A DNA stretch of 64,000 nt, taken from NCBI GenBank assembly GCA_029855935.1, contig JAGSHN010000018.1, positions 32,001 to 96,000 on the forward strand. Direction: 5' to 3'. Positions 1 through 64,000 of the stretch are shown piece by piece. Position 1 is the stretch's first letter. Every line of letters starts with the position of its first letter. Source of the DNA: Candidatus Thorarchaeota archaeon (GTDB lineage Archaea > Asgardarchaeota > Thorarchaeia > Thorarchaeales > Thorarchaeaceae). A model generated the notes under the pieces. That model ran no database searches. It saw only the letters and a list, made by a program, of their open reading frames with translations, and was not told the DNA's origin. Made by a program: the position numbers and the translations under genes.

Positions 1-1
1 A

Positions 2-781
2 GCAGTTTCGCGCGGAGAGCTCTCTGCGTCTGATGTCCGGGCGGGACAGACTATCCTCGACATAACGAAAGCGGTCTGCGGCGGGATTGTCTCCAAGAAC
101 ACCGTGTTCGGGACGGTTCTGCTGTACGTTCCTCTTGCAGTCGCAATGGCCGCCACTATCGAACGCAACTGCGGTGTGGATCCTGAGGCGGTGTCAACGA
201 CTGTGGACACCATACTGTCTGCGACGACCGTGCAGGACACTCTGGACCTCTTTGTGGCCCTTCGCCTCGTTGCCCCCAGAGGCGAGATGAACAAACAGGT
301 GCCAGATTGGAGCGATCACCACGACAGGTATGACATCTACAACCCGGAAGTATTCGAGAACATAACTACGGACAGGCTGACGCTGGACCGCCTGTTGAGA
401 GAGTCCTCATCAGTGGACAGGATCTGTCGCGAACTCTCAACCAGATACCGTACCGTCCTGTTCGAAATTGTGCCAAGGCTCAGGGAGCGCATGTCCGGCG
501 TTGACAACGCAGAGGAGGCAATCGTGGACGTATTCCTCTGGCAGCTGGCCCGGGAACCGGACTGGCATATCGTCCGACGAGCGGGACTTGAGCAGGCACA
601 GGAGGTAACACGGAGAGCAGCTCAGATAGTTGAGGGAGAAGGGACTGCGCTCGACAGTCTGAGAAGACTTGATGCCCTTCTCAGAAGCAATGGGAACCTC
701 CTCAATCCGGGCACCACGGCCGACTTGGTGTCGGCTGGTGTCTTCTACAGGCTCGTAGAACTCGCTCTCAACAACCAGTAG
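2..781 (+). CDS. citG: CitG-family triphosphoribosyl-dephospho-CoA synthase-like protein (5' partial)
   Basis: Frame is open from position 2; KNTVFG near the start and the C-terminal NPGTTADL motif are typical of CitG/MdcB. Confidence 0.8.
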   Translation, partial: AVSRGELSASDVRAGQTILDITKAVCGGIVSKNTVFGTVLLYVPLAVAMAATIERNCGVDPEAVSTTVDTILSATTVQDTLDLFVALRLVAPRGEMNKQVPDWSDHHDRYDIYNPEVFENITTDRLTLDRLLRESSSVDRICRELSTRYRTVLFEIVPRLRERMSGVDNAEEAIVDVFLWQLAREPDWHIVRRAGLEQAQEVTRRAAQIVEGEGTALDSLRRLDALLRSNGNLLNPGTTADLVSAGVFYRLVELALNNQ

Positions 782-790
782 ACCGCACAA

Positions 791-985
791 TCAGCCGAGA
801 AGACCCGAAAAGATTATGGCGGCCATGGCGAAGAGTAGCAGACCAGTGGGTATCAGCATTATCTTCCCCTCCATACGTCTTGCCTGTCGGACCTCATTCC
901 GGGGACCAAAGTAGTAGGCGAGGAGGAGAACAGCACCCAGTACCGCAATCGTTACAGCAAGCGCTTCGTGAGCCACGTGATACAC
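791..985 (-). CDS. small membrane protein (2 TM)
   Basis: 64 aa with two hydrophobic helices; GAGGAG upstream of the GTG start. Confidence 0.7.
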   Translation of the reverse strand: MYHVAHEALAVTIAVLGAVLLLAYYFGPRNEVRQARRMEGKIMLIPTGLLLFAMAAIIFSGLLG

Positions 986-1063
986 TCCTCTTGGTTGGGT
1001 CGATGTCTCCTCACGCTTGCCCGGGGAGAAAAGAGTTACGAAAGAAGAGATGACACAGGGGCC

Positions 1064-1339
1064 TCACATCAAGACCTGTCTGAAGACGTGCTCGTACTTC
1101 ATCCTGAGCTCTCTGGCTCGCTCCGCGTCGACGTAGTAGAGCGGCTGCCTCATGTCCTGCAGATTGGGTACCTTGTGGCACAGCTTATGACGGACCAGTT
1201 TGCGGAGCGCAAAAGAGACCGTCCTAGGAGCCAAGTCTACCTTCTCAGAGATGTCCTTGGGAGTCATCGGACCATCTATTTGAAGCCTGTGAAGAACGAT
1301 TATCGCACTTCGAGGAAGCTCCAATGACACCGTTACCAC
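1064..1339 (-). CDS. winged-helix (MarR/ArsR-like) transcriptional regulator
   Basis: GPMTPKDISEKVDLAPRTVSFALRKL helix-turn-helix plus wing (PNLQDMRQPLY). Confidence 0.8.
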   Translation of the reverse strand: MVTVSLELPRSAIIVLHRLQIDGPMTPKDISEKVDLAPRTVSFALRKLVRHKLCHKVPNLQDMRQPLYYVDAERARELRMKYEHVFRQVLM

Positions 1340-1482
1340 CCGTTGTTCTGGGTACCCAGCCCAAGAACTATTCCTCCTACGCGTTATTTAAGCGCTGCCG
1401 TTGACGCACACGGCGGCGATGGGTTGAAATCGCTCAACCTGCTGACCAGACAAGGGCGGAGCAGCAAACAGGAGGCCACGAA

Positions 1483-2472
1483 ATGGCGTCAAGAGTGTTT
1501 GTCACACGAGAGATTCCCGGGACAGGACTGCAGATGATAGGCCAGCATTTCGATGTCTCAGTCTGGCCACACGAGAGACCTCCTACAAGCGAGGAGATCG
1601 TCTCAGCGGCCCAAGGATGCGAGGGCCTCGTCACCCTCCTGTCAGACAACATCGACAGCGGAGTCATCGATGCTCTCCCCAGGCTGAGGGCCATCTCCCA
1701 GTATGCCGTCGGATACGACAACATCGATGTGGAGTATGCGACCAAGAGAGGCATAATCGTAACGAACACTCCGGGGGTGCTGACGGAGACCACAGCAGAC
1801 TTGGCGTGGGCGCTTCTGCTGGCGGCGTCACGCAGAGTCGTGGAGGCTGACAGATACGTCAGAGCCGGAGAGTGGCGAGTGGCGTGGGGGCCCACTCTCC
1901 TTCTGGGGCGGGACGTCTATGGAGCCACCCTAGGCATCGTGGGTATGGGCCGCATCGGGTTTGCCGTGGGAAGGCGCGCAACGGGGTTCAACATGAGAGT
2001 CCTCTACACGTCCCGTTCGGACACCAAGATCACACGCCGTGCGGAGAATGAACTTGGGGCGAAACGTGTGGATCTCGACACGCTGCTGCGCGAGTCTGAC
2101 TTTGTGTCACTGCACGTCCCCCTCACCCCCCGGACAAGACACCTGATAGGTAAGAGGGAGCTCGGCCTGATGAAGCCAACGGCAGTCTTGGTAAACACAT
2201 CTAGGGGGGCCGTCGTCGACGAGAGAGAACTCGCCCGCGCACTCTCTGAGAGAAGAATTCGTGCAGCAGGACTAGATGTCTTTGAGAGAGAGCCGATCCC
2301 GTTGGACAGCCCCCTCCTTGGACTGGACAACGTTGTTATCGTGCCCCACATCGGGAGCGCGAGCGTCGAGACCAGGTCGAAGATGGCACAGATCTGCGCT
2401 GAGAATCTCATCGCGGCGCTCTCGGGTCAGAGACCCAAGTACGCTGTCAATCCTGAGGTCTTCGAGAGATAA
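1483..2472 (+). CDS. gyaR: glyoxylate reductase / D-2-hydroxyacid dehydrogenase
   Basis: [27 protein letters not shown] Rossmann motif, [23 protein letters not shown]. Confidence 0.92.
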
Positions 2473-2630
2473 CTGGTTCCGGTAATTGTACGCGACCGCA
2501 CCATTCTGAGACTGCTCGACCATAGTATGAGGCAGCCGTCTCACCAAGTCTCCGTTGCGCAGCCGGGGAATTGCTATGGTCTACGGATGAGGTGAACTGG
2601 AGCCCACTCCCGACTGCTCAGGAGAGGTGA

Positions 2631-2665
2631 GAGAAAAAGAAAGGGTGTGGGGGACTTTCGTCCCC
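2631..2665 (-). terminator. hairpin plus U-tract after subtilase 1
   Basis: Minus strand GGGGAC-GAAA-GUCCCC followed by UUCUUUUUCUC. Confidence 0.6.
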
Positions 2666-2680
2666 GCTATGCTACCACGC

Positions 2681-5600
2681 CTATCGCTTCTTGATCAGGA
2701 ACAGGATCAAGATGACGACGACACCGACGCCGATACCGCCGAGCAGTCCAATGATCAGCGGATCGATACCCGGTGCGGGTGGCGGTGTAGTCGTGGTGGT
2801 TGTAGTCGTGGTGGTTGTGGTCGTGGTTGTCGGAATCGTGGTGGTTGTCGGCGTGTATCCACCAGCAGTGAAGCTGCTGGAGTACGCCACGTCGGACAGA
2901 CCCATCCAGTAGTCGCCCTGACCCGCAGTCGGGTTGACGGCCGGATCGTTGTCATAGACCCTGACCCTGACCACGTACGTGCTGAGGTGCTCGAACGGGG
3001 TGCTGTCCCAGACGTAGAACGTCTGAGTCAGATTGACGGCCAGCAGCTGGTACGTCTCACCACCGTCCTTCGAGACAGACACCTCGAAGTACAGGTCGTC
3101 ACCTGTGTTCCTGTCGTAGGCGTCCCAGGTGATGTTGACAAGGTTGCCAGTGATATGGGTCTGGACGTTCGACACGTCGGGTGCGAAGAAGTTCGCAAAG
3201 GTCAGTGACGCGTAGTTGATGTCGAACGCGATGTTGGTCTGAGTGAGAGCGCTGATCTGGACGGAGAACGTACCGTTCTTGAGGAACTGGTAGGTGTCGT
3301 AGGTGACACTCCGCCCAGTCTTGACTATGTCAGTACCAACACGAGTGTCGACAGTCAGCTTGTACTGACCAGTTGACAGGTCGTAGTCGAAGATACCGAC
3401 CATTATCGCACCGTCGTGGTCTGCAACGAACGAGCCGTGCTCGGGCTTGTTGCCAGTAGCCATCTGGCTACCGAGCAGGTTGTTCGCGTATGACCACGTG
3501 CTGTTGTCGGAGTCAGCCCACCAGGCCATGATGTCACAGTCACCATTGGTGAAGTCAACGGTCACTCTCACGGTGTCGCCAGCCTTGATGCCCTCGACCC
3601 TCTCCCAGGCAAACTGATCCAGCTGGATTGTGCCCGAGAATGGGTTATAGTTCGAGTCGGGGACGACAAGGTCGCCGATGTGTTGGTAGTAAACACCTGA
3701 CAGGAACGACACGGTGGTCTGTACCACCTCGTACTCAGGCATGTTTGGCAGATTGAACTGTGGGAATGTGGCGTTGACCACAGCGTGGTCACCAACAATG
3801 GTGTCGCCATCCGTTATTGGCACTGGGCTGGTCACGTCGTTGGCCGTGTAGGTGAAGATCAGATCACCCGCGCCACCAGTCAGCTGCTCGTAGACCATGA
3901 CCTCCAGCGTGTAGTTGACCGGCAGCATCACCGTGCCGTTCAGCCGGTTGGGATGCACGAAGATGTAGTAGTAGCCCACCGGACTGGTCATGTCGCTGAG
4001 GTCAGCGATCAGAGCTGTGCTGGTCGGTGTCAAGGCGTCGCTCGTCGCAATGGCCGCGCCCGTGGTGCTAAGGACCTCGACATGCATGTCGTTGCCAGTG
4101 TCAGCCCACTCAACGCGGACACCGAGGTATCCGGCCGTGTCGTACGGGTTGTAGACGACAAAGCTGCGGAAGTCCCAGTCGTCCGGATCGCTGTCCATGC
4201 ATCCGTAGACAGGGCTGTCGTATGGTGTCAGCTCAGCACCGAATCCGTTGACAACAGTGTTGACGTCGGTCACATTGGCGCTGAGGTTGGCCACGACCAT
4301 GTAGCTGTAGGGCAGCCTGAGAGAGTAGCCACCCTTGGCCAAGTTGATGTAGCCCTGGTGGATGCCAGCCTCGGCATCGTTAGGCACTGTCAGCGTGAAG
4401 TTCAGGCTGTTGTCAGTGCCTGGTGCCTGAATGGAGATCTCGGACGATGATACCTCCTCCCAGAAGATCACCGTCACGGTGAAGTTGTGGCCGGTTGCAT
4501 TCAGGTCCTCATCGAACACTGGGTCGTGAATGACCAGTGTCATGTTTCCGCTGAGTGCCGCAGCCAAGCTGGACCCGCTGACTGCAAATGGCATCATGTT
4601 GGTCGCGCTTGGGTCACTTGCGCTGGTGAGCCTGTGCAGCTCATTGCCGTCGGTGCCGTTCCAGAGGTTCGGATATCCGTCCGTGACGTTGTTGTCCTCC
4701 CAGTCATAGAGGAACATCCACGGCTCGGCTCCAGCGACCTCTGCGCTGTCAAATGCCACGCCAATTGTGACATAGCTGTAGGTTCCCATGTCTGTGTCGT
4801 AGACAGATGGCGTCAGCTGGTCACGCAGGTTGTAGAAGCCATAGGCCATGTCACCACTGACGTTTGCGTCAGTGTACCAGAAGGTTGTGTTCTCGAAGGT
4901 GTAGCGCTTTGCCATCTTGTAGTGCGTGGCACTGCTCACCCAGCCAGTACCATCGTCCAGCGTGCTGAAGAAGTCGCCGTAGATCTTCTGATGCACGGTG
5001 ACAGTTGCTCCAGGCCATACCTGGCCGAAGAAGACAGAGCCTTCCCACAGGTTGGTCGGATATGCGACTTCGGAGTTGTTCACAAACACGCCGAGGTAAG
5101 AACTAGGCAACACACCCCAGTAGTCCCACGCGTCCTGCATGAGAGCAGCGTGGTTCGCGAACGAGTCAGTGGAGTATGACACCCAGCCGTTGTTGTTTAC
5201 GGCGAAGTCGATCGCCTTTGCGGCGTTTATCCTTCCGAAGCCCTGTGTTGCAGGATCATAGCCGAGGTCGTCCGCAGTCTGCTGCAGTATCATCTTGGCC
5301 TGTGGTCCGGTGATTCCAGATGCCGCCTCGTAGAGGAGTGCAGCAACACCAGCTGCCACGGGAGCAGCCTGGCTGGTACCCGCGAAGAGGGTGTACTGCA
5401 TGTCATAGCCAGCCGTCTTGTCCCACCACTGACCAGCAGACCAGAACTGCGCGCAGTACGGAGCGTACCACGGGACTGCCGCGTAGCCGGCAAGGCCTGG
5501 TGCAAGCACGTCAGGCTTCACGTAGCCAGACACCAGCGGACCCTTGCTTGTGAAGCTGGCAATACCCTCGTAGGGCTGCGTTGGACCGTAGAGGTACTCC

Positions 5601-7504
5601 AGCCAGTGGCTCGACGTGGACGCACCAATAGTCAGCACTGCAGGTGATGAGCCAGGTGGCCCAATAGTCATGAAGCCGGCACCCTCGTTTCCTGCAGAGA
5701 ACACGTGCAGGATACCAGGATAGCTGCTATCGAGGATTCCTGGCGTGGAGAGTATGGTCCAGGTCATTGACAGATAGTCAAACTCGCTGTACGGCTCCGT
5801 GATCCAACCCCAAGAGTTGGTCACGAGGTCAGACTGGTGATTGCCAGTGTAGTAGAACTCACCGCTTGTCGCGTTGTAGTCGAAACCACAGACCCACAGG
5901 TAGGCACCGTAGTCGTCGCCTCTTGTGAGGGCTCTGGCGGAGATTATGTCCGCATCAGGAGCAATACCTGGCAGAGTGAAGTTCTGACCAGTGTCCTCAT
6001 TCTGGTAGGTCAGCACACCAGCTGACGCCACGTGAGAGGCGGTCGCCGTACCGTGGGTACCGGCATCGAAGTACAGTGAGAGGGCGGTACCGTTCTCGAA
6101 GTGGTAGAACCCGTCAATGTAGGCGGGATAGCCGAAGTCCTGTAGCCAGCCCGGCACGAAGCCAGAGGCAATGGCACCCAAGCTGAAGTCGTCGATACCG
6201 TCACCGTCGAAGTCGTGTGCGACAATCGGGTGGCTCTCGTCATAGATCTCACCGGCCGCGATCTCGTCTGTGAAGTCCCAGTCGAAGGTCGCGATGATGT
6301 GGTATGCATCAATGATGTTGGTGAGATCGTACGACTCGTAGTAGAAACCACCAGTCCAGAACTTGTTCCAGCCGTTGGCGTCGTCCCAGTTGATGACAAC
6401 CGCCCAGTCGTTCGTGCTCGTGTAGTTGAACACGATTGCTGGAGCGAAGAGCTTTGCATATGGGTGGAACCGCTGCTGCATGACCCAGTTGATGTAGTAG
6501 TCACCATTGACTATCGATGGGTCAGGCATCTTCCAGTCGTTCCAGAGATAGTTCTGGATCAGGTTGTCTGCACCCTCGATACCCCAGTAGTAGGCGTAGA
6601 GATAGACGAAACCAACCCTGTGGACGTACGGGGTGTTCGCATCACCATCGCCTATCAGGTACCTCGGGCCAGCCTCACCGCTGTAACCGTAGTTCAGCAG
6701 CGGGTCCCAACCAGTCACATTCAGATAGAGGGCGCTATCCGAACCAGTGTAGGTGAGTAGGTGGTACGGATCTGCCAGCCACTCCGTCGCATTGACAACA
6801 GTACCGTTAGCGATGTAGAATGCCGGTACAACACCGTAGCCTGATGGGTCAAAAGCACCACCAAAGGCATGCTGAAGCTCGGGGTTGCCGAAGTCAGCAC
6901 CAGTGTCGATGTGACCAACCTTGACGCCAGTACCGTCGTAGTTGGTTGCAGGAGCAGTTGTCGCACCGACAACCTCCTTGATCTTGTACATGTCCACACC
7001 GACGCCTGGCTGTGAGGTGTCGCCGGTCATCCTTGCAAGGTCGTCAGCCACATTCAGCTTGAACAGGTCAGCCTCGATTGAGCTGACGCCGTTCACCCTG
7101 GCCAGTGCGTCGAGGGCATCAGTGTTGGGGATGTACACGTTCCAGACCTTGAAGAATCCAAGGTCCGCCTTCCAGTGCACCTCGACAATATCCGCCACTG
7201 CGTCGACATCGGCCCACGGGGTCATGACGACGAGCGCGCGGACGCGGCCATCAGGGCTTGTGACGACCCTGTCGCTTAGCACTCCCGAGTCAATCCAGCT
7301 GGCCAAGGCATTGTCAATCTTGGCCGTATAGCCCGGCTGCGCAACGTTGTCATACCATTGCTGCAGCGTGTCTCGGGCCTCTGGACTGAGCTGAGGAGCG
7401 CTGGCCGGTTCTGCTGTCGTTATGGGAGCAGCTGGAGCCAGCAGCATAGTCAGGCTCAGCGCTGCCATAAGAAACAGAACTGCCGCTGTTCTTATCTTGT
7501 TCAT
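2681..7504 (-). CDS. membrane-anchored S8 subtilase (pyrolysin-like), 1607 aa
   Basis: Signal peptide; triad motifs HIDTG, HGTATA, GTSQAAP; SAGNEG oxyanion Asn; Thr-rich linker, C-terminal TM and KKR. Confidence 0.92.
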   Translation of the reverse strand: MNKIRTAAVLFLMAALSLTMLLAPAAPITTAEPASAPQLSPEARDTLQQWYDNVAQPGYTAKIDNALASWIDSGVLSDRVVTSPDGRVRALVVMTPWADVDAVADIVEVHWKADLGFFKVWNVYIPNTDALDALARVNGVSSIEADLFKLNVADDLARMTGDTSQPGVGVDMYKIKEVVGATTAPATNYDGTGVKVGHIDTGADFGNPELQHAFGGAFDPSGYGVVPAFYIANGTVVNATEWLADPYHLLTYTGSDSALYLNVTGWDPLLNYGYSGEAGPRYLIGDGDANTPYVHRVGFVYLYAYYWGIEGADNLIQNYLWNDWKMPDPSIVNGDYYINWVMQQRFHPYAKLFAPAIVFNYTSTNDWAVVINWDDANGWNKFWTGGFYYESYDLTNIIDAYHIIATFDWDFTDEIAAGEIYDESHPIVAHDFDGDGIDDFSLGAIASGFVPGWLQDFGYPAYIDGFYHFENGTALSLYFDAGTHGTATASHVASAGVLTYQNEDTGQNFTLPGIAPDADIISARALTRGDDYGAYLWVCGFDYNATSGEFYYTGNHQSDLVTNSWGWITEPYSEFDYLSMTWTILSTPGILDSSYPGILHVFSAGNEGAGFMTIGPPGSSPAVLTIGASTSSHWLEYLYGPTQPYEGIASFTSKGPLVSGYVKPDVLAPGLAGYAAVPWYAPYCAQFWSAGQWWDKTAGYDMQYTLFAGTSQAAPVAAGVAALLYEAASGITGPQAKMILQQTADDLGYDPATQGFGRINAAKAIDFAVNNNGWVSYSTDSFANHAALMQDAWDYWGVLPSSYLGVFVNNSEVAYPTNLWEGSVFFGQVWPGATVTVHQKIYGDFFSTLDDGTGWVSSATHYKMAKRYTFENTTFWYTDANVSGDMAYGFYNLRDQLTPSVYDTDMGTYSYVTIGVAFDSAEVAGAEPWMFLYDWEDNNVTDGYPNLWNGTDGNELHRLTSASDPSATNMMPFAVSGSSLAAALSGNMTLVIHDPVFDEDLNATGHNFTVTVIFWEEVSSSEISIQAPGTDNSLNFTLTVPNDAEAGIHQGYINLAKGGYSLRLPYSYMVVANLSANVTDVNTVVNGFGAELTPYDSPVYGCMDSDPDDWDFRSFVVYNPYDTAGYLGVRVEWADTGNDMHVEVLSTTGAAIATSDALTPTSTALIADLSDMTSPVGYYYIFVHPNRLNGTVMLPVNYTLEVMVYEQLTGGAGDLIFTYTANDVTSPVPITDGDTIVGDHAVVNATFPQFNLPNMPEYEVVQTTVSFLSGVYYQHIGDLVVPDSNYNPFSGTIQLDQFAWERVEGIKAGDTVRVTVDFTNGDCDIMAWWADSDNSTWSYANNLLGSQMATGNKPEHGSFVADHDGAIMVGIFDYDLSTGQYKLTVDTRVGTDIVKTGRSVTYDTYQFLKNGTFSVQISALTQTNIAFDINYASLTFANFFAPDVSNVQTHITGNLVNITWDAYDRNTGDDLYFEVSVSKDGGETYQLLAVNLTQTFYVWDSTPFEHLSTYVVRVRVYDNDPAVNPTAGQGDYWMGLSDVAYSSSFTAGGYTPTTTTIPTTTTTTTTTTTTTTTPPPAPGIDPLIIGLLGGIGVGVVVILILFLIKKR
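2783..2855 (-). repeat. poly-Thr linker codon repeat in subtilase 1
   Basis: ACN runs encoding TPTTTTIPTTTT...TPPP. Confidence 0.85.
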
Positions 7505-7528
7505 TTTTCCTCAGTCTCCTCACATGTT

Positions 7529-7647
7529 GACACCGAGAACTGCAAGTGCACTATATGGTGCACTCTCTTGCGATAATGAACCTCCAATCCTCCGAGGCGG
7601 TTGCTCCGCCTCAAGAGCCAATCTCCTCGTTCGCGTTCTCCGGTATC
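7529..7647 (-). promoter_or_regulatory. candidate structured 5' leader RNA of subtilase 1
   Basis: Closing stem GAUACC(G)GAGAAC/GUUCUCGGUGUC enclosing hairpins GAGGCGG/CCGCCUC and AGUGCAC/GUGCACU; TATA-like CTTAATAA near 7681-7688. Confidence 0.5.
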
Positions 7648-7979
7648 GGGTGTGATTGTTGGTGTTCAGGAACTCGGTCATTATTAAGGATTGCGACTCA
7701 TAGAGAGGCCACTCCAACTCAATATCCATCAGATTCCGTAGTCGGCGTGCGATTGCTGATATCTAGCTGTGCACAGTCGGATATCATAAATACTCATTTA
7801 ACGAATATATTAAAGATGGGGGGAGGGGTGTCGAGACGAGAACGCAACACCCGTAGTGGCATAAACAAGAGGCGACAATCGAAACGGGGGAAACGTGTGG
7901 TAGTGATTCAGGGAGGAGCGGGAGGTTGACATAGTGAAGAGAGGCGGTCGCCCAGACGGACGACCTGAGGGAGAAACAC

Positions 7980-9077
7980 CTACTCGCTGCCAGAGCGGGC
8001 CATCCGCTTTATGCTGTCGACAACCTCGTGCACCATCATGACTGCACCGATGAGTTCCACGCGAGGCTCTTCGGTCTTTGCCTCGGGCCTCGATATCCGG
8101 CCAACCGACCGGCCCATGTTCTCAATGATCGTGGCCAGCGTCTTCTTTGCACTGTCGTCGAGAGAGCTGCCCTCGACCTGAGTGATCAGCTCAGCCAGTT
8201 CGGATATCATGCTCTCGGTGACCTCGGCCGCAGTCTCTGCTCGCCGCGTAAAGCTCTCAATCCGGGCTTGGCACTCGTCCAGCTGTGCCTGAATCTTCTT
8301 CATCCGCTCGGCATCGGCACCGGGCGCGGCGCTCTGGAGCTTTGCCCTCAGTTCCTCGACCTCGGCCTGGAGTCTAGTTATCGTCTGGTCCTTCTTCGCA
8401 ATCGTCTCGAGTAGCTCGGACTCCATATCGGACCCTCCGCCCTCAGAGGGTGGTTGCGCAAGGAGGTCAGCCCGCTCCCTCTCAAGGTCGGAAACCTTCT
8501 GCTTGAGAGCAGTGAGCTCACCCTCGATGGCCGCAAGCTTCTCCTCCTTCTCATTGAGGAGATCCGCAAGCTGCTTTTTCTCACCCTCTAGTCTCTGGAC
8601 CTCACTCTCAAGCACCTTGGCGTTCTCGGAGGCCTCCTTCAGCTGCTGTCTCAGTTTGACAAAGTCGGGATCAGGAGGCGAGATGACGGAGTGGGCCAGA
8701 ACCAGAAATATCACGGCGACACCGGCGAGATAGGCGATACTTGAGAACACGCTTCCAAAGACGACGTTGGTCAGGCCTTGGACCACTGCGACAAAGGCGT
8801 ACCAAGATCCGAAGGTGAGCGTGTCAGGGCCCCACCAGACAGCTCCAAAACCAGCGTACAGTAGGACCAGACATGAGCCTATGACGAGCACAAGACCACT
8901 CAGGACCATCGCGTTACGCACTCGTGACTCTGGGTCGAGATGTCTCTGATAGAGCAAGAGAGTGATGCCGATGAAGATCATCGGTATTACGTAGGGCGCC
9001 ACAGCGATGATATCACTCATAGGAAACTCGAAATCAATCAATGCTTCCAGACCAGGACCGGGATTCAGACCGAGCAC
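7980..9077 (-). CDS. membrane protein with long C-terminal coiled coil
   Basis: About 4 N-terminal TM segments then E/K/L heptads; AGGAGGAG RBS. Confidence 0.8.
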   Translation of the reverse strand: MLGLNPGPGLEALIDFEFPMSDIIAVAPYVIPMIFIGITLLLYQRHLDPESRVRNAMVLSGLVLVIGSCLVLLYAGFGAVWWGPDTLTFGSWYAFVAVVQGLTNVVFGSVFSSIAYLAGVAVIFLVLAHSVISPPDPDFVKLRQQLKEASENAKVLESEVQRLEGEKKQLADLLNEKEEKLAAIEGELTALKQKVSDLERERADLLAQPPSEGGGSDMESELLETIAKKDQTITRLQAEVEELRAKLQSAAPGADAERMKKIQAQLDECQARIESFTRRAETAAEVTESMISELAELITQVEGSSLDDSAKKTLATIIENMGRSVGRISRPEAKTEEPRVELIGAVMMVHEVVDSIKRMARSGSE

Positions 9078-9203
9078 GGATACTCCTCCTGCGTGTAGAG
9101 TGACTATGGAGAAGTGACGGATAAATCCTACGACCGCCTGCGGCTGGTCAGGCGGCCACGCATCACAACACTGGTCTGTGATTCTTGGTATGTCGAGTAT
9201 GTT

Positions 9204-9494
9204 CTATTCTCGCCACAGACGGGCGGCCTCAAGCTCGTGGTCCTCCACTATGAGCTCGAGCGCCTTGATTAGGCGAGCAGTTTCTGAGATGGACAGGAGA
9301 AAGGCACCCTTGATGTCTCTGTCCTCACCCAGTGTGAGGCGGACCTTTCCCTCGTTTACCCATCCCTCTTCGCTCTTCTCGGGCGGCTGAAACTGGATCT
9401 CAAGCCACGTGCGACGGGTCTGCCCCGTGCTACGGTCTTCGAAGAAGTGCTTGATCTGTAGCCTACGTTCATAGTTAGAAGGTCTTGTTCCCAT
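9204..9494 (-). CDS. hypothetical protein (possible PC4/Whirly-like nucleic-acid-binding fold)
   Basis: Start reassigned to MGTRPS; beta-rich body then helix (FLLSISETARLIKAL). Confidence 0.65.
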   Translation of the reverse strand: MGTRPSNYERRLQIKHFFEDRSTGQTRRTWLEIQFQPPEKSEEGWVNEGKVRLTLGEDRDIKGAFLLSISETARLIKALELIVEDHELEAARLWRE

Positions 9495-9698
9495 CTTTTC
9501 ATCAATCCTGTCTTGCTCTTGTTCCCCTGACTCAGGGGAGTCAGTCGCTCTTGTCCAAGAACATGCGTACAGACGGATAAGACTGAATCTCTCGGTGGGG
9601 GCGAGTCTGAAGTGACATATGTGGACATCGTACAGAAGACGTAGGCAAGACAAGGCTTAATTGCAGACGCGATGACCGGGGCTATCAAAGGGCGGTAG

Positions 9699-12605
9699 AT
9701 GATACCAATGACGAGGCCGATCAAGATACAGGCTCTACTTGTGCTTCTGATGATGATCTCACCACTCTTCGCCCCCCTCATTCAGCAGGGGACAGCCCGA
9801 GTCACGCCCTCGACAAGACTCGGTGTTCTCTCGCCCACGTTGGCGGACCGGATAGCGGAGGAACGTGATGACACCCCCATACCAATCATTGTGAGATTCC
9901 CTGACGGGACAGATCCCACCACAATGCTGAGCATCATTGAGACCTATGGCAGAGGTCTCACGGTGAGACATGTCTTTCATCTCGTACCATATGTCTCAGC
10001 CTATGCTCCCGCAAGAGCTATCCACGCACTCGCGTCTTCAGGGCTGGTGACACAGGTCGGCCTCGACAAGAGAGTATCGGCCCTAGAGACTGCGCCAGAG
10101 CCAGTCTTCGAGGCAGAGAGTAACGTCACGTATCTCCACCCGACTGAGGCACTGGACGTGCGCCCGCTCTGGGAGCAAGGGTACAACGGTTCGGGTATCA
10201 CGGTGGCTGTGCTAGATAGCGGCGCCTGGGGAGGCCACCCGGATCTTCAGGGTCGAATCATAGGCTTCAAGGACCTCGTAAATGGCTTGGACGATATGAA
10301 TCCAAGTGATGGTATTGACGCGTACGATGACAATGGCCACGGCACAGCGACTGCTTGGCTCGTTGGAGGCACGGACAACGGTACGGGTATCTACAGCGGA
10401 ATCGCCCCGGGTGCTGACCTTCTCATCATCAAGATACTCGACGAGGATGGTACGACCGATCTATCGACAATGGCACAGGGTATAGAAACCGCTGTCGATC
10501 TCGGTGCTGACATCATCAGTCTCAGTGTCGGAGGCCAGTGGGAGGACACTGGCGAGGATGTGGCAGTCGAGAGCTGTGAGTCTGCGGTGGATGCTGGCGT
10601 CACTGTAGTGGTGGCCGCGGGCAACTCAGGACCTGCGGCCGAGACCATAGCCACACCGGGTGTTGCCACACGGGTCATCACTGTTGGGGCATCAATAGGA
10701 GACGGTGGCGTGATAGCCTTCAGCTCCAGGGGACCGGTCGTACGGACTCAGTCAGCCCCGCTCGGTAGAATCGTCAAGCCAGACATTGTTGCTCCGGGCT
10801 ACGAGGTGTTCTCAGGGAGATGGCCGAATGCCAGCGTTGCAGAGTATCCAGCGTACAACTCCACACAGTATGGCGGGCTCTACACAAGATGGTCAGGAAC
10901 GTCGGCAGCGACGCCGCAGATTGCGGGCGTTGCAGCTCTGCTCAAACAGAAATTCCTCACGTTGAACCCGCTCACCACAAAGGCCGCTATTATGGCGGGG
11001 GCCAACGACTTGCGTCAAGACCCAATGGCGCAGGGTGCTGGGCTTGCCAACGCAACGAGAGCAGCAGAGGTGATTCAAGAGACCTCAAGGATGATCACCA
11101 TCCTAGCCCCGAGGAGATACCCGACACTGCCCGAGGGACGGAATGCGTTCATCGTGGGCGAAGAGCGGGCACCTCTGAACGCAACGGTGATATCGACCGT
11201 GCGATACGAGAACACCGAAGTAGTGGTCAACGGCAACGTGAGCCAGTTCATCACGGTATCGCCGAGCACTTTTCTCACCAGGGTGGGCTACACATTCTTC
11301 ACCATCGGCCTCACAATACCGGACAATCTTCCCCTGTCCGCAGCCGGAAGGTACCTCGGCAATCTCACGCTGGTCACCGACTCGAACGTCATCGCAACAA
11401 TGGAGCTTGATCTTGCCATCACAACCTTTGGAGGGCGTGTGCTCATAGACATGTCGCATCACAGTCTGGACGATCCAGATGACCCATCGTACTACAGCTA
11501 CTTCAAGGACTATCTACGGGCCCGGGGAATTGTCAGTTCTTGGCTTGGCGACCCTCAGAATCCAGTGCTGGCCACTGACAGCACTCTCGGGGACGCGGAC
11601 GCCTTCCTCGTAATGGACACGGAGGTGCCCTACGCCCCTGAGGAGATCGATGCCATCCATCAATTCGTCGAGGATGGAGGGGTCCTCATAGTGCTCTCGG
11701 AATACTATGACAGTGAAACGGGTCAGGCCTCATTTGCAATCGACTCTTACAACGAACTGCTACAGCCGTACGGCATACAGTGCGAACGTTATACAACAGG
11801 CTACGTGCCATTCTCAGACTCAGGAATAGCATACGGCGTCGGCTATGGCGGCGTGGTGGACAACTCGTCGCCGCTGATGGACGACGTTGAGAGACTATAC
11901 ATCCTGATGGGAAGCGCGTTGACTGTTGATGAGAACAACTCAAATGCGCGGGGGCTCTTTTGGACAGACTCTACGAAGAGGCACGCACTCGTCGCGACCG
12001 CCACTGAAGGCAAGGGACAGGTGCTTGTGATAGCGGACGGCTCCACACTCTATGATACAACCATCTATGATGCCATCAGGTCTGGTGCCGATAATCTCAA
12101 GTTCCTTGAGAATGTCGCGTCATGGATTAATCCTGTCAGACCCCGAGTCTATGATGTCATACTTGAGGCAGGAGAGATAGGCGAGACGGCGAACCTGACC
12201 GCGTATATCTTTGATGACGACCTTGAGGACGTGAGGATCACGGTCACGACCCCGCTGGGCGAGCTCGTCAACACCACGATGACTGAAACTCTCGGCTACA
12301 GGTACCACGTGAACTTCACAATGGCAAGCGCAGGATTCTATGATGTGACTATTGTGGCCCGCGACAGCGCTGGCAACGTACGCACGTTCACAAAGACAAT
12401 ACTGGTGCCAGTCGAACCCGTTGATGAGTCGTTCGCTAGAAATGTCATGATTGCTCTTCTTGCCGTTGCAGGACTCGCTCTATGCTATGTCGCGGTGATC
12501 AAGTTCGGAGTGCGAAGACCAAGAGTCAGACGGCGAAGTGAGGACGAGGAGTGGGAGATACCGATAGCTCCCCCCGGGCAGGGGGCTCCACCAGAGATAG
12601 AGTGA
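9699..12605 (+). CDS. S8 subtilase with GIFT/GATase-like domain and TM (Site-1-protease-like architecture)
   Basis: VLDSG, HGTATA, AAGNSG, GTSAATP; RVLIDMSHH...DTEVPYAPEEI domain; TM plus basic tail. Confidence 0.9.
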   Translation: MIPMTRPIKIQALLVLLMMISPLFAPLIQQGTARVTPSTRLGVLSPTLADRIAEERDDTPIPIIVRFPDGTDPTTMLSIIETYGRGLTVRHVFHLVPYVSAYAPARAIHALASSGLVTQVGLDKRVSALETAPEPVFEAESNVTYLHPTEALDVRPLWEQGYNGSGITVAVLDSGAWGGHPDLQGRIIGFKDLVNGLDDMNPSDGIDAYDDNGHGTATAWLVGGTDNGTGIYSGIAPGADLLIIKILDEDGTTDLSTMAQGIETAVDLGADIISLSVGGQWEDTGEDVAVESCESAVDAGVTVVVAAGNSGPAAETIATPGVATRVITVGASIGDGGVIAFSSRGPVVRTQSAPLGRIVKPDIVAPGYEVFSGRWPNASVAEYPAYNSTQYGGLYTRWSGTSAATPQIAGVAALLKQKFLTLNPLTTKAAIMAGANDLRQDPMAQGAGLANATRAAEVIQETSRMITILAPRRYPTLPEGRNAFIVGEERAPLNATVISTVRYENTEVVVNGNVSQFITVSPSTFLTRVGYTFFTIGLTIPDNLPLSAAGRYLGNLTLVTDSNVIATMELDLAITTFGGRVLIDMSHHSLDDPDDPSYYSYFKDYLRARGIVSSWLGDPQNPVLATDSTLGDADAFLVMDTEVPYAPEEIDAIHQFVEDGGVLIVLSEYYDSETGQASFAIDSYNELLQPYGIQCERYTTGYVPFSDSGIAYGVGYGGVVDNSSPLMDDVERLYILMGSALTVDENNSNARGLFWTDSTKRHALVATATEGKGQVLVIADGSTLYDTTIYDAIRSGADNLKFLENVASWINPVRPRVYDVILEAGEIGETANLTAYIFDDDLEDVRITVTTPLGELVNTTMTETLGYRYHVNFTMASAGFYDVTIVARDSAGNVRTFTKTILVPVEPVDESFARNVMIALLAVAGLALCYVAVIKFGVRRPRVRRRSEDEEWEIPIAPPGQGAPPEIE

Positions 12606-12625
12606 CGATTCCAAGCCCCGCTGGC

Positions 12626-13924
12626 TCATTCAATGGGTCCAAGTACGTGCTCCAGATACGAACGCAGCGCAGCGTGCCTGAAGGGCGGGAGTGGGTGCTC
12701 GGACAATGTCGACCCGATCTTCACGCGGTTCAGCAACTGAATTCCCACTCGCGAGGCCATTCGGCTCGAGATCACCTGCCCGCCCACTAGTCGGCCTCCC
12801 GGCGTCGTCAGAAGAGCCACATCAGTGAACTCCGCGCTGTCCCTCAGGAAATGAGCCGAAACTTCGACTCCGAGCGACTTGGCAACGGCTGTGGACTCCC
12901 CGACCGTGACGATCTCGGTTCCGAAGATCCGGTCATACTGGAATCTCAGGAGTACATCATCATAGAGCCTGTCCTTGCCAAGCGCTGCCGAGGCAGCCTG
13001 ACGACCTGCCCGTGCTGCAGTGCTGCCGACAGGCATCAAGAGAGGTCGGCCGGTCAGAAAGTCCCGCATCTCGACACAGTCACCAGCAGCATAGACGTCT
13101 CTGCTCGACGTTCTCATGTACTCGTCGACAACAATACCTCCAAGCGCACCAACCTCAAGACCAAGCGCGCGTGCCAGAGTCGTGCTAGGGCGCACGCCCG
13201 TGGCGAGGACGACGAGGTCGCAATCAATCGTCTCGTTCCCAAGATCTACTGCACGTACCCGACTGTCACCGACCAGTCTCTTCAGCGGACTGTCTTCGTG
13301 TACGGCCACGTCTCCGGGAAGACGTGCCAATAGACGGTCGGTCATCTCCGGCTCCAGTAGCCGACCGAGAACACGAAACGCCTCTACTATGTGAACCTCA
13401 AGTCCCAGGTTTCGGAGCCGTTCCGCTGTCTCAAGTCCGCTGAAACCTGCGCCCACCACTGTGGCGGTTGAGGCCCCCTCGGCGGCCTCCGAGATGCGCA
13501 TTGCGTCTGCAAGGCCCCTCAGAGTGAAGACGCCATTGAGATCAACGCCCGGAACTGGAGGTACTAGAGGCTCACCACCAGTGGCGAGAATCAGCCGGTC
13601 GTAGCTGATAGTCTCCTGCGGGCTGTCTCCGCCATCAACATCGGTAGCGACGAGCGAGTGCGACTGTGTGTCACCACCGATCACGCGCAGTCCCTGGCGC
13701 AGAACTATTCCCCTGTCAGTCAAGGAATCGGGTGACCAATAGTCTATCTCTAGTCCGTGATCGTCACGATGACGGAATGCTCTCGTCACTCCGGGCTTGC
13801 GATATGCAGGGAGCCGATCTGCTGAGACTATTTCAACATCGATGTCTGGTGACAGAGTCTTTGCGGTCACAGCGGCCGATGCTCCGGCGGGGCCGTACCC
13901 AACGATCACAATCTTCATCGTCAT
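12626..13924 (-). CDS. FAD-dependent NAD(P)H oxidoreductase (Nox/rubredoxin-reductase-like)
   Basis: GYGPAG, LILATG, VGAGFSGLE, YAAGDC motifs; ATGA overlap with the upstream subtilase stop. Confidence 0.85.
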   Translation of the reverse strand: MTMKIVIVGYGPAGASAAVTAKTLSPDIDVEIVSADRLPAYRKPGVTRAFRHRDDHGLEIDYWSPDSLTDRGIVLRQGLRVIGGDTQSHSLVATDVDGGDSPQETISYDRLILATGGEPLVPPVPGVDLNGVFTLRGLADAMRISEAAEGASTATVVGAGFSGLETAERLRNLGLEVHIVEAFRVLGRLLEPEMTDRLLARLPGDVAVHEDSPLKRLVGDSRVRAVDLGNETIDCDLVVLATGVRPSTTLARALGLEVGALGGIVVDEYMRTSSRDVYAAGDCVEMRDFLTGRPLLMPVGSTAARAGRQAASAALGKDRLYDDVLLRFQYDRIFGTEIVTVGESTAVAKSLGVEVSAHFLRDSAEFTDVALLTTPGGRLVGGQVISSRMASRVGIQLLNRVKIGSTLSEHPLPPFRHAALRSYLEHVLGPIE

Positions 13925-16900
13925 ACCTCTCTGCGCGCAGCTCTCTTGGTCCGCCACAGGACGATTGTAACTGTGACTGCAAACACTGCCCCCGCTGGGA
14001 CTATCACTCTCGAGTAGTCGGACACCAAGTGAAGGACTCCCATAGGCTCTTCGATTGTATCACCGAAGATTGTCACAACGACGGCGTAGGTCTCGTAGTC
14101 GCCGACAGGCATCGAGCCCGTAGACAGTGTCAGTCCGTACACACCGTCTTCTACGGTACGAGAGGCGGAGATATTCCAGACCGCCTCAGATGACAGCCTG
14201 AAAGACACGTACACGTGGTCCACGTAGGCCCAGCCCTCCACAGTGATTGAGGCCGTTATCATCTCATCTATGAGCGGACCGACTGCAACCGTATCTGCGC
14301 CCAGGACCGCAGAAACAATGGCGATATGCGGAGATGTTGCCTGCGACAAGAGCAGCGGCGGCAACGTGAACTGGCTGTGACCGTCAGTGACATCTATCAC
14401 AATCACAGGGTCGAAGCTGTGATTGACTGTAGTGAGGTCAATATCTATCGCCACATTCGCATCACCTGTGCTCCCACCTGAGAGGAGAGGAGTTCCATCC
14501 TCTGTGGATCCAGAGTAGACATGGTACGAGTACGCCATGCCTGTAGACGGAGTGTCAAGGTCCACCGCTGTGAATTGTGTGTGCCAGACCCCGTCATCAC
14601 CCAAGTTGGAGGAGAGTGAACACACCAGCGGCCGCCAAATGTCAGAGATCACGAGCGAGCCCGACGAGTCCGACTCGGGACCGGTTGTGCTCTCCACCGA
14701 TACCTCGAAGGTGAAGGAAGGTGCAAGACTGGTCAGCAGACGTACAAACAACGTGTTGGAACTGTTCCGGACAAAGGCGTTCAATGAGGACGCGACAAAG
14801 CTGCTCCCATCCCATTCGTACACGGACGCACTCCCTCCAGTGACATTGATGAGAAGATCCACGCCATTGTCGCCTGTACTGCTGGAGCTGTCACGGTCCA
14901 CTGCCAACGTTGTGATGGTACCACCCGTGATGTCAGGTGCACCCCTCATAGTGATGGCGAAGTGGGCCTCTTGGAGAGAGGAGAAGACGCGGACGTTGAC
15001 AATGTCGATATCCTCGGGAAGACCGTTGTTCTCGGCTGGACCGTACACAGGGTTGACACCAAGCCAGTCGCTAATGTCAACGTCTGGACCCCACGGGACT
15101 GGCATCACGTGTCGAACTGAGGCAATAGCACTGACAGCACCATAGCCCATATCAGGCCGTGGAGGTTCATCGTAATGACTGCCATCGAGACCACCAGCCC
15201 CCTCGACAATAGCGGAATAGGCCTCCCAGGAGTCGGCTGAGGAGGAGGCCTGAAGAACAAGTGCAAGCAGGCCAGCAACGTGTGGACTTGCCATACTCGT
15301 CCCGCTCTTGATTGTCCAGAGGGAGGTCAGGCTGTTCCTGGCCGCAGTGATGGCAACACCAGGGGCCACAACGATGGGGCGGACCGCTCCATCCACACGA
15401 GGCCCCCGCCCTGAGCTTGATGACACACTGTTGAGCGAGTCGTCCACGGACCCCACCGCGATCCCGAGGTCAGCAGTCCCAGGAGAACTGACAGTGCGCG
15501 AGTTGTCAATGTGATCGAGGAAACGGAGGTTTGTGAGCCCCCAGTTTCCAGGCCAGACATAGCAGTCCATCACAACGTCATCTCCGGACGGGTTCGAGAC
15601 CACGAGCGACCAGTCGCCATTCTGCCACTCTGGCTGCTGGGATGGCAGCTGGACGATGAGGCGATTGGTGCCCCTCACACTCCTGTCGGCAAAGACATAG
15701 GCGTGTATCTCGTCCTCGTCGAGTTCGGAACTCATCCCTACAATCTCGCTGAACGTACCAATCTCAATCTGGCGGCCTGAAGGCGTCCGGAGATAGATCT
15801 GCTCATCACTGTCATCGCTGTACCACAGCGCGTTGAAGAATGAGTACTCGTCGGGGTTGTTGACTGCGAACGAAACACTCGCCGTTTCGCCAGCGTTGAC
15901 AGCCAGCCGCGCATGTTTCTGCGTGCCTGCGAGATTCCCAGTGGCCACAGTTGTGAGTACGCCATACTTTCGCAGCGCCTCGCTCACAGCCGCATCCTCT
16001 ATGTCGGTGCCATCAAGAAAACCTAGGAAACTCGAGAAAGACATGTTGATGACGTCAGCGCCATTCTCAATGGCGAAGTATACGGCCTCGATTATGTCCG
16101 CACTCATCAGAGGACTGCGAATCACCATGAGATCGGCGCCCGGTGCGACACCAATCATCGAAGTGTACCCAGGCTGACCTGCAGCGACAATGGATGCCAC
16201 GTGAGTGCCATGCCCATTGCTGTCCCCGACAAAGAGGGCATCGGTTGTCAGATTGACCCCTCTGACGTACACGTTGTCAGCGAACTGATCGAAGAGTATG
16301 GACACCTTCGGCTCGCCAAGAAGCATCACATCCTCGTCAGGTAGGGAGATTACACCATTGTGGTCATGGTCAACGCCGACAAGCCAGCGATCACCCTCAG
16401 CATAGTCGAACCGGCTGTTGCCCCGTGTGTCGATGTACAGGTACTCGTTCTCGGTCTCGATGACCCCGTTATGTGCGACCTCGACGACCTGTATCGGCCC
16501 CTCGTCGTCATCGGCGATGGAGTCGTTGTCGAGGTCAGCATAGAACTCAGAACCCTGTTGAAGAACGTTGATGGGTCCCTGGGTAACCCTCCAGAACGAG
16601 GGATGCAGCCACTGCACACCAGTGTCGAGTACGGCGACCGTGACCCCGGAGCCATCAACGGACTCGCCATCCACCGAGAGAGAGTTGTGAACGTCAATTG
16701 CACCAATTGCCGGGACAGACGACTCCAATGAGGGGACGAACCGGCGATCCCCAGAGTAGGCCCCAGTCAGGCCCATCTGGCCAAGACCGGTGAGAGAGGA
16801 CTTGCTCGTGACGCGCACCACGTATATTGACCCAACGTGAACTACATTGCCGTTCCTCATCTCGGGTCTGATGCCAAGACTCCGCATTGCAGAGAGCTCA

Positions 16901-17163
16901 GATGCTGATAGCTCGTGCGAGAATCTCAACAGTGCACGTACACCCTGATCCCCGGTGGTTGCGGGCGAGCTCTGTAGCCTGTTGAGTTCCGCTGCCAGAG
17001 TGGAATCGACAATTGGCGAAACAGAGAGGGCAGGAGCAACGGACATCGGCGACCTGGGCACCTGTGTTGAGATCGCCCCTGCAGAGAATGGTGAGAGGGT
17101 ACAGAGTAGGACTGAGAATACCAGAAGAACCCTTGCAGACGACACGCGTAGCTTCACCGCCAT
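13921..17163 (-). CDS. membrane-anchored S8 subtilase with Asp-rich insertion, 1080 aa
   Basis: VLDTG, HGTHVAS, GTSMASPHVAG; DxDxDG-type loops between Asp and His; C-terminal TM. Confidence 0.9.
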   Translation of the reverse strand: MAVKLRVSSARVLLVFSVLLCTLSPFSAGAISTQVPRSPMSVAPALSVSPIVDSTLAAELNRLQSSPATTGDQGVRALLRFSHELSASELSAMRSLGIRPEMRNGNVVHVGSIYVVRVTSKSSLTGLGQMGLTGAYSGDRRFVPSLESSVPAIGAIDVHNSLSVDGESVDGSGVTVAVLDTGVQWLHPSFWRVTQGPINVLQQGSEFYADLDNDSIADDDEGPIQVVEVAHNGVIETENEYLYIDTRGNSRFDYAEGDRWLVGVDHDHNGVISLPDEDVMLLGEPKVSILFDQFADNVYVRGVNLTTDALFVGDSNGHGTHVASIVAAGQPGYTSMIGVAPGADLMVIRSPLMSADIIEAVYFAIENGADVINMSFSSFLGFLDGTDIEDAAVSEALRKYGVLTTVATGNLAGTQKHARLAVNAGETASVSFAVNNPDEYSFFNALWYSDDSDEQIYLRTPSGRQIEIGTFSEIVGMSSELDEDEIHAYVFADRSVRGTNRLIVQLPSQQPEWQNGDWSLVVSNPSGDDVVMDCYVWPGNWGLTNLRFLDHIDNSRTVSSPGTADLGIAVGSVDDSLNSVSSSSGRGPRVDGAVRPIVVAPGVAITAARNSLTSLWTIKSGTSMASPHVAGLLALVLQASSSADSWEAYSAIVEGAGGLDGSHYDEPPRPDMGYGAVSAIASVRHVMPVPWGPDVDISDWLGVNPVYGPAENNGLPEDIDIVNVRVFSSLQEAHFAITMRGAPDITGGTITTLAVDRDSSSSTGDNGVDLLINVTGGSASVYEWDGSSFVASSLNAFVRNSSNTLFVRLLTSLAPSFTFEVSVESTTGPESDSSGSLVISDIWRPLVCSLSSNLGDDGVWHTQFTAVDLDTPSTGMAYSYHVYSGSTEDGTPLLSGGSTGDANVAIDIDLTTVNHSFDPVIVIDVTDGHSQFTLPPLLLSQATSPHIAIVSAVLGADTVAVGPLIDEMITASITVEGWAYVDHVYVSFRLSSEAVWNISASRTVEDGVYGLTLSTGSMPVGDYETYAVVVTIFGDTIEEPMGVLHLVSDYSRVIVPAGAVFAVTVTIVLWRTKRAARREV

Positions 17164-17459
17164 CCTCTCTCACTGTTCCCAAGGGGCTGATATGCTTTGC
17201 CGAACGCGGTGACGGGACGCGCGTCAATCTCCGAACAGGACCGAAGGCGAGTGATCTGCCGAGCACCCTACAGGGGCCCAACCAGACAGGCAACCCGGGG
17301 TGCGCACCCCGCCGCTGAAGACTAGAGAATGCAATGAAACCGAAAAAGAACTAGTAGATTTCTCCGCAATACTTTTACGAAGAGCATCCGAGAGCCTGAC
17401 GAAACCCACCTATCAAGAATGGAGAGGAGAATACTCGGATTCCATTTGAGGTAACAGAG

Positions 17460-20400
17460 ATGAGAGCGAGCCGCATACTTCTCATCATGAGCCTGCTTCT
17501 GATGTCATCGCTGTTCGTTGTCAGTTTCTCGATGATGACGAGCACAACCAGCATCAGAGCAGAAGATGACAATTCTGATTCAGGTCTTGAAACTATATCG
17601 TTTCTTGAGCCAGTCAACAAGTTCGGGACGGCCACCTCGGTCTGGGACTACGTTGATGAACACTACAAGTCCAACTTGGGAAAAGTCACCGACTTCATCT
17701 ATATGACGCAGAATAACGACGACGCCGCAACGCTATCCGAGGCGGCATCGAGCTACGCCCTCTTGGAGTACCGCAGAACATGGAGTCCGTGGCTACCTGG
17801 CGGGTGGAGCTCGACCGGGGACTTCAAGCTCGTGAACACAGGGGGAGTCGACGGTGACGACTATGCAGGGTGTGGATTCGAGGAGCAGCATACAGCACAT
17901 GGAACACTCACCAGCCCCACCTACAACATGGCCGGAGTGGAGTCCTTCAAGTTCTCCGTATATCTGAAGGACTATAGACACGCCGGATCCTCCGCTGACC
18001 TGAAGGTCTACTTCAAGGACAGCTCGGGGAACTGGGACTACAAGTTCGACTTGGAGAACTGCGGCGAAGCGGATGCCAATGGATGGAGATACAAGGCAAT
18101 GACAGTCACTGACTCTCAGTACCTCCATGGCTCATTTCAAGTGAAATACGAGGCAACTCAGGTTGGCCAGTTCGAGATGGTAGGTGTGGACAACCACCGC
18201 ATCGAGAAGGGAGCCAATCACGGTCTGGACCAAGAGTTCCGCTTCACGAACGTTGACTACAACAGGTTTGCGGACGAGCGCCTGACAATCTATTCTTCCC
18301 CTCTAGGGGGCGAGAACATGATAGCCCAGTGCTGGACGGGATCATCGTGGCATACTCTCGGATCTATCAGCTCGAGCCCTCAGACCTTCAATGTTCACGA
18401 CTACCTCAACTCCGACACGTTCCGTGTGCGACTGATTGATGAAACGAGAGGCGGTGACTGGACAAGGAACAAATGGTACATCTCAAGGATGTACCTCTAT
18501 CTCTCAAATGCCATACCCACGCATCCGTACACACCAACGTCCGACTCACTGTATGACGGAGGGGTGTTCTATGCCCGACAGTCACCGCACAGCTCGAACT
18601 ATGCATATATCACTACCAAGCACGTCGATGATGACGGATACGGCGACATTGACTACTGCTACATCATCGGGCGCGTCAGCGGAACAGTGAGATGGAAAGC
18701 ACGGTACACCCCGGCTGGGAACCAGTGGACGATAATCAGCGGTTCCTCGTATATTGATCTCGGCCCCGGGAGTGTGATCAAGAGTGGCACAACCATCACC
18801 ATAACGTGGCACATCAGGTTCGACTGGAACCATCCGGACACCAATGACCTAGACATAGGACTAGAGACCGATGACGGCGTGTCCGATGTCACAACATACT
18901 TCCCAACAAACTGGGACGTAGAAACCGGCTTGGAGCTGATATATCACGGTGTGACAGATTCACGCGTCGACGTGGGAGGCTCTCTCTCTGTCACAGGCGA
19001 TATCAGATACTATGGATCGGCCTCTAACATAGCACCCGACCCATCAGAGGTAGAGGTCTATGTGACAAGAAGCCTGACCTCGTCAGCCAGCTGGACTGGA
19101 ACTCCGAACGGCGATGGAACCTTCTCAGTGCCAGTGTCTGTCGATACCTACGTCAGCAACAACAGATTCTCATACCAAGTGAGAGACACGGTGCATCACG
19201 TGAACCGGCTGACTGACCCATACAGCGATGATGTGATAGGAGATAGAGTCAAGGTAACTGACATGCACTGCGATGATCCGCAGAATAGGACCGACGTGGG
19301 TGCCTCTGTGACCATCTATGCCACTCTCGTCTACGAATACGATGACACACCCGTGACGACAGGCACTGTGACGATAAACGGCATCACTGCAACCCACGAG
19401 GGGAGTGGTACGTGGTCCATCACACATTCTGAGAGCTCGGTGACATCGATCACGTTTGACACCGTGGCAATATCGGGAGACACGTACGGCCTCTCTGTTG
19501 TGAACCAGAACTCTCAGAGCGTCGAGGTGATATGGGACCAGATCATCGTGGGCGGATATTCTGTCGAGGACTCGTGGGTGAACATCGGCGCGACAGTTGA
19601 TGTCCACGTCACACTCACCTACGCCTACGATGGGGCCAACGTCACCGACGGTACCGTGACCCTCAACGGCTATTCTGCATCACACGTCAGCGGCAGCGCT
19701 TGGGTGGCCCCGGTCTCTCAGTCCGACGTGACAAGAATCATCTTCAACGACGTAGCGTGCAGTGGAAACCAGTACGGAATAACAGTGGTGGACCAGAATG
19801 GCCAACAACAGCCGGTGACCTGGGACAAGGTGACTGTACGCTCCTATTCGGTGACCGACGCGCGAGTCAACATAGGAGACTCCGTGACTATTCAGGTCGA
19901 GATAGAATACGAGTACGATGACACGGACGTTGTGGATGGCAGTGTCACAATCAACGGGATCTCGGCCACATACACTGGCAGCAATGGCGTATGGGAGATC
20001 ACTGTGACCCAGAGCACGGTACAGCAGGTGACCTACGACACTGTGGCGTGCGTGGGTAACGCCCACGGAATATCAGCCGTCGATCAGAACGGCCAATCGA
20101 CATCTGTCATCTGGGATGCGCTGGTGATCCACATAACAGACCCCACAGATCAGCGGATTGACATCGGGGCGAATGCCAGCGGCATCGCGGTGTCAGCAAC
20201 GTACGCTTACGACGGCGGTGCATATGACGGTTCACTGACGCTCAATGACACAACCTTCCAATTTGCGACGGTGGGAAGACGCGGGTACACTGTGTCCAGT
20301 GCAGCAGGCGACGACACCTATGGAATCTCTGTGATTCTCACCAATGACGAGACCTACTGCATCTGGGATGCACTTATCGTCCACTTGTCAGGCCCATCCG

Positions 20401-22556
20401 ACCAGAGGATCAACATAGGTGACGCGGCCTCGGGAATCTCGGCATCAGCTGTCTACGCTTATGATGGCGCCTCCTATGACGGCACGCTGGCTCTCAACGA
20501 TACCACGTTCGTCTACGCCACTGTGGGCAAGAGAGGATACACTGTCGCAAGTGCGGCAGGCGACGACACCTATGGAATCTCGGCAATACTCTCCAACGAT
20601 GAGACCTACTGCGTCTGGGATGCCCTGATTGCAAGCGTCACCGACCCGGTTGACCAGCGAATCAACGTGGGTGACACTGTGACCGGAGTGACCGCATCGG
20701 CGGTCTACGCCTACGACAATGCGGTCTATGACGGCACGCTGATCCTCAATGATACGAATCTGGCCTACGGTACTGTTGGCAAGAGAGGATATTCTGTGGC
20801 CTCTGGTGCTGGCGATGATTCCTACGGCATAACGGTCGTCCTTTCCAGCGGGGAAACATACTGCATCTGGGACGAGATTGAGGTGCAGGGCTACACGGTC
20901 GCGGATAGTCGCGTCAATATCGGGACAACGGTCACCGTCCAGGTCTTGCTCCGGTACGCGTACGACAGTGCGTATGTCAACACCGCGACAGTGATCATCA
21001 ACGGCCTCGTGGCATCACACGCCGGAGATGGTACGTGGGAGGTCACGGTGAGCAGGAATGTCGTGTCAAGCAGGACTCTCAACAATGTGACCGTTGAGAA
21101 TGACGCATTGTACGGCATTGACGTCTTGAACCAGAATGGTCAGTCAGTGACCATAATCTGGGATGCGATAGAGGTCTACGAGATTGGCTCACCTGAGTGG
21201 GTGCTCTCGGGCGAGTCGTTCACCGTCTGGGCCAGGCTAAGACTTGCCTTCGACGGCCACGAGCTCGGTGCGGAGGACAATGTGATCATCGGCAACATAG
21301 CGGCCACCTGGAACGGCTCCTGCTTCGTCATCTCTGACTCGTACTCTGGAACCGGTGCTAGAACCTACCACGTGAACGCCACAGTGGAGGCCACCTATGG
21401 TATCTCTACTATCGAGGCAGTGGAGACGACAACAACGAAGGTCACGGACACGCCAGGAATCACTGACCTCAGCAGCGACTTTGAGCCTGCGAACAACCTC
21501 TACGTTGGCGTTCTCTCAACCGACCCGCTCTGGATACAGTGGGACCCTGTCAATGACCCGCAGCCGCCAGAGTTCTCGTTCACAGTCACAGGAGCCTACA
21601 TTGACGAATGGACTGTGACCTCCTCGTGGAGCAACTCCACAGTGGCCACCGGAACAACTGCCGGGCAAAAGACTGTTGCAATCGAGAGCGGACTGCCCTA
21701 CAGTGCCAAGAACTACACGTACAGAATCGAGGTCAGAAACGAGGCGGGATACTCAACATATGTCGATATCTATGTCCTCGTGACGGACTTCACGGCACCA
21801 ACAATTGTCGGTCCGGACGACGTATCGCTTGAGGCTGGTGACAGCATAGTTCTGAACTGGACCCTCGATGACGCGCACCCGGGTGAGCTCAGGGTCATCA
21901 TCGACGGCACGCCCGGTGCGTACGAGGAGTGGGAAACGGGCGAGTTCCGGCTGACTGTTGAGGGCAACTCCCTTGGTGAGCACAACTACACGATTGAGGT
22001 CAATGACGACTTTGGCAACGTGAGGACAGACACCGTGATCGTCACAGTTGTCGATACAACGCCTCCAGAGATCAGTCACCCCGATGACGTGGTCATGTCC
22101 GAGTCCGACACAAACGTCACCATAGAATGGACGGGATCTGACCTCTTCCCCGGGACCTACGCCATATTTCGAAACGACACCGTCATCGAGTCGGGACGCT
22201 GGAACTCCAGCAGCGAGACGATCAGCGTCAGACTTGATGGTCTGGCACTAGGATACTACGTCTTCAGACTTGTGCTCAACGACACTTCGGGCAACTCCGC
22301 GAGCGATGAGGTTGCCGTCCAGGTCACAGCAGAGACCACAACAACGACCACCACCACGACTACAACGACGACCACTACTACAACAACGACCACAAGTACA
22401 ACGTCGGAGACCACCGGGGTCACGACAATCACGACCACAATCACAGGACCAGGTTTCACACTCGTGGTGATGATAATAATTGGCGCCGCGGGCGGAATGA
22501 TTGTCATTGTGATCGTGATTCTCAACAGGAAGGGCGTCATAGGCTCCGGACCGTAG
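17460..22556 (+). CDS. large repetitive cell-surface protein (Ig-like repeats, Thr linker, TM), 1698 aa
   Basis: Signal peptide; repeated units ending (I/V)WD; DTTPP/DFTAP Ig-like modules; poly-Thr; TM. Confidence 0.88.
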   Translation: MRASRILLIMSLLLMSSLFVVSFSMMTSTTSIRAEDDNSDSGLETISFLEPVNKFGTATSVWDYVDEHYKSNLGKVTDFIYMTQNNDDAATLSEAASSYALLEYRRTWSPWLPGGWSSTGDFKLVNTGGVDGDDYAGCGFEEQHTAHGTLTSPTYNMAGVESFKFSVYLKDYRHAGSSADLKVYFKDSSGNWDYKFDLENCGEADANGWRYKAMTVTDSQYLHGSFQVKYEATQVGQFEMVGVDNHRIEKGANHGLDQEFRFTNVDYNRFADERLTIYSSPLGGENMIAQCWTGSSWHTLGSISSSPQTFNVHDYLNSDTFRVRLIDETRGGDWTRNKWYISRMYLYLSNAIPTHPYTPTSDSLYDGGVFYARQSPHSSNYAYITTKHVDDDGYGDIDYCYIIGRVSGTVRWKARYTPAGNQWTIISGSSYIDLGPGSVIKSGTTITITWHIRFDWNHPDTNDLDIGLETDDGVSDVTTYFPTNWDVETGLELIYHGVTDSRVDVGGSLSVTGDIRYYGSASNIAPDPSEVEVYVTRSLTSSASWTGTPNGDGTFSVPVSVDTYVSNNRFSYQVRDTVHHVNRLTDPYSDDVIGDRVKVTDMHCDDPQNRTDVGASVTIYATLVYEYDDTPVTTGTVTINGITATHEGSGTWSITHSESSVTSITFDTVAISGDTYGLSVVNQNSQSVEVIWDQIIVGGYSVEDSWVNIGATVDVHVTLTYAYDGANVTDGTVTLNGYSASHVSGSAWVAPVSQSDVTRIIFNDVACSGNQYGITVVDQNGQQQPVTWDKVTVRSYSVTDARVNIGDSVTIQVEIEYEYDDTDVVDGSVTINGISATYTGSNGVWEITVTQSTVQQVTYDTVACVGNAHGISAVDQNGQSTSVIWDALVIHITDPTDQRIDIGANASGIAVSATYAYDGGAYDGSLTLNDTTFQFATVGRRGYTVSSAAGDDTYGISVILTNDETYCIWDALIVHLSGPSDQRINIGDAASGISASAVYAYDGASYDGTLALNDTTFVYATVGKRGYTVASAAGDDTYGISAILSNDETYCVWDALIASVTDPVDQRINVGDTVTGVTASAVYAYDNAVYDGTLILNDTNLAYGTVGKRGYSVASGAGDDSYGITVVLSSGETYCIWDEIEVQGYTVADSRVNIGTTVTVQVLLRYAYDSAYVNTATVIINGLVASHAGDGTWEVTVSRNVVSSRTLNNVTVENDALYGIDVLNQNGQSVTIIWDAIEVYEIGSPEWVLSGESFTVWARLRLAFDGHELGAEDNVIIGNIAATWNGSCFVISDSYSGTGARTYHVNATVEATYGISTIEAVETTTTKVTDTPGITDLSSDFEPANNLYVGVLSTDPLWIQWDPVNDPQPPEFSFTVTGAYIDEWTVTSSWSNSTVATGTTAGQKTVAIESGLPYSAKNYTYRIEVRNEAGYSTYVDIYVLVTDFTAPTIVGPDDVSLEAGDSIVLNWTLDDAHPGELRVIIDGTPGAYEEWETGEFRLTVEGNSLGEHNYTIEVNDDFGNVRTDTVIVTVVDTTPPEISHPDDVVMSESDTNVTIEWTGSDLFPGTYAIFRNDTVIESGRWNSSSETISVRLDGLALGYYVFRLVLNDTSGNSASDEVAVQVTAETTTTTTTTTTTTTTTTTTTTSTTSETTGVTTITTTITGPGFTLVVMIIIGAAGGMIVIVIVILNRKGVIGSGP
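20115..20870 (+). repeat. three tandem ~252-nt (84-aa) coding repeats
   Basis: DQRI.(I/V)G...SA.YAYD...YDG.L.LNDT...TVG.RGY.V...AGDD.YGI...ETYC.WD repeated three times, visibly similar at DNA level. Confidence 0.85.
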
Positions 22557-22570
22557 CCACACATACGGAT

Positions 22571-22630
22571 GGAGAGTGGCAGATAGCCGGGCCAACCCGG
22601 CCTCCACTCCCGCCATTTTCTCTTTTTCCT
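22571..22630 (+). terminator. hairpin plus U-tract after surface protein gene
   Basis: GCCGGG-CCAA-CCCGGC inside GAGTGG/CCACTC, then TTTTCTCTTTTT. Confidence 0.6.
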
Positions 22631-23119
22631 CTCATCGAGCGAGGAGCAGGTGGGCAACGGCCCGCGTCGGATTGCCATTTGCACCCCACGTCGCGCCCAA
22701 AGGGAGCACAGTGGTCCTAGCGTATCCGGGGTGGCAACAGGAAACTCTGACGACAACGGGGATGAAGACAGGTGATTGTCGTCATTGGAGGGTAATATCC
22801 TCGCGTTAGTCAATGATCAAACGGGTGAGCTCACAAACAAGGTGCTCTGGTTTCATAGACCCTCATTGGCCCGCATTGGTGCATACTCGTGCTGGTGAGC
22901 AATTCCGCCCTGTCGTCATCATCTCTCAGATTCGAGAATGGTGTGATCTTGACGAGATACAACTCGTTGTGATCTGGAAAGATGAATCTTGAACAGACTG
23001 ATGTACGTCTGGCGTAGACCACTCGCCATAGATTTTCAAAGTCTTGACAAGTCATAGTTTCCGGCATCAACCCAAGTTCACAACAACACAGAAACCGTCT
23101 GCTTGGTCAAGACTTGAGT

Positions 23120-23476
23120 CTACGCCAACGAAAGGATGTTATAAAGTGTGTAACGAATTTTGAGTAGATCTTTCTTTACAATTGGCTCAGGGGTCTTCTG
23201 TGAAATCCGCTGTATCGAAACGGTGCGAATCTGATGACACAACGCAAAGGACTTTGACCGTAGCCCCCTCACCATTTCAACAGGGACAACCGTCCACCAA
23301 TTTCGCCTTTTGGTTGTAAGTGGAACAATAATGGCAAGTCCAAGGTCCTTGCTAGTGTTCCTATGCCTCGTAGGAATTGCAACAATGACGCACGGTCTTG
23401 TCTTTGCCTCTTCGTGCCCGACCACGGGGTCAAGGTTGACGTGGACAATATCGCCTACGGAAAACGTGTCACCCAT
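23120..23476 (-). CDS. mazF: PemK/MazF family endoribonuclease toxin
   Basis: GDIVHVNLDPVVGHEEAKTRPCVIV, IVPLTT, ALCHQIRTVSIQRI. Confidence 0.9.
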   Translation of the reverse strand: MGDTFSVGDIVHVNLDPVVGHEEAKTRPCVIVAIPTRHRNTSKDLGLAIIVPLTTKRRNWWTVVPVEMVRGLRSKSFALCHQIRTVSIQRISQKTPEPIVKKDLLKIRYTLYNILSLA

Positions 23477-23484
23477 CTACGCAG

Positions 23485-24279
23485 TCACTCCAGATCTGAA
23501 TCGATACGGCCAAAGTCTTCGGCTATTTCGATGTCTTCGGGACTTGGAACGATACCCTCAACCCGAAGAGTCGAGCCAGCACATTGCTGGTCTGTTAGCA
23601 TTGAGAGCTGTGCAATTGTTTCTTGTGTCCAATCGCGGAGCAATACCTGAAGTTCTTGAATCTGTTTCTTGGTCAGGGTTGCTTGCATCTGGGCTAGTCC
23701 GATTACCACTATCACCAAAGTCGGGAACAGCGCAAGGTTGTACGTCATTATCCACCACGACAGGGACAAACTGTCAATTTGCCCTTCGTCACTCTCTACT
23801 GCTGTTGCATCTGGCATCTCGGAAGTGTCATCAACAATGCGTCGAAGCTCTTTCATAAGCCTTTGAAAGTCAGAGTATTCGAGATGGAGATTTCCGTCCG
23901 GTCCCGCTTCAACAGAGAACATAAGGACTGGCAGTAGAGTCCTGAGAGTATCGAGCGCAAATGTGAAGTTAGAGAGAACAACTGAGCCATAGAGTTCTCT
24001 AAGCGTTTCAAACAGTGCACTGTCCTCCGCTATTCTTTGGAAGAATGACTGAAGTGACTTATACGCGGAGATTGCTGTCTTCTTTGCCTTTTCTATGTCC
24101 TGAAACATCGCCAGAAACGAAGACTCGAACTCCTCTAGGACAAGCTTCTTGATGGCTGCACCAATTGATTCTCTTGAGAATTCCTCAATAAGCGCTTGCA
24201 GATGACTGTCGACATGCTTGGGTTCACCCATCAAATGCGCACTGATCATGCTGGAGCGATTGGGAACCATTTGCATCAT
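23485..24279 (-). CDS. hypothetical helical protein, putative MazF antitoxin
   Basis: Directly upstream of mazF (8-nt gap); acidic C-terminus; GGAGG RBS. Confidence 0.6.
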   Translation of the reverse strand: MMQMVPNRSSMISAHLMGEPKHVDSHLQALIEEFSRESIGAAIKKLVLEEFESSFLAMFQDIEKAKKTAISAYKSLQSFFQRIAEDSALFETLRELYGSVVLSNFTFALDTLRTLLPVLMFSVEAGPDGNLHLEYSDFQRLMKELRRIVDDTSEMPDATAVESDEGQIDSLSLSWWIMTYNLALFPTLVIVVIGLAQMQATLTKKQIQELQVLLRDWTQETIAQLSMLTDQQCAGSTLRVEGIVPSPEDIEIAEDFGRIDSDLE

Positions 24280-25543
24280 CGACTACCTGCCTCCGAATTG
24301 GCTGGTGACTCCCACAGCTTTTTTTTCCGACCACGTTTGTGTTCCCGCCTAGCTCTCTATGATAGAACTTTCGGTTTCGCTCTTATCATAGTTTTCTGCC
24401 TGAAACGCGTGACTTTATCCCGACGAAACATTCAGCCCATCGTCGCTGTGCACTCTTGGGAAACGAGGGGTCGCTACGAAACCCGGCCGTACCATTGCAG
24501 TTGTCGTGGAACACCTTGTAGTCAGACTCTAGATAGCTGAGGCGAGTGTTATGTATCTGCTCGACGGTCCTTGCAGGACTGCTGTGCCGATAGTCGTGAA
24601 TCTCCACACGTTCCCCGCAGTCGGTCTTGGTTCGCTTCTCCGTGCTAGTGGAGAGCCTTGTCTGCTGCAGGGGACACATCGGCAGTCACTCATCGTGATA
24701 GGTCACAGGAAGGCCGTTCCACGCCCATACATTGTTCTGGAGAGGACACTGTCAGCCTACTTGGACTGGCGCCCTCCCGGTAGTACCGCACCTGCATACA
24801 GACTGCGCTTCTTGTGTGTGTCCAGCCTCTCGCAACAAGCGAGACCCCAGTTTCTTGCTGGCATCATAGAGCGAAATTGCGGGCACACCCTTCCAAGCGG
24901 CCGATAGACTGTGATCCAATGACAGGTTTGCAGCATCGGAGCCACAATATTCAGTTAGGTCCTATGCGTGGATACATTCAGTCGGGACTCACTAGACAAG
25001 GTTCCAACTCCGAAGAGAACTACAATGCTCAAGTAGAAGCCTCTAAGAGAAACACCAGAACTATGTTTCCGGTGACCACTTGAGATCGCGGCGGTTTCGA
25101 CGTGGGTCACGTCACAAAGAGCCGAATCACCAAGTTCGGGAGCAGGGTCAGTTGAGGCGGGTTCGGCTCCCGGTTCTGGCCGCGTAGATAGAAGCTGCGA
25201 GCTGTCATACACCGACGTTGCCTCGTAGTACTAGTTCTGCGTGTAGTTGGTGACTAGCCTCTGCATCATCCGCATAATGGTGTTGGAGAAGAACTGGAAG
25301 GATTCAGAGCCGCTTGACAGATATAGGCCACGAGTAGCCAACAACTGAGCCTGACCGTAGTCTCTCGCTTGAAGAAGAGGAGGGCTTTGGCGAATTGTTC
25401 ATAGTCAGACTATGTGGCTCTGCGGAATCAGGTTATCCTAGGCGGGCCCAGCCCGTGTCGAGTCGCCATCTACGGCCAGCGTCATGCTCAAGTTCATCCA
25501 CCAAAAGACCAATTACGAAAGTGCTCAATCTCAGCGGGAGTGA

Positions 25544-27547
25544 GTGTGTTTCATATTGGAAATTCCGTCGGAGTTCGGTCATCTGAGGGAAGACTCAAGC
25601 ATCCCGTGGGAGAGGATAGTATCAGAGGCCAATTCTAGGCGTGAGAAGAACTACTTCATTGCCTTTACCGATGTCGCAATCGAGTTCGCAAGGAAGGAGA
25701 GTATGAAGAAGCGCCCACGGGAGGGAGTGGTCATCCTAGGCATCGAGGCTGCGCTGACACGTGGTCGACTGGCGGACGTTCTCTTCCTCTCTGATAGCAG
25801 TGATAGCATCGCCGTTCTCAGCCTGAGAGCAATTGCGCTCTTCGTTATCTCCGATACCGAGGGACTGAGGCACGTTCTCGAAACCGTGGAGGCGAAGGTG
25901 AGCGATGAGTCTCCAGTCACAGACAGGGTGAGAGTCTCGACGGTTCGAATCCTTCTTGCGGCCGTGGAGAGGGATACAAGCGTCATAATGTGCATAATGG
26001 AGTTTGATAATCTGCTTGACAACTATCCTGAGCAGGTCGAGCAGCCCCTGACAGAGACTATGTTCGCACTCTACGTGGTCGGTACTCTGCTCAAAGAAGT
26101 AGGGGAGGTGGGGAAGGCCTCGCGATTGGCCGACACGCTGGAGACAATGACAGAGTCGAAAGGCCACAGGATGCTCACCGCTCTCGTTGAGAACCTCAGG
26201 GGCAACATAGCCAACTACTTGGGAGAATACAGTAGAGCAGAGGAGCACTATCTCAGGTGCCGCGAGATCAGTCAGGAGTACGGTTTCTCTCTAGGCGTGG
26301 GAATGGCTCTAAACAACATGGGTTCACTGATGATAGCGGTCTTCAGGCTGGAGGAGGCGCTTGAGTATCTCCGAGAGGCGCTCAAGTATATGGACATAGA
26401 GACGCCAAGGCTCACCACACTCGTCAATCTGGGAGAGATTGCGACTCTCCTAGGCAAGACCGATGAGGCACGCGAGTACTTTGAGGAGGCTGTACGGATA
26501 GAGAAGAAGCTCCAGAAGGGAGTCGTAGAGACCTACACGCTGTACTGTTCCCTACTGTGTCGCCTTGGAGAAATGGACAAGGCAAGAAAGATGCTGTCCG
26601 AGGCCGCGAAGATAGCGGAGAAGTCGGAGAAACCAATCAAGCGATGTTCCTACCTACTCTCGCTCGCACTCTTCAACGCCAGCAACGGCGGGTATGCGGA
26701 GGCCAGAAAAGCGCTGGACGAGATGCTGACAATTGCCCGCGAACAGAAGGTCTTCGAGATGGTTGTCCGTGCCATCATCGAAACCGCGAGGGTCTATATG
26801 AGCGAGTTTGAGGCCACAGGCAACAGACAACTGATCTCTCAGGCGATGCAGTATCTAGACGACCTGACGCAGATTGCGAAGGAGCAGGACCTGCCATCGC
26901 TGCGAGCACGTGCGTTGATGCTCAAGGGAGAGTTGCATCGTCTCACTGGGGGCGTTCTCCAAGCGAAGGGCTATCTGGAACGTGCACTCAGTATTGCAAG
27001 ATTCAGGGATGACGCGATGTTGGAGGCACAGATAAGGGAGAGCCTAGAGACGTTGGGTGGCGCGGAGGAGGAAGATGTAGAAGAAAGTGTGATGAGCTCT
27101 ATGGACCGCATCTCAGTCTTCAGAACGCACGGCCGCTACAGAGAGGTTGCAACACCAACACTGCACGCCTTGATCACCATAATCAGAGAGTCTGGCCTGA
27201 CCGAGTTCGTTCACTATTTTGACAGCTCGCTTGAGATGGACAGCTCAATAATTGCAGGATTCATCACAGCCATTGCGGCATTTAGTTCAAAGTTGATGGA
27301 GTCTACGGGGAACCTGAGGACAATCTCGCACGAGGGATTCACCATCATGATGGAACATACTGAGAGACGGACGGTGGCTCTCATAGCGACTGAGGAGACC
27401 TATGAGATCAGATATAGACTGAGAAAGTTCGCGAAGGAATTCGATGAAAAGTTCCCACTGCCCGAGGGCGACGTCATCGAGACAAAGGTATACGAGGCGG
27501 CCACTGAGATGGTCAACCAGAGCTTCACAGACCTTATAGTGGCCTGA
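25544..27547 (+). CDS. TPR protein with C-terminal longin/roadblock-like domain
   Basis: TPR repeats (NLRGNIA, NNMGSL, NLGEIA); C-terminal ESGL...IIAGFITAIAAFS...ISHEG...LRKFAKEF pattern. Confidence 0.8.
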   Translation: MCFILEIPSEFGHLREDSSIPWERIVSEANSRREKNYFIAFTDVAIEFARKESMKKRPREGVVILGIEAALTRGRLADVLFLSDSSDSIAVLSLRAIALFVISDTEGLRHVLETVEAKVSDESPVTDRVRVSTVRILLAAVERDTSVIMCIMEFDNLLDNYPEQVEQPLTETMFALYVVGTLLKEVGEVGKASRLADTLETMTESKGHRMLTALVENLRGNIANYLGEYSRAEEHYLRCREISQEYGFSLGVGMALNNMGSLMIAVFRLEEALEYLREALKYMDIETPRLTTLVNLGEIATLLGKTDEAREYFEEAVRIEKKLQKGVVETYTLYCSLLCRLGEMDKARKMLSEAAKIAEKSEKPIKRCSYLLSLALFNASNGGYAEARKALDEMLTIAREQKVFEMVVRAIIETARVYMSEFEATGNRQLISQAMQYLDDLTQIAKEQDLPSLRARALMLKGELHRLTGGVLQAKGYLERALSIARFRDDAMLEAQIRESLETLGGAEEEDVEESVMSSMDRISVFRTHGRYREVATPTLHALITIIRESGLTEFVHYFDSSLEMDSSIIAGFITAIAAFSSKLMESTGNLRTISHEGFTIMMEHTERRTVALIATEETYEIRYRLRKFAKEFDEKFPLPEGDVIETKVYEAATEMVNQSFTDLIVA

Positions 27548-27581
27548 TGATGTACAGTCTCAAGACCGGAGAACCTGTGAC

Positions 27582-29246
27582 ATGACCACTATAGATGACA
27601 TTCAGCGTATCGTCACAATCGGAGAGACCCGCAATACTGAGTTCAAGAGAACGCTGACAAGAGCGGACCTCAAGAAAGACCGAAGAGAGAGACTCGTCGC
27701 GCGCATCCGGTACATGACCTGCGAGAGCCCCTTCGAGGGGCGATTCCTGGTTGGCATTGAGGACATCAACGACAGAGAATGGAAGATATACGGCCTCGAT
27801 GAGAAGCGCCTAAGAGAGGCTCAAGAGGTCCTCCACATAATCTGCGAGGAGGCGGGAGTCGAGATAGTTGAGGAGGAACAGATAGAGACTGAGAGAGGCC
27901 TTGTCGGTATGTTTCTCCTCAAGCGAGTGGTCACGCCAGAGGTCAAGGAGACCTGTTCCGTCAATGTCGCAGGACGTGTCAACTCCGGCAAGTCCACGCT
28001 GATTGGAGTGCTCGTGACGGGAAATGCTGACAATGGGAGTGGTCGGGCCAGATCGTTCCTCCTGACCCATCCTCAGGAACTCACCCGCGGACAGACCGCT
28101 GACATTCACCTGGCATTCATGGGATTCACCGAAGACGGAGAGATCCTCCATCTCGATGACCCGTTGAACAAGGGCGAGGCCGCAAGAGTACTGGACAGAT
28201 CTTCGAAGATTGTCACATTCTTTGACGCACCGGGACACAAAGAATACTCCAAGACTATGATAAGGAGTATTCTGGGCGCTGACGCACAGTATGGAATGGT
28301 GCTAGTACCAGCACCAGAAGAGGCCGATCTGATACGGCAGGAGGAGCTCCGTACCGGCATCCGCCGGCTGGACGATATCACCCGGGAACATCTGATATTG
28401 ATGGCCAGCCAGAAGATGCCCTTTATGCTGCTCATCTCAAAGGTGGACAGAGCAGACGCCGATGACATCACGCTTGTGAGCGAGGTGACTAGGTCCACGC
28501 TGAAGGAGATTGGAAAGATTCCCGTCACGGTGAACAGCCACGATGAGATTCCGCCAGTAGTCAGAGAGATGCCGAATGGTACTGTGGTGCCTGTTCTGCT
28601 CGTGTCTGCAGTGGACTCGCGTTCGCTAGACCTAGTGACAGAGATACTCCGACAGCTGCCGTCAAAGTCAACTGAGGACTCGCTCGACAAGCCAGCGCTT
28701 GCCTACGTTGACAAGGTCTACAGAGGGATTCGCGGTACCAACGTGGTCGTCACAGGGACCGTGAGGCAGGGCGTCTTCAAGACGGGTCAGATCGTCGTCC
28801 TCGGACCGGATCACAATGGTAGTCTGCTCACAGGCCGCATCTTCAGCATCGAGGTGTTCAAGAAACGTGTCAGCGGGGTGAAGGCTGGCGACCTCTTTGG
28901 CTTTGACATAAAGGATGTCGACAAGCACTCAGTGCGACGCGGCCAAGCGATTGCCGACTCTGAGGAACTCATCACTCCGTGCAGAGTGTTTGAGGCCAAC
29001 ATAGTAGTCACCCGTCACCCGACGCGAATCTCAGTGGGCTACTCTCCCGTCTTGCAGTGTCACACGATTCAGCATACCGTCGTCCTGCGGAAGATCTACA
29101 ATGCCGAGTATCTCTGCGTAGGCGACTTTGCCAGAGTACGACTGGAGTTCTCGATGTATCCCGAGGCCATAGGCGTGGGCGACAAGATAGTGCTGAGAGA
29201 GGCGAACACTCGGGCCATCGGGACGGTCATTGAGATCATCAAGTAG
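27582..29246 (+). CDS. archaeal GTPBP1/2-like translational GTPase
   Basis: N-terminal GETRNTEFK domain; G1 GRVNSGKST, RGQT, DAPGH, SKVD, SAV; EF-Tu-like domains II and III. Confidence 0.85.
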   Translation: MTTIDDIQRIVTIGETRNTEFKRTLTRADLKKDRRERLVARIRYMTCESPFEGRFLVGIEDINDREWKIYGLDEKRLREAQEVLHIICEEAGVEIVEEEQIETERGLVGMFLLKRVVTPEVKETCSVNVAGRVNSGKSTLIGVLVTGNADNGSGRARSFLLTHPQELTRGQTADIHLAFMGFTEDGEILHLDDPLNKGEAARVLDRSSKIVTFFDAPGHKEYSKTMIRSILGADAQYGMVLVPAPEEADLIRQEELRTGIRRLDDITREHLILMASQKMPFMLLISKVDRADADDITLVSEVTRSTLKEIGKIPVTVNSHDEIPPVVREMPNGTVVPVLLVSAVDSRSLDLVTEILRQLPSKSTEDSLDKPALAYVDKVYRGIRGTNVVVTGTVRQGVFKTGQIVVLGPDHNGSLLTGRIFSIEVFKKRVSGVKAGDLFGFDIKDVDKHSVRRGQAIADSEELITPCRVFEANIVVTRHPTRISVGYSPVLQCHTIQHTVVLRKIYNAEYLCVGDFARVRLEFSMYPEAIGVGDKIVLREANTRAIGTVIEIIK

Positions 29247-30942
29247 CCTGTGACTCGAAGCGCGGCAATGACGTCGGGAGAAGGGGCTCGTATCGGACCA
29301 GACCACGCGAGGAGACCACGCGCAGCAGGGGGTATACGGCGATGTCTGTGTCGGTGCATCTTCGGAGTAGCTCCACTCTCCAGTGAGGCGGACTTGACAC
29401 GATGGCCACGGCCCCGTCCTCCGTCAGCAGCAGTGTTCTCTCGATTGCCGCACCCTCTGTGGCCTGTCTAACACTCTCCTCCGATCCTGTGATAAGCAGA
29501 TTGGGCTGAAGACCGAGATGATTGAACTCCGGCAGGAGTAGAAGATTCCCGGTGCGTATCAGGGACTCCATCCTCTCGGGCGAACCGATAAAAGTGTCTC
29601 GAAGGACCTGAGGATCTCCCGAGTACAGCCGTTCTAGGACGGCCCTCTCCGCAGCAGGGAGCTCCGCCTGGCGAAAGTCTATTCTTGCCTCAACGGTTGG
29701 AGAAACCTCACGGGACCGTCCCAGTCGTGACAGTGCCCAGGTCACTATTCTGTCCACCTGGGGCAGAATGCCTCCTGACTTTGGTACCACGTCGTCAAGC
29801 TCTAGGCGATACTCAAGGGCCAATAGGTCTGAGCCGCTCCCGCTATCGGACACTGTCGCGGCAGATACGTGAGAGCCTTGGATGTAGTCGAGACGCAAGA
29901 GTGCCTTATCATCATCAGACGGCCGCTGCCACGTGATGCGCTGGTCGAGAGCTAGAGGATTGACGACCGCTCGAACACCAAGATGTATCTCCGGTACTGG
30001 GGAGTCGGTCTGGGCAAGTCGACGAGGAGAAGGGAGCAGTCCACAGAACTCTCTGAGGGAATGATACCGCTCTGTCCCGAGATTTACCTCGTGAGAACTG
30101 TGCACAACGTCAAGCACCTGTTGGAACTGCTTCCATCCCTTGATGGGTGGTGACGCCTCTCTCAGAACATCGAGCAAAGACCGGAAGCCGCGAGAGTCGT
30201 AGCTCTCTGCGTGGTAGACCAAGTGCGTCACAACGGAGAGCCGACCACTCTTCTTGGAGGCCCTCAGCCACGCCCTCAGCCAGCCCGTACGGGAATCACC
30301 ACGCAGAAGAGAGTATGCGATAGCATTGCCAAGCGTGACCGACCATTGCGCCAAGCGCCTGTCAGGATCAAGGTGCAACAGCACGGCAGCCCTGAGCGCA
30401 AGCCCCTCCCTCCACGAGGCCCGCACCGATGCCTCTTCGATGACAAAGGCATCGCCATCAAGTGCAAGGCCAAAGTTCTGTCCCTCGCCAACGGGTGAAG
30501 AGCTGACAAAGAGTGGCGGGAAGTCGGGCTCGGTCAGGCCCATATGCCGCGACACTCGCCTGATGGCACGTGCGAGCAGCGAGCGCACCTCCTCTGTGGC
30601 CTCCATTCTCAGCTCCTCTGGCGTGGGCTCCCTCGGCTTCTCGTACCGGGCAATCAGGCGGGAGGCGCGCCGAATCTTCTTGTACACCTCAACACTGACA
30701 TTCTCGCCCAAGTGCAGCACGCCCGAGGCGTCGAAGAAATAGACCCTTATCCTGTCGAGACTAATCACTGCTACAAGGAAGACGATGCCGCGAAGCTGAG
30801 CGAAGTGCTTTCGCAAGGTGGAGGCCTTCACGCGGAGAATCTCCACGGCAAGTGCGCCCGTCTCCCGGTACTGTCGTTCTCCAAACTCTGCCACCGCGCG
30901 CGGGACTCTCCTGCTTCTCTGACTCAATACGCGTACCTCCAT
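29239..30942 (-). CDS. hypothetical protein
   Basis: 567-aa uninterrupted ORF; no motif recognised. Confidence 0.7.
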   Translation of the reverse strand: MEVRVLSQRSRRVPRAVAEFGERQYRETGALAVEILRVKASTLRKHFAQLRGIVFLVAVISLDRIRVYFFDASGVLHLGENVSVEVYKKIRRASRLIARYEKPREPTPEELRMEATEEVRSLLARAIRRVSRHMGLTEPDFPPLFVSSSPVGEGQNFGLALDGDAFVIEEASVRASWREGLALRAAVLLHLDPDRRLAQWSVTLGNAIAYSLLRGDSRTGWLRAWLRASKKSGRLSVVTHLVYHAESYDSRGFRSLLDVLREASPPIKGWKQFQQVLDVVHSSHEVNLGTERYHSLREFCGLLPSPRRLAQTDSPVPEIHLGVRAVVNPLALDQRITWQRPSDDDKALLRLDYIQGSHVSAATVSDSGSGSDLLALEYRLELDDVVPKSGGILPQVDRIVTWALSRLGRSREVSPTVEARIDFRQAELPAAERAVLERLYSGDPQVLRDTFIGSPERMESLIRTGNLLLLPEFNHLGLQPNLLITGSEESVRQATEGAAIERTLLLTEDGAVAIVSSPPHWRVELLRRCTDTDIAVYPLLRVVSSRGLVRYEPLLPTSLPRFESQAT

Positions 30943-31050
30943 CTCATAGGCTGGCGGAGTTGACTGCCTCAGCAGTCGCCATCAGGCCTGGCAGATAGCT
31001 GTGAGAGACATACTTAACTGTATTCGCCTCTACGTGTGGCTGAGAATGCA

Positions 31051-31209
31051 ATGCAGTTCTTCGATATGACCATGCTCATAATCTGGCTCGTGGTCCCCCT
31101 CATGGTCCTCATCGGACGTGCGCTCTTGGCGGCATATAGGACCAAGCAGATACGAGACAGACTCCGCGAGACGGAGAAAAAGTCCACCCCTCTGACAAGG
31201 CCGCTATGA
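31051..31209 (+). CDS. small single-TM protein (52 aa; absent from ORF track)
   Basis: MQFFDMTMLIIWLVVPLMVLIGRALLAAYRTKQIRDRLRETEKKSTPLTRPL; fills the intergenic gap; TATA-like CTTAA upstream. Confidence 0.55.
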   Translation: MQFFDMTMLIIWLVVPLMVLIGRALLAAYRTKQIRDRLRETEKKSTPLTRPL

Positions 31210-31232
31210 ATCTCAAATAGATACGCTGGCAC

Positions 31233-31733
31233 CTACGTGCCCTCTGTTGCCGCCCCTTCCTCTTCGGCCTGCGTCTTCTCCAGATCCTCGTACATGGGCA
31301 AGAGGAGATCTCTGGTGGGGGTTGTATTCATCACAACATCAAGGATCTCGTTGTTCCTCAGCAACATACAACCCAAGAACTCATAGAGATACTTGTCGAG
31401 TCGGATGTTCACACCTCGGCGCGGGACCTGTGTGAGGAATAGTACGATGCTGAAGTCTCCACGCGGCAGCTGATTCAAGATGCCTCGCTTCATGTCCGGC
31501 TTAAGGTCCTGCTCCAATTGCTTGGTGGCTGTGCCACGTTCAATGAAGCTATACCGGATCCGCTCAAAGTTTCCCGACGCGCTCTTCTTTGGCCGCAGAA
31601 ACGATATCGAGTACCCGAGCCTCTTCAGAGAGTTGTACCCAATGAACGTACGATACAGCGGAGGACAGAGTGGCTCCAGCTCTACCTTTCTGAGCTCGAC
31701 TATCTTGCCGTTTCTGCGAACCTTCAGATTCAT
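31233..31733 (-). CDS. hypothetical protein
   Basis: 166-aa ORF with host-like codon use. Confidence 0.7.
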   Translation of the reverse strand: MNLKVRRNGKIVELRKVELEPLCPPLYRTFIGYNSLKRLGYSISFLRPKKSASGNFERIRYSFIERGTATKQLEQDLKPDMKRGILNQLPRGDFSIVLFLTQVPRRGVNIRLDKYLYEFLGCMLLRNNEILDVVMNTTPTRDLLLPMYEDLEKTQAEEEGAATEGT

Positions 31734-31801
31734 ACTTCAGGCCATCCCAGAGTGAGTGCCCTTACTGCTTGTTGGGCAGGTGTCGGACCATCTATTGAAT
31801 G

Positions 31802-32329
31802 TCACGGCCCGTCTGTGACATATAGAGATACCCCTTCTCTACTTAAGAGAGTCGCCTTTGCTCTCCGACCGAGAGCATAGCCTCCGATGCCGCCCGCCGA
31901 GACGACGCGGTGGCACGGGATGATTGGTGCAAAACGATTCGAGGCCATTACATTCCCCACGAATCTGGCGGCCCCCGGCAGCCCCGCCATCTTGGCCAGT
32001 TCTCCGTACGTGACGGTGGACCCACGCGGAATACCCATAGCGGCCTTGAGAACAGCCCGCTGACGGGGAGTCAGGTCGGAGAAGTCCAATCTCACGCCGG
32101 AGAGGTCGATTGGCTGGCCTTGGAATATGGCAAACACATTCTCGAGCACGTTCTCTAGAGCCCTGTCGGATACGACTTCGAGGTCCTCACCTTTGACGGC
32201 CGCTATTGCCTCCTCAGGCGACCGTCGCGGTAGACACGTGGCATACAGACCAGCACTCGTGAACACGCCTGCAACGTAGAGATCGTCTCTCGAAACGATG
32301 ACCAGTCGCTTCTCAGCCGCCTTGGACAG
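31802..32329 (-). CDS. ogt: methylated-DNA-protein-cysteine methyltransferase
   Basis: IPRGSTVTYGELA, ARFVG, active-site PCHRVV; probable CTG start after GGTGAGGT. Confidence 0.88.
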   Translation of the reverse strand: MSKAAEKRLVIVSRDDLYVAGVFTSAGLYATCLPRRSPEEAIAAVKGEDLEVVSDRALENVLENVFAIFQGQPIDLSGVRLDFSDLTPRQRAVLKAAMGIPRGSTVTYGELAKMAGLPGAARFVGNVMASNRFAPIIPCHRVVSAGGIGGYALGRRAKATLLSREGVSLYVTDGP

Positions 32330-32341
32330 CGTACCTCACCC

Positions 32342-33214
32342 CTATTCGACATATGGGGAGCATCGGGCTACAGCAAGAGCCAGCTGTGCGGACAGGTCGG
32401 GATTGCTCTTTGTGGACCCATACAGGCACCAGCCACCATCGTTCCTCTGTGTCCTGACGATGAGCTCGACACCGCGCTTGATGACCTCGCGCTCCGGGTC
32501 GGACTCAGGAGGTATAACAGCTATCAGGTCGACCATGTCGTACGTGTAGCCAGCCTCAACTGATCTCTTCAGATGCTGATACAGTGCAGCCCGGCCGTTG
32601 CGGTAGACCTCATTGTTCTTGTCGACACCAGCCGCCAATAGGGCGGGGAGAATGTTGCCAGTACCAAGAGGGTCGGACTCCTTCTGGCCTTTGTAGTCAG
32701 GCCAGTTGCCGTCCTCGTACTGCGAGTAGAGGAGAAAGTCGCGGGCCTTGCGGATGCGTTCCTGATTCACATATCCAGCACGGCACAGCGCCTCAAGAGC
32801 CTTGCCAGTCAGCCAAGTGATGCTCTTTCCCACAGGATACCACTGACGGCCCTCGCCATCACCGAACTTGTCCTCAATAAAGGGATCAAGGTTCAGTGTC
32901 TCAGAGAAGCCGCCATCCCTCTTCTGGCGGGACACAAGGAACTGCATCATCCTGCTCGTCAGGTCAGACACGTCCTCGTCCAGCTCGACCAGCTGCATCA
33001 GGACCTCAGCGGTCGTCTTGACGGCACTCGGAGCACCCGGCCGAACGTCAAAGGGTACGCCTCCATTGTCGTTCACAATGGCACGCAGGGTAGAGAGCAT
33101 CTCCTGCAACACTTCGGCAGGGAGTTCGTAGCCCGCCGCAGCAAGTCTGAGTTTGTCAAGCACGTTACCAGTCTTGAGAACAAAACTCTGCACGTCATAC
33201 ACAAGGTTGACCAT
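32342..33214 (-). CDS. prenyltransferase/squalene-oxidase repeat (alpha-barrel) protein
   Basis: QW-type repeats QKRDGGF, QYEDGNW, QRNDGGW. Confidence 0.8.
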   Translation of the reverse strand: MVNLVYDVQSFVLKTGNVLDKLRLAAAGYELPAEVLQEMLSTLRAIVNDNGGVPFDVRPGAPSAVKTTAEVLMQLVELDEDVSDLTSRMMQFLVSRQKRDGGFSETLNLDPFIEDKFGDGEGRQWYPVGKSITWLTGKALEALCRAGYVNQERIRKARDFLLYSQYEDGNWPDYKGQKESDPLGTGNILPALLAAGVDKNNEVYRNGRAALYQHLKRSVEAGYTYDMVDLIAVIPPESDPEREVIKRGVELIVRTQRNDGGWCLYGSTKSNPDLSAQLALAVARCSPYVE

Positions 33215-33349
33215 ACTGTCACTGCCTCCCTCAGAGGTATTCCTAAGCAAGCCTCACGTCTCGCCAACAGAAATAGGTGGCGACTTCCGTCACTCTTGAT
33301 GAAGATACTTAGTGGTCACGTGTATAATAAAGATTGTTCGCGAGGCGAT

Positions 33350-33619
33350 TCAGTCCGTCTCCTCAAGTTCGAGAAACTCCAAGATCTGCTTTCGGCGCTC
33401 TCGCTTCTCGTCCTCTGAGAGGTCCTCCAACCGTTGCTGACTGTCCTCAACGATGACTATCTTCTCGTGCGGCGAGTGTTCTATCCTGAACTCAACGCGA
33501 TAGTCCTCGTCCTTTTGCTTCAGCGGTTTCTCAAAGCCGCACTCTCTGCATCGGAGAACGGTCTTGGTACCCACTTTCTTGGGAAGCATCAACGCCCCAC
33601 ACTTGTCGCAGAACTCCAA
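33350..33619 (-). CDS. TFS/RpoM-like protein with N-terminal Zn ribbon only
   Basis: EFCDKCGALMLP...CRECG; no C-terminal QTRSADE ribbon; GAGGTGA RBS before TTG. Confidence 0.8.
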   Translation of the reverse strand: MEFCDKCGALMLPKKVGTKTVLRCRECGFEKPLKQKDEDYRVEFRIEHSPHEKIVIVEDSQQRLEDLSEDEKRERRKQILEFLELEETD

Positions 33620-33812
33620 GATCTCACCTCGACAGTGCACTGATTATGGCCTCTCGGCTCGTGCCGCATCCTGATTTAAGTTTGACGTTGCCACACTCAA
33701 CGGACATCCGATGAGGCGCAAGGAAAGACTCATATCGATGTTGACAGGCACGGCGCGGTGTCAGCAGAAGGCAGGCAGTGCCTCTTGGCATAGCGACTGG
33801 AGGAAATACAGA

Positions 33813-35147
33813 ATGGTGCGGGTCGTTCCGTTCAGGGCCTATCGATATAACACAGAAAAGGCGGGTGACCTGTCGAAACTGGTCTCGCCGCCGTACGACA
33901 TCATCAAGGGCGAGAAGGTAGACAGGCTACAGTCCATGTCGCCCTACAACATTGCATGGATCATCCGGAATAAACCCCAAGACGGTGATGACGAGACGAA
34001 CAACCAGTACACGAGGGCGAGGGACCTTCTCAAGAAGTGGATTGAGGAAGGAATCCTAGTCCAAGATGACAGGGAGAGCTTCTATGTCTATGGACAGGAC
34101 TTCGAGGTCAATGGGAGGAGGCGCTTCAGGTTCGGATTCATCGGGTTGATTCGACTCGAAGAGTTTGCAAAGGAGACCCCCAAGGACAGAAAGTTCACCG
34201 GGGTGCTACAACACGAGGAGACTCTCCCGAAGGACATCGAGGACCGGCTCAACCTCTGCAGGGCTACGATGGCCCAGTTCGGTCAGATCTTCGTGATCTA
34301 CCCCGACCACGAGGGAGAGGTCGATTCGATCCTGAAGGAGGCAATGAACGAGAAGCCGATTGCAGATGTCACCGACTACGAGGGAGTCCGACATCGCATT
34401 TGGAGAATCAGCGATGAGGAGAAGACAAGAAGAATCTCCCAACTGATGGAGGACAAGTACGTCATCATCGCCGATGGCCATCACCGCTACAAGACGGCAT
34501 TGGCCCTGGCACGAGAGCATCCGAAGCTTGAGAGTGCGAAGTACAGGATGATGACCTTTGTCAACATGGCCAATCCGGGACTTGTCATCCTGCCGACGCA
34601 CAGGCTGGTCCAGAATCTTGAGGACTTCTCTGTGGAGCGCCTCTTCGAGGGCATAGGGGAGTACTTCGACATCAAGAGCTTTGACAACAAGGATGATATG
34701 TTCCGCCTGATGGAGGAGAAGTTCAGGAGAGGCGAACACGCCTTCGGGCTCTTCGTCAACGACGGAAAGTTCTACACTCTGGTTCTCCGGGACGAGTCCG
34801 TGATGGATGAGGTGCTGCCTGATAAGTCGCGGGAACTGAGAAGGCTGGACGTGTCAATCCTCCACAGTCTGATTCTAGACAGGGTGCTGGGAATCGACAA
34901 GGAGAAACTTGCCCAAGGCTCGATGAGCGGCCGTGGCGGATACGTGGTCTACATCAAGGGCATCGGCAACGCTGTTGATGAGGCGATTGCGGCCGTCAGG
35001 TCAGGTGCGCAGGCTGTCTTCTTCATGAATCCGACGAGAGTGGAGGAGGTCGAGGCGGTCTCAAAGAACTTCGAGGTGATGCCTCAAAAGAGCACGTTCT
35101 TCCAGCCCAAGGTCTGGACTGGATTCACGATAAACAAGCTGAGATGA
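33813..35147 (+). CDS. DUF1015 family protein
   Basis: PPYDII, HEETLP, IADGHHRY, ILPTHR, MPQKSTFF.PK motifs. Confidence 0.9.
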   Translation: MVRVVPFRAYRYNTEKAGDLSKLVSPPYDIIKGEKVDRLQSMSPYNIAWIIRNKPQDGDDETNNQYTRARDLLKKWIEEGILVQDDRESFYVYGQDFEVNGRRRFRFGFIGLIRLEEFAKETPKDRKFTGVLQHEETLPKDIEDRLNLCRATMAQFGQIFVIYPDHEGEVDSILKEAMNEKPIADVTDYEGVRHRIWRISDEEKTRRISQLMEDKYVIIADGHHRYKTALALAREHPKLESAKYRMMTFVNMANPGLVILPTHRLVQNLEDFSVERLFEGIGEYFDIKSFDNKDDMFRLMEEKFRRGEHAFGLFVNDGKFYTLVLRDESVMDEVLPDKSRELRRLDVSILHSLILDRVLGIDKEKLAQGSMSGRGGYVVYIKGIGNAVDEAIAAVRSGAQAVFFMNPTRVEEVEAVSKNFEVMPQKSTFFQPKVWTGFTINKLR

Positions 35148-35173
35148 TCGAGCGAATAGAGAAGGTGACAGGT

Positions 35174-36259
35174 ATGGTACACAGGGTATACAACTTCTAT
35201 CCGGGGCCTGCAACGCTGCCGTTGCCTGCCTTGGAGAGGGCACAGAAGGAGCTGCTGGACTACGCAGGAACGGGGATGAGTGTCCTTGAGATCTCCCACA
35301 GGTCCAAGGAATACGACCAGCTCCATCACGAGGCGATGAACCTTGTCCGTGAGCTGATGGGACTGTCTGATGACTTCAAGGTCCTGTTTCTGCAGGGTGG
35401 TGCATCCACACAGTTCTACATGGTGCCGCTGAACCTCCACGTCGAGGGGAAGCCGATGGAATACGTCAATACTGGACGCTGGTCGACCAAAGCAATAAAG
35501 GAGGCCAGGCTGTTTGGTGAGGTCAGGGTGGTGGCCTCCTCCGAGGAGGAGAAGTTCACCTATGTTCCCGAGGAGGTGCAGTTCAGCGACGGTGCTGCCT
35601 ATGCACACATAACGACCAACAACACTCTGTACGGGACCCAGTGGCACTCGATACCAAAGGTCGCGAATGATGTGCCACTTGTTGCGGACATGAGCTCGGA
35701 CATTCTATCAAGGCAGATGGACTTCAAGAGATTCAGCGTGATCTATGCGGGCGCCCAGAAGAATCTCGGGCCAGCTGGAGTCACATTGGTGATTGTGCGG
35801 GAGGACCTTCTGGATAGGGTACCGGAGAACACGCCGACGATGCAGAAGTGGAAGACCCACGCTGAGAAAGACTCCCTGTTCAACACCCCGCCCACGTTCT
35901 CCATCTACATAATGAAGCTCTGTTTGGAGTACCTAAAGGAACACGGCGGAGTGTCCGCTCAGGAGAAGCTCAATCGTGAGAAGGCCAAGATTCTGTACGA
36001 CATAATAGACTCATCAGACGGCTTCTACAGGGGTCACGCCAAGAAGGAGTCCCGCTCAATAATGAACGTGACATTCCGGCTTCCGACAGAGGAGCTCGAG
36101 GCTATGTGTGTGGAGGAGGGCGCCAAGCGGGGGCTCATCGGTATCAAGGGTCACCGCTCTGTCGGTGGAATGCGGGCCTCCATCTACAATGCGATGACAC
36201 TTGAGGGCGTAGAGAAACTGGCCCAGTTCCTCAGGGAGTTCAGAGAGCAGCATCAGTGA
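35174..36259 (+). CDS. serC: phosphoserine aminotransferase
   Basis: NFYPGPA, SHRS, LQGGA, DMSSD, YAGAQKNLGPAG, GHRSVGGMRASIYNA. Confidence 0.95.
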   Translation: MVHRVYNFYPGPATLPLPALERAQKELLDYAGTGMSVLEISHRSKEYDQLHHEAMNLVRELMGLSDDFKVLFLQGGASTQFYMVPLNLHVEGKPMEYVNTGRWSTKAIKEARLFGEVRVVASSEEEKFTYVPEEVQFSDGAAYAHITTNNTLYGTQWHSIPKVANDVPLVADMSSDILSRQMDFKRFSVIYAGAQKNLGPAGVTLVIVREDLLDRVPENTPTMQKWKTHAEKDSLFNTPPTFSIYIMKLCLEYLKEHGGVSAQEKLNREKAKILYDIIDSSDGFYRGHAKKESRSIMNVTFRLPTEELEAMCVEEGAKRGLIGIKGHRSVGGMRASIYNAMTLEGVEKLAQFLREFREQHQ

Positions 36260-36296
36260 GAGAGAATATCTAATCGGGATGGTCGGGTATGTCCCA

Positions 36297-36668
36297 TCAT
36301 ACCCGTGCCCTCCCTCGGTCTACTTGCCTACCAGATACCGAGTCGGCAACGGCTGAATAGAGGGCCCTGACATCAGAGGGTCGTAGCAGGCCCTCGTATG
36401 TCCGCGACATCTGATAACGGCTGACACGTACCTCAAGCCGTCGCATACCTCTGCTGCTGAAGAAGTCCCTTATTGCTCCGACCACAGGGATGAGTTCTCC
36501 TCTCGGTAGGCGCCCCTGCAGTAGTTCCCTGCAGGCCGAACAGTCAACGAGAACCCGGGTGGAACCATCATCTGTGAGCACCTCGACCTTCAGCACTCTG
36601 TTCGGGCCGAAGAGTCTCGCTTTGAGGCCTCGGTCGAGAGGAATCGTAAAGGTTCCCAGACTATGCAT
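36297..36668 (-). CDS. hypothetical protein with CxxC
   Basis: 123-aa ORF, CSAC. Confidence 0.6.
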   Translation of the reverse strand: MHSLGTFTIPLDRGLKARLFGPNRVLKVEVLTDDGSTRVLVDCSACRELLQGRLPRGELIPVVGAIRDFFSSRGMRRLEVRVSRYQMSRTYEGLLRPSDVRALYSAVADSVSGRQVDRGRARV

Positions 36669-36797
36669 CTGATTTCAGAACTCCAAACGTGTGACCTGGA
36701 GGGGGAGGGTATCTGCGGCCGTATTAAGTGATTGCGGGGTGGTGGCAGCGGGGTCGGTGCCGCCGACCCCACGCCGAAACCGGGTCCTGTCTCGGCA

Positions 36798-39700
36798 CTA
36801 GCTGCCACGACGACGCGAGTAGACCACACAGACAATGATGAGTGCAATGATTGCCCCGAATATCAGCGCCAAAAGCATCGGGTCCGGCTCGGTCGGTAGC
36901 GTTGGCGTCGTCGATGTCGTTGTTGTGGTTGAAGTTGTGGATGTGGTTCCAGTTGTCGTTGTGGTAGTGGTGGTCGTCGTAGTAGTGGTAGTTGTCGTGC
37001 TCTCTTGGACCGTGTAGGTGAACTCGCTACTCTGGCCGACATTGCCCTGACTGTCCCAGGCAATGATGTAGTAGCGCACAGTAGTCCCAGACGGGAGCGC
37101 AGGAATGGTGGCCTGATACAGACCTCCCACCAGTTGCATCGTCACGTTGGTCCAAGCAGTCCCGTTGAAATACGAGAGTGTCACCATATCGACTCCTGTG
37201 TCGTCGGTGATGTTCGCATAGATTGTGACGGACTGGGTGTCATCAGGGGTCAACGGATCCTGTGATATGTCCACGAAGACTGGAGGGTTGCTCTCTGACA
37301 CCACCGTTGTGTATTGGAATGTGGCGGAGGTATTGGTATTGCCCGCAGTATCGTTAGCAACGAAGTAGTAGTACACCGTGGTACCCTCCGGCTGACCGGG
37401 TATGACACCGCTGAAGGTCTGACCCGTTCCGCTCATCACTGCGGCATTCCAGACTCCTGCAGTCGCAGACCAGTTCAACAACACCGTGTCCACGCCCGAT
37501 GCTCTCGATGGCTCAACAACATCCACGCTGACAAGGACATCGCGGCCCGCACCCGGCTGGCTGGCGTTCCGCCAGAAGTTCCCGAGCCACGGCTCGATGC
37601 TGTCACCCACCGCAAAGCTCGACACGGCGGTCTCGTTCGTGTTGCCCTCGGTGTCGTTTGCCTTGATTGTGTAGTAGACAGTATCACCATAAGAGAACGG
37701 GCCGATTGAACCAGTGTAGTTGCCAGATCCCTGAAGGGTGAGCGCGACCTCCGAAGGAGATGTCCACGAGCCTATGTCGTATCGCACAAAGACGCCTGCA
37801 ATAGTGCCGTCGTCTGTGACATTGACCTCGAATGTGACCGTGTCGTCGTACTCCACGTCAACGGGTTGTCGAGACACCGAGTGTATCTGGGGAGCCAAGC
37901 CCACTACCTGTTGCACAGCAGCTAAGACGTTCAACTTGCCATAGCCCCACGTTGGGTTGGGAACGGTCCCCGTGAAGGCATCAGTCCTTGCTGACCCCTT
38001 GATCATGTTTCCGACCTGACTGCCAATCGAGGAGTCCGCCTGTAGCATAAGCGCTGCACACCCTGCCACATGCGGCCCTGACGCTGATGTCCCACTGAAC
38101 AGTCTGTGGCCCCCAAATCTCGCGCTGAACGGGAGACCCCCATTGGCATTGAACCAACCTTGCCAAGTGGAGGCGTTCGAGTAGTCAGAGATGATGTCCC
38201 AACCTCCGGGTGCGGCAACACCCTGCTTCAGCACCTCGTCAATGCGGGGTCCCCTGGACGAGAAACTGGCAATGTCGCCCAGCACATCGGGCGTGGAGCC
38301 CTGAAGCAGCGTGCGCGTGCGATAGCTTGCAATGCTGACCGCGCTGTCTGCCGTTGACGGCCAAGTTATCTCGTAGCTGTTGTTCACCGAACTCTTCCAG
38401 ACGCATCCGCCAGTCCACGAGGACTGGTCATCGGAAATGTAGCAATGGAAGGTAGTCGTCGCAGGAGCAGTGATGTTGAGCTGATGCCACGGTTGTGGAG
38501 GAGTCGTCGGGAGAGTACCGTGAATCCAGATCGCAAGCATCCGGGTGTTGCGGGACGAGGTGGATATGAAGGACTCGACTGTGAAGGAGTTGCCACCCGC
38601 GCTAACTGGTGGCTCGGCGCTCCAGTTCCAGTAGCCCACGCCTGGATGAAGGTAGACCGGAACGACTGGACCGCCCCACACGGCCAGGTTCATTATCAGG
38701 CTGAAGTTGCACGCAGCGAAACTTGTCTCATTGACAGACAGGACCGTGATGTAGACGTTTTCAATCGGATAGTCCACATAAGTACCATTAGGCTGTGGTA
38801 TTGTGAAATCGACGTACGTGGGGCTGTTGGGCTGCGCTGTTGTCAGAGCATGTTTGTCCTTTCCGCCAAGGTTGCCTGCAGGCGATAGCACGGGTATTCC
38901 GTCCGAGACAATTGTGTTGATCAGCGTCTCGGCGCTGGACGAACCGTCGAGATAGTGGTATGTCCACGAACCGAGTTCCGTGAGAATCACGTCTGCCCCG
39001 TGATTGTATGCCCAAGTCAGGCCCTCGTCTACAGATAGGCGAGTGTTCGATGCCCCCAGTACCCTTATCATCATCAGCTCCGCATCCGGGGCAACACCAA
39101 CGTACTTCCTGAAACCTAGCTGCCCACCGAGCAATATCCCGGAAACGGCCGTTCCGTGTCCGTCGGTGTCGTAGTGGGTGCTTGAGGTGAGGTTCACGCC
39201 TCGTTCCCATACCTGTATCTCGGGCGTGGCGCTACCATCCTTCTCCACAATGTAGCGAGTCTTGGGTGTGGTGAGCATCACAAGGGGCTCGCCCGGATCA
39301 AGATGGTCGTTACCATTCGTATCGTTGACAACAAAGAACGGCTCACCGAGGTCGGGAATCCCATTCTGTGTGATGTTGTCGACCCAGAGCCAGTCAGTGG
39401 TAGTGTTGTATGTGCCATCACTATCTATGTCGATGACGTACAACATCTCGTTTGCATCGGCAATGGTGTCCCCGTCAAGGTCGACGGCATCGGTGCCATT
39501 GTCGGGGACCAGGTTGCCGCCAACGTCAATCCACTGGTACTCTGTCTTGCCAGGAAACCAGAGGTCAGGATGGCGCCAGTCGACTCCGCTGTCGAGATCA
39601 GCAATAAGGATTCCCTTGCCAGTGAGATTCCTGTCGAGGGAGTCCAGCATCTTCCACGCATCATCGGCATTGATCTCGGGAATCGACACGTCACGCGTGG

Positions 39701-40085
39701 GCACGCTCTCCGGTAGTGTCTGGACATCCATCGAACGCACGATGCCCGTGTCAAGCAACGCCTGAAGGTCGGCCGCACTTCCTCTCAGGAGGTAGTACTC
39801 CTGTACGTGACTCATCTCGGGACTGCCGAGGCTGAAACGGACACCACAAGACCGGATGACCTCTGCGGTCTCCGGAGTGACTTCGTACCGAAACGTCACT
39901 ACAACTGGAATGTCATCACCAAAACTCTCTGCCAGTGCCCGGAGGTCGATGCCAGTCGGTCCCTCAAGAGAGCGTGTCGTAGAGTCACTAGAGGGCTCAG
40001 TCTGAGCAGCGGGACCCTGCGGAAGAACTATGGGCACAAGGAGGAGTACGGTCAGCAGCGACAGTAACAACAACCTTACTCTCAT
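36798..40085 (-). CDS. membrane-anchored S8 subtilase with Asp-rich insertion and Ig-like repeats, 1095 aa
   Basis: DLDSG, HGTAVSG, GTSASGPHVAG; three C-terminal Ig-like repeats; poly-Thr; TM. Confidence 0.9.
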   Translation of the reverse strand: MRVRLLLLSLLTVLLLVPIVLPQGPAAQTEPSSDSTTRSLEGPTGIDLRALAESFGDDIPVVVTFRYEVTPETAEVIRSCGVRFSLGSPEMSHVQEYYLLRGSAADLQALLDTGIVRSMDVQTLPESVPTRDVSIPEINADDAWKMLDSLDRNLTGKGILIADLDSGVDWRHPDLWFPGKTEYQWIDVGGNLVPDNGTDAVDLDGDTIADANEMLYVIDIDSDGTYNTTTDWLWVDNITQNGIPDLGEPFFVVNDTNGNDHLDPGEPLVMLTTPKTRYIVEKDGSATPEIQVWERGVNLTSSTHYDTDGHGTAVSGILLGGQLGFRKYVGVAPDAELMMIRVLGASNTRLSVDEGLTWAYNHGADVILTELGSWTYHYLDGSSSAETLINTIVSDGIPVLSPAGNLGGKDKHALTTAQPNSPTYVDFTIPQPNGTYVDYPIENVYITVLSVNETSFAACNFSLIMNLAVWGGPVVPVYLHPGVGYWNWSAEPPVSAGGNSFTVESFISTSSRNTRMLAIWIHGTLPTTPPQPWHQLNITAPATTTFHCYISDDQSSWTGGCVWKSSVNNSYEITWPSTADSAVSIASYRTRTLLQGSTPDVLGDIASFSSRGPRIDEVLKQGVAAPGGWDIISDYSNASTWQGWFNANGGLPFSARFGGHRLFSGTSASGPHVAGCAALMLQADSSIGSQVGNMIKGSARTDAFTGTVPNPTWGYGKLNVLAAVQQVVGLAPQIHSVSRQPVDVEYDDTVTFEVNVTDDGTIAGVFVRYDIGSWTSPSEVALTLQGSGNYTGSIGPFSYGDTVYYTIKANDTEGNTNETAVSSFAVGDSIEPWLGNFWRNASQPGAGRDVLVSVDVVEPSRASGVDTVLLNWSATAGVWNAAVMSGTGQTFSGVIPGQPEGTTVYYYFVANDTAGNTNTSATFQYTTVVSESNPPVFVDISQDPLTPDDTQSVTIYANITDDTGVDMVTLSYFNGTAWTNVTMQLVGGLYQATIPALPSGTTVRYYIIAWDSQGNVGQSSEFTYTVQESTTTTTTTTTTTTTTTTGTTSTTSTTTTTSTTPTLPTEPDPMLLALIFGAIIALIIVCVVYSRRRGS

Positions 40086-40167
40086 CTCTTACATCTCCTC
40101 TCTTGTACACCAGAAAATATGATGGCGCACAGTCAGTGATTGTCAAACCATACCCGCTTGCTGTACT

Positions 40168-41565
40168 TCAAGTTTTGCCCGCTATATCATCCTGTTCCGC
40201 AAGAGGATTCTCCAGGTCTTCTGGAACACCGCCGAGGTCGTCCAAGTCGAGCACCTTGTAGAAGCCTGGGGCCTCATCATCACGGGACAGCCTCTGGCCC
40301 TCGTAGAGCGACGTACCACCTGCAATGAGGTATGCTATGCATACACTGATGACAAGAGGAATCAGCAGGTCAAACGTCTGGCTTATCTCCAGCAGGAGGA
40401 CAGTGGACGCAACAGGCGTGTTGGTATTCGCCGCCAGAACAGCACCCATACCGAGAACGGCGAAGGCTGTGATGTACTGCGGACAGAAGATCTCTCCGAA
40501 CACGGTGCCGAGCATCGCACCCACAAACAGCGAGGATGCAAGGACTCCACCAGACACTCGGCCTGCGACGGTAAATGATGAGGCGAACATCTTTCCAATC
40601 AGCAGTGCCACTATGACGCTCGTGGGAATTGTGTGTGTTGACACGAAGGTGATCACGTCAAAGCCCAGACCTGCAATTGAGAGACTCGGGTCCAAGAACC
40701 ACCATGCGAAGAAGAGGACGACGCAGGCGAAGACCGACCCGGCGATGGGATCCGCCCAGTCGGGCAGCTCCATTCTAAAGAAGTTACGGGTCTGCATCAA
40801 CACGACCGCGAATATCGTGGCTGTCACACCAGCAACAACACCCAGCAGTACGACCTGCGGGACGAGCGCCAGTGTGAAGACCATTGACGCCTCAAAGTCA
40901 AAGAGCGGTTCCACACCCAGTATCACGCCAGCGACGAGATATGACACGATTGAGGCAAGCACCATCGGTACGAAGAACCCGAGACGCGCATCACGTTTGT
41001 AGGGCGCCTCTGCCGCAAATAGGGTACCGCCAAGTGGTGCCTTGTAGATTGCAGCGGTACAGGCGGCCGCCCCAATCATCATGAAGACCCGCCGATGAGA
41101 GGGGTCGGTATGACCAGCACGTTGTGCTATCTCATTTCCAATAGCCACACCAATGAGCACTGCAGGCCCCTCCTGCCCGACGGGGTTGCCGGAGCCAATC
41201 GACACGGATGTGGCCACCATCTTGGTCAGTGCAGTGCGCGTCTTCAGCTCGGACGGGGCGTGTGTCAGCTCAATGGCCTTCGATATCCCGCTGCCCTCCA
41301 CCTCACGGGCGCCCACATAGATGAACAACCCGGAGAAGGCCCCACCAATGAGAGGCGCCAAGAAGACAGGAATCCAAGAGAGTGCCACAGTGAGAAGGTC
41401 AATCATCATCCGAAACAGGACCATGGACAGTCCGCATACGACCCCGATCACTATGGCGAAGGGGACATAGACCCTGTAGAAGTGAACAAAGAACGAGAAG
41501 TTGAAGATCTCACTGAGGGGGCGTACAGGCTGTGAGTCCTTGGGCGATTGAGAGAGCAGACCCAT
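40168..41565 (-). CDS. ClC-family chloride transporter/channel
   Basis: GSGIS, GQEGP, APLGG, NTPVAS, SLYE motifs; multi-TM. Confidence 0.9.
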   Translation of the reverse strand: MGLLSQSPKDSQPVRPLSEIFNFSFFVHFYRVYVPFAIVIGVVCGLSMVLFRMMIDLLTVALSWIPVFLAPLIGGAFSGLFIYVGAREVEGSGISKAIELTHAPSELKTRTALTKMVATSVSIGSGNPVGQEGPAVLIGVAIGNEIAQRAGHTDPSHRRVFMMIGAAACTAAIYKAPLGGTLFAAEAPYKRDARLGFFVPMVLASIVSYLVAGVILGVEPLFDFEASMVFTLALVPQVVLLGVVAGVTATIFAVVLMQTRNFFRMELPDWADPIAGSVFACVVLFFAWWFLDPSLSIAGLGFDVITFVSTHTIPTSVIVALLIGKMFASSFTVAGRVSGGVLASSLFVGAMLGTVFGEIFCPQYITAFAVLGMGAVLAANTNTPVASTVLLLEISQTFDLLIPLVISVCIAYLIAGGTSLYEGQRLSRDDEAPGFYKVLDLDDLGGVPEDLENPLAEQDDIAGKT

Positions 41566-41665
41566 AGTCCTCTGTCTAGCAATCTCTTTTATCAGTCATA
41601 CGGGCTCAGATGTGTAGCAGACCTAAGTGTGGTCCTGATCACTCAAGGGAGAGTGCTGACAGCAA

Positions 41666-42145
41666 TTGGAGCACGATCAACACGAGGCCTCAGAGGAGGG
41701 AGATACCCCAGACAGACAACTCTCCCTTGAGGAGGTCCAAGAGAGGCTCGATGACATATCAAGAAGGCTCGAGCATGTCGAGCAACTCATTGAACGCGTT
41801 GCTCCGCATCTTGAGGAGGTGAGCGAGTCAGCCCGCGTGATTCGCGAGGCATTCACGTTCTACGATGGCGTGGTGAAACTGATGAGCCGTTTCACACGGC
41901 TGGAACGGCTCGCACAGCGGTACTCAGACGTGCGAAGAGACCCAATAGGATGGACCATCGTTCAAGTCCTCGACCGGTCGTCGCCATTGAATATCAGCCA
42001 GATAACAGCGGCAGTCAGGGCAGAGCGCGGCAGCGCTTCGCGCAGGATCATTCGGGAGAGGGTTCAGCACCTGCTCGACAGAGGCGTCCTCAGAGTTGTA
42101 GATACGGATGACGAGCGCGCCCGCTACTTTGAGCTCAGCGAGTAG
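41666..42145 (+). CDS. coiled-coil plus winged-helix regulator
   Basis: NISQITAAVR...SASRRIIRERV..L...G wHTH. Confidence 0.75.
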   Translation: MEHDQHEASEEGDTPDRQLSLEEVQERLDDISRRLEHVEQLIERVAPHLEEVSESARVIREAFTFYDGVVKLMSRFTRLERLAQRYSDVRRDPIGWTIVQVLDRSSPLNISQITAAVRAERGSASRRIIRERVQHLLDRGVLRVVDTDDERARYFELSE

Positions 42146-42249
42146 GAGACATATGGCTCCAGTGCTCACCATGTGAGCACATCTCTGGTCACCTCTGCCC
42201 ACAAATAGCATATCGTGTGACCACACGATAGTGTCGTCGGTGACAAACA

Positions 42250-42579
42250 ATGAGTTCGGAAGAAAGTCACGAGAAGAAGCACACTGAGGACGCTGAGGAG
42301 ATTCGTGAGATATTCTCAGCCCTCAACGAGTCAATACCAAGCCTGATCACAGGCCTCATCGGTAGTGTCTACGATCCTGAGAGGGCAGTCAGCATCGCGA
42401 GAGCGATTGGCAAGTTCTATTCCACTCTCAGGGAGGAGGGCATCCCAGAGGACGTCGCTCTGCAGATGACAAAGGACTATGCAAGCAGCTTCGACTTCAG
42501 CAAGATGATGGAGCTGGGCGGGATGCAGGGCGGTCGCAGGATTGCGGTGAAGAAGAAGACCACTGGAGAGCCCGGTTAG
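42250..42579 (+). CDS. hypothetical protein
   Basis: 109 aa; GKFYSTLREEGIPEDVALQMT helical motif; operonic. Confidence 0.7.
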   Translation: MSSEESHEKKHTEDAEEIREIFSALNESIPSLITGLIGSVYDPERAVSIARAIGKFYSTLREEGIPEDVALQMTKDYASSFDFSKMMELGGMQGGRRIAVKKKTTGEPG

Positions 42580-42594
42580 GAAGAGGAGTAGACA

Positions 42595-42894
42595 ATGGCG
42601 CGTGAGGTTCTTGCAGCCGTTGTAGGAGCCTCCCGCCTCTTCCTAACCACTGTCAGGGGGATGAGGCGGGCCCGTCGGATTCTGAAGAGAGGCGTGAAGT
42701 CATTTGAGATGACGCTCGTCGGCATGGGCGTCAGGAAAGATCACGCACGCGAGATAGCCAGGGCCTTCGGGTCACCCGGGGAACAGCTGCTCTCGCTGCG
42801 AAATCTCCTCAGGACCTTTTCGCGGTCGGACGGCGCTTTTGTTTACGTGGCTCGACACGCTTCACAACGAGAACAGGGCACTTCGCACGCCTGA
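42595..42894 (+). CDS. hypothetical basic protein
   Basis: GAGGAG RBS; operonic; overlaps the convergent usp 3' end. Confidence 0.6.
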   Translation: MAREVLAAVVGASRLFLTTVRGMRRARRILKRGVKSFEMTLVGMGVRKDHAREIARAFGSPGEQLLSLRNLLRTFSRSDGAFVYVARHASQREQGTSHA

Positions 42895-43318
42895 CAACGC
42901 GTTCTGTTGTGCTACCTACCGCGGAGGAGCGCTCCCCTGTGGCCCCGTGACCACCAATCACGATGACCTCGACGCCCTCCTCGTCGGCGATCTTCACAAT
43001 CCTCTCAGAGGGCAGGCCCTCAGCCAGCATCAGCTCGGGGTCAATACCATGCTCCGCCGCTGCAGCCTTGTAGCTCTCTAGGAGTTTCTGGCCGTTCTCG
43101 CGATAACGCTCAAGTACCTCCTCCAAATCAGCATTGGACATCCTAGCCACCTGCTGGACCGTGCCCATGTTGATTACGTGGAGGATTATGAGCCGGGCGC
43201 CAGTCATCTCAGTGAGCTCAAATGCGACAGAGGCCGCGCGAGCGGAGTCCCTACTACCGTCCACTGGCAACATTATGACCTTTGTCCGGCCAATCAACCG
43301 GTACGGTTCCTGATACAT
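42809..43318 (-). CDS. universal stress protein
   Basis: IMLPVDGS, IVIGGHG, VGSTTERVVRRAKCPVLVV; start reassigned. Confidence 0.9.
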   Translation of the reverse strand: MYQEPYRLIGRTKVIMLPVDGSRDSARAASVAFELTEMTGARLIILHVINMGTVQQVARMSNADLEEVLERYRENGQKLLESYKAAAAEHGIDPELMLAEGLPSERIVKIADEEGVEVIVIGGHGATGERSSAVGSTTERVVRRAKCPVLVVKRVEPRKQKRRPTAKRS

Positions 43319-43521
43319 GACATCGTACATAGCGTATCTATCTTGGAATGGCTGAAGATAAATCCAGCTTGATAGCGGCCGCAGAGAGCACGCATCGAGA
43401 AAGAACGAACGGCCTCGGGATGGCCATCTTGGTGTCACAGTGGCTGGGGGAGAAGGTATACTTATTACGGCCATCACGGAGTTAGGGAATGCTACCATAT
43501 CTCAGAGAGGAGATGTGAGAC

Positions 43522-44895
43522 GTGTCATCATCTGACCTGTATTCTCTCCACAAGAAGGGAAAGTATCCAGCACGCACAGGCACTGCCATAGCCATCGCAG
43601 CGGTCATTGGCATTTTCCTCGCTGTGGGGTTCTATGCCTACCTGAAGCTCTGGGACATCTACAGCCCGCACATAGTGGACTACCTCAATCTGCTGGGAGT
43701 TGCTCTGACCTCCTCGCAACTGCTGCCAATCATCATCTTGGCAGTTGTCGCGATTGCCGTGCTCAGCACGCTTCTGATACTGGCTGCGGCCGCACTGGCA
43801 AGGAAGTTGGGTGGAACCCTCATCTATATCGGCGCTGGACTGATGTGTGCGATAACACTGATCATCCCGCTGACCACAATGCTGATGGCCGGTATGACCG
43901 TATCGCAGATCGGTCAGGCCTGGCCGATATTCATCCCGGGTCTCATAGTCCTGTTCTTCACCGTACTTCTGGTGACCGTGTTCAAGGGACGAATCCGAAG
44001 AGCTGACAGAATAATAAAGCTCACAGGCAAGATCTGCCTCGACGAGAAGGGGATCTTCCTGCCGCCACTGGCCTCGATGCTGTTCACAGTCATAGCGGCA
44101 ATCATGGCCTTTGGCATCTATATCGCATTCACGCCCATGGACGTCGTACTTGGGAACGAACCATACACGCTGGAGACTGCAACGCCGCTTGCCATCACCA
44201 GTCTCGTGTACATCTTCCTGACGCTGTTCGTCTACAAGTTCGCCTATGCCACATCATCCGCGATGGCCTACATCTATGTCCGTGGTGGCGACCCATCCCT
44301 AGGAGAGGGGGTCACTGCAGCACTCCGTGTGGCCAAGGGACTCGCAGCCCTCGCTGTCATCGGGACAATTGTGAGGGTGATCACATCGCTAATACGCAGC
44401 GCCAGCCGCCGAGGAGGACCGGTCGGTGCAGCTGCTGGGAGCCTCGCAAGTGGTGCAATCAGATTCGTCTGGGCTGCAGTCAACTACTTCACCATCCCTG
44501 TGATGGTTGCAGAGGGCAAGGGAGTTGTTGACAGCATTAAGAAGAGTGCCCGGATGTTGTGGGAGAACTTGGTCGATGTGATCATCAAAGAGACCGGTGT
44601 TCGATGGGGCTTCGCTGTCCTGTCGATGCTCTTCTTCGTCGGGTTCCCGCTCGTTGGTGGACTGCTCGGCTGGATTGCCACGGCAAGCCTTGTCCACGCC
44701 TTTCTACTGGCAGTGGTCTTCCTTGTATTCGCCTCGATTCCTAGCACCCTGATGCTCAGGACATTCGACATCGTCTACGTCACACTACTCTACGCGTTCA
44801 TTCGCCAGGAGAAGGGTGAGATCAAGGGCAAGCTGGGCATTCCGGCGGCCGTTCACAAGGACCTTGCGTCTGCCTATCAGAGAGCAGTGAAGTAG
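43522..44895 (+). CDS. multi-pass membrane protein, DUF6159/choline-transporter-like
   Basis: About 10 TM; KGRIRRADRIIKL...IFLPPL and NYFTIPVMVAEGKG..DSIKKS segments. Confidence 0.7.
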   Translation: MSSSDLYSLHKKGKYPARTGTAIAIAAVIGIFLAVGFYAYLKLWDIYSPHIVDYLNLLGVALTSSQLLPIIILAVVAIAVLSTLLILAAAALARKLGGTLIYIGAGLMCAITLIIPLTTMLMAGMTVSQIGQAWPIFIPGLIVLFFTVLLVTVFKGRIRRADRIIKLTGKICLDEKGIFLPPLASMLFTVIAAIMAFGIYIAFTPMDVVLGNEPYTLETATPLAITSLVYIFLTLFVYKFAYATSSAMAYIYVRGGDPSLGEGVTAALRVAKGLAALAVIGTIVRVITSLIRSASRRGGPVGAAAGSLASGAIRFVWAAVNYFTIPVMVAEGKGVVDSIKKSARMLWENLVDVIIKETGVRWGFAVLSMLFFVGFPLVGGLLGWIATASLVHAFLLAVVFLVFASIPSTLMLRTFDIVYVTLLYAFIRQEKGEIKGKLGIPAAVHKDLASAYQRAVK

Positions 44896-45057
44896 TCGTG
44901 GGGTCGCGGCGGCCGAACAGCTGCCGCTCATCCCCATCCCGTTTATCAATCGAGATATCACCAGCGAGATGCCAGCGGACCACTCCCTAGCGACAGGGTG
45001 GCATACACCCCAACAGACTAAAGCGACTAGGCAGCGATTCTCTCCCGGTGAAGAGAG

Positions 45058-46068
45058 ATGGACGCTGAGACCGCTGCTGCGAACGCCCTTGAGACTGTCC
45101 TCGAGGCGCGGCCGGGCGAGTCTGTTCTAATCGTGTGCGACGATGTCAGAAGAGAGGTAGGTGAGGTCTTCGCACGTGGCGCCATGAGCCTCGGACTCTG
45201 GACCCGAATGGTCGTCCTCAAGACCAGTGAGGACGAGTACAGGACCAAGGTCCCACCCGAGCTTCTGGAGATGATCAACTCTCCACATCAGCCGGATATC
45301 TTCATCAACATCCTGCGAGGTCCTGCACAGGAGACCCCCTTCAGGATAAAGATAATCGACCTAGAGACGAGAAAGGGCAGGTCCAGGCTCGGCCACTGTC
45401 CGGGCATAACAATGGACATGCTGACGGAGGGTGCTCTCTCTCTTACACGCGAGGAAACAAAGGAGATGCAGGAGAGAGCCAAGAACCTGCTCGCGCTCTT
45501 ACAGGACGTCGAGGCTGTGCACGTCACAGCACCGGGTGGTTCAGACTTCACCCTGAGTGTGAAGGGACGCACATGGTTCACCGACACGGCCATTGACTGG
45601 AAGACTATGAAGTGGATGAACCTCCCAACGGGAGAGGTACTTGTCGGGCCTGTCGAGACATCTATGAATGGTGTCCTTGTCTCCGACCTCGCGGCCGGGG
45701 GCATCGGTCCGCTGAAGGCACCAATAACAATCAGGGTCGAGAACGGTATGGTCGTCGATGTCCAGTCTGACGACGAGGAGGCGCTCAAGATCGTACGCGA
45801 GACGCAGGCCACTGACAAGATGGCCAAGTTCGTGGGAGAGTTTGCCTTCGGACTGAATCCTCGGGCGAGGCTGGTCGACGAATTCCTTGAGAGCGAGAAG
45901 GTGAGTGCGATACACGTTGCCTTTGGAAACAACAGGGACTATCCAGGCGTGACGGCCAATAACTCGGCGACGCATCAGGACTTCCTCGTCAGCAGGCCCA
46001 CCGTCGAGGTCACCTACGCAGACGGGCGCACAAGAGTTGTGATGCGCAACGGCGAACTCCTACTGTAG
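45058..46068 (+). CDS. aminopeptidase (M29/aminopeptidase T-like)
   Basis: NLPTGEV, GEFAFGLNP, ESEK, HVAFGNN, THQD. Confidence 0.85.
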   Translation: MDAETAAANALETVLEARPGESVLIVCDDVRREVGEVFARGAMSLGLWTRMVVLKTSEDEYRTKVPPELLEMINSPHQPDIFINILRGPAQETPFRIKIIDLETRKGRSRLGHCPGITMDMLTEGALSLTREETKEMQERAKNLLALLQDVEAVHVTAPGGSDFTLSVKGRTWFTDTAIDWKTMKWMNLPTGEVLVGPVETSMNGVLVSDLAAGGIGPLKAPITIRVENGMVVDVQSDDEEALKIVRETQATDKMAKFVGEFAFGLNPRARLVDEFLESEKVSAIHVAFGNNRDYPGVTANNSATHQDFLVSRPTVEVTYADGRTRVVMRNGELLL

Positions 46069-46077
46069 GTCGACCGC

Positions 46078-47316
46078 TCACCTGAGCCAGTCGAAGGCCT
46101 CGTTCCACGTGGCACTAGAACCGGAGAACGGATTGAGGTAGAGAGTTCTGAAGAATTCTGCAGTGCGGTTGGTCTCAACCGCTCGCTCCCACGTCGGCAG
46201 AACGTACTCTGTTCGCCCGAAGTAGTACGTGTACACGTAGGGAGCCCAGAAATTGACCCTCCCATCCTCGGTCTCTGGAGAGATGAAACGTAGTATGGCG
46301 TTGGCTCGCCTCTCATCGACCAGCCCGGCCTCCATCACATATCGACGGGCCTCGCTGGTCGTCCAACCCTCGACGTTCAGCATATAGGCGGCATTGATGC
46401 GCACGGCCTGTCGTAGCTCGCGAAGAGCATTGACAATGACAGAGCGCCAGCCCGTCTCCTTTACTCCGAGAAAGTCCCTCACAGTGTCGGCAACACCCTC
46501 GGAGATCACGCAGCGCCCCGTGTGAAGCGGGACAATGCTCAGTTCCGTGTAGCCGTGCTCGCGATAGGCGCGCTCGCGCCAGACGTTCGAGACGTGATGA
46601 CCATATTCGTGGTACACGACGTTTGTCAATGAGTCCCGATTGAAGGAGCGGTCGATGTTGAACTGGTTGATTGAGCGATAGTCCCCTTGATAGTAGTTGT
46701 AGCCGCCCCACGCTCGGTCCTGAACGGCCTCGTACTTCACACCGTTGTCAGTGACAGACGCGCCTAGACAATTGAACACACGTTCCGCAAAGAGGCGACC
46801 AATCTCCTTGGCCCGGGGCTGAAGAGTCTCCTCAATGACACGCTTAAGTTCAGCACCCTCTACTCGCCCCGAGTCCTCGAACGAGACAACCGACTCGAAT
46901 AGCTGAGAGTCGTCAGTCACGTCAAGCGCCTCTGCAACCCTCTCCCGGAGGCCCTCGACAACGGTATCGGGAAAGCGCCGTGCCTCGACTCCAAAGAAAC
47001 CCATGACCAGCGTCTCATATGAGACCGACCTGCCATCAAGCCACTCCACTACCTTTGCCAGAGACTCGGCCTCAGACGCTACATACTCGCCTCTCAGGGG
47101 CGGCTCCGTCAGCTCCTCGCGGGCTGTGTCAGCCACAGCCATCAGATATGCGTGGAGTTCTTCGCCCTCACGGTCCTTCCTCTGGCGATCTGGATGTAGC
47201 TCATCCGGCCCGAAGTACGCATCGACAACGCTCACTCCTGTGAGCCTCTCACTGAGATGACCCACCTCGCCGCAGAGCCTGACGAACATCTCACCAGGGT
47301 CGAACAATCCGTTCAT
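46078..47316 (-). CDS. DUF885-like zincin metalloprotease
   Basis: HEYGHH (HExxH), downstream ISEG.A, YVYTYYFG. Confidence 0.7.
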   Translation of the reverse strand: MNGLFDPGEMFVRLCGEVGHLSERLTGVSVVDAYFGPDELHPDRQRKDREGEELHAYLMAVADTAREELTEPPLRGEYVASEAESLAKVVEWLDGRSVSYETLVMGFFGVEARRFPDTVVEGLRERVAEALDVTDDSQLFESVVSFEDSGRVEGAELKRVIEETLQPRAKEIGRLFAERVFNCLGASVTDNGVKYEAVQDRAWGGYNYYQGDYRSINQFNIDRSFNRDSLTNVVYHEYGHHVSNVWRERAYREHGYTELSIVPLHTGRCVISEGVADTVRDFLGVKETGWRSVIVNALRELRQAVRINAAYMLNVEGWTTSEARRYVMEAGLVDERRANAILRFISPETEDGRVNFWAPYVYTYYFGRTEYVLPTWERAVETNRTAEFFRTLYLNPFSGSSATWNEAFDWLR

Positions 47317-47422
47317 CCCACGCTCAACTGGGTTGTCGTCCTAATAAGAACCATCCGGACGCCAAGGCAGAGCACCGGAGGGTTTCCCAGTTAATTGATA
47401 CGGTCAAAGGAGGATACCATCA

Positions 47423-49591
47423 TCACCGGAATCCACCAGACACGCAGGCACTATGACATGCACTGTGACAGGCACTATGACAGACACACGCGGAGTGGCA
47501 CGCACTATGACATGCACTGTGACAGGCATCGTGTGACACGCAGGCGCTATGACAGGCGTCATGGGAGACGCAGCGACTTGTCGTCTGGAGTATCTGCTGG
47601 AATGGTGCCGTTATGGTCTGCGCCACTCCGTTCAGGATAGAGCCGATGGTGTTCGTCACGTCCGAGATGACCTGCCCCACGGTGCCGGCCACTTCACCGA
47701 CAACCTGTGTGGTACCTGATGCTCCTGACCTCACAGCCTCGGAGACACCCCTGAACCAGTCTGGGACTGCCGTCGTGCTGACCGGCGTCTTGTCAGATCC
47801 GAGCACGTCAGTGATGCGCGAGTCGTGACGAGGATCCATGTAGAGCCAGTACCACGCCCACGTGTCGTGTGTCGAGCCATCAAAATAGTAGGATACCTTC
47901 TGCTCGGGCGCAGGCTGCGACTCGAGCTCCTGCCAGGCTGACTCGATCATCTCCTCATTGTGATTCTTGGTGGCCTCAAAGTCGGCGTTCCAGACCTTTT
48001 CCTGCACCTTGTCTGCGATGTCCTCGATTAGCTCATCGACCTTTGCAGGATCGAGCTCACCGTCGACTATCGCCTCAAGGAACTTCTCCTCGTAGTACGT
48101 CAGGTCCTCGAAGCGCAGGCCAGTGACGGCCAGCTTCAGCGGGTCTGTGGAGATGATACGGACAGCCCCCTTTCGAACACACGACATCAGTATCATAGTG
48201 ACGAGTCGGTCTCGTGTCAGATTCTGGAACACTGCAGCCTCAACAGGGTCGAGCTCTGCCACCACGCCGGGTTGGCCAAAGGTCTGAATCTCTATCGTTG
48301 GCGACTCATACGCAAAGGTGGTTTCGTCCGCCGACCACACTGCGCCATAACCACGATGAGCGGAGAGAGCATAGAGGACAGCTCCCAACAGGAGGACCCC
48401 AAGAAAGACCCAGACACCCCACGGCACTGAGGCCAATGATGATCCCACACCAGGTGGAACCCACCCGGTCTGCGGCGGTGAGACGAAGATCTCCACACTG
48501 AATGACAGCTGCTGATTATCCGAACCGGTCACCAGGAACGTGATCGTCCTCGTGGTCTCAGCCTCATTGGCGATGAGCGTGTAGTCCAGCTGAAAGCCCT
48601 CTCCACCGTCCAGAGTACCAAGGTATCTGGTCGGTGCCCCCGAGACAAGGGTCACGTTCTCTGGTAGCGACATCGTGGCCACTACGTCATAGATGGGTGC
48701 GTCACCGACGTTATAGACAAGGACATGGAGATCAAAGGACGATGAGGCGACGACATTGAGGTAGGATGGTGCATCATACGCAAGGAGGCCGGGAGCCAAA
48801 TACGCCTCGTAGAAGCTCCAGTTCGTGTAGTGGAATACCACAAGATGCTCGTAGGCATAGACCGGCGAGGCCTCCAGACTCACACTGAAGTTGCGTGGCT
48901 GTCCCGGTGGCCCGGTGGTCGGATACGCAAGTAAGTTCACCTCATCATAGGAACGATAGTTGCCCGAGTTGTCCTCTATTCTCTGACGCGAGTCCACGAC
49001 ATACCCTGCATACTCCGCACCCTCCGGGGTGATGCCACCTTCTCCCGTGATGTAGGAGGAGTTTATCAGGATTGGATAGACGACACGAATCGTCTCTGTG
49101 CCGACATCCTGCTCCCACTGAACGGGCGCCCAATGGAACACTCCATACTTGACACCCTCTTCGGTTTCCGTGAGCTCTACGACCCTGTTCAACGAATAGT
49201 ATCCGAACACGACGAGGACCGTCTGCCCGGCCTGAGCCCGCGGGGTCCAATCCAGCCCATATCCATCTGAGAGAGTCGTAATCACCAAGTCGTATCTCTC
49301 ACCAGCGATCTCGACGTAGGCACGACTACGGTCGGGCTGAGAGGTCTCCTGAATGCCTCTGAGGTCAAAGCCCCCAAGCGACCCAGAGACCACGTCAAAG
49401 GTCATCCAGTAGGTGACGTTCAGTCGCCCATTCGGTTGTACTATGACCTCCACGTCAATCCTGTCAATGTCCACCACGGGGCTCTGCGATGGCGTGGACG
49501 CAGCCGCAGCTGGTGCGATCAGAAGACCGACGAGGGGTGAACCCAAGACGAGGAACAGCAGGCATCTTGCAGCGATAGTGGCACGACGCAA
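47423..49591 (-). CDS. DUF2207-like single-pass membrane protein with C-terminal Cys/His repeat tail
   Basis: Signal peptide, V.VQPNG.L.V N-domain, CARDB-like domain, one TM, LDPVEAA/LTYYE region, (CHSA)n tail. Confidence 0.85.
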   Translation of the reverse strand: MRRATIAARCLLFLVLGSPLVGLLIAPAAAASTPSQSPVVDIDRIDVEVIVQPNGRLNVTYWMTFDVVSGSLGGFDLRGIQETSQPDRSRAYVEIAGERYDLVITTLSDGYGLDWTPRAQAGQTVLVVFGYYSLNRVVELTETEEGVKYGVFHWAPVQWEQDVGTETIRVVYPILINSSYITGEGGITPEGAEYAGYVVDSRQRIEDNSGNYRSYDEVNLLAYPTTGPPGQPRNFSVSLEASPVYAYEHLVVFHYTNWSFYEAYLAPGLLAYDAPSYLNVVASSSFDLHVLVYNVGDAPIYDVVATMSLPENVTLVSGAPTRYLGTLDGGEGFQLDYTLIANEAETTRTITFLVTGSDNQQLSFSVEIFVSPPQTGWVPPGVGSSLASVPWGVWVFLGVLLLGAVLYALSAHRGYGAVWSADETTFAYESPTIEIQTFGQPGVVAELDPVEAAVFQNLTRDRLVTMILMSCVRKGAVRIISTDPLKLAVTGLRFEDLTYYEEKFLEAIVDGELDPAKVDELIEDIADKVQEKVWNADFEATKNHNEEMIESAWQELESQPAPEQKVSYYFDGSTHDTWAWYWLYMDPRHDSRITDVLGSDKTPVSTTAVPDWFRGVSEAVRSGASGTTQVVGEVAGTVGQVISDVTNTIGSILNGVAQTITAPFQQILQTTSRCVSHDACHSACVSHDACHSACHSACHSACVCHSACHSACHSACVSGGFR
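47426..47572 (-). repeat. 12-nt coding repeat encoding CVSHDA/CHSA units
   Basis: 7x CHSA and 2x CVSHDA with synonymous codon variation. Confidence 0.95.
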
Positions 49592-49594
49592 GTC

Positions 49595-49921
49595 TCACTT
49601 TCCCTCCGAACTCAACTTCTTGGCCGTCGACCGCAGCAACGACTCTGCAGCCTCCATATGGCCGAGTGCGGACTCGATGGAGTCATGGGTCTCGTACCAG
49701 TCGATAGAGCCAATCGTGGTGCGAACAGCCTGAAGACTGTCAGCGCCGTTCATCAGCATCGTAGACAGGGGTACGTGCAGCTGCCCAACAACATCGTGGC
49801 GCTTGAGGTATTCGACAAGGACGGACTCAACGAAGTCGTCAACTGTCGTGTGGTTCTCACTTCGACTCACGAGCCTCTCCAAGAGCTCGTAGACCACCTC
49901 TGAGATCTCCACCGAGACCAT
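49595..49921 (-). CDS. ribbon-helix-helix-like small protein
   Basis: VSVEISEVVYELLERL...TVDDFVESVL N-terminus. Confidence 0.6.
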   Translation of the reverse strand: MVSVEISEVVYELLERLVSRSENHTTVDDFVESVLVEYLKRHDVVGQLHVPLSTMLMNGADSLQAVRTTIGSIDWYETHDSIESALGHMEAAESLLRSTAKKLSSEGK

Positions 49922-49937
49922 TTCGGGTCAGGCTCTC

Positions 49938-50333
49938 CTATTCACCTCTCCGGGCCCTGAGGACCTCAGCCTGTGCCAGCGTCAGGTTCGAGAGGTCAGC
50001 CTTGGCCTCCGCCCACTCGTTCAGCGACGGAAACTCCTGAATCATACCGCTCCAGACAAGGTGATAGACACGCTTGAGGATCTTGGTGGGGTCGCCATCC
50101 GTACCGACGTACTCGAAGAACGCCTTGATCACTGCTGGCGACTGCTCCGAGATGTTCTGTGGTACCTCGGTACCGAATCCCGCAAATGCCACCTCCATCT
50201 CCCTGAGAACATCCATCCGCTCCCTTATCCCTGCTGCAATGACGGGGAGGTCGATGTCAAAGGCACTGAAGCGCATCACCAGTTTCTTGTCGGTTATTGT
50301 GCCGTATGGTAGAACAATCTCACGCGAACTCAT
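49938..50333 (-). CDS. hypothetical protein
   Basis: Start reassigned to MSSREIV after GGAGAG; first gene of the leftward operon. Confidence 0.7.
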   Translation of the reverse strand: MSSREIVLPYGTITDKKLVMRFSAFDIDLPVIAAGIRERMDVLREMEVAFAGFGTEVPQNISEQSPAVIKAFFEYVGTDGDPTKILKRVYHLVWSGMIQEFPSLNEWAEAKADLSNLTLAQAEVLRARRGE

Positions 50334-50467
50334 CGCACTTCTCTCCAGAGGTCTTGTGCGAATGAGAGCCCATGAGCAGATAAGCATTTCATCTGTCAGT
50401 GTGGTGGCGATGCCAATCAGTTTATCCGCCCTGTGGCGATTGAGTACAGGGACACGGAGACGAGGCA

Positions 50468-51886
50468 ATGAGGCTGCCCGCGTACAACTATGCGATTGAG
50501 GACCTCGAATGGGTACCACATTTCATCTCTGAGGTGAGGGACTACTTCTTCGTACGACCACACGACAACCTGCTGATACTCCGACCCAACAAGGTCATGC
50601 ATCTCAATCAGACAGCAGTGGAGATGCTGAAAAGGCTGCTTGAGGGGCAGAGCCCTGAGCAGGTCGTAGAGGCATTTGTGAAGAGAGGGGTCCACAGGCA
50701 GACAGTGATGAACGACCTCGCAGCGTTCGTCGAAGACCTGCGAGAGATGGTCTCGGGAAACCAGAACATCTACTCCTACCGCACGGCACGGATCGTCCCC
50801 TTCGGAAAGAGCGAGATCAAGTATCCCGTTCTGAGCGAGATAGCTCTGACGTACAGATGCAACAACAGATGCAAGTTCTGCTATGCTTATTCCCCCTATC
50901 GCGAGTCGGGCGAGATGACGACGGATGAGGTCAAGCGGGTGATTGACATCATCGCCGATGATGCTCACGTCCCCAGCCTGTCCTTCACTGGTGGCGAGCC
51001 GACTCTCAGAGACGACCTGTTCGAGCTGATCCGTTACGGACGCCAGAAGGGTCTGAGGATGAACCTCATCACCAATGGTCGACGGTGTGCTGACCCCGAC
51101 TTTGTCCAGCGGCTCGTGGAGGCAGGACTGAACAGTGCACAGGTCTCGGTCGAGGGGCCTGATGCAGAAACCCACGATGGTATAGTCGGTGTGAGAGGCG
51201 CCTTCGAGCAGACCGTAAAGGGGGTGAAGAACCTCAGGGCGACTGACATCTACACGCACTGCAACACCACAATCTGCAGGCCCAATGTCGACCGACTGGA
51301 GGACCTTGTCGACTTCTACAAGGACGAGCTGGGTCTCTCATACTTCAGTATGAATATGGTCATCTACACGGGGACCGCCGCAAAGCTGCGCGATGAACTG
51401 CAGATAAGATACTCGGAGATAGGTGACATCGTGCGAAGAGTACGCAGGCGTGCCAAGAGGAGGGGCATCGAGTTTGTGTGGTACGCCCCGACACCCGTGT
51501 GCCTCTTCAATCCCATTGCCAACGGTCTGGGAGCCAAGATGTGCGCGGCCTGCGATGGTCTGCTGTCCGTCGACGCAGAGGGGGGCCTCCTGCCGTGCTC
51601 CAGCTTCAGCGAGCCAGTTGGCAACCTGCTCAGAGAGGGCTTCGAGAAGGTCTGGTACAGTCGTGCGGCGAAGTTCTGGAGGAACAAGGAATACGCGCCA
51701 GAGGGCTGCAGGAGATGTGATATGTTCGACTACTGCATGGGTGCCTGCCCGCTATACTGGGATGTACAGGGCTATGACGAGATCAAGGACCAGTGGCCAA
51801 GGCGCAGCGCAGCAGCCTCAAAGATCGATGAGTGGAGGCTGACCCTGCGGAGGAGGATAAAGGGGCATCAGCACGGCATTACGTAG
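50468..51886 (+). CDS. radical SAM/SPASM protein with N-terminal PqqD/RRE-like domain
   Basis: CNNRCKFC, FTGGEP, ITNG; SPASM CAAC...LPC...GNL...CRRCDMFDYCMGAC; N-terminal LNQTAVEML...F.EDL. Confidence 0.92.
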   Translation: MRLPAYNYAIEDLEWVPHFISEVRDYFFVRPHDNLLILRPNKVMHLNQTAVEMLKRLLEGQSPEQVVEAFVKRGVHRQTVMNDLAAFVEDLREMVSGNQNIYSYRTARIVPFGKSEIKYPVLSEIALTYRCNNRCKFCYAYSPYRESGEMTTDEVKRVIDIIADDAHVPSLSFTGGEPTLRDDLFELIRYGRQKGLRMNLITNGRRCADPDFVQRLVEAGLNSAQVSVEGPDAETHDGIVGVRGAFEQTVKGVKNLRATDIYTHCNTTICRPNVDRLEDLVDFYKDELGLSYFSMNMVIYTGTAAKLRDELQIRYSEIGDIVRRVRRRAKRRGIEFVWYAPTPVCLFNPIANGLGAKMCAACDGLLSVDAEGGLLPCSSFSEPVGNLLREGFEKVWYSRAAKFWRNKEYAPEGCRRCDMFDYCMGACPLYWDVQGYDEIKDQWPRRSAAASKIDEWRLTLRRRIKGHQHGIT

Positions 51887-51927
51887 AGAGTGCAGACTAA
51901 TAGGGGGCCTCGTTTCACACGCAGGGT

Positions 51928-53061
51928 ATGCATATCGACGACCTTGTCACTCCGTCTGTCCTTGTGGACCGTCCCAGGCTCCTGCGCAACATCGAGCGGA
52001 TGGCAAGAAGGACCCGTGAGCTTGGTGTCGCTCTCCGGCCGCACGTCAAGACCCACAAGTGCATAGAGATAGCGAGGATGCAGGGGAGTGCTGGCATCAG
52101 AGGCATCACCGTGTCAACCCTGTTCGAGGCCCGGGTCTTCGCAGATGCGGGATTCGATGACATCACCTATGCTTTCCCCATCGCGCCTGACAAGTTCAGT
52201 GTTCCAGGTCAGCTCGCTGAACGCGTGAGTCTCAACGTCATCCTCGACAATCCTGTCACCGTTGATGCACTATCCGAATACTGTGAGAGCAATGACCTCA
52301 TAATGAATGTCCTGCTCAAGGTCGATGTGGGCTACCATCGTGCAGGAGTTCTGTGGGACGATCCTGCCGCGATACATCTTGTTGAGAGAATTGCGCGTGC
52401 TGGTGGTCTGGAGTTCAGAGGAATCCTCACTCACGAGGGCCACGTATACGACGCCTCTACACCAGATGAGATCAGAGAGATCGAGATGACCTCGCAGAGG
52501 AGGATGGTTGACCTTGCGGAACGACTGGCTCGTCACGATGAGCGACTGCGCCCTGAGGTGGTGTCTGTCGGCTCCACTCCGGGCTGTTCGTTGATGACCG
52601 AGGTTGTTGACGGGATAACCGAGGTCCGCCCGGGGAACTACGTCTTCTATGACTACGAGCAGGTCGCTCTCGGCTCCTGCACGATAGATGACTGCGCATT
52701 GCTGGTGCTTGCATCGGTCGTCGGAACGTATGGGGACAGGCTCATCATTGATGCTGGAGCCACCACACTCTCGGTGGACGCGGGACCAGTACATCTCGAA
52801 CCAGACTGCGGGTTCGGAAAGATTGTGAGCAACGGGGTTCACCGCTCGATCGATGATGCATTGGTGATTGCGGGTCTGTCACAAGAGCACGGAAAGATCA
52901 GAGTGAGAGAGAAGGGGGCCTCAGCAAGATATCGGGTGGGGGACCGCCTCTGGATTGTTCCCAATCACTCGTGCCTGACCGCCAACCTGTCGGACTGGTA
53001 CGTCGTCGTCGATGGTGATAGAGTAGTCGACAGGTGGGGAATTCATCGCGGCCGGCTGTGA
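51928..53061 (+). CDS. PLP-dependent D-threonine aldolase/D-serine dehydratase family (fold III)
   Basis: RPHVKTHK, HRAG, GSTP, EVRPGNY, SQEHG, PNHSC. Confidence 0.88.
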   Translation: MHIDDLVTPSVLVDRPRLLRNIERMARRTRELGVALRPHVKTHKCIEIARMQGSAGIRGITVSTLFEARVFADAGFDDITYAFPIAPDKFSVPGQLAERVSLNVILDNPVTVDALSEYCESNDLIMNVLLKVDVGYHRAGVLWDDPAAIHLVERIARAGGLEFRGILTHEGHVYDASTPDEIREIEMTSQRRMVDLAERLARHDERLRPEVVSVGSTPGCSLMTEVVDGITEVRPGNYVFYDYEQVALGSCTIDDCALLVLASVVGTYGDRLIIDAGATTLSVDAGPVHLEPDCGFGKIVSNGVHRSIDDALVIAGLSQEHGKIRVREKGASARYRVGDRLWIVPNHSCLTANLSDWYVVVDGDRVVDRWGIHRGRL

Positions 53062-53078
53062 GCAGAGGACTCGACAAC

Positions 53079-53792
53079 TCAGTCGACACGATTGACTATC
53101 AGATGTCCGCAGTAGGGACACTCCTCCTCTTCGCCAGGGAGGACAGGGGCCTCGAGACGTCCTCCGCACTGAGGACACTTCGTGATGGCACGAGGCAGCT
53201 CGGCAACAGCCTCTGCGGTGTACACGACCCTCGAGTTCCGGTCAATCGTCCCACGGAACTTTCCAGCACGAGAGAGTTCCTCCAGTGCCTCCACGATCTG
53301 CTCGTCCGTCGCATTGGTCACACGGGATATCTGATCGAACGTCATCCTCCGCTGAGCATAGAGAAGATGAAGCAGACTCTCCTGCAGGCTCACTGCACCG
53401 GGACTGACAATCTCACCATGTGCTGCGTCGAGATACACGAGCGGGAACTTCCGGCGTGCCAGAGCCTCAGCCACATCTGCAACGTCCGAGACGCTGACGC
53501 CCAACTCCCGAGCGGCGGCCTCCAACCCTATGCGTCCCTCTCTCTGCACGAGCGCGATGACTCTGCTGGACACATCACCAATTCTTGCCGCGCGCGTTCC
53601 CTTGATCAGTAGCCACAGTCCCACAGCGAGCTCGGGCAGGCCAAGGATGGCCCATGATATCACCACCGCGGAGATAAACGTCGTGGACGATCCGGCTGCC
53701 ACCTTCAGGGCAGACTGGTAGACGAGCACTGACATGAATGCTGAGACAGCAATCAGCACGATTCCAAGGAACTGGAGTAGGCGTGCATTCAT
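53079..53792 (-). CDS. membrane protein with tandem winged-helix (PCI-like) domains and Zn ribbon
   Basis: 2 TM, two wHTH-like units (GKFRGTID), CPQCG...CPYCG. Confidence 0.75.
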   Translation of the reverse strand: MNARLLQFLGIVLIAVSAFMSVLVYQSALKVAAGSSTTFISAVVISWAILGLPELAVGLWLLIKGTRAARIGDVSSRVIALVQREGRIGLEAAARELGVSVSDVADVAEALARRKFPLVYLDAAHGEIVSPGAVSLQESLLHLLYAQRRMTFDQISRVTNATDEQIVEALEELSRAGKFRGTIDRNSRVVYTAEAVAELPRAITKCPQCGGRLEAPVLPGEEEECPYCGHLIVNRVD

Positions 53793-54338
53793 CGAGATTC
53801 ACTCTTGTTTCGCAATGGCAATTGGGGAATTATATATTTCCAGATCGGGAGTGAGCATAGATTGACAACACATACAAGATTGAAGCGCGCCCACATCAGC
53901 ATAGAAGCGTGTCTGAGAGCAATCCTCTTGCCTATCGAATCGTCGCGCAATCAAGAGAGAGAACCTACTACGTATCGGAGAAACAGAGCAGGGACTGGAG
54001 GTATGTGCGATTGTGGAGCGGGCGTTGATATCGTTTTTCCTCACAAGAACGAACGGAATGATAGGAAGGGACATTCCGAGTCGGCAAAGCTGCCACTGAC
54101 TCGGGGAATTCAATCAGACACAAGATGATGCCAGCGGAACTTGGTCACTTCGTAAATCGCCTCGTACCAAGCCCATTGAGAATCCTGCTACCATTCCCTA
54201 TTGGGATTTCGTTCTTGTGGGCGCGAGGCTTCTCATTTCTTGGCTCAAGACAAGACCAGTTGGAATGAACCGTTGCCCATATCGCGAAACATTCATTTCA
54301 AAGAATGAGGGAGAAGAACAGGGACGGGAAAGACCACA

Positions 54339-55832
54339 ATGCAAGAAGAAGGAACTGATCTCTCCACGGACTTCGTGCGATTCCATATCACGAATCTTGG
54401 ACCATTGAGGAAAGCTACGATTGTCCTGCGCCCATTGTCGGTTTTCATTGGTCCAAACAATGCTGGAAAGTCGTATGTGGCCACAATCATCCACGCGCTT
54501 GGCACTTCGTTTCTCTCGGCGGAATTCCCTTGGAGGGCAGTCTTTTCTTCCGATGACTACGTAGTAGATAAGAAGAAACGTCTTGATGCGAAGTTGCTGG
54601 AGAAAATTGTTCAAGCAGTGGGCTCCAATCTCGGAGATCTGGGCGTTGTCGGAGGACTCGTAGAGGATCGCACGGCGAAGATTGTCCGCTGGACACTTGC
54701 GGGACTAGAGCGCTCAATATCCGGTGAGATAGTGCGTTCATTCTCCTGTAGGCTCAGCGACATCGTTAGATTCGGCGCCAACAAGATGAGGATAGTAGTG
54801 GAGAACAGGTATTCGGACTACGAAGTCACTGTATCAAAGACTGGCGAGGTCAGCCTCAGAGTTCGCGACATTCACTTGCCGATCAAGAGAGCAGACTCTG
54901 GCATTCCCTACATACCATCAATCAATCGTGAAGTCATTGCAGGCTGGATCTCACACCTTTTGACGGCAAGCAAACCTGAGCAAGCGGCTCGAGCCATTGC
55001 CGATGTGGCTGTTGTCCTGACAACGCTGGGCATACTCTATCCCCTCGTCGGAGTAACAAACAGCCTGTACCTTCCAGCAGCAAGAGGCGGTTCTGTCCAG
55101 ACCTATCGCTCACTTGCAGCTGAGTATGTTCTTCAGCTTCCATTTGCCCTCTCCGAGCCCCAGTCAAGGCCACCCACCCTGAGCAAGACGATGGCTTTGC
55201 TCTTCGCAAAGATGATTAACATGCCCGATGAGAGAGGCCCATTGGCCGAGATTGCTGAGGAGTATGAGGCTAGAACGACAGGAGGACACATTGAAATAGT
55301 ACAAGACTCAAAGCATAAACTTCCACGTCTAGAGTTCAGATATGCCGGGCATTCAATGGGACTTCAGAGGGTCTCATCCTCGATATCAGAACTGGCTCCG
55401 CTGTATTTGTATCTAAAGTATTATGTCACACCGAAGTCAATGTTGACAATCGAGGAGCCAGAGGCCCATCTTCATCCGGAGAACCAGCTGATAGTTGCAA
55501 AACTGATTGCCCGCCTAGTCAACGAGGGAGTTGTCCTGCTAGTCACGACACATAGCGACTATCTGCTAAATCAGCTGAGCAACTGTATTGGTGCATCAAG
55601 ACTCACATCCGAACAAAAACAAGCACTTGGCATTCTAGACAGCGAAACTTTGCCATCTGACAAGGTGGCCATATATCTATTCGAAACAGTTGGTGATGGA
55701 GAATTCACAACACGACAACTATGCATAGACTGGGAAGGTATCCCGGATGATGAGTTCTCAAAGGTATATGAGCAACTATATGAACAGTCGGTATTGATAG
55801 ATACTGCACTCTCTCGCCCTGGTGACAGGTGA
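54339..55832 (+). CDS. ABC-type (AAA_15/AAA_21-like) ATPase
   Basis: GPNNAGKS, LPAARG, SSSISE, IEEPEAHLHP, TTHSDY. Confidence 0.9.
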   Translation: MQEEGTDLSTDFVRFHITNLGPLRKATIVLRPLSVFIGPNNAGKSYVATIIHALGTSFLSAEFPWRAVFSSDDYVVDKKKRLDAKLLEKIVQAVGSNLGDLGVVGGLVEDRTAKIVRWTLAGLERSISGEIVRSFSCRLSDIVRFGANKMRIVVENRYSDYEVTVSKTGEVSLRVRDIHLPIKRADSGIPYIPSINREVIAGWISHLLTASKPEQAARAIADVAVVLTTLGILYPLVGVTNSLYLPAARGGSVQTYRSLAAEYVLQLPFALSEPQSRPPTLSKTMALLFAKMINMPDERGPLAEIAEEYEARTTGGHIEIVQDSKHKLPRLEFRYAGHSMGLQRVSSSISELAPLYLYLKYYVTPKSMLTIEEPEAHLHPENQLIVAKLIARLVNEGVVLLVTTHSDYLLNQLSNCIGASRLTSEQKQALGILDSETLPSDKVAIYLFETVGDGEFTTRQLCIDWEGIPDDEFSKVYEQLYEQSVLIDTALSRPGDR

Positions 55833-56326
55833 GCCATATGAGCGTGGTTACCTGCATCAGGAAAGAGTATGCCAACTATGTATATCGATGCAGGGAGAGA
55901 GGAAGCAGGGTCGATACTACTGGTATTGAATGTGTTGTACTCTGGGGCGATGCGATTGAGAGAGATTTCATTGGGAATGCCATGCTTCGTAAGAGCTGTG
56001 ATTGCATCATCATATCCGAATGGAAGGAGGATGTTATAGTCCTTTTTGTTGAACTAAAGAGGGGAACTGTCAAGGCGGACGATTGCATCGTCAAGATGCA
56101 GACCTGCTACGAACACGCCACGAATATTCTTCAGCACTGCTCAATTCGGCCGACTGGCTGGAATCCAATCTTTCTCGTTGTTCATAGACGTATGAAGACA
56201 CACGAGATGGCTCAGCTGAGATCGAAACGAATGAGATGCGGCGGAAAGAGATATCCAATATGGTCGCGGCCGAGCCCATTGAAATTACGGGAGCTTGTGG
56301 AGAGATGGCATCAATTCGTCCAATGA
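55829..56326 (+). CDS. putative PD-(D/E)xK nuclease partner
   Basis: SCDCIII...FVELK; GTGA overlap with the ATPase stop. Confidence 0.65.
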   Translation: MSHMSVVTCIRKEYANYVYRCRERGSRVDTTGIECVVLWGDAIERDFIGNAMLRKSCDCIIISEWKEDVIVLFVELKRGTVKADDCIVKMQTCYEHATNILQHCSIRPTGWNPIFLVVHRRMKTHEMAQLRSKRMRCGGKRYPIWSRPSPLKLRELVERWHQFVQ

Positions 56327-56541
56327 GAGTCAGAATCCGATTCAACTCAATATGAGTTGCTCATTGAGTCGGTACTTACTGAGTGCGTGAGAATCAGCAA
56401 GCACATGCTGGCAACGTGACGGATGCCAGATACCTATTGGGGTGTTCCCCAGATAATCGGCGGAGTATCTGCCCGAATGATTTAATTAGAGAGAAAGACA
56501 CTGTGAGAAACACGTTACACACCCTGAAGGACGTATTTGCA

Positions 56542-56964
56542 ATGGTGATTGACAGAGAGGGAGCCACATCGGCAGTCATATTGCACTTCAAATCGGGAGA
56601 GCCTGCAAGTCTTCCGGCGGAGTTTGTTGCAGACATCGGTGAAAGCACCGCGCTCACGGTCCTTCACCACAAGGACAGGATCATGAAGATCTACCCTGTG
56701 GAGTCTGACAACATCTATCTGCTTCGCATCGAGATCAGCGACCTGTCCAGGGATTTCCTAAAGCAGCTAAACTTCTCCTTCAACGATGCAAAGCTGTCGG
56801 ACATCATCTTCACCACTGGCGTCTGCCTGCGGGGGGAGAAGTGCTACTACGAGTGCTACTTTGTGCCGGACCAGCTCGTTGTGTCGCTGGATGAGCTCCA
56901 GAACAGCCTCGAGAAGATCCCAGGCGTCTCACGTGTTGTCCTTCGAAGGGTTGAGTCTTCATAG
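56542..56964 (+). CDS. hypothetical protein, C-terminal ACT-like domain
   Basis: IIFTTGVC...YECYF...LEKIPGVSRV; codon use returns to host type. Confidence 0.65.
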   Translation: MVIDREGATSAVILHFKSGEPASLPAEFVADIGESTALTVLHHKDRIMKIYPVESDNIYLLRIEISDLSRDFLKQLNFSFNDAKLSDIIFTTGVCLRGEKCYYECYFVPDQLVVSLDELQNSLEKIPGVSRVVLRRVESS

Positions 56965-57063
56965 GGGACCCAACGCGGCCTGCATTTGCATGGGCCGGCT
57001 CTGATTCAACGAGAATGGGACCGTTCAGGGGGCTCGGTCTGCGGGGAGCACAACAAATATAGC

Positions 57064-57852
57064 TTAGTCGAGGACATCTTCGACGTAGTCCCTCAGATTC
57101 CGCGGCACATATGAGGCGAGAAAGCCTCTGAGTACAGTCTCCTCATCACGGATTATGTCATAGCTCTCGAAGTGGTTGAGCACATTATTCAGGTCGCGCC
57201 TGAGTAGCCTCACTGCGACCTCAAGGTTGCACCACGGGTCCACATGATAGGCCTGTGGCATGTCGATAAACCATGCTCGGTTGCGCCACCAGAGAATGTT
57301 GTACGGGCTGAGGTCTCCGTGGACGTAATGGGCACGACTGTACATTGCAAGATAGTCTGCCAGAATCTGGTCGAGCACAGCCCCGGGATCCTCTGGGTGA
57401 ACCTCCCTCAGTCGGGGTGCTGGTGTCGTACCATCACCAATGAACCGCATCGTGACATAGTTGGCAACGCGACCCACAGGAGTGGGCACGGGGACGCCCG
57501 CTCGAAAGGAGACCAGTAGCACGTCGTACTCTTTGGCTGCAAGTACCTCCATTCGACCAGGAGCAAAGAAGCCCCGCTTCTTGCCAGCACGTGATGTACG
57601 CCACAGCCGGTAGGCCTTCAGCACAAGTGGGAATCCATTGAGGACACCAAGATAGACATCGGCCTCCTTTCCCGACCTCAGCTGTAGAATGACCTCTGAC
57701 ACAAGGCCGAACTCCATTGCATCCTGTCGGACCTCTGCAAGGGTCAGTTCGTGGATGGCAACCGACTGGCCCGAACGACCCCCTCGTTGTCGACTGCGTT
57801 TGAACCGTGTCACACTTGATTTGGATGGATTGAATCTCTCAACAGGACACAC
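57064..57852 (-). CDS. RIO-family Ser/Thr kinase
   Basis: SGKEADVY, VPTP, HGDLSPYNIL, IDMPQ, RDLNN. Confidence 0.9.
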   Translation of the reverse strand: MCPVERFNPSKSSVTRFKRSRQRGGRSGQSVAIHELTLAEVRQDAMEFGLVSEVILQLRSGKEADVYLGVLNGFPLVLKAYRLWRTSRAGKKRGFFAPGRMEVLAAKEYDVLLVSFRAGVPVPTPVGRVANYVTMRFIGDGTTPAPRLREVHPEDPGAVLDQILADYLAMYSRAHYVHGDLSPYNILWWRNRAWFIDMPQAYHVDPWCNLEVAVRLLRRDLNNVLNHFESYDIIRDEETVLRGFLASYVPRNLRDYVEDVLD

Positions 57853-58083
57853 TGCTCAGTGCATCTCCTCTGTTCTCAGCACCTGTGGACTGCCCCGTGT
57901 ACGCATGGAGTGACTGTCACACGGGAACAGTGGAGCACGTGTCAGATGTTCGTCGTCACTGGGTGGCTAGGAGATCGCGTGCCACCGCCTAGGTCATCAG
58001 AACGAGCAACAGTCCGCACGGTCAACCCGATCTGTCCGGCTACACCGACACGTGCGAAGTGAGTCGAGCCTCCAGAACCAGAG

Positions 58084-58164
58084 TCACTGGAGAACGGTCT
58101 GACCGGTGCAGATTGTTGCTACAACAAGTCCGTCTTCAACTGTCACAACATTCACCAACGCCAT
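58084..58164 (-). promoter_or_regulatory. candidate 26-aa leader peptide upstream of RIO kinase
   Basis: GGAGGTG RBS; MALVNVVTVEDGLVVATICTGQTVLQ; RBS lies inside an 11-bp inverted repeat. Confidence 0.4.
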
Positions 58165-58357
58165 ACCAATCTGCACCTCCTGTTCTCCTTTGTCGGCTCC
58201 TCTACAACGTGGACAGTGAAATACTTTTGCCCGCTTGGTCTTGAGCGATAGTGACCGCGGCCGTTCGCCGGTGAATCGCTGGCAGAGGACTTAATATCTC
58301 TCAGACGCTCCGGTTGCGCCACCGCACAGCCCCATCCAACACGGAGTCCCATCAAGA

Positions 58358-59410
58358 ATGAAGACCACTCACCGAGTCATCTGTGGCGACGCGCGAGATA
58401 TGGCAGAGCTGGAGTCGTCATCGGTCGACCTGATTGTCACATCGCCACCATACCCTATGATTCAGATGTGGGACGAGACATTCTCGATGATGAACACAGA
58501 GATTGAGGAGGCCCTCAATGCTGCAGACGGGCCACAGGCCTTTGAACTGATGCATCAGGAACTCGATTGTGCGTGGAGGGAGTGCCACCGTGTTCTCAAA
58601 GAGGGCGGGATCATCTGCATCAATGTCGGCGATGCCACCCGGACCGTGGGCGAGGAATTCAGGCTCTATCCCAACCACTCGAGAGTACTGACCACGCTGA
58701 CAGCGCTCGGTCTCAGGGTGCTGCCGTGGATCATCTGGAGAAAGCCGACCAATGCGCCCAACAAGTTCATGGGCTCCGGGATGCTCCCACCCGGGGCGTA
58801 CGTCACTCTTGAGCACGAGTTCATTCTCATCGCCCGGAAGGGAAACAGGCGGTTGTTCGCATCTGGTGAGGAAAGGAGCCGGAGAAGGCAGAGCGCATAC
58901 TTCTGGGAGGAACGGAACCAGTGGTTCTCCGACGTCTGGACCGATCTCACCGGGACCTCTCAGCCGCTTCAGTCAGAGACCACGCGGTCGCGCAGCGCGG
59001 CCTTTCCCGTTGAGCTGCCGTATCGGCTGATTCAGATGTTCTCCATCCGTGGTGACACTGTCCTCGACCCATTCGCAGGAGTCGGCACAACACTTGTGGC
59101 CGCGGTAATCACGGCCCGTCATAGCATCGGCATAGAGATTGAGGCTGGCCTGATACCGCTGATCCTACGACGACTGGTCGACGGCGTAGAACTGGGACAA
59201 CAGACCGTGCAGCAGAGGTATAGGGCGCACGTGCAGTTCCTCAGACAGAGGGATAGCACAAAGACTCCACCAAGGTATCACAACAGAAGTCTTGACGTGG
59301 ATGTGATGACAAGTCAGGAGACCGATATGGTGTGGGTCGTCCCAGTCTCGGCGCAGACTGCGGAGGACGGCACTGTGATCATTGACTACGAGCCGTTCAA
59401 GGTCGAATAG
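58358..59410 (+). CDS. site-specific DNA methyltransferase (N4-C/N6-A, beta class), solitary
   Basis: Motif IV TSPPY precedes motif I DPFAGVGTT. Confidence 0.9.
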   Translation: MKTTHRVICGDARDMAELESSSVDLIVTSPPYPMIQMWDETFSMMNTEIEEALNAADGPQAFELMHQELDCAWRECHRVLKEGGIICINVGDATRTVGEEFRLYPNHSRVLTTLTALGLRVLPWIIWRKPTNAPNKFMGSGMLPPGAYVTLEHEFILIARKGNRRLFASGEERSRRRQSAYFWEERNQWFSDVWTDLTGTSQPLQSETTRSRSAAFPVELPYRLIQMFSIRGDTVLDPFAGVGTTLVAAVITARHSIGIEIEAGLIPLILRRLVDGVELGQQTVQQRYRAHVQFLRQRDSTKTPPRYHNRSLDVDVMTSQETDMVWVVPVSAQTAEDGTVIIDYEPFKVE

Positions 59411-59460
59411 AGGGCATTCAGACAGCCCCTCTCATAGACACGACTTCTCCGCCACGAGTG

Positions 59461-60279
59461 TCACTGTCTCGATAGGACCTCGTCCATTGCGCCAGTCCGA
59501 TAGCCCTGCGTGTCAAGTGTCACATACCTGAAACCCGCATTCTTGGCAATCTCAGTCAGACGGTCCAATTTGTCAACATCGAACATCTTCTGACGCTCGT
59601 CACGCCCGACCTCTATCCGGACGATATCGCCGTGATAGCGTGCCCGAACACACTCAACACCGAACAGGTCTCGAACTGCCTGTTCGACCGTGTCCACCAT
59701 CCTGACCCGTTCCTCAGTTATCTCAGTCCCATACGGGAATCGACTGGCGAGACAGGCCATGGAGGGACGCTCAGCAACAGACAGACCGCGACTCCGTGCA
59801 AAAGCACGAATCTCATCTTTTGTGACGCCAGCCTCCTTGAACGGGGAGATCACTCCCGCCTCGGCAAGAGCCCTCGCCCCGGGCCGATGCCCCTGAACAT
59901 CGGTCGCGTTTGTGCCATCGACGATAAGGTCCAGCCCGAGCTCCCGGGCCGCGCTGAGCCACACCTGAGAGAGCTCTCTCTTGCAGAAGTAGCAGCGGTC
60001 GACAGGGTTCTTCGCAAGGCCGGGATTGTTCAACTCGTCAACGTGAACCACCCTCAGAGGGAGTCCGAGTTCCTCTGCCGTACGCCTTGCAGCATCAATC
60101 TCGCCACGAGCAAGCATGATGCTGTCGACTGTCAAGAGCACCGTCCGTTGGGCGCTCTCCTTGGCGAGGAGAGCAAGGACTGCACTGTCCACACCACCGC
60201 TGAAGGCGACAAGCACTCCGTGCCCGCGTAGGATCTCTCTGACTCTCTCGAACTTTCTCTCAGTATCTGCCATGCTCAT
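59461..60279 (-). CDS. larE: LarE-type ATP-dependent sulfur transferase
   Basis: AFSGGVDS, RCYFCK, DGTN, RPG, PSMACLASRFPYG, RARYHG, GYRTG. Confidence 0.92.
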   Translation of the reverse strand: MSMADTERKFERVREILRGHGVLVAFSGGVDSAVLALLAKESAQRTVLLTVDSIMLARGEIDAARRTAEELGLPLRVVHVDELNNPGLAKNPVDRCYFCKRELSQVWLSAARELGLDLIVDGTNATDVQGHRPGARALAEAGVISPFKEAGVTKDEIRAFARSRGLSVAERPSMACLASRFPYGTEITEERVRMVDTVEQAVRDLFGVECVRARYHGDIVRIEVGRDERQKMFDVDKLDRLTEIAKNAGFRYVTLDTQGYRTGAMDEVLSRQ

Positions 60280-60572
60280 CTGTTGTCATCTCCCACAAGA
60301 AGCGGCACGAGGATGTCTGCAACGGACTCGGCGCTCTCTTCCGACATGCCTCTCAGCAGGATCCGGCCATCAGGAAACACTGTCACAGCACTGTCCCCTG
60401 CGCCCTGTAGTATGAGAATTGAGGGCAGGGCGACGCGAACCTGCATACCGACTGCACGGGCCACTCTCTCTGCCAGTGAGGGGAGATCGATACGTGACCT
60501 GCGGTCGAGGCGTATCTCGAATCCTGTCTTCTCCGAACACAGACGCATCTCGTATCTCGCTGGCGAGTTCAT
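60276..60572 (-). CDS. small protein resembling the C-terminal domain of ThiF/MoeB enzymes
   Basis: RLC...IDLPSLAER...VTVFPDGRILLRG; ATGA overlap with larE. Confidence 0.6.
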   Translation of the reverse strand: MNSPARYEMRLCSEKTGFEIRLDRRSRIDLPSLAERVARAVGMQVRVALPSILILQGAGDSAVTVFPDGRILLRGMSEESAESVADILVPLLVGDDNR

Positions 60573-60585
60573 AGTGAGAGCTCCC

Positions 60586-61116
60586 TCACAGAGCTGGTAG
60601 GAGCCGTCCAATGGTGGCCGGATGTCGCAACGACACGCTCGCCCGCCGATGAACGAGTCCCCGGGCTCGGGGGCGTGCATCAAGGGGACCGGCACTCAGT
60701 TGAGCATTGGACTCCCAGTTGATGTTTTGACTCTTCTGTTTGTGGCCCGTGGAGAACAGCGGAGAGACGTCGGGAAACAGTGTTCGTCGATTGGCCAGCT
60801 GCCTCAATATGCCTCCAGGCCCAACCTTCGCAAGAGAATAGAATAGAATGAAGGTGAGTCGAGCGACGCCGAGGCGGTCTCCCCAGCGGGAGAGTCTCAC
60901 AACAGGCGTCCGACAACGTGGTCAATAGGACTTCCAAATCAGCAGGAGCCCTACGACGAGGGGGAAGAGCGCAAAGGCGGTCAGTGCAAGCATCTACTCT
61001 ATGGGAGTGCCACAGGTGGACTCGACGACTGTCTCCTCGGTCGTGGCAAAGATCAAGAGGGCAAGCAGGGCTGTTGGCGGTGCAATGGTCAGTAGTCTGT
61101 TCAAAGTTGTTCTCAT
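60586..61116 (-). pseudogene. decayed membrane-protein gene with two in-frame stops
   Basis: GGAGGTG RBS and ATG at 61116; TAG at 60994-60996 and TGA at 60922-60924; frame continuous with ORF 60586-60900. Confidence 0.5.
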
Positions 61117-61248
61117 CTGGAACACCTCCCAGGGGAAGACATTCCGTAAAACGAACTGCGGGAGCCTTCTCCCGGCCGATTTTTGTCGAGAGTCCGCCTT
61201 AAGACATTTTCGAATATGAGCTCGGTTTCGGCTAGCGTAAGGCGCGCA

Positions 61249-62451
61249 TCAGAGTGATTGGCCCTCCTTCAGAACGAGGACCTCCGCCTCATTCACCTCT
61301 GCACGAATCCACAGCAGGTCCATCTTCTCCTCAGCTGGCGCAATCTCCTCAATTGGGGCGTGAATCGTAGGGTACTTCGGAGGAAGAACACAGCAGGAGG
61401 CAGCCTCGCTGGCAAACCTATAGGTCCCAATCTCTCGTGCCATCCGCTCGATCTCGACCTTGTCGTAGCCTATGCAAGGCCTTATGACGGGGGGGTCTGA
61501 GATGGCAGACGTCTCCACAAGCAGGTTCCGAGTTGTCTGAGAGGCCTGCTCGCCGATTATCTCTCCCGTCACAATGGCCTCGGCATTCTCCCTCCTCGCC
61601 ACCTCGGCCGCGAGACGATACATATTCCTCCGGCAGAACACACAGGTCATACGTCGCGGCGCGTGGCGGAGTACCTCGGTCAGATCATCACCATGTGGCA
61701 CGATGTACATCTTCACCTCTACACCGTGTATGAACCGACAGAGATGCCGTACTTGCTCGATGGCCACATTGACATTCGACCTGTCAGAGTACGGCGAGTT
61801 GTCGAAGTGGACAAACACGGGGACGGCCCCACGACGGATGATCTCGTACGCAGCAACAGGGGAGTCCAGACCACTGGAGATCATTATCACAACACGCCCC
61901 TCCATCCCGGTAGGAAGACCGCCAAGACCCTCCTCCGTCGTGTTGGCAACAAAGACCAAGTCATCACCAACCGGACATAGTGTCACGTTCAGGGCGGAGC
62001 CCGTGACAGGCTGGTCAGACGACTCAACCCTCGCAGCAAGCCCATCATCTGAGAGGAGCGAACACGCCTGCTGCGCCAGAACAATGGCCGTGGAATCATC
62101 TCGTGACAGAGAGAAGACAACGCCGCCAGCGGCGGAGGCTCCCGCCTTTTGCTGCAGCATCTTTCGCACGGCTCTCGCGATGGCCCTGTCATTATGTGAA
62201 ACCAGGACGCCGATACGAATCAGAGCAATGCCAAAGACGCGTCGTAGTGATGAGAGCAGAGGCTCCAAGTCACGCTCTCCAATGAAGACCGTGCCCTCGA
62301 CCTTTGTGATCTCCCGCGGTCTGAGGCCAGTCTCACGCAGACACTCTTGAATTGACCTGAGCAAGAGATGGAGAAACCTCTCCCTCCGCGAGTCTCTCAC
62401 GGCCGCGGTCCTTGTGGGCTCAATCAGGAGGCCCCATCTCTCTTCAGGCAT
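61249..62451 (-). CDS. thiI: tRNA sulfurtransferase ThiI
   Basis: GLGGLPTG, SSGLDSPVA PP-loop, CVFC, TGE..G.QASQT, RP..G.DK. Confidence 0.9.
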   Translation of the reverse strand: MPEERWGLLIEPTRTAAVRDSRRERFLHLLLRSIQECLRETGLRPREITKVEGTVFIGERDLEPLLSSLRRVFGIALIRIGVLVSHNDRAIARAVRKMLQQKAGASAAGGVVFSLSRDDSTAIVLAQQACSLLSDDGLAARVESSDQPVTGSALNVTLCPVGDDLVFVANTTEEGLGGLPTGMEGRVVIMISSGLDSPVAAYEIIRRGAVPVFVHFDNSPYSDRSNVNVAIEQVRHLCRFIHGVEVKMYIVPHGDDLTEVLRHAPRRMTCVFCRRNMYRLAAEVARRENAEAIVTGEIIGEQASQTTRNLLVETSAISDPPVIRPCIGYDKVEIERMAREIGTYRFASEAASCCVLPPKYPTIHAPIEEIAPAEEKMDLLWIRAEVNEAEVLVLKEGQSL

Positions 62452-62585
62452 CTCTCATCACGACCAGGCTGGCTGTACCCTGCAACAGAGGTTGCCCTTT
62501 AACCTTACACGCTTAGGCAAGGCTTGCCACAGGACCGCTTGACATCCCTGATGGACACTCTTGTTCGCCACGCCATCGCCTGCGG

Positions 62586-63986
62586 TCAGCCTGGAGGCAT
62601 TGCAGCCTGAGGAAGAGTCTCCCTGATGGCGAACCACAGAAGGAGAGCGGCGCCTATGCCGAGAGCACCCGCTGCCCAGAATGGTATCACAAGACCCTCA
62701 ATGGCTATCCACGCAACGTAGAATGTCGTCAGTGAGAATACGCCGTAGAGCCAGCCGCCCAATATCGGGCCGACGGTGGCGCCAGCGTTGAAGAATGCCT
62801 GAATAGTCCCGAAGAGCTTGCCACGCAGCCTCCACGGCACTACGTCGGCCTGGATGGCACGCATCGCGGGCTGCGACGCTGACATAGCCGCGTTCTGAAC
62901 AACCCAGACGACTCCGGTCTCGGTGAGGTTGCGTGTCAGGGGCAGCATAAAGAGCCCTGCTCGTGCAGTGATGGCACCAACCACTGCAATGCCCTTTCGT
63001 CCGTGAGAGTCGGAATACCGTCCGGCGGGGATTGTGAAGAGCATGCCCACTGCACCAGCCCCTGATATGATGAACCCGATTGCACCAATGTCCGTGGTGA
63101 TCTTGCTCATCAGGAACAGCTGAAAGAGTGGCTGGCCCATTCCCATTGCCACTCCGTTGGCAACGGCCATCACATAGAGTACATTGACCATCCTGCGGGT
63201 CGTTGGGTCCATATCGTCCGAGATTGGGTCCGATTCTTCGGCAGAAGCATCCTCTTGGTCCTGCTGGTCAACGACCCGAAGCGGTGATATCTCGTTGGCC
63301 TTGGAGAGCGGCGCGGTCTCACTGAGGACAAACCAGGTGGCGATGACAGATGGTACGACGAGCAATGCAGCAATGAAGTACGGGACTCTGAACACATCAG
63401 GCACGGGCAGAAGCAGCACATCCCTGCAGAAGTTATAGAGAAGGCCACCCAGTCCGGGGCCGGCCACAAAGCCCACATTTGACACCATTATGTACAGGCC
63501 AAGGCCCTCCGCCCGTCGTGTCGGGCCGACAATGTCCATCAGAGCCGCCTCGGACGTGGGCCAGACCATCGCCGAAACAACGCCCTGCCCCGCACGTATC
63601 GCCAATAACTCCATCCAGTTGTGTGCCAGGCCGAACAGGATGAGCAGGATGACGTAACCAAGCAGCCCAGCGATGATTATGGGACGCCGCCCGCGACGAT
63701 CAGACACCCCGCCCCAGTAGCGTGCGAGAAGCGTTCTTGTTCCCATAAAGGCTGCCATCATCATTCCGAGAACAAAAGAGAACTGCGCAACAACCTCTGC
63801 CGGGACCGTGTAGCCAGCAGCTGGCGGTTGTGTCAGCCCTCCCTCGAGCGCGATGAGGTACAGAGCCATCGAGGGGGCCACTATGCCGAAGCCAAGCATC
63901 ACAAGAAGGGCATTGATGGCGAGGACCATCACGCGCGGATTCAGATAGAGGCTGTCCCCCGTACTTGAATGCCCCTGAATCCTCAT
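62586..63986 (-). CDS. MFS transporter
   Basis: GGVSDRRGRR and GRYSDSHGRK motif A; about 12 TM. Confidence 0.92.
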   Translation of the reverse strand: MRIQGHSSTGDSLYLNPRVMVLAINALLVMLGFGIVAPSMALYLIALEGGLTQPPAAGYTVPAEVVAQFSFVLGMMMAAFMGTRTLLARYWGGVSDRRGRRPIIIAGLLGYVILLILFGLAHNWMELLAIRAGQGVVSAMVWPTSEAALMDIVGPTRRAEGLGLYIMVSNVGFVAGPGLGGLLYNFCRDVLLLPVPDVFRVPYFIAALLVVPSVIATWFVLSETAPLSKANEISPLRVVDQQDQEDASAEESDPISDDMDPTTRRMVNVLYVMAVANGVAMGMGQPLFQLFLMSKITTDIGAIGFIISGAGAVGMLFTIPAGRYSDSHGRKGIAVVGAITARAGLFMLPLTRNLTETGVVWVVQNAAMSASQPAMRAIQADVVPWRLRGKLFGTIQAFFNAGATVGPILGGWLYGVFSLTTFYVAWIAIEGLVIPFWAAGALGIGAALLLWFAIRETLPQAAMPPG

Positions 63987-64000
63987 CGCGTAGTCCTCTA

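Follow-up and report, generated by a model that had tools for sequence, protein, structure and literature searches.

We propose that two neighboring genes of a Thorarchaeota genome encode a two-component protein-modification system, in which an RRE-radical SAM-SPASM enzyme (472 aa; 50468-51886, plus strand) would modify the Cys/His-repeat tail of a DUF2207-class membrane protein (722 aa, single-pass; 47423-49591, minus strand). Positions refer to the window, the whole 64,000-nucleotide stretch of DNA that was analyzed. Since the same pairing is found repeatedly in Asgard archaea and in many bacterial phyla, it most likely marks an uncharacterized chemical modification on the tail of a whole protein. 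This reading seems likely to us, with the reservation that it rests on comparative genomics and that no biochemical or proteomic evidence is available; no paper on the enzyme-tail pair was found in the literature searched. The proposed substrate, residues 674-722 of the membrane protein (47426-47572, minus strand), reads CVSHDA-CHSA-CVSHDA-(CHSA)3-CV-(CHSA)3-CVSGGFR, exactly as it was given in a preliminary description of the locus made from sequence alone.

That description had assigned to the enzyme a CxxxCxxC motif, a full set of SPASM cysteines and an N-terminal PqqD/RRE-like domain, the last to be verified by an HMM search, and all three assignments held by Pfam and alignment. The sequence passes the Pfam cut-offs for Radical_SAM, PqqD, SPASM, and Fer4_12. 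The PqqD-like RiPP recognition element (aa 37-93; 50576-50746, plus strand) matches PF05402 (E 3.6e-7; 30.8 bits, gathering cut-off 23.4); it can be aligned in 52/52 members of the enzyme clade (and is individually detected in 23/52), with N47 invariant in the 52 homologues. The radical SAM core (PF04055, aa 127-283; 50846-51316, plus strand) carries C131-x3-C135-x2-C138, and these three cysteines are kept in ≥90% of 61 homologues, as are the seven of the SPASM domain (345, 359, 377, 414, 417, 423, and 427; 51500-51751, plus strand), where the Pfam match itself spans aa 359-418 and which is detected in all 52 of the 52 clade members. The genome holds one copy of the enzyme orthologue, and orthologues across Thorarchaeota genera are 72-82% identical. 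Sequence matches in the PDB are to SkfB (1.3e-16), CteB (5wgg, 8.8e-10), and SuiB (5v1q, 1.7e-6).

No NCBIfam equivalog reaches its cut-off on the enzyme, and the top scores belong to the tetrapyrrole-modifying radical SAM proteins AhbD (158 bits vs. 500), NirJ2, AhbC, and NirJ, together with PqqE (124 bits), rather than to thioether synthases. This raises the possibility that the tail carries a cofactor, of tetrapyrrole or other type, which the enzyme attaches or builds there; the repeat C-H-S-A-C-H is a CX3CH, and its overlapping units look like variants of the heme c binding motif. We regard this as very unlikely, as the AhbD-like scores are far under their cut-offs and near that of PqqE, histidine is wholly absent from the CA-type tails described below, heme c is attached extracytoplasmically whereas the tail is predicted to lie inside, and AhbD and NirJ are not known to contain an RRE.

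The membrane protein was modeled with AF2 at a mean pLDDT of 80.8. On the minus strand, an N-terminal signal or anchor segment (aa 1-32; 49496-49591) precedes a predicted extracytoplasmic beta-sandwich domain (aa 33-390; 48422-49495; pLDDT >90), which contains no Cys and five N-x-S/T sequons and for which the only Foldseek matches are generic ones, to ribophorin I/Ost1 and further Ig-like stacks. A transmembrane helix follows at aa 391-414 (48350-48421), with a hydropathy peak of 2.32 and a model helix over the same residues. Between this helix and the tail sits a helical domain with a GOLPH3/GPP34- and DUF2207_C-like fold (aa 445-655; 47627-48259; pLDDT about 90-97), which matches GOLPH3 (3kn1) at a VIA Z of 7.0 over 157 aligned residues (rmsd 4.3) and Vps74 at a VIA Z of 5.4, with ESM Atlas TM scores of 0.52-0.69 to DUF2207 and DUF2207_C clusters. 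The earlier label “DUF2207-like” stands with a small qualification: the N-terminal Pfam match is sub-threshold (21.6 vs. 24.4 bits), and the label rests mainly on the fold. The location of the tail in the cytoplasm, on the enzyme's side, had likewise been proposed and remains an inference from topology and fold; it is supported by the single internal transmembrane helix, by the GOLPH3/DUF2207_C-like domain and by the K+R bias, with counts over 60 homologues of 3.3 after the helix vs. 1.7 before it, which fits the positive-inside rule. The tail region itself has a pLDDT <50 and is predicted to be disordered, and therefore accessible.

Of the last 49-50 residues of the protein, 11 are Cys and 9 are His. 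The tail follows a short conserved junction (T-S-R/K-C), and its motif occurs only once in the genome. Over 15 Thorarchaeota genera its amino acid identity of 98.5% contrasts with just 40% at third codon positions; variation is synonymous only in 46/49 codon columns, and the 51 codons immediately upstream show 66% protein-level identity. It is clear that extreme purifying selection acts on every tail residue. The period-12 DNA repeat under the tail matches at only 83-86% and its units are encoded with differing synonymous codons, so the tail is not a fresh product of DNA slippage.

The enzyme gene is separated by a 134-bp divergent intergenic region (50334-50467) from a minus-strand run of three genes, which encode, in order, p131, p108, and the tail protein. 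Both this arrangement and the reported lack of a free-standing precursor peptide nearby were borne out, the latter for the intergenic region, inside which there is no plausible peptide-coding ORF. The first product, p131 (49938-50333, minus strand), is a conserved, soluble, Cys-free protein of 131 aa and unknown function, with no Pfam or NCBIfam family match, whose start was set at Met63 of a 193-aa ORF, the point where the alignment of its homologues begins; its identity is 63-75% across all Thorarchaeota loci, and in three bacterial loci, too, a homologue immediately precedes the tail gene. The small acidic p108 (49595-49921, minus strand), also without a Pfam or NCBIfam family match, is present in only some Thorarchaeota loci (6/19 related loci by tblastn). 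A gene for a 412-aa soluble protein with an HEYGH (HExxH) motif (46078-47316, minus strand) starts 106 bp after the tail gene and is possibly a fourth gene of the same transcript, with its membership of the system uncertain. This protein has no Pfam or NCBIfam match; an ESM Atlas feature match (0.96) to a “putative DUF885” cluster is a lead only. The locus is contained in no RNA run, which is uninformative about expression in either direction.

The HExxH gene brings in a first rival to a permanently modified protein, namely that the protein is a membrane-tethered RiPP precursor, a giant leader and anchor from which the tail, after modification, would be cleaved and either released or exported as a free peptide. 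In its favor are the position of this gene in Thorarchaeota, the conserved junction ahead of the tail, and the fact that a RiPP core is normally released once modified. Against it, the synteny of the HExxH gene with the pair is restricted to Thorarchaeota, and a disposable leader would not be expected to have an ectodomain and a cytoplasmic domain as well folded and conserved as these. Clustering of all neighboring ORFs from about 110 loci recovered only a membrane protein of about 300 aa at 28 bacterial loci, a methyltransferase at 22, and small TM plus Zn-ribbon proteins; it yielded no conserved protease or exporter, which also counts against release, and no other conserved candidate substrate for the enzyme. 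We consider the tethered precursor unlikely.

The argument for a functional pair comes from linkage across genomes, where the preliminary description had proposed a gene-neighborhood comparison that held in both Asgard archaea and bacteria. On Thorarchaeota contigs of sufficient length, the enzyme is linked to a Cys-tailed protein in 17/17 cases; at least 13 Thorarchaeota genomes lack the two genes together, and the discordant cases examined are contig ends or N-gaps. A forward search seeded with the enzyme found its clade in 141 of 400 Asgard genomes. In at least 11 Asgard families it adjoins a membrane protein of 440-930 aa that ends in (CHxA)n-CVSGG-x, (CA)n-GGGR, or a hybrid of both, the two types sharing the ending GG-x-[RHW]. 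Three gene orders occur (tail then enzyme, enzyme then tail, and divergent), and distant families retain the linkage despite changed gene order at an enzyme identity of only 31-47%; the genes are unlinked in two families.

The reverse scan used the tail as its seed and took no account of the enzyme; it covered 185,579 species and gave about 64 true C-terminal tails from more than 15 bacterial phyla. For 51 of these, the same strand carries an enzyme gene (39-51% identical) ≤300 bp downstream, and three more have one within about 1.1 kb. The five exceptions examined, each in a genome with one enzyme orthologue, comprise a pair that is adjacent but cut by a block end, one at 3 kb, a second tail paralogue, and two unlinked cases, both in MAGs. 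The complete tail-bearing ORFs are all about 500-1170 aa, and no free-peptide form of the tail was seen among the species scanned. Linkage of the enzyme and tail-protein genes thus survives rearrangements and spans two domains of life. That adjacency is merely inherited synteny, and the tail low-complexity sequence free of any particular constraint, could be argued from the flanking genes dsd377, p237, up412, and M29, which are also syntenic within Thorarchaeota. This explanation is all but excluded, since the linkage outlasts three gene orders in archaea and bacteria, the enzyme lies beside 0/16 of the chance pattern matches in the tail-seeded scan, and the tail is conserved with its synonymous sites saturated.

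It is contradicted also by the enzyme tree, in which CHxA-type and CA-type systems split on one branch with a support of 100, and within the CHxA side a one-residue phase shift interrupts the tails of the window's sub-clade, and these tails end in F(R). Enzyme clades therefore follow tail type. This bears as well on a further rival, that the unmodified tail is a metal- or Fe-S-binding, docking, or electron/sulfur-relay element which recruits the enzyme to the membrane for another substrate. Its Cys and His at i,i+4 would line one helix face and make a good metal site without modification, much as in Cys-lined copper storage proteins, and SPASM enzymes such as Tes (whose model scores our enzyme at 77.9 bits) act on membrane lipids. 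We judge this unlikely given the peptide-recognition PqqD domain of the enzyme, the agreement of its subclades with tail grammar, and the absence of another conserved candidate substrate at the loci. The same enzyme clade still accompanies CA tails, which lack His and differ in period, so the conserved element is the enzyme-tail pairing and not the geometry of a metal site.

In the mechanism that we favor, the cytoplasmic enzyme would dock on the tail protein via its PqqD-like domain and modify the repeat units of the 49-residue tail successively, using 5'-deoxyadenosyl radical chemistry and two auxiliary Fe-S clusters; the beta-sandwich would face outside, with the GOLPH3/DUF2207_C-like domain and the disordered tail inside. 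That the tail is the substrate, as the preliminary description had suggested, is inferred and supported by comparative genomics without biochemistry; neither an actual modification nor a thioether bond has been shown. The modified tail is inferred to remain attached to the membrane protein. The most probable bond, also an inference, would join each Cys sulfur to a carbon of a neighboring residue, giving thioethers of the sactionine or ranthionine type, and Ala is the sole partner common to CHxA and CA tails. Thioether chemistry specifically is a best guess that we would not yet back. It counts against our reading as a whole that a single chemistry must suit both period-2 CA tails and period-4 CHxA tails. 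It is also unexplained how an RRE reads a membrane protein of about 700 aa, as known RRE-dependent maturases use short leader-bearing peptides.

Among characterized systems, the sactipeptide and ranthipeptide synthases (SkfB, AlbA, CteB/SCIFF, PapB/freyrasin) share the order of PqqD-like RRE, CxxxCxxC core, and seven-Cys SPASM and act on substrates that are, as here, Cys-rich and repetitive. Their substrates are leader-core peptides, whereas here a large membrane protein is found with no conserved protease or exporter, and the thioether synthase models stay under cut-off on the enzyme (PapB 90 vs. 340, StsB 113 vs. 625). The earlier analogy to PapB did not hold at the level of its Cx3D acceptor motif, which occurs only twice in the window's tail, is missing from most family tails and is not conserved. 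The nearest SPASM modifiers of proteins are QhpD, which makes thioether cross-links in QhpC of quinohemoprotein amine dehydrogenase, and the anaerobic sulfatase-maturating enzyme. Both modify Cys (or Ser) on proteins that keep the modification for function, but their substrates are soluble enzyme subunits with a few modified sites, whereas here 7-11 tandem repeat units form the very end of a membrane protein, and neither family is among the enzyme's 25 best NCBIfam matches. DUF2207 proteins (PF09972 + PF20990) share the plan of beta-rich ectodomain, transmembrane helix, cytoplasmic DUF2207_C-like domain, and low-complexity C-terminal tail; ordinary members have Gly/Ser-rich tails and are not known to have a radical SAM partner. 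PF09972 is recorded on a few homologues, and most bacterial members are without any Pfam match. The ACGX-repeat system of methanogen peptides (TIGR04340, 87 bits on our enzyme vs. a cut-off of 400) places an Ala-Cys-x-x repeat beside an archaeal radical SAM/SPASM enzyme and is itself predicted only; its targets are tandemly encoded short peptides.

The claim of a new system must be tempered, since a predicted family of CXXX-repeat radical SAM targets already exists for small proteins (TIGR04117, “Cys-Xaa-Xaa-Xaa repeat radical SAM target protein”; PF27846, tSAM_targ_Cxxx_rpt; maturase TIGR04115). As a maturase of that family the enzyme was rejected (TIGR04115, 21.7 bits vs. a cut-off of 350). 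The last ~40 residues of the bacterial tail proteins give faint matches to TIGR04117 (14 bits vs. a cut-off of 50) and PF27846 (“weak”), and the window's own tail gives no match at all. These targets, predicted by Haft, are nonetheless the nearest known concept: both systems have a C-terminal run of Cys spaced by four residues, and in both the action of a neighboring radical SAM/SPASM enzyme on that run is predicted and not shown. TIGR04117 describes a small protein of roughly 98 residues, whereas the repeat here ends a membrane protein of 500-1170 aa, and if our reading is correct the modification would be placed on the tail of a large protein rather than on a small peptide.

The locus comprises an enzyme gene and, read divergently from it, a run of three closely spaced genes. 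The enzyme, a 472-residue radical SAM-SPASM protein with an N-terminal RRE-like domain, is encoded at 50468-51886 (+), and a gap of 134 bp (50334-50467) separates its gene from that of the small protein p131 (49938-50333, −), whose start is placed at Met63 of the listed 193-residue ORF, where the homologue alignment begins. A second small protein, p108 (49595-49921, −), is tightly packed with p131 and with the last gene of the run, which encodes the 722-residue single-pass membrane protein (47423-49591, −) ending in the (CHSA)n-type tail of 49 residues with 11 Cys and 9 His. The preliminary description had reported the divergent pair, the enzyme domains and the wording of the tail, all of which held exactly, and its claim that no free-standing precursor accompanies the pair held at the 134-bp gap, where there is no credible peptide gene. 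The enzyme and the tail are each single-copy in the genome of the window. No RNA run contains the locus; the only data set that does is a hydrothermal-vent metagenome, which is probably its source.

The N-terminus of the enzyme had been described as PqqD/RRE-like, and this also held, with PqqD (PF05402) matched at residues 37-93 with an E-value of 3.6e-7 and a score of 30.8 bits (cut-off 23.4). The Pfam domains Radical_SAM (PF04055, residues 127-283, E 1.1e-27) and SPASM (PF13186, residues 359-418) follow, the latter being found in 52 of 52 clade members. PqqD is individually detectable in 23 of these 52, while the N-terminal domain can be aligned in all of them and N47 is invariant. Across 61 aligned homologues, the CxxxCxxC cysteines C131, C135 and C138 are kept in at least 90%, and the seven SPASM cysteines (C345, C359, C377, C414, C417, C423 and C427) are conserved. 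From sequence alone, we infer a full SPASM enzyme that would carry two auxiliary clusters. Among proteins of solved structure, those nearest to it in sequence are PqqE, SkfB, CteB and SuiB.

The DNA encoding the tail repeats imperfectly with a period of 12 (83-86% matches), and synonymous codons differ between units. Compared over 15 Thorarchaeota genera, the amino acids of the tail are 98.5% identical and its third codon positions only 40%, with all 49 codon columns variable and 46 of them varying only synonymously. Protein identity is 66% for the 51 codons immediately upstream and approximately 50% for the remainder of the protein. The tail is not drifting low-complexity sequence, and strong constraint acts on each of its residues as well as on the number of repeats.

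To describe how the pair is distributed, we consider searches seeded from either member. The enzyme clade, defined at E ≤ 1e-45, occurs in 141 of 400 sampled Asgard genomes. Within Thorarchaeota the arrangement is retained in all 17 of the sufficiently long contigs, which alone is weak evidence since the flanking genes are also syntenic. The decisive cases for linkage are the distant Asgard families (enzyme 31-47% identical), where the enzyme gene adjoins, often with overlap, a gene for a membrane protein of 440-930 residues. The C-terminus of this neighbor is (CHxA)n-CVSGGH in four genomes (G176, G172, G133 and G041), a Gly-rich stretch followed by (CA)n-GGGR in five families (f2, f5, f9, f21 and f29), or a CHxA/CA hybrid in one genome (G179). 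Hybrid tails, which connect the two tail types, are seen at the G179 locus (L058) and in two Promethearchaeota proteins (P0054 and P0070), where CHxA repeats are followed by CACACACA-GGGW in one protein. Gene order may be tail first, enzyme first or, as in the window, divergent, and since the orders vary between lineages the linkage has been retained through rearrangements.

It is also important to consider the genomes that depart from this pattern. At least 13 Thorarchaeota genomes are without both genes, and the discordant Thorarchaeota cases that were checked are accounted for by contig ends or by an N-gap. A supposed exception with a tail and no enzyme, genome G384, was rejected, since its tail gene is interrupted by a scaffold gap of 100 N that accounts for the absence. 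The enzyme and tail-protein genes of families f12 and f30 lie on separate contigs. The contigs of three f12 homologues of the tail protein (L073, L075 and L076) end exactly at the expected tail, which leaves these tails unreadable; it may be that the repeat breaks assemblies, so that tails are under-counted in MAGs.

The second search was blind to the enzyme and used a back-translated (C-H-x-A)3-C pattern against one genome per species for 185,579 species. The pattern matched at least 120 stretches, and 80 loci were retrieved. Sixteen of the 80 are chance matches in GC-rich frames (enzyme in 0 of 16), and approximately 64 are genuine C-terminal tails, carried by Chloroflexota, Planctomycetota, Spirochaetota, Myxococcota, Acidobacteriota, Omnitrophota, Gemmatimonadota, Kiritimatiellota, Pseudomonadota, Bacillota, Thermodesulfobacteriota and other bacterial phyla, and also by Thorarchaeota. 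For 51 of the approximately 64 tails an enzyme 39-51% identical to that of the window is encoded downstream, in the same orientation and at a distance of 300 bp or less, and for 3 more one is encoded within some 1.1 kb. Of the tail loci with no enzyme in the block, five were followed up, and each of these five genomes has exactly one orthologue: adjacent and cut by the block end at L135, 3 kb off at L152, and unlinked at L108 and L140, with the tail at L093 being a second paralogue. Two database homologues looked up independently have the same neighborhoods, with precomputed Pfam matches to Radical_SAM and SPASM. The enzyme-tail linkage underlying the earlier proposal that the enzyme modifies the tail thus held in other genomes, both in Asgard families and at bacterial loci. 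All complete tail-bearing ORFs of the scan encode approximately 500-1170 residues, with no free peptide form of the tail among them. One cultured species, Desulfobulbus alkaliphilus DSM 24258, carries the gene pair (L160:2175-3887 and L160:3977-5320), which makes the question directly testable. At one locus of an Acidimicrobiales MAG (L126), a different repeat, (ACHW)n, occurs at the block edge in a truncated gene and is possibly another tail variant.

In a tree of 61 enzymes, a branch with a support of 100 places 36 of 36 enzymes linked to CHxA tails on one side and all enzymes that are CA-linked or unlinked on the other. The split is not circular for the Asgard rows, since these were chosen by similarity of the enzyme and not of the tail. 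Within the CHxA side the window enzyme groups with enzymes from Chloroflexota, Myxococcota and Sumerlaeota. The tails of this group have repeats broken by a one-residue phase shift and end in F or FR; those of the large sister clade have unbroken repeats ending in CVSGG-[A/S/G]-[H/R]. The Thorarchaeota enzyme and tail grammar are nearest to those of Anaerolineae (Chloroflexota; L081, L089, L091 and L145), Myxococcota and Sumerlaeota. The shared grouping and grammar suggest that the gene pair may have been transferred between bacteria and Thorarchaeota, in either direction.

The AlphaFold2 model of the tail protein, built from a 62-row alignment with a mean pLDDT of 80.8, contains a beta-sandwich ectodomain (residues 39-371), a single TM helix (391-414), a disordered linker and a confidently modeled helical domain (445-620), with the tail region (656-715) below a pLDDT of 50. 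Modeled alone, the cytoplasmic domain is closest to GOLPH3/Vps74 with Z values of 7.0 and 5.4, the former within the range that the structure-comparison tool terms common. In the ESM Atlas the same domain matches PF20990 (DUF2207_C) clusters with a TM of 0.52-0.54 and "putative DUF2207" clusters with a TM of 0.66-0.69. By sequence, the window protein has no match to a DUF2207_C-type domain, and its score for PF09972 (the DUF2207 N-terminal domain) falls slightly under threshold (21.6 bits against a gathering value of 24.4), this domain being present on a few homologues in precomputed data. Given the sub-threshold Pfam score together with the likeness in fold, we regard the protein as a remote member of the DUF2207 class by fold rather than by sequence. 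No Pfam or NCBIfam family exceeds its cut-off for the tail proteins, bacterial ones included, and the named database homologues are all annotated "hypothetical protein". For the ectodomain, the top Foldseek matches are ribophorin I/Ost1 and TRAP-beta with a TM of only 0.2-0.28 (0.47-0.50 when normalized to the 158-161 residues of TRAP-beta); as these values are low and many unrelated Ig-like stacks score alike, we do not claim a relationship to OST.

The preliminary description had placed the tail in the cytoplasm, on the side of the enzyme, and this is supported by inference from topology features and fold rather than by direct topology data. An RR-hydrophobic segment lies at the N-terminus, and the protein has only one internal TM helix; the ectodomain lacks Cys and has 5 N-glycosylation sequons, compared with 1 in the C-terminal part; and K+R averages 3.3 after the TM helix vs. 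1.7 before it, with 45 of 60 homologues biased in this way. Domains of the GOLPH3 type are cytosolic. Taken together, these features would put the tail on the same side as the oxygen-sensitive, SAM-dependent enzyme.

The simplest reading, which we consider likely, is that the enzyme modifies the disordered cytoplasmic tail, since the core consists of a single-copy enzyme and tail, the enzyme carries a domain for peptide recognition, and disorder and a cytoplasmic position are predicted for the tail. The modification itself is inferred, with no biochemical demonstration. The enzyme would work along the tail one repeat unit at a time, and the modified tail would be retained on the membrane protein. 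CHxA and CA tails have in common only an Ala-Cys alternation and a terminal C-[V/A]-[S/G]-G-G-x, so the chemistry would be centered on Cys with Ala or Gly as a possible partner; His and Ser would then be additions specific to the tail type. The closest precedent would be the formation of thioethers (sactionine or ranthionine), a guess by analogy that we consider less likely right than wrong. A tail that acts as a metal site without any modification is unlikely, and a tail that carries an attached cofactor is more unlikely still. If the enzyme does modify the tail, a bolder reading is conceivable, in which the tail becomes a permanently attached, poly-cross-linked structure, an undescribed modification of a DUF2207-class protein; the cross-linked tail might further be a protein-derived redox or metal cofactor.

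A further alternative, that the tail is cut off and released as a modified peptide, seems improbable in view of the neighboring genes. No conserved protease or exporter was found among the neighbors of the enzyme and tail loci, and the one candidate of this kind, a soluble 412-residue HExxH protein (46078-47316, −; 106 bp downstream of the tail gene) with a zinc-peptidase-type HEYGH motif, is a neighbor in Thorarchaeota only. This protein has no Pfam, NCBIfam or PDB sequence relative, and an ESM Atlas match to a "putative DUF885" cluster offers no more than a tentative lead that it is DUF885-like.

Among the other neighbors, a membrane protein of approximately 300 residues directly follows the enzyme in 28 bacterial loci (including L082, L097, L103, L158 and L160) and probably forms a third part of the system in bacteria. 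It has a conserved G-Y-x-T motif near its C-terminus and no Pfam or NCBIfam family (e.g., L097:6042-7085), and at L140 it follows the tail gene although the enzyme is elsewhere. In 22 loci on the CA side, the gene after the enzyme encodes a class I SAM methyltransferase. An adjoining CA tail is present in 14 of them (the Asgard loci L041, L050-L057, L059, L061-L063 and L066; e.g., L062:5206-5997), and the methyltransferase also comes immediately after the enzyme in those f12 and f30 loci where no tail gene is adjacent. A small protein with a TM helix and a Zn ribbon precedes the tail gene in 16 CA-type loci. In the window, the 237-residue p237 (53079-53792, −), which is syntenic in Thorarchaeota and has two TM helices, winged-helix-like stretches and a C-terminal Zn ribbon, resembles these proteins in architecture, with homology not shown, since an HMM built from them gives no match to p237 even at E 10. 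In three bacterial loci a p131 homologue immediately precedes the tail gene; neither p131 nor p108 has a Pfam or NCBIfam family over cut-off, and an ESM Atlas feature search with p131 gave sub-threshold matches only (0.86). The D-serine dehydratase-like gene (Ala_racemase_N and D-ser_dehydrat; 51928-53061, +), 41 bp downstream of the enzyme, is kept there in most Thorarchaeota loci and not elsewhere. Farther along, GC content drops from approximately 0.57 to 0.49 over 54001-56400, where a 497-residue ORF (54339-55832) overlaps one of 165 residues (55829-56326), and this stretch could be an inserted element.

We conclude that the pair is a real, widespread and uncharacterized system, known from 11 or more families of Asgard archaea and over 15 phyla of bacteria; no paper on it was found in the full-text literature searched. 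RRE-radical SAM-SPASM enzymes are a mainstay of RiPP discovery and are assumed to act on short, disposable precursors. Here that architecture goes instead with the final 30-50 residues of a membrane protein that is large and well folded. Provided that the tail is indeed modified and kept on the protein, RiPP chemistry would also serve permanent protein modification. A new radical SAM reaction, with Cys-Ala or Cys-His-x-Ala units as its sites, would then be defined, and there would be a first functional handle on the poorly understood DUF2207 membrane proteins. Should the bolder reading be true, such chemistry would no longer be confined to small secreted peptides and would include a structural or signaling membrane protein of anaerobic bacteria and Asgard archaea.

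Like known RiPP-type maturases of this class, the enzyme has the CxxxCxxC motif, a seven-Cys SPASM domain and a PqqD-like domain; unlike them, it has no short leader-core precursor at the locus, the tail-bearing ORFs being approximately 500-1170 residues long. It exceeds the cut-off of no curated NCBIfam model. The top scores are those for the tetrapyrrole enzymes AhbD (158 vs. 500) and NirJ2 (143 vs. 500), PqqE (124 vs. 381), StsB (113 vs. 625) and the ranthipeptide maturase PapB (NF047865; 90.1 vs. 340), and the ACGX system (TIGR04340) scores 87.4 bits against 400. PapB had been cited as a precedent for Cys crosslinking, and the pair does not fit the PapB type: besides the low score, the PapB-type Cx3D motif occurs twice in the Thorarchaeota tail and is missing from most tails of the family. 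The nearest curated concept is that of the CXXX-repeat targets (TIGR04117/PF27846), small proteins predicted to be radical SAM targets. The window tail does not match TIGR04117, bacterial tails reach 14 bits against 50 and have "weak" matches to PF27846, and the window enzyme scores 21.7 bits against 350 for the corresponding maturase (TIGR04115). QhpD and anSME are SPASM enzymes that modify proteins, and the principle is therefore not new; what is new is the class of substrate and the repeat chemistry.
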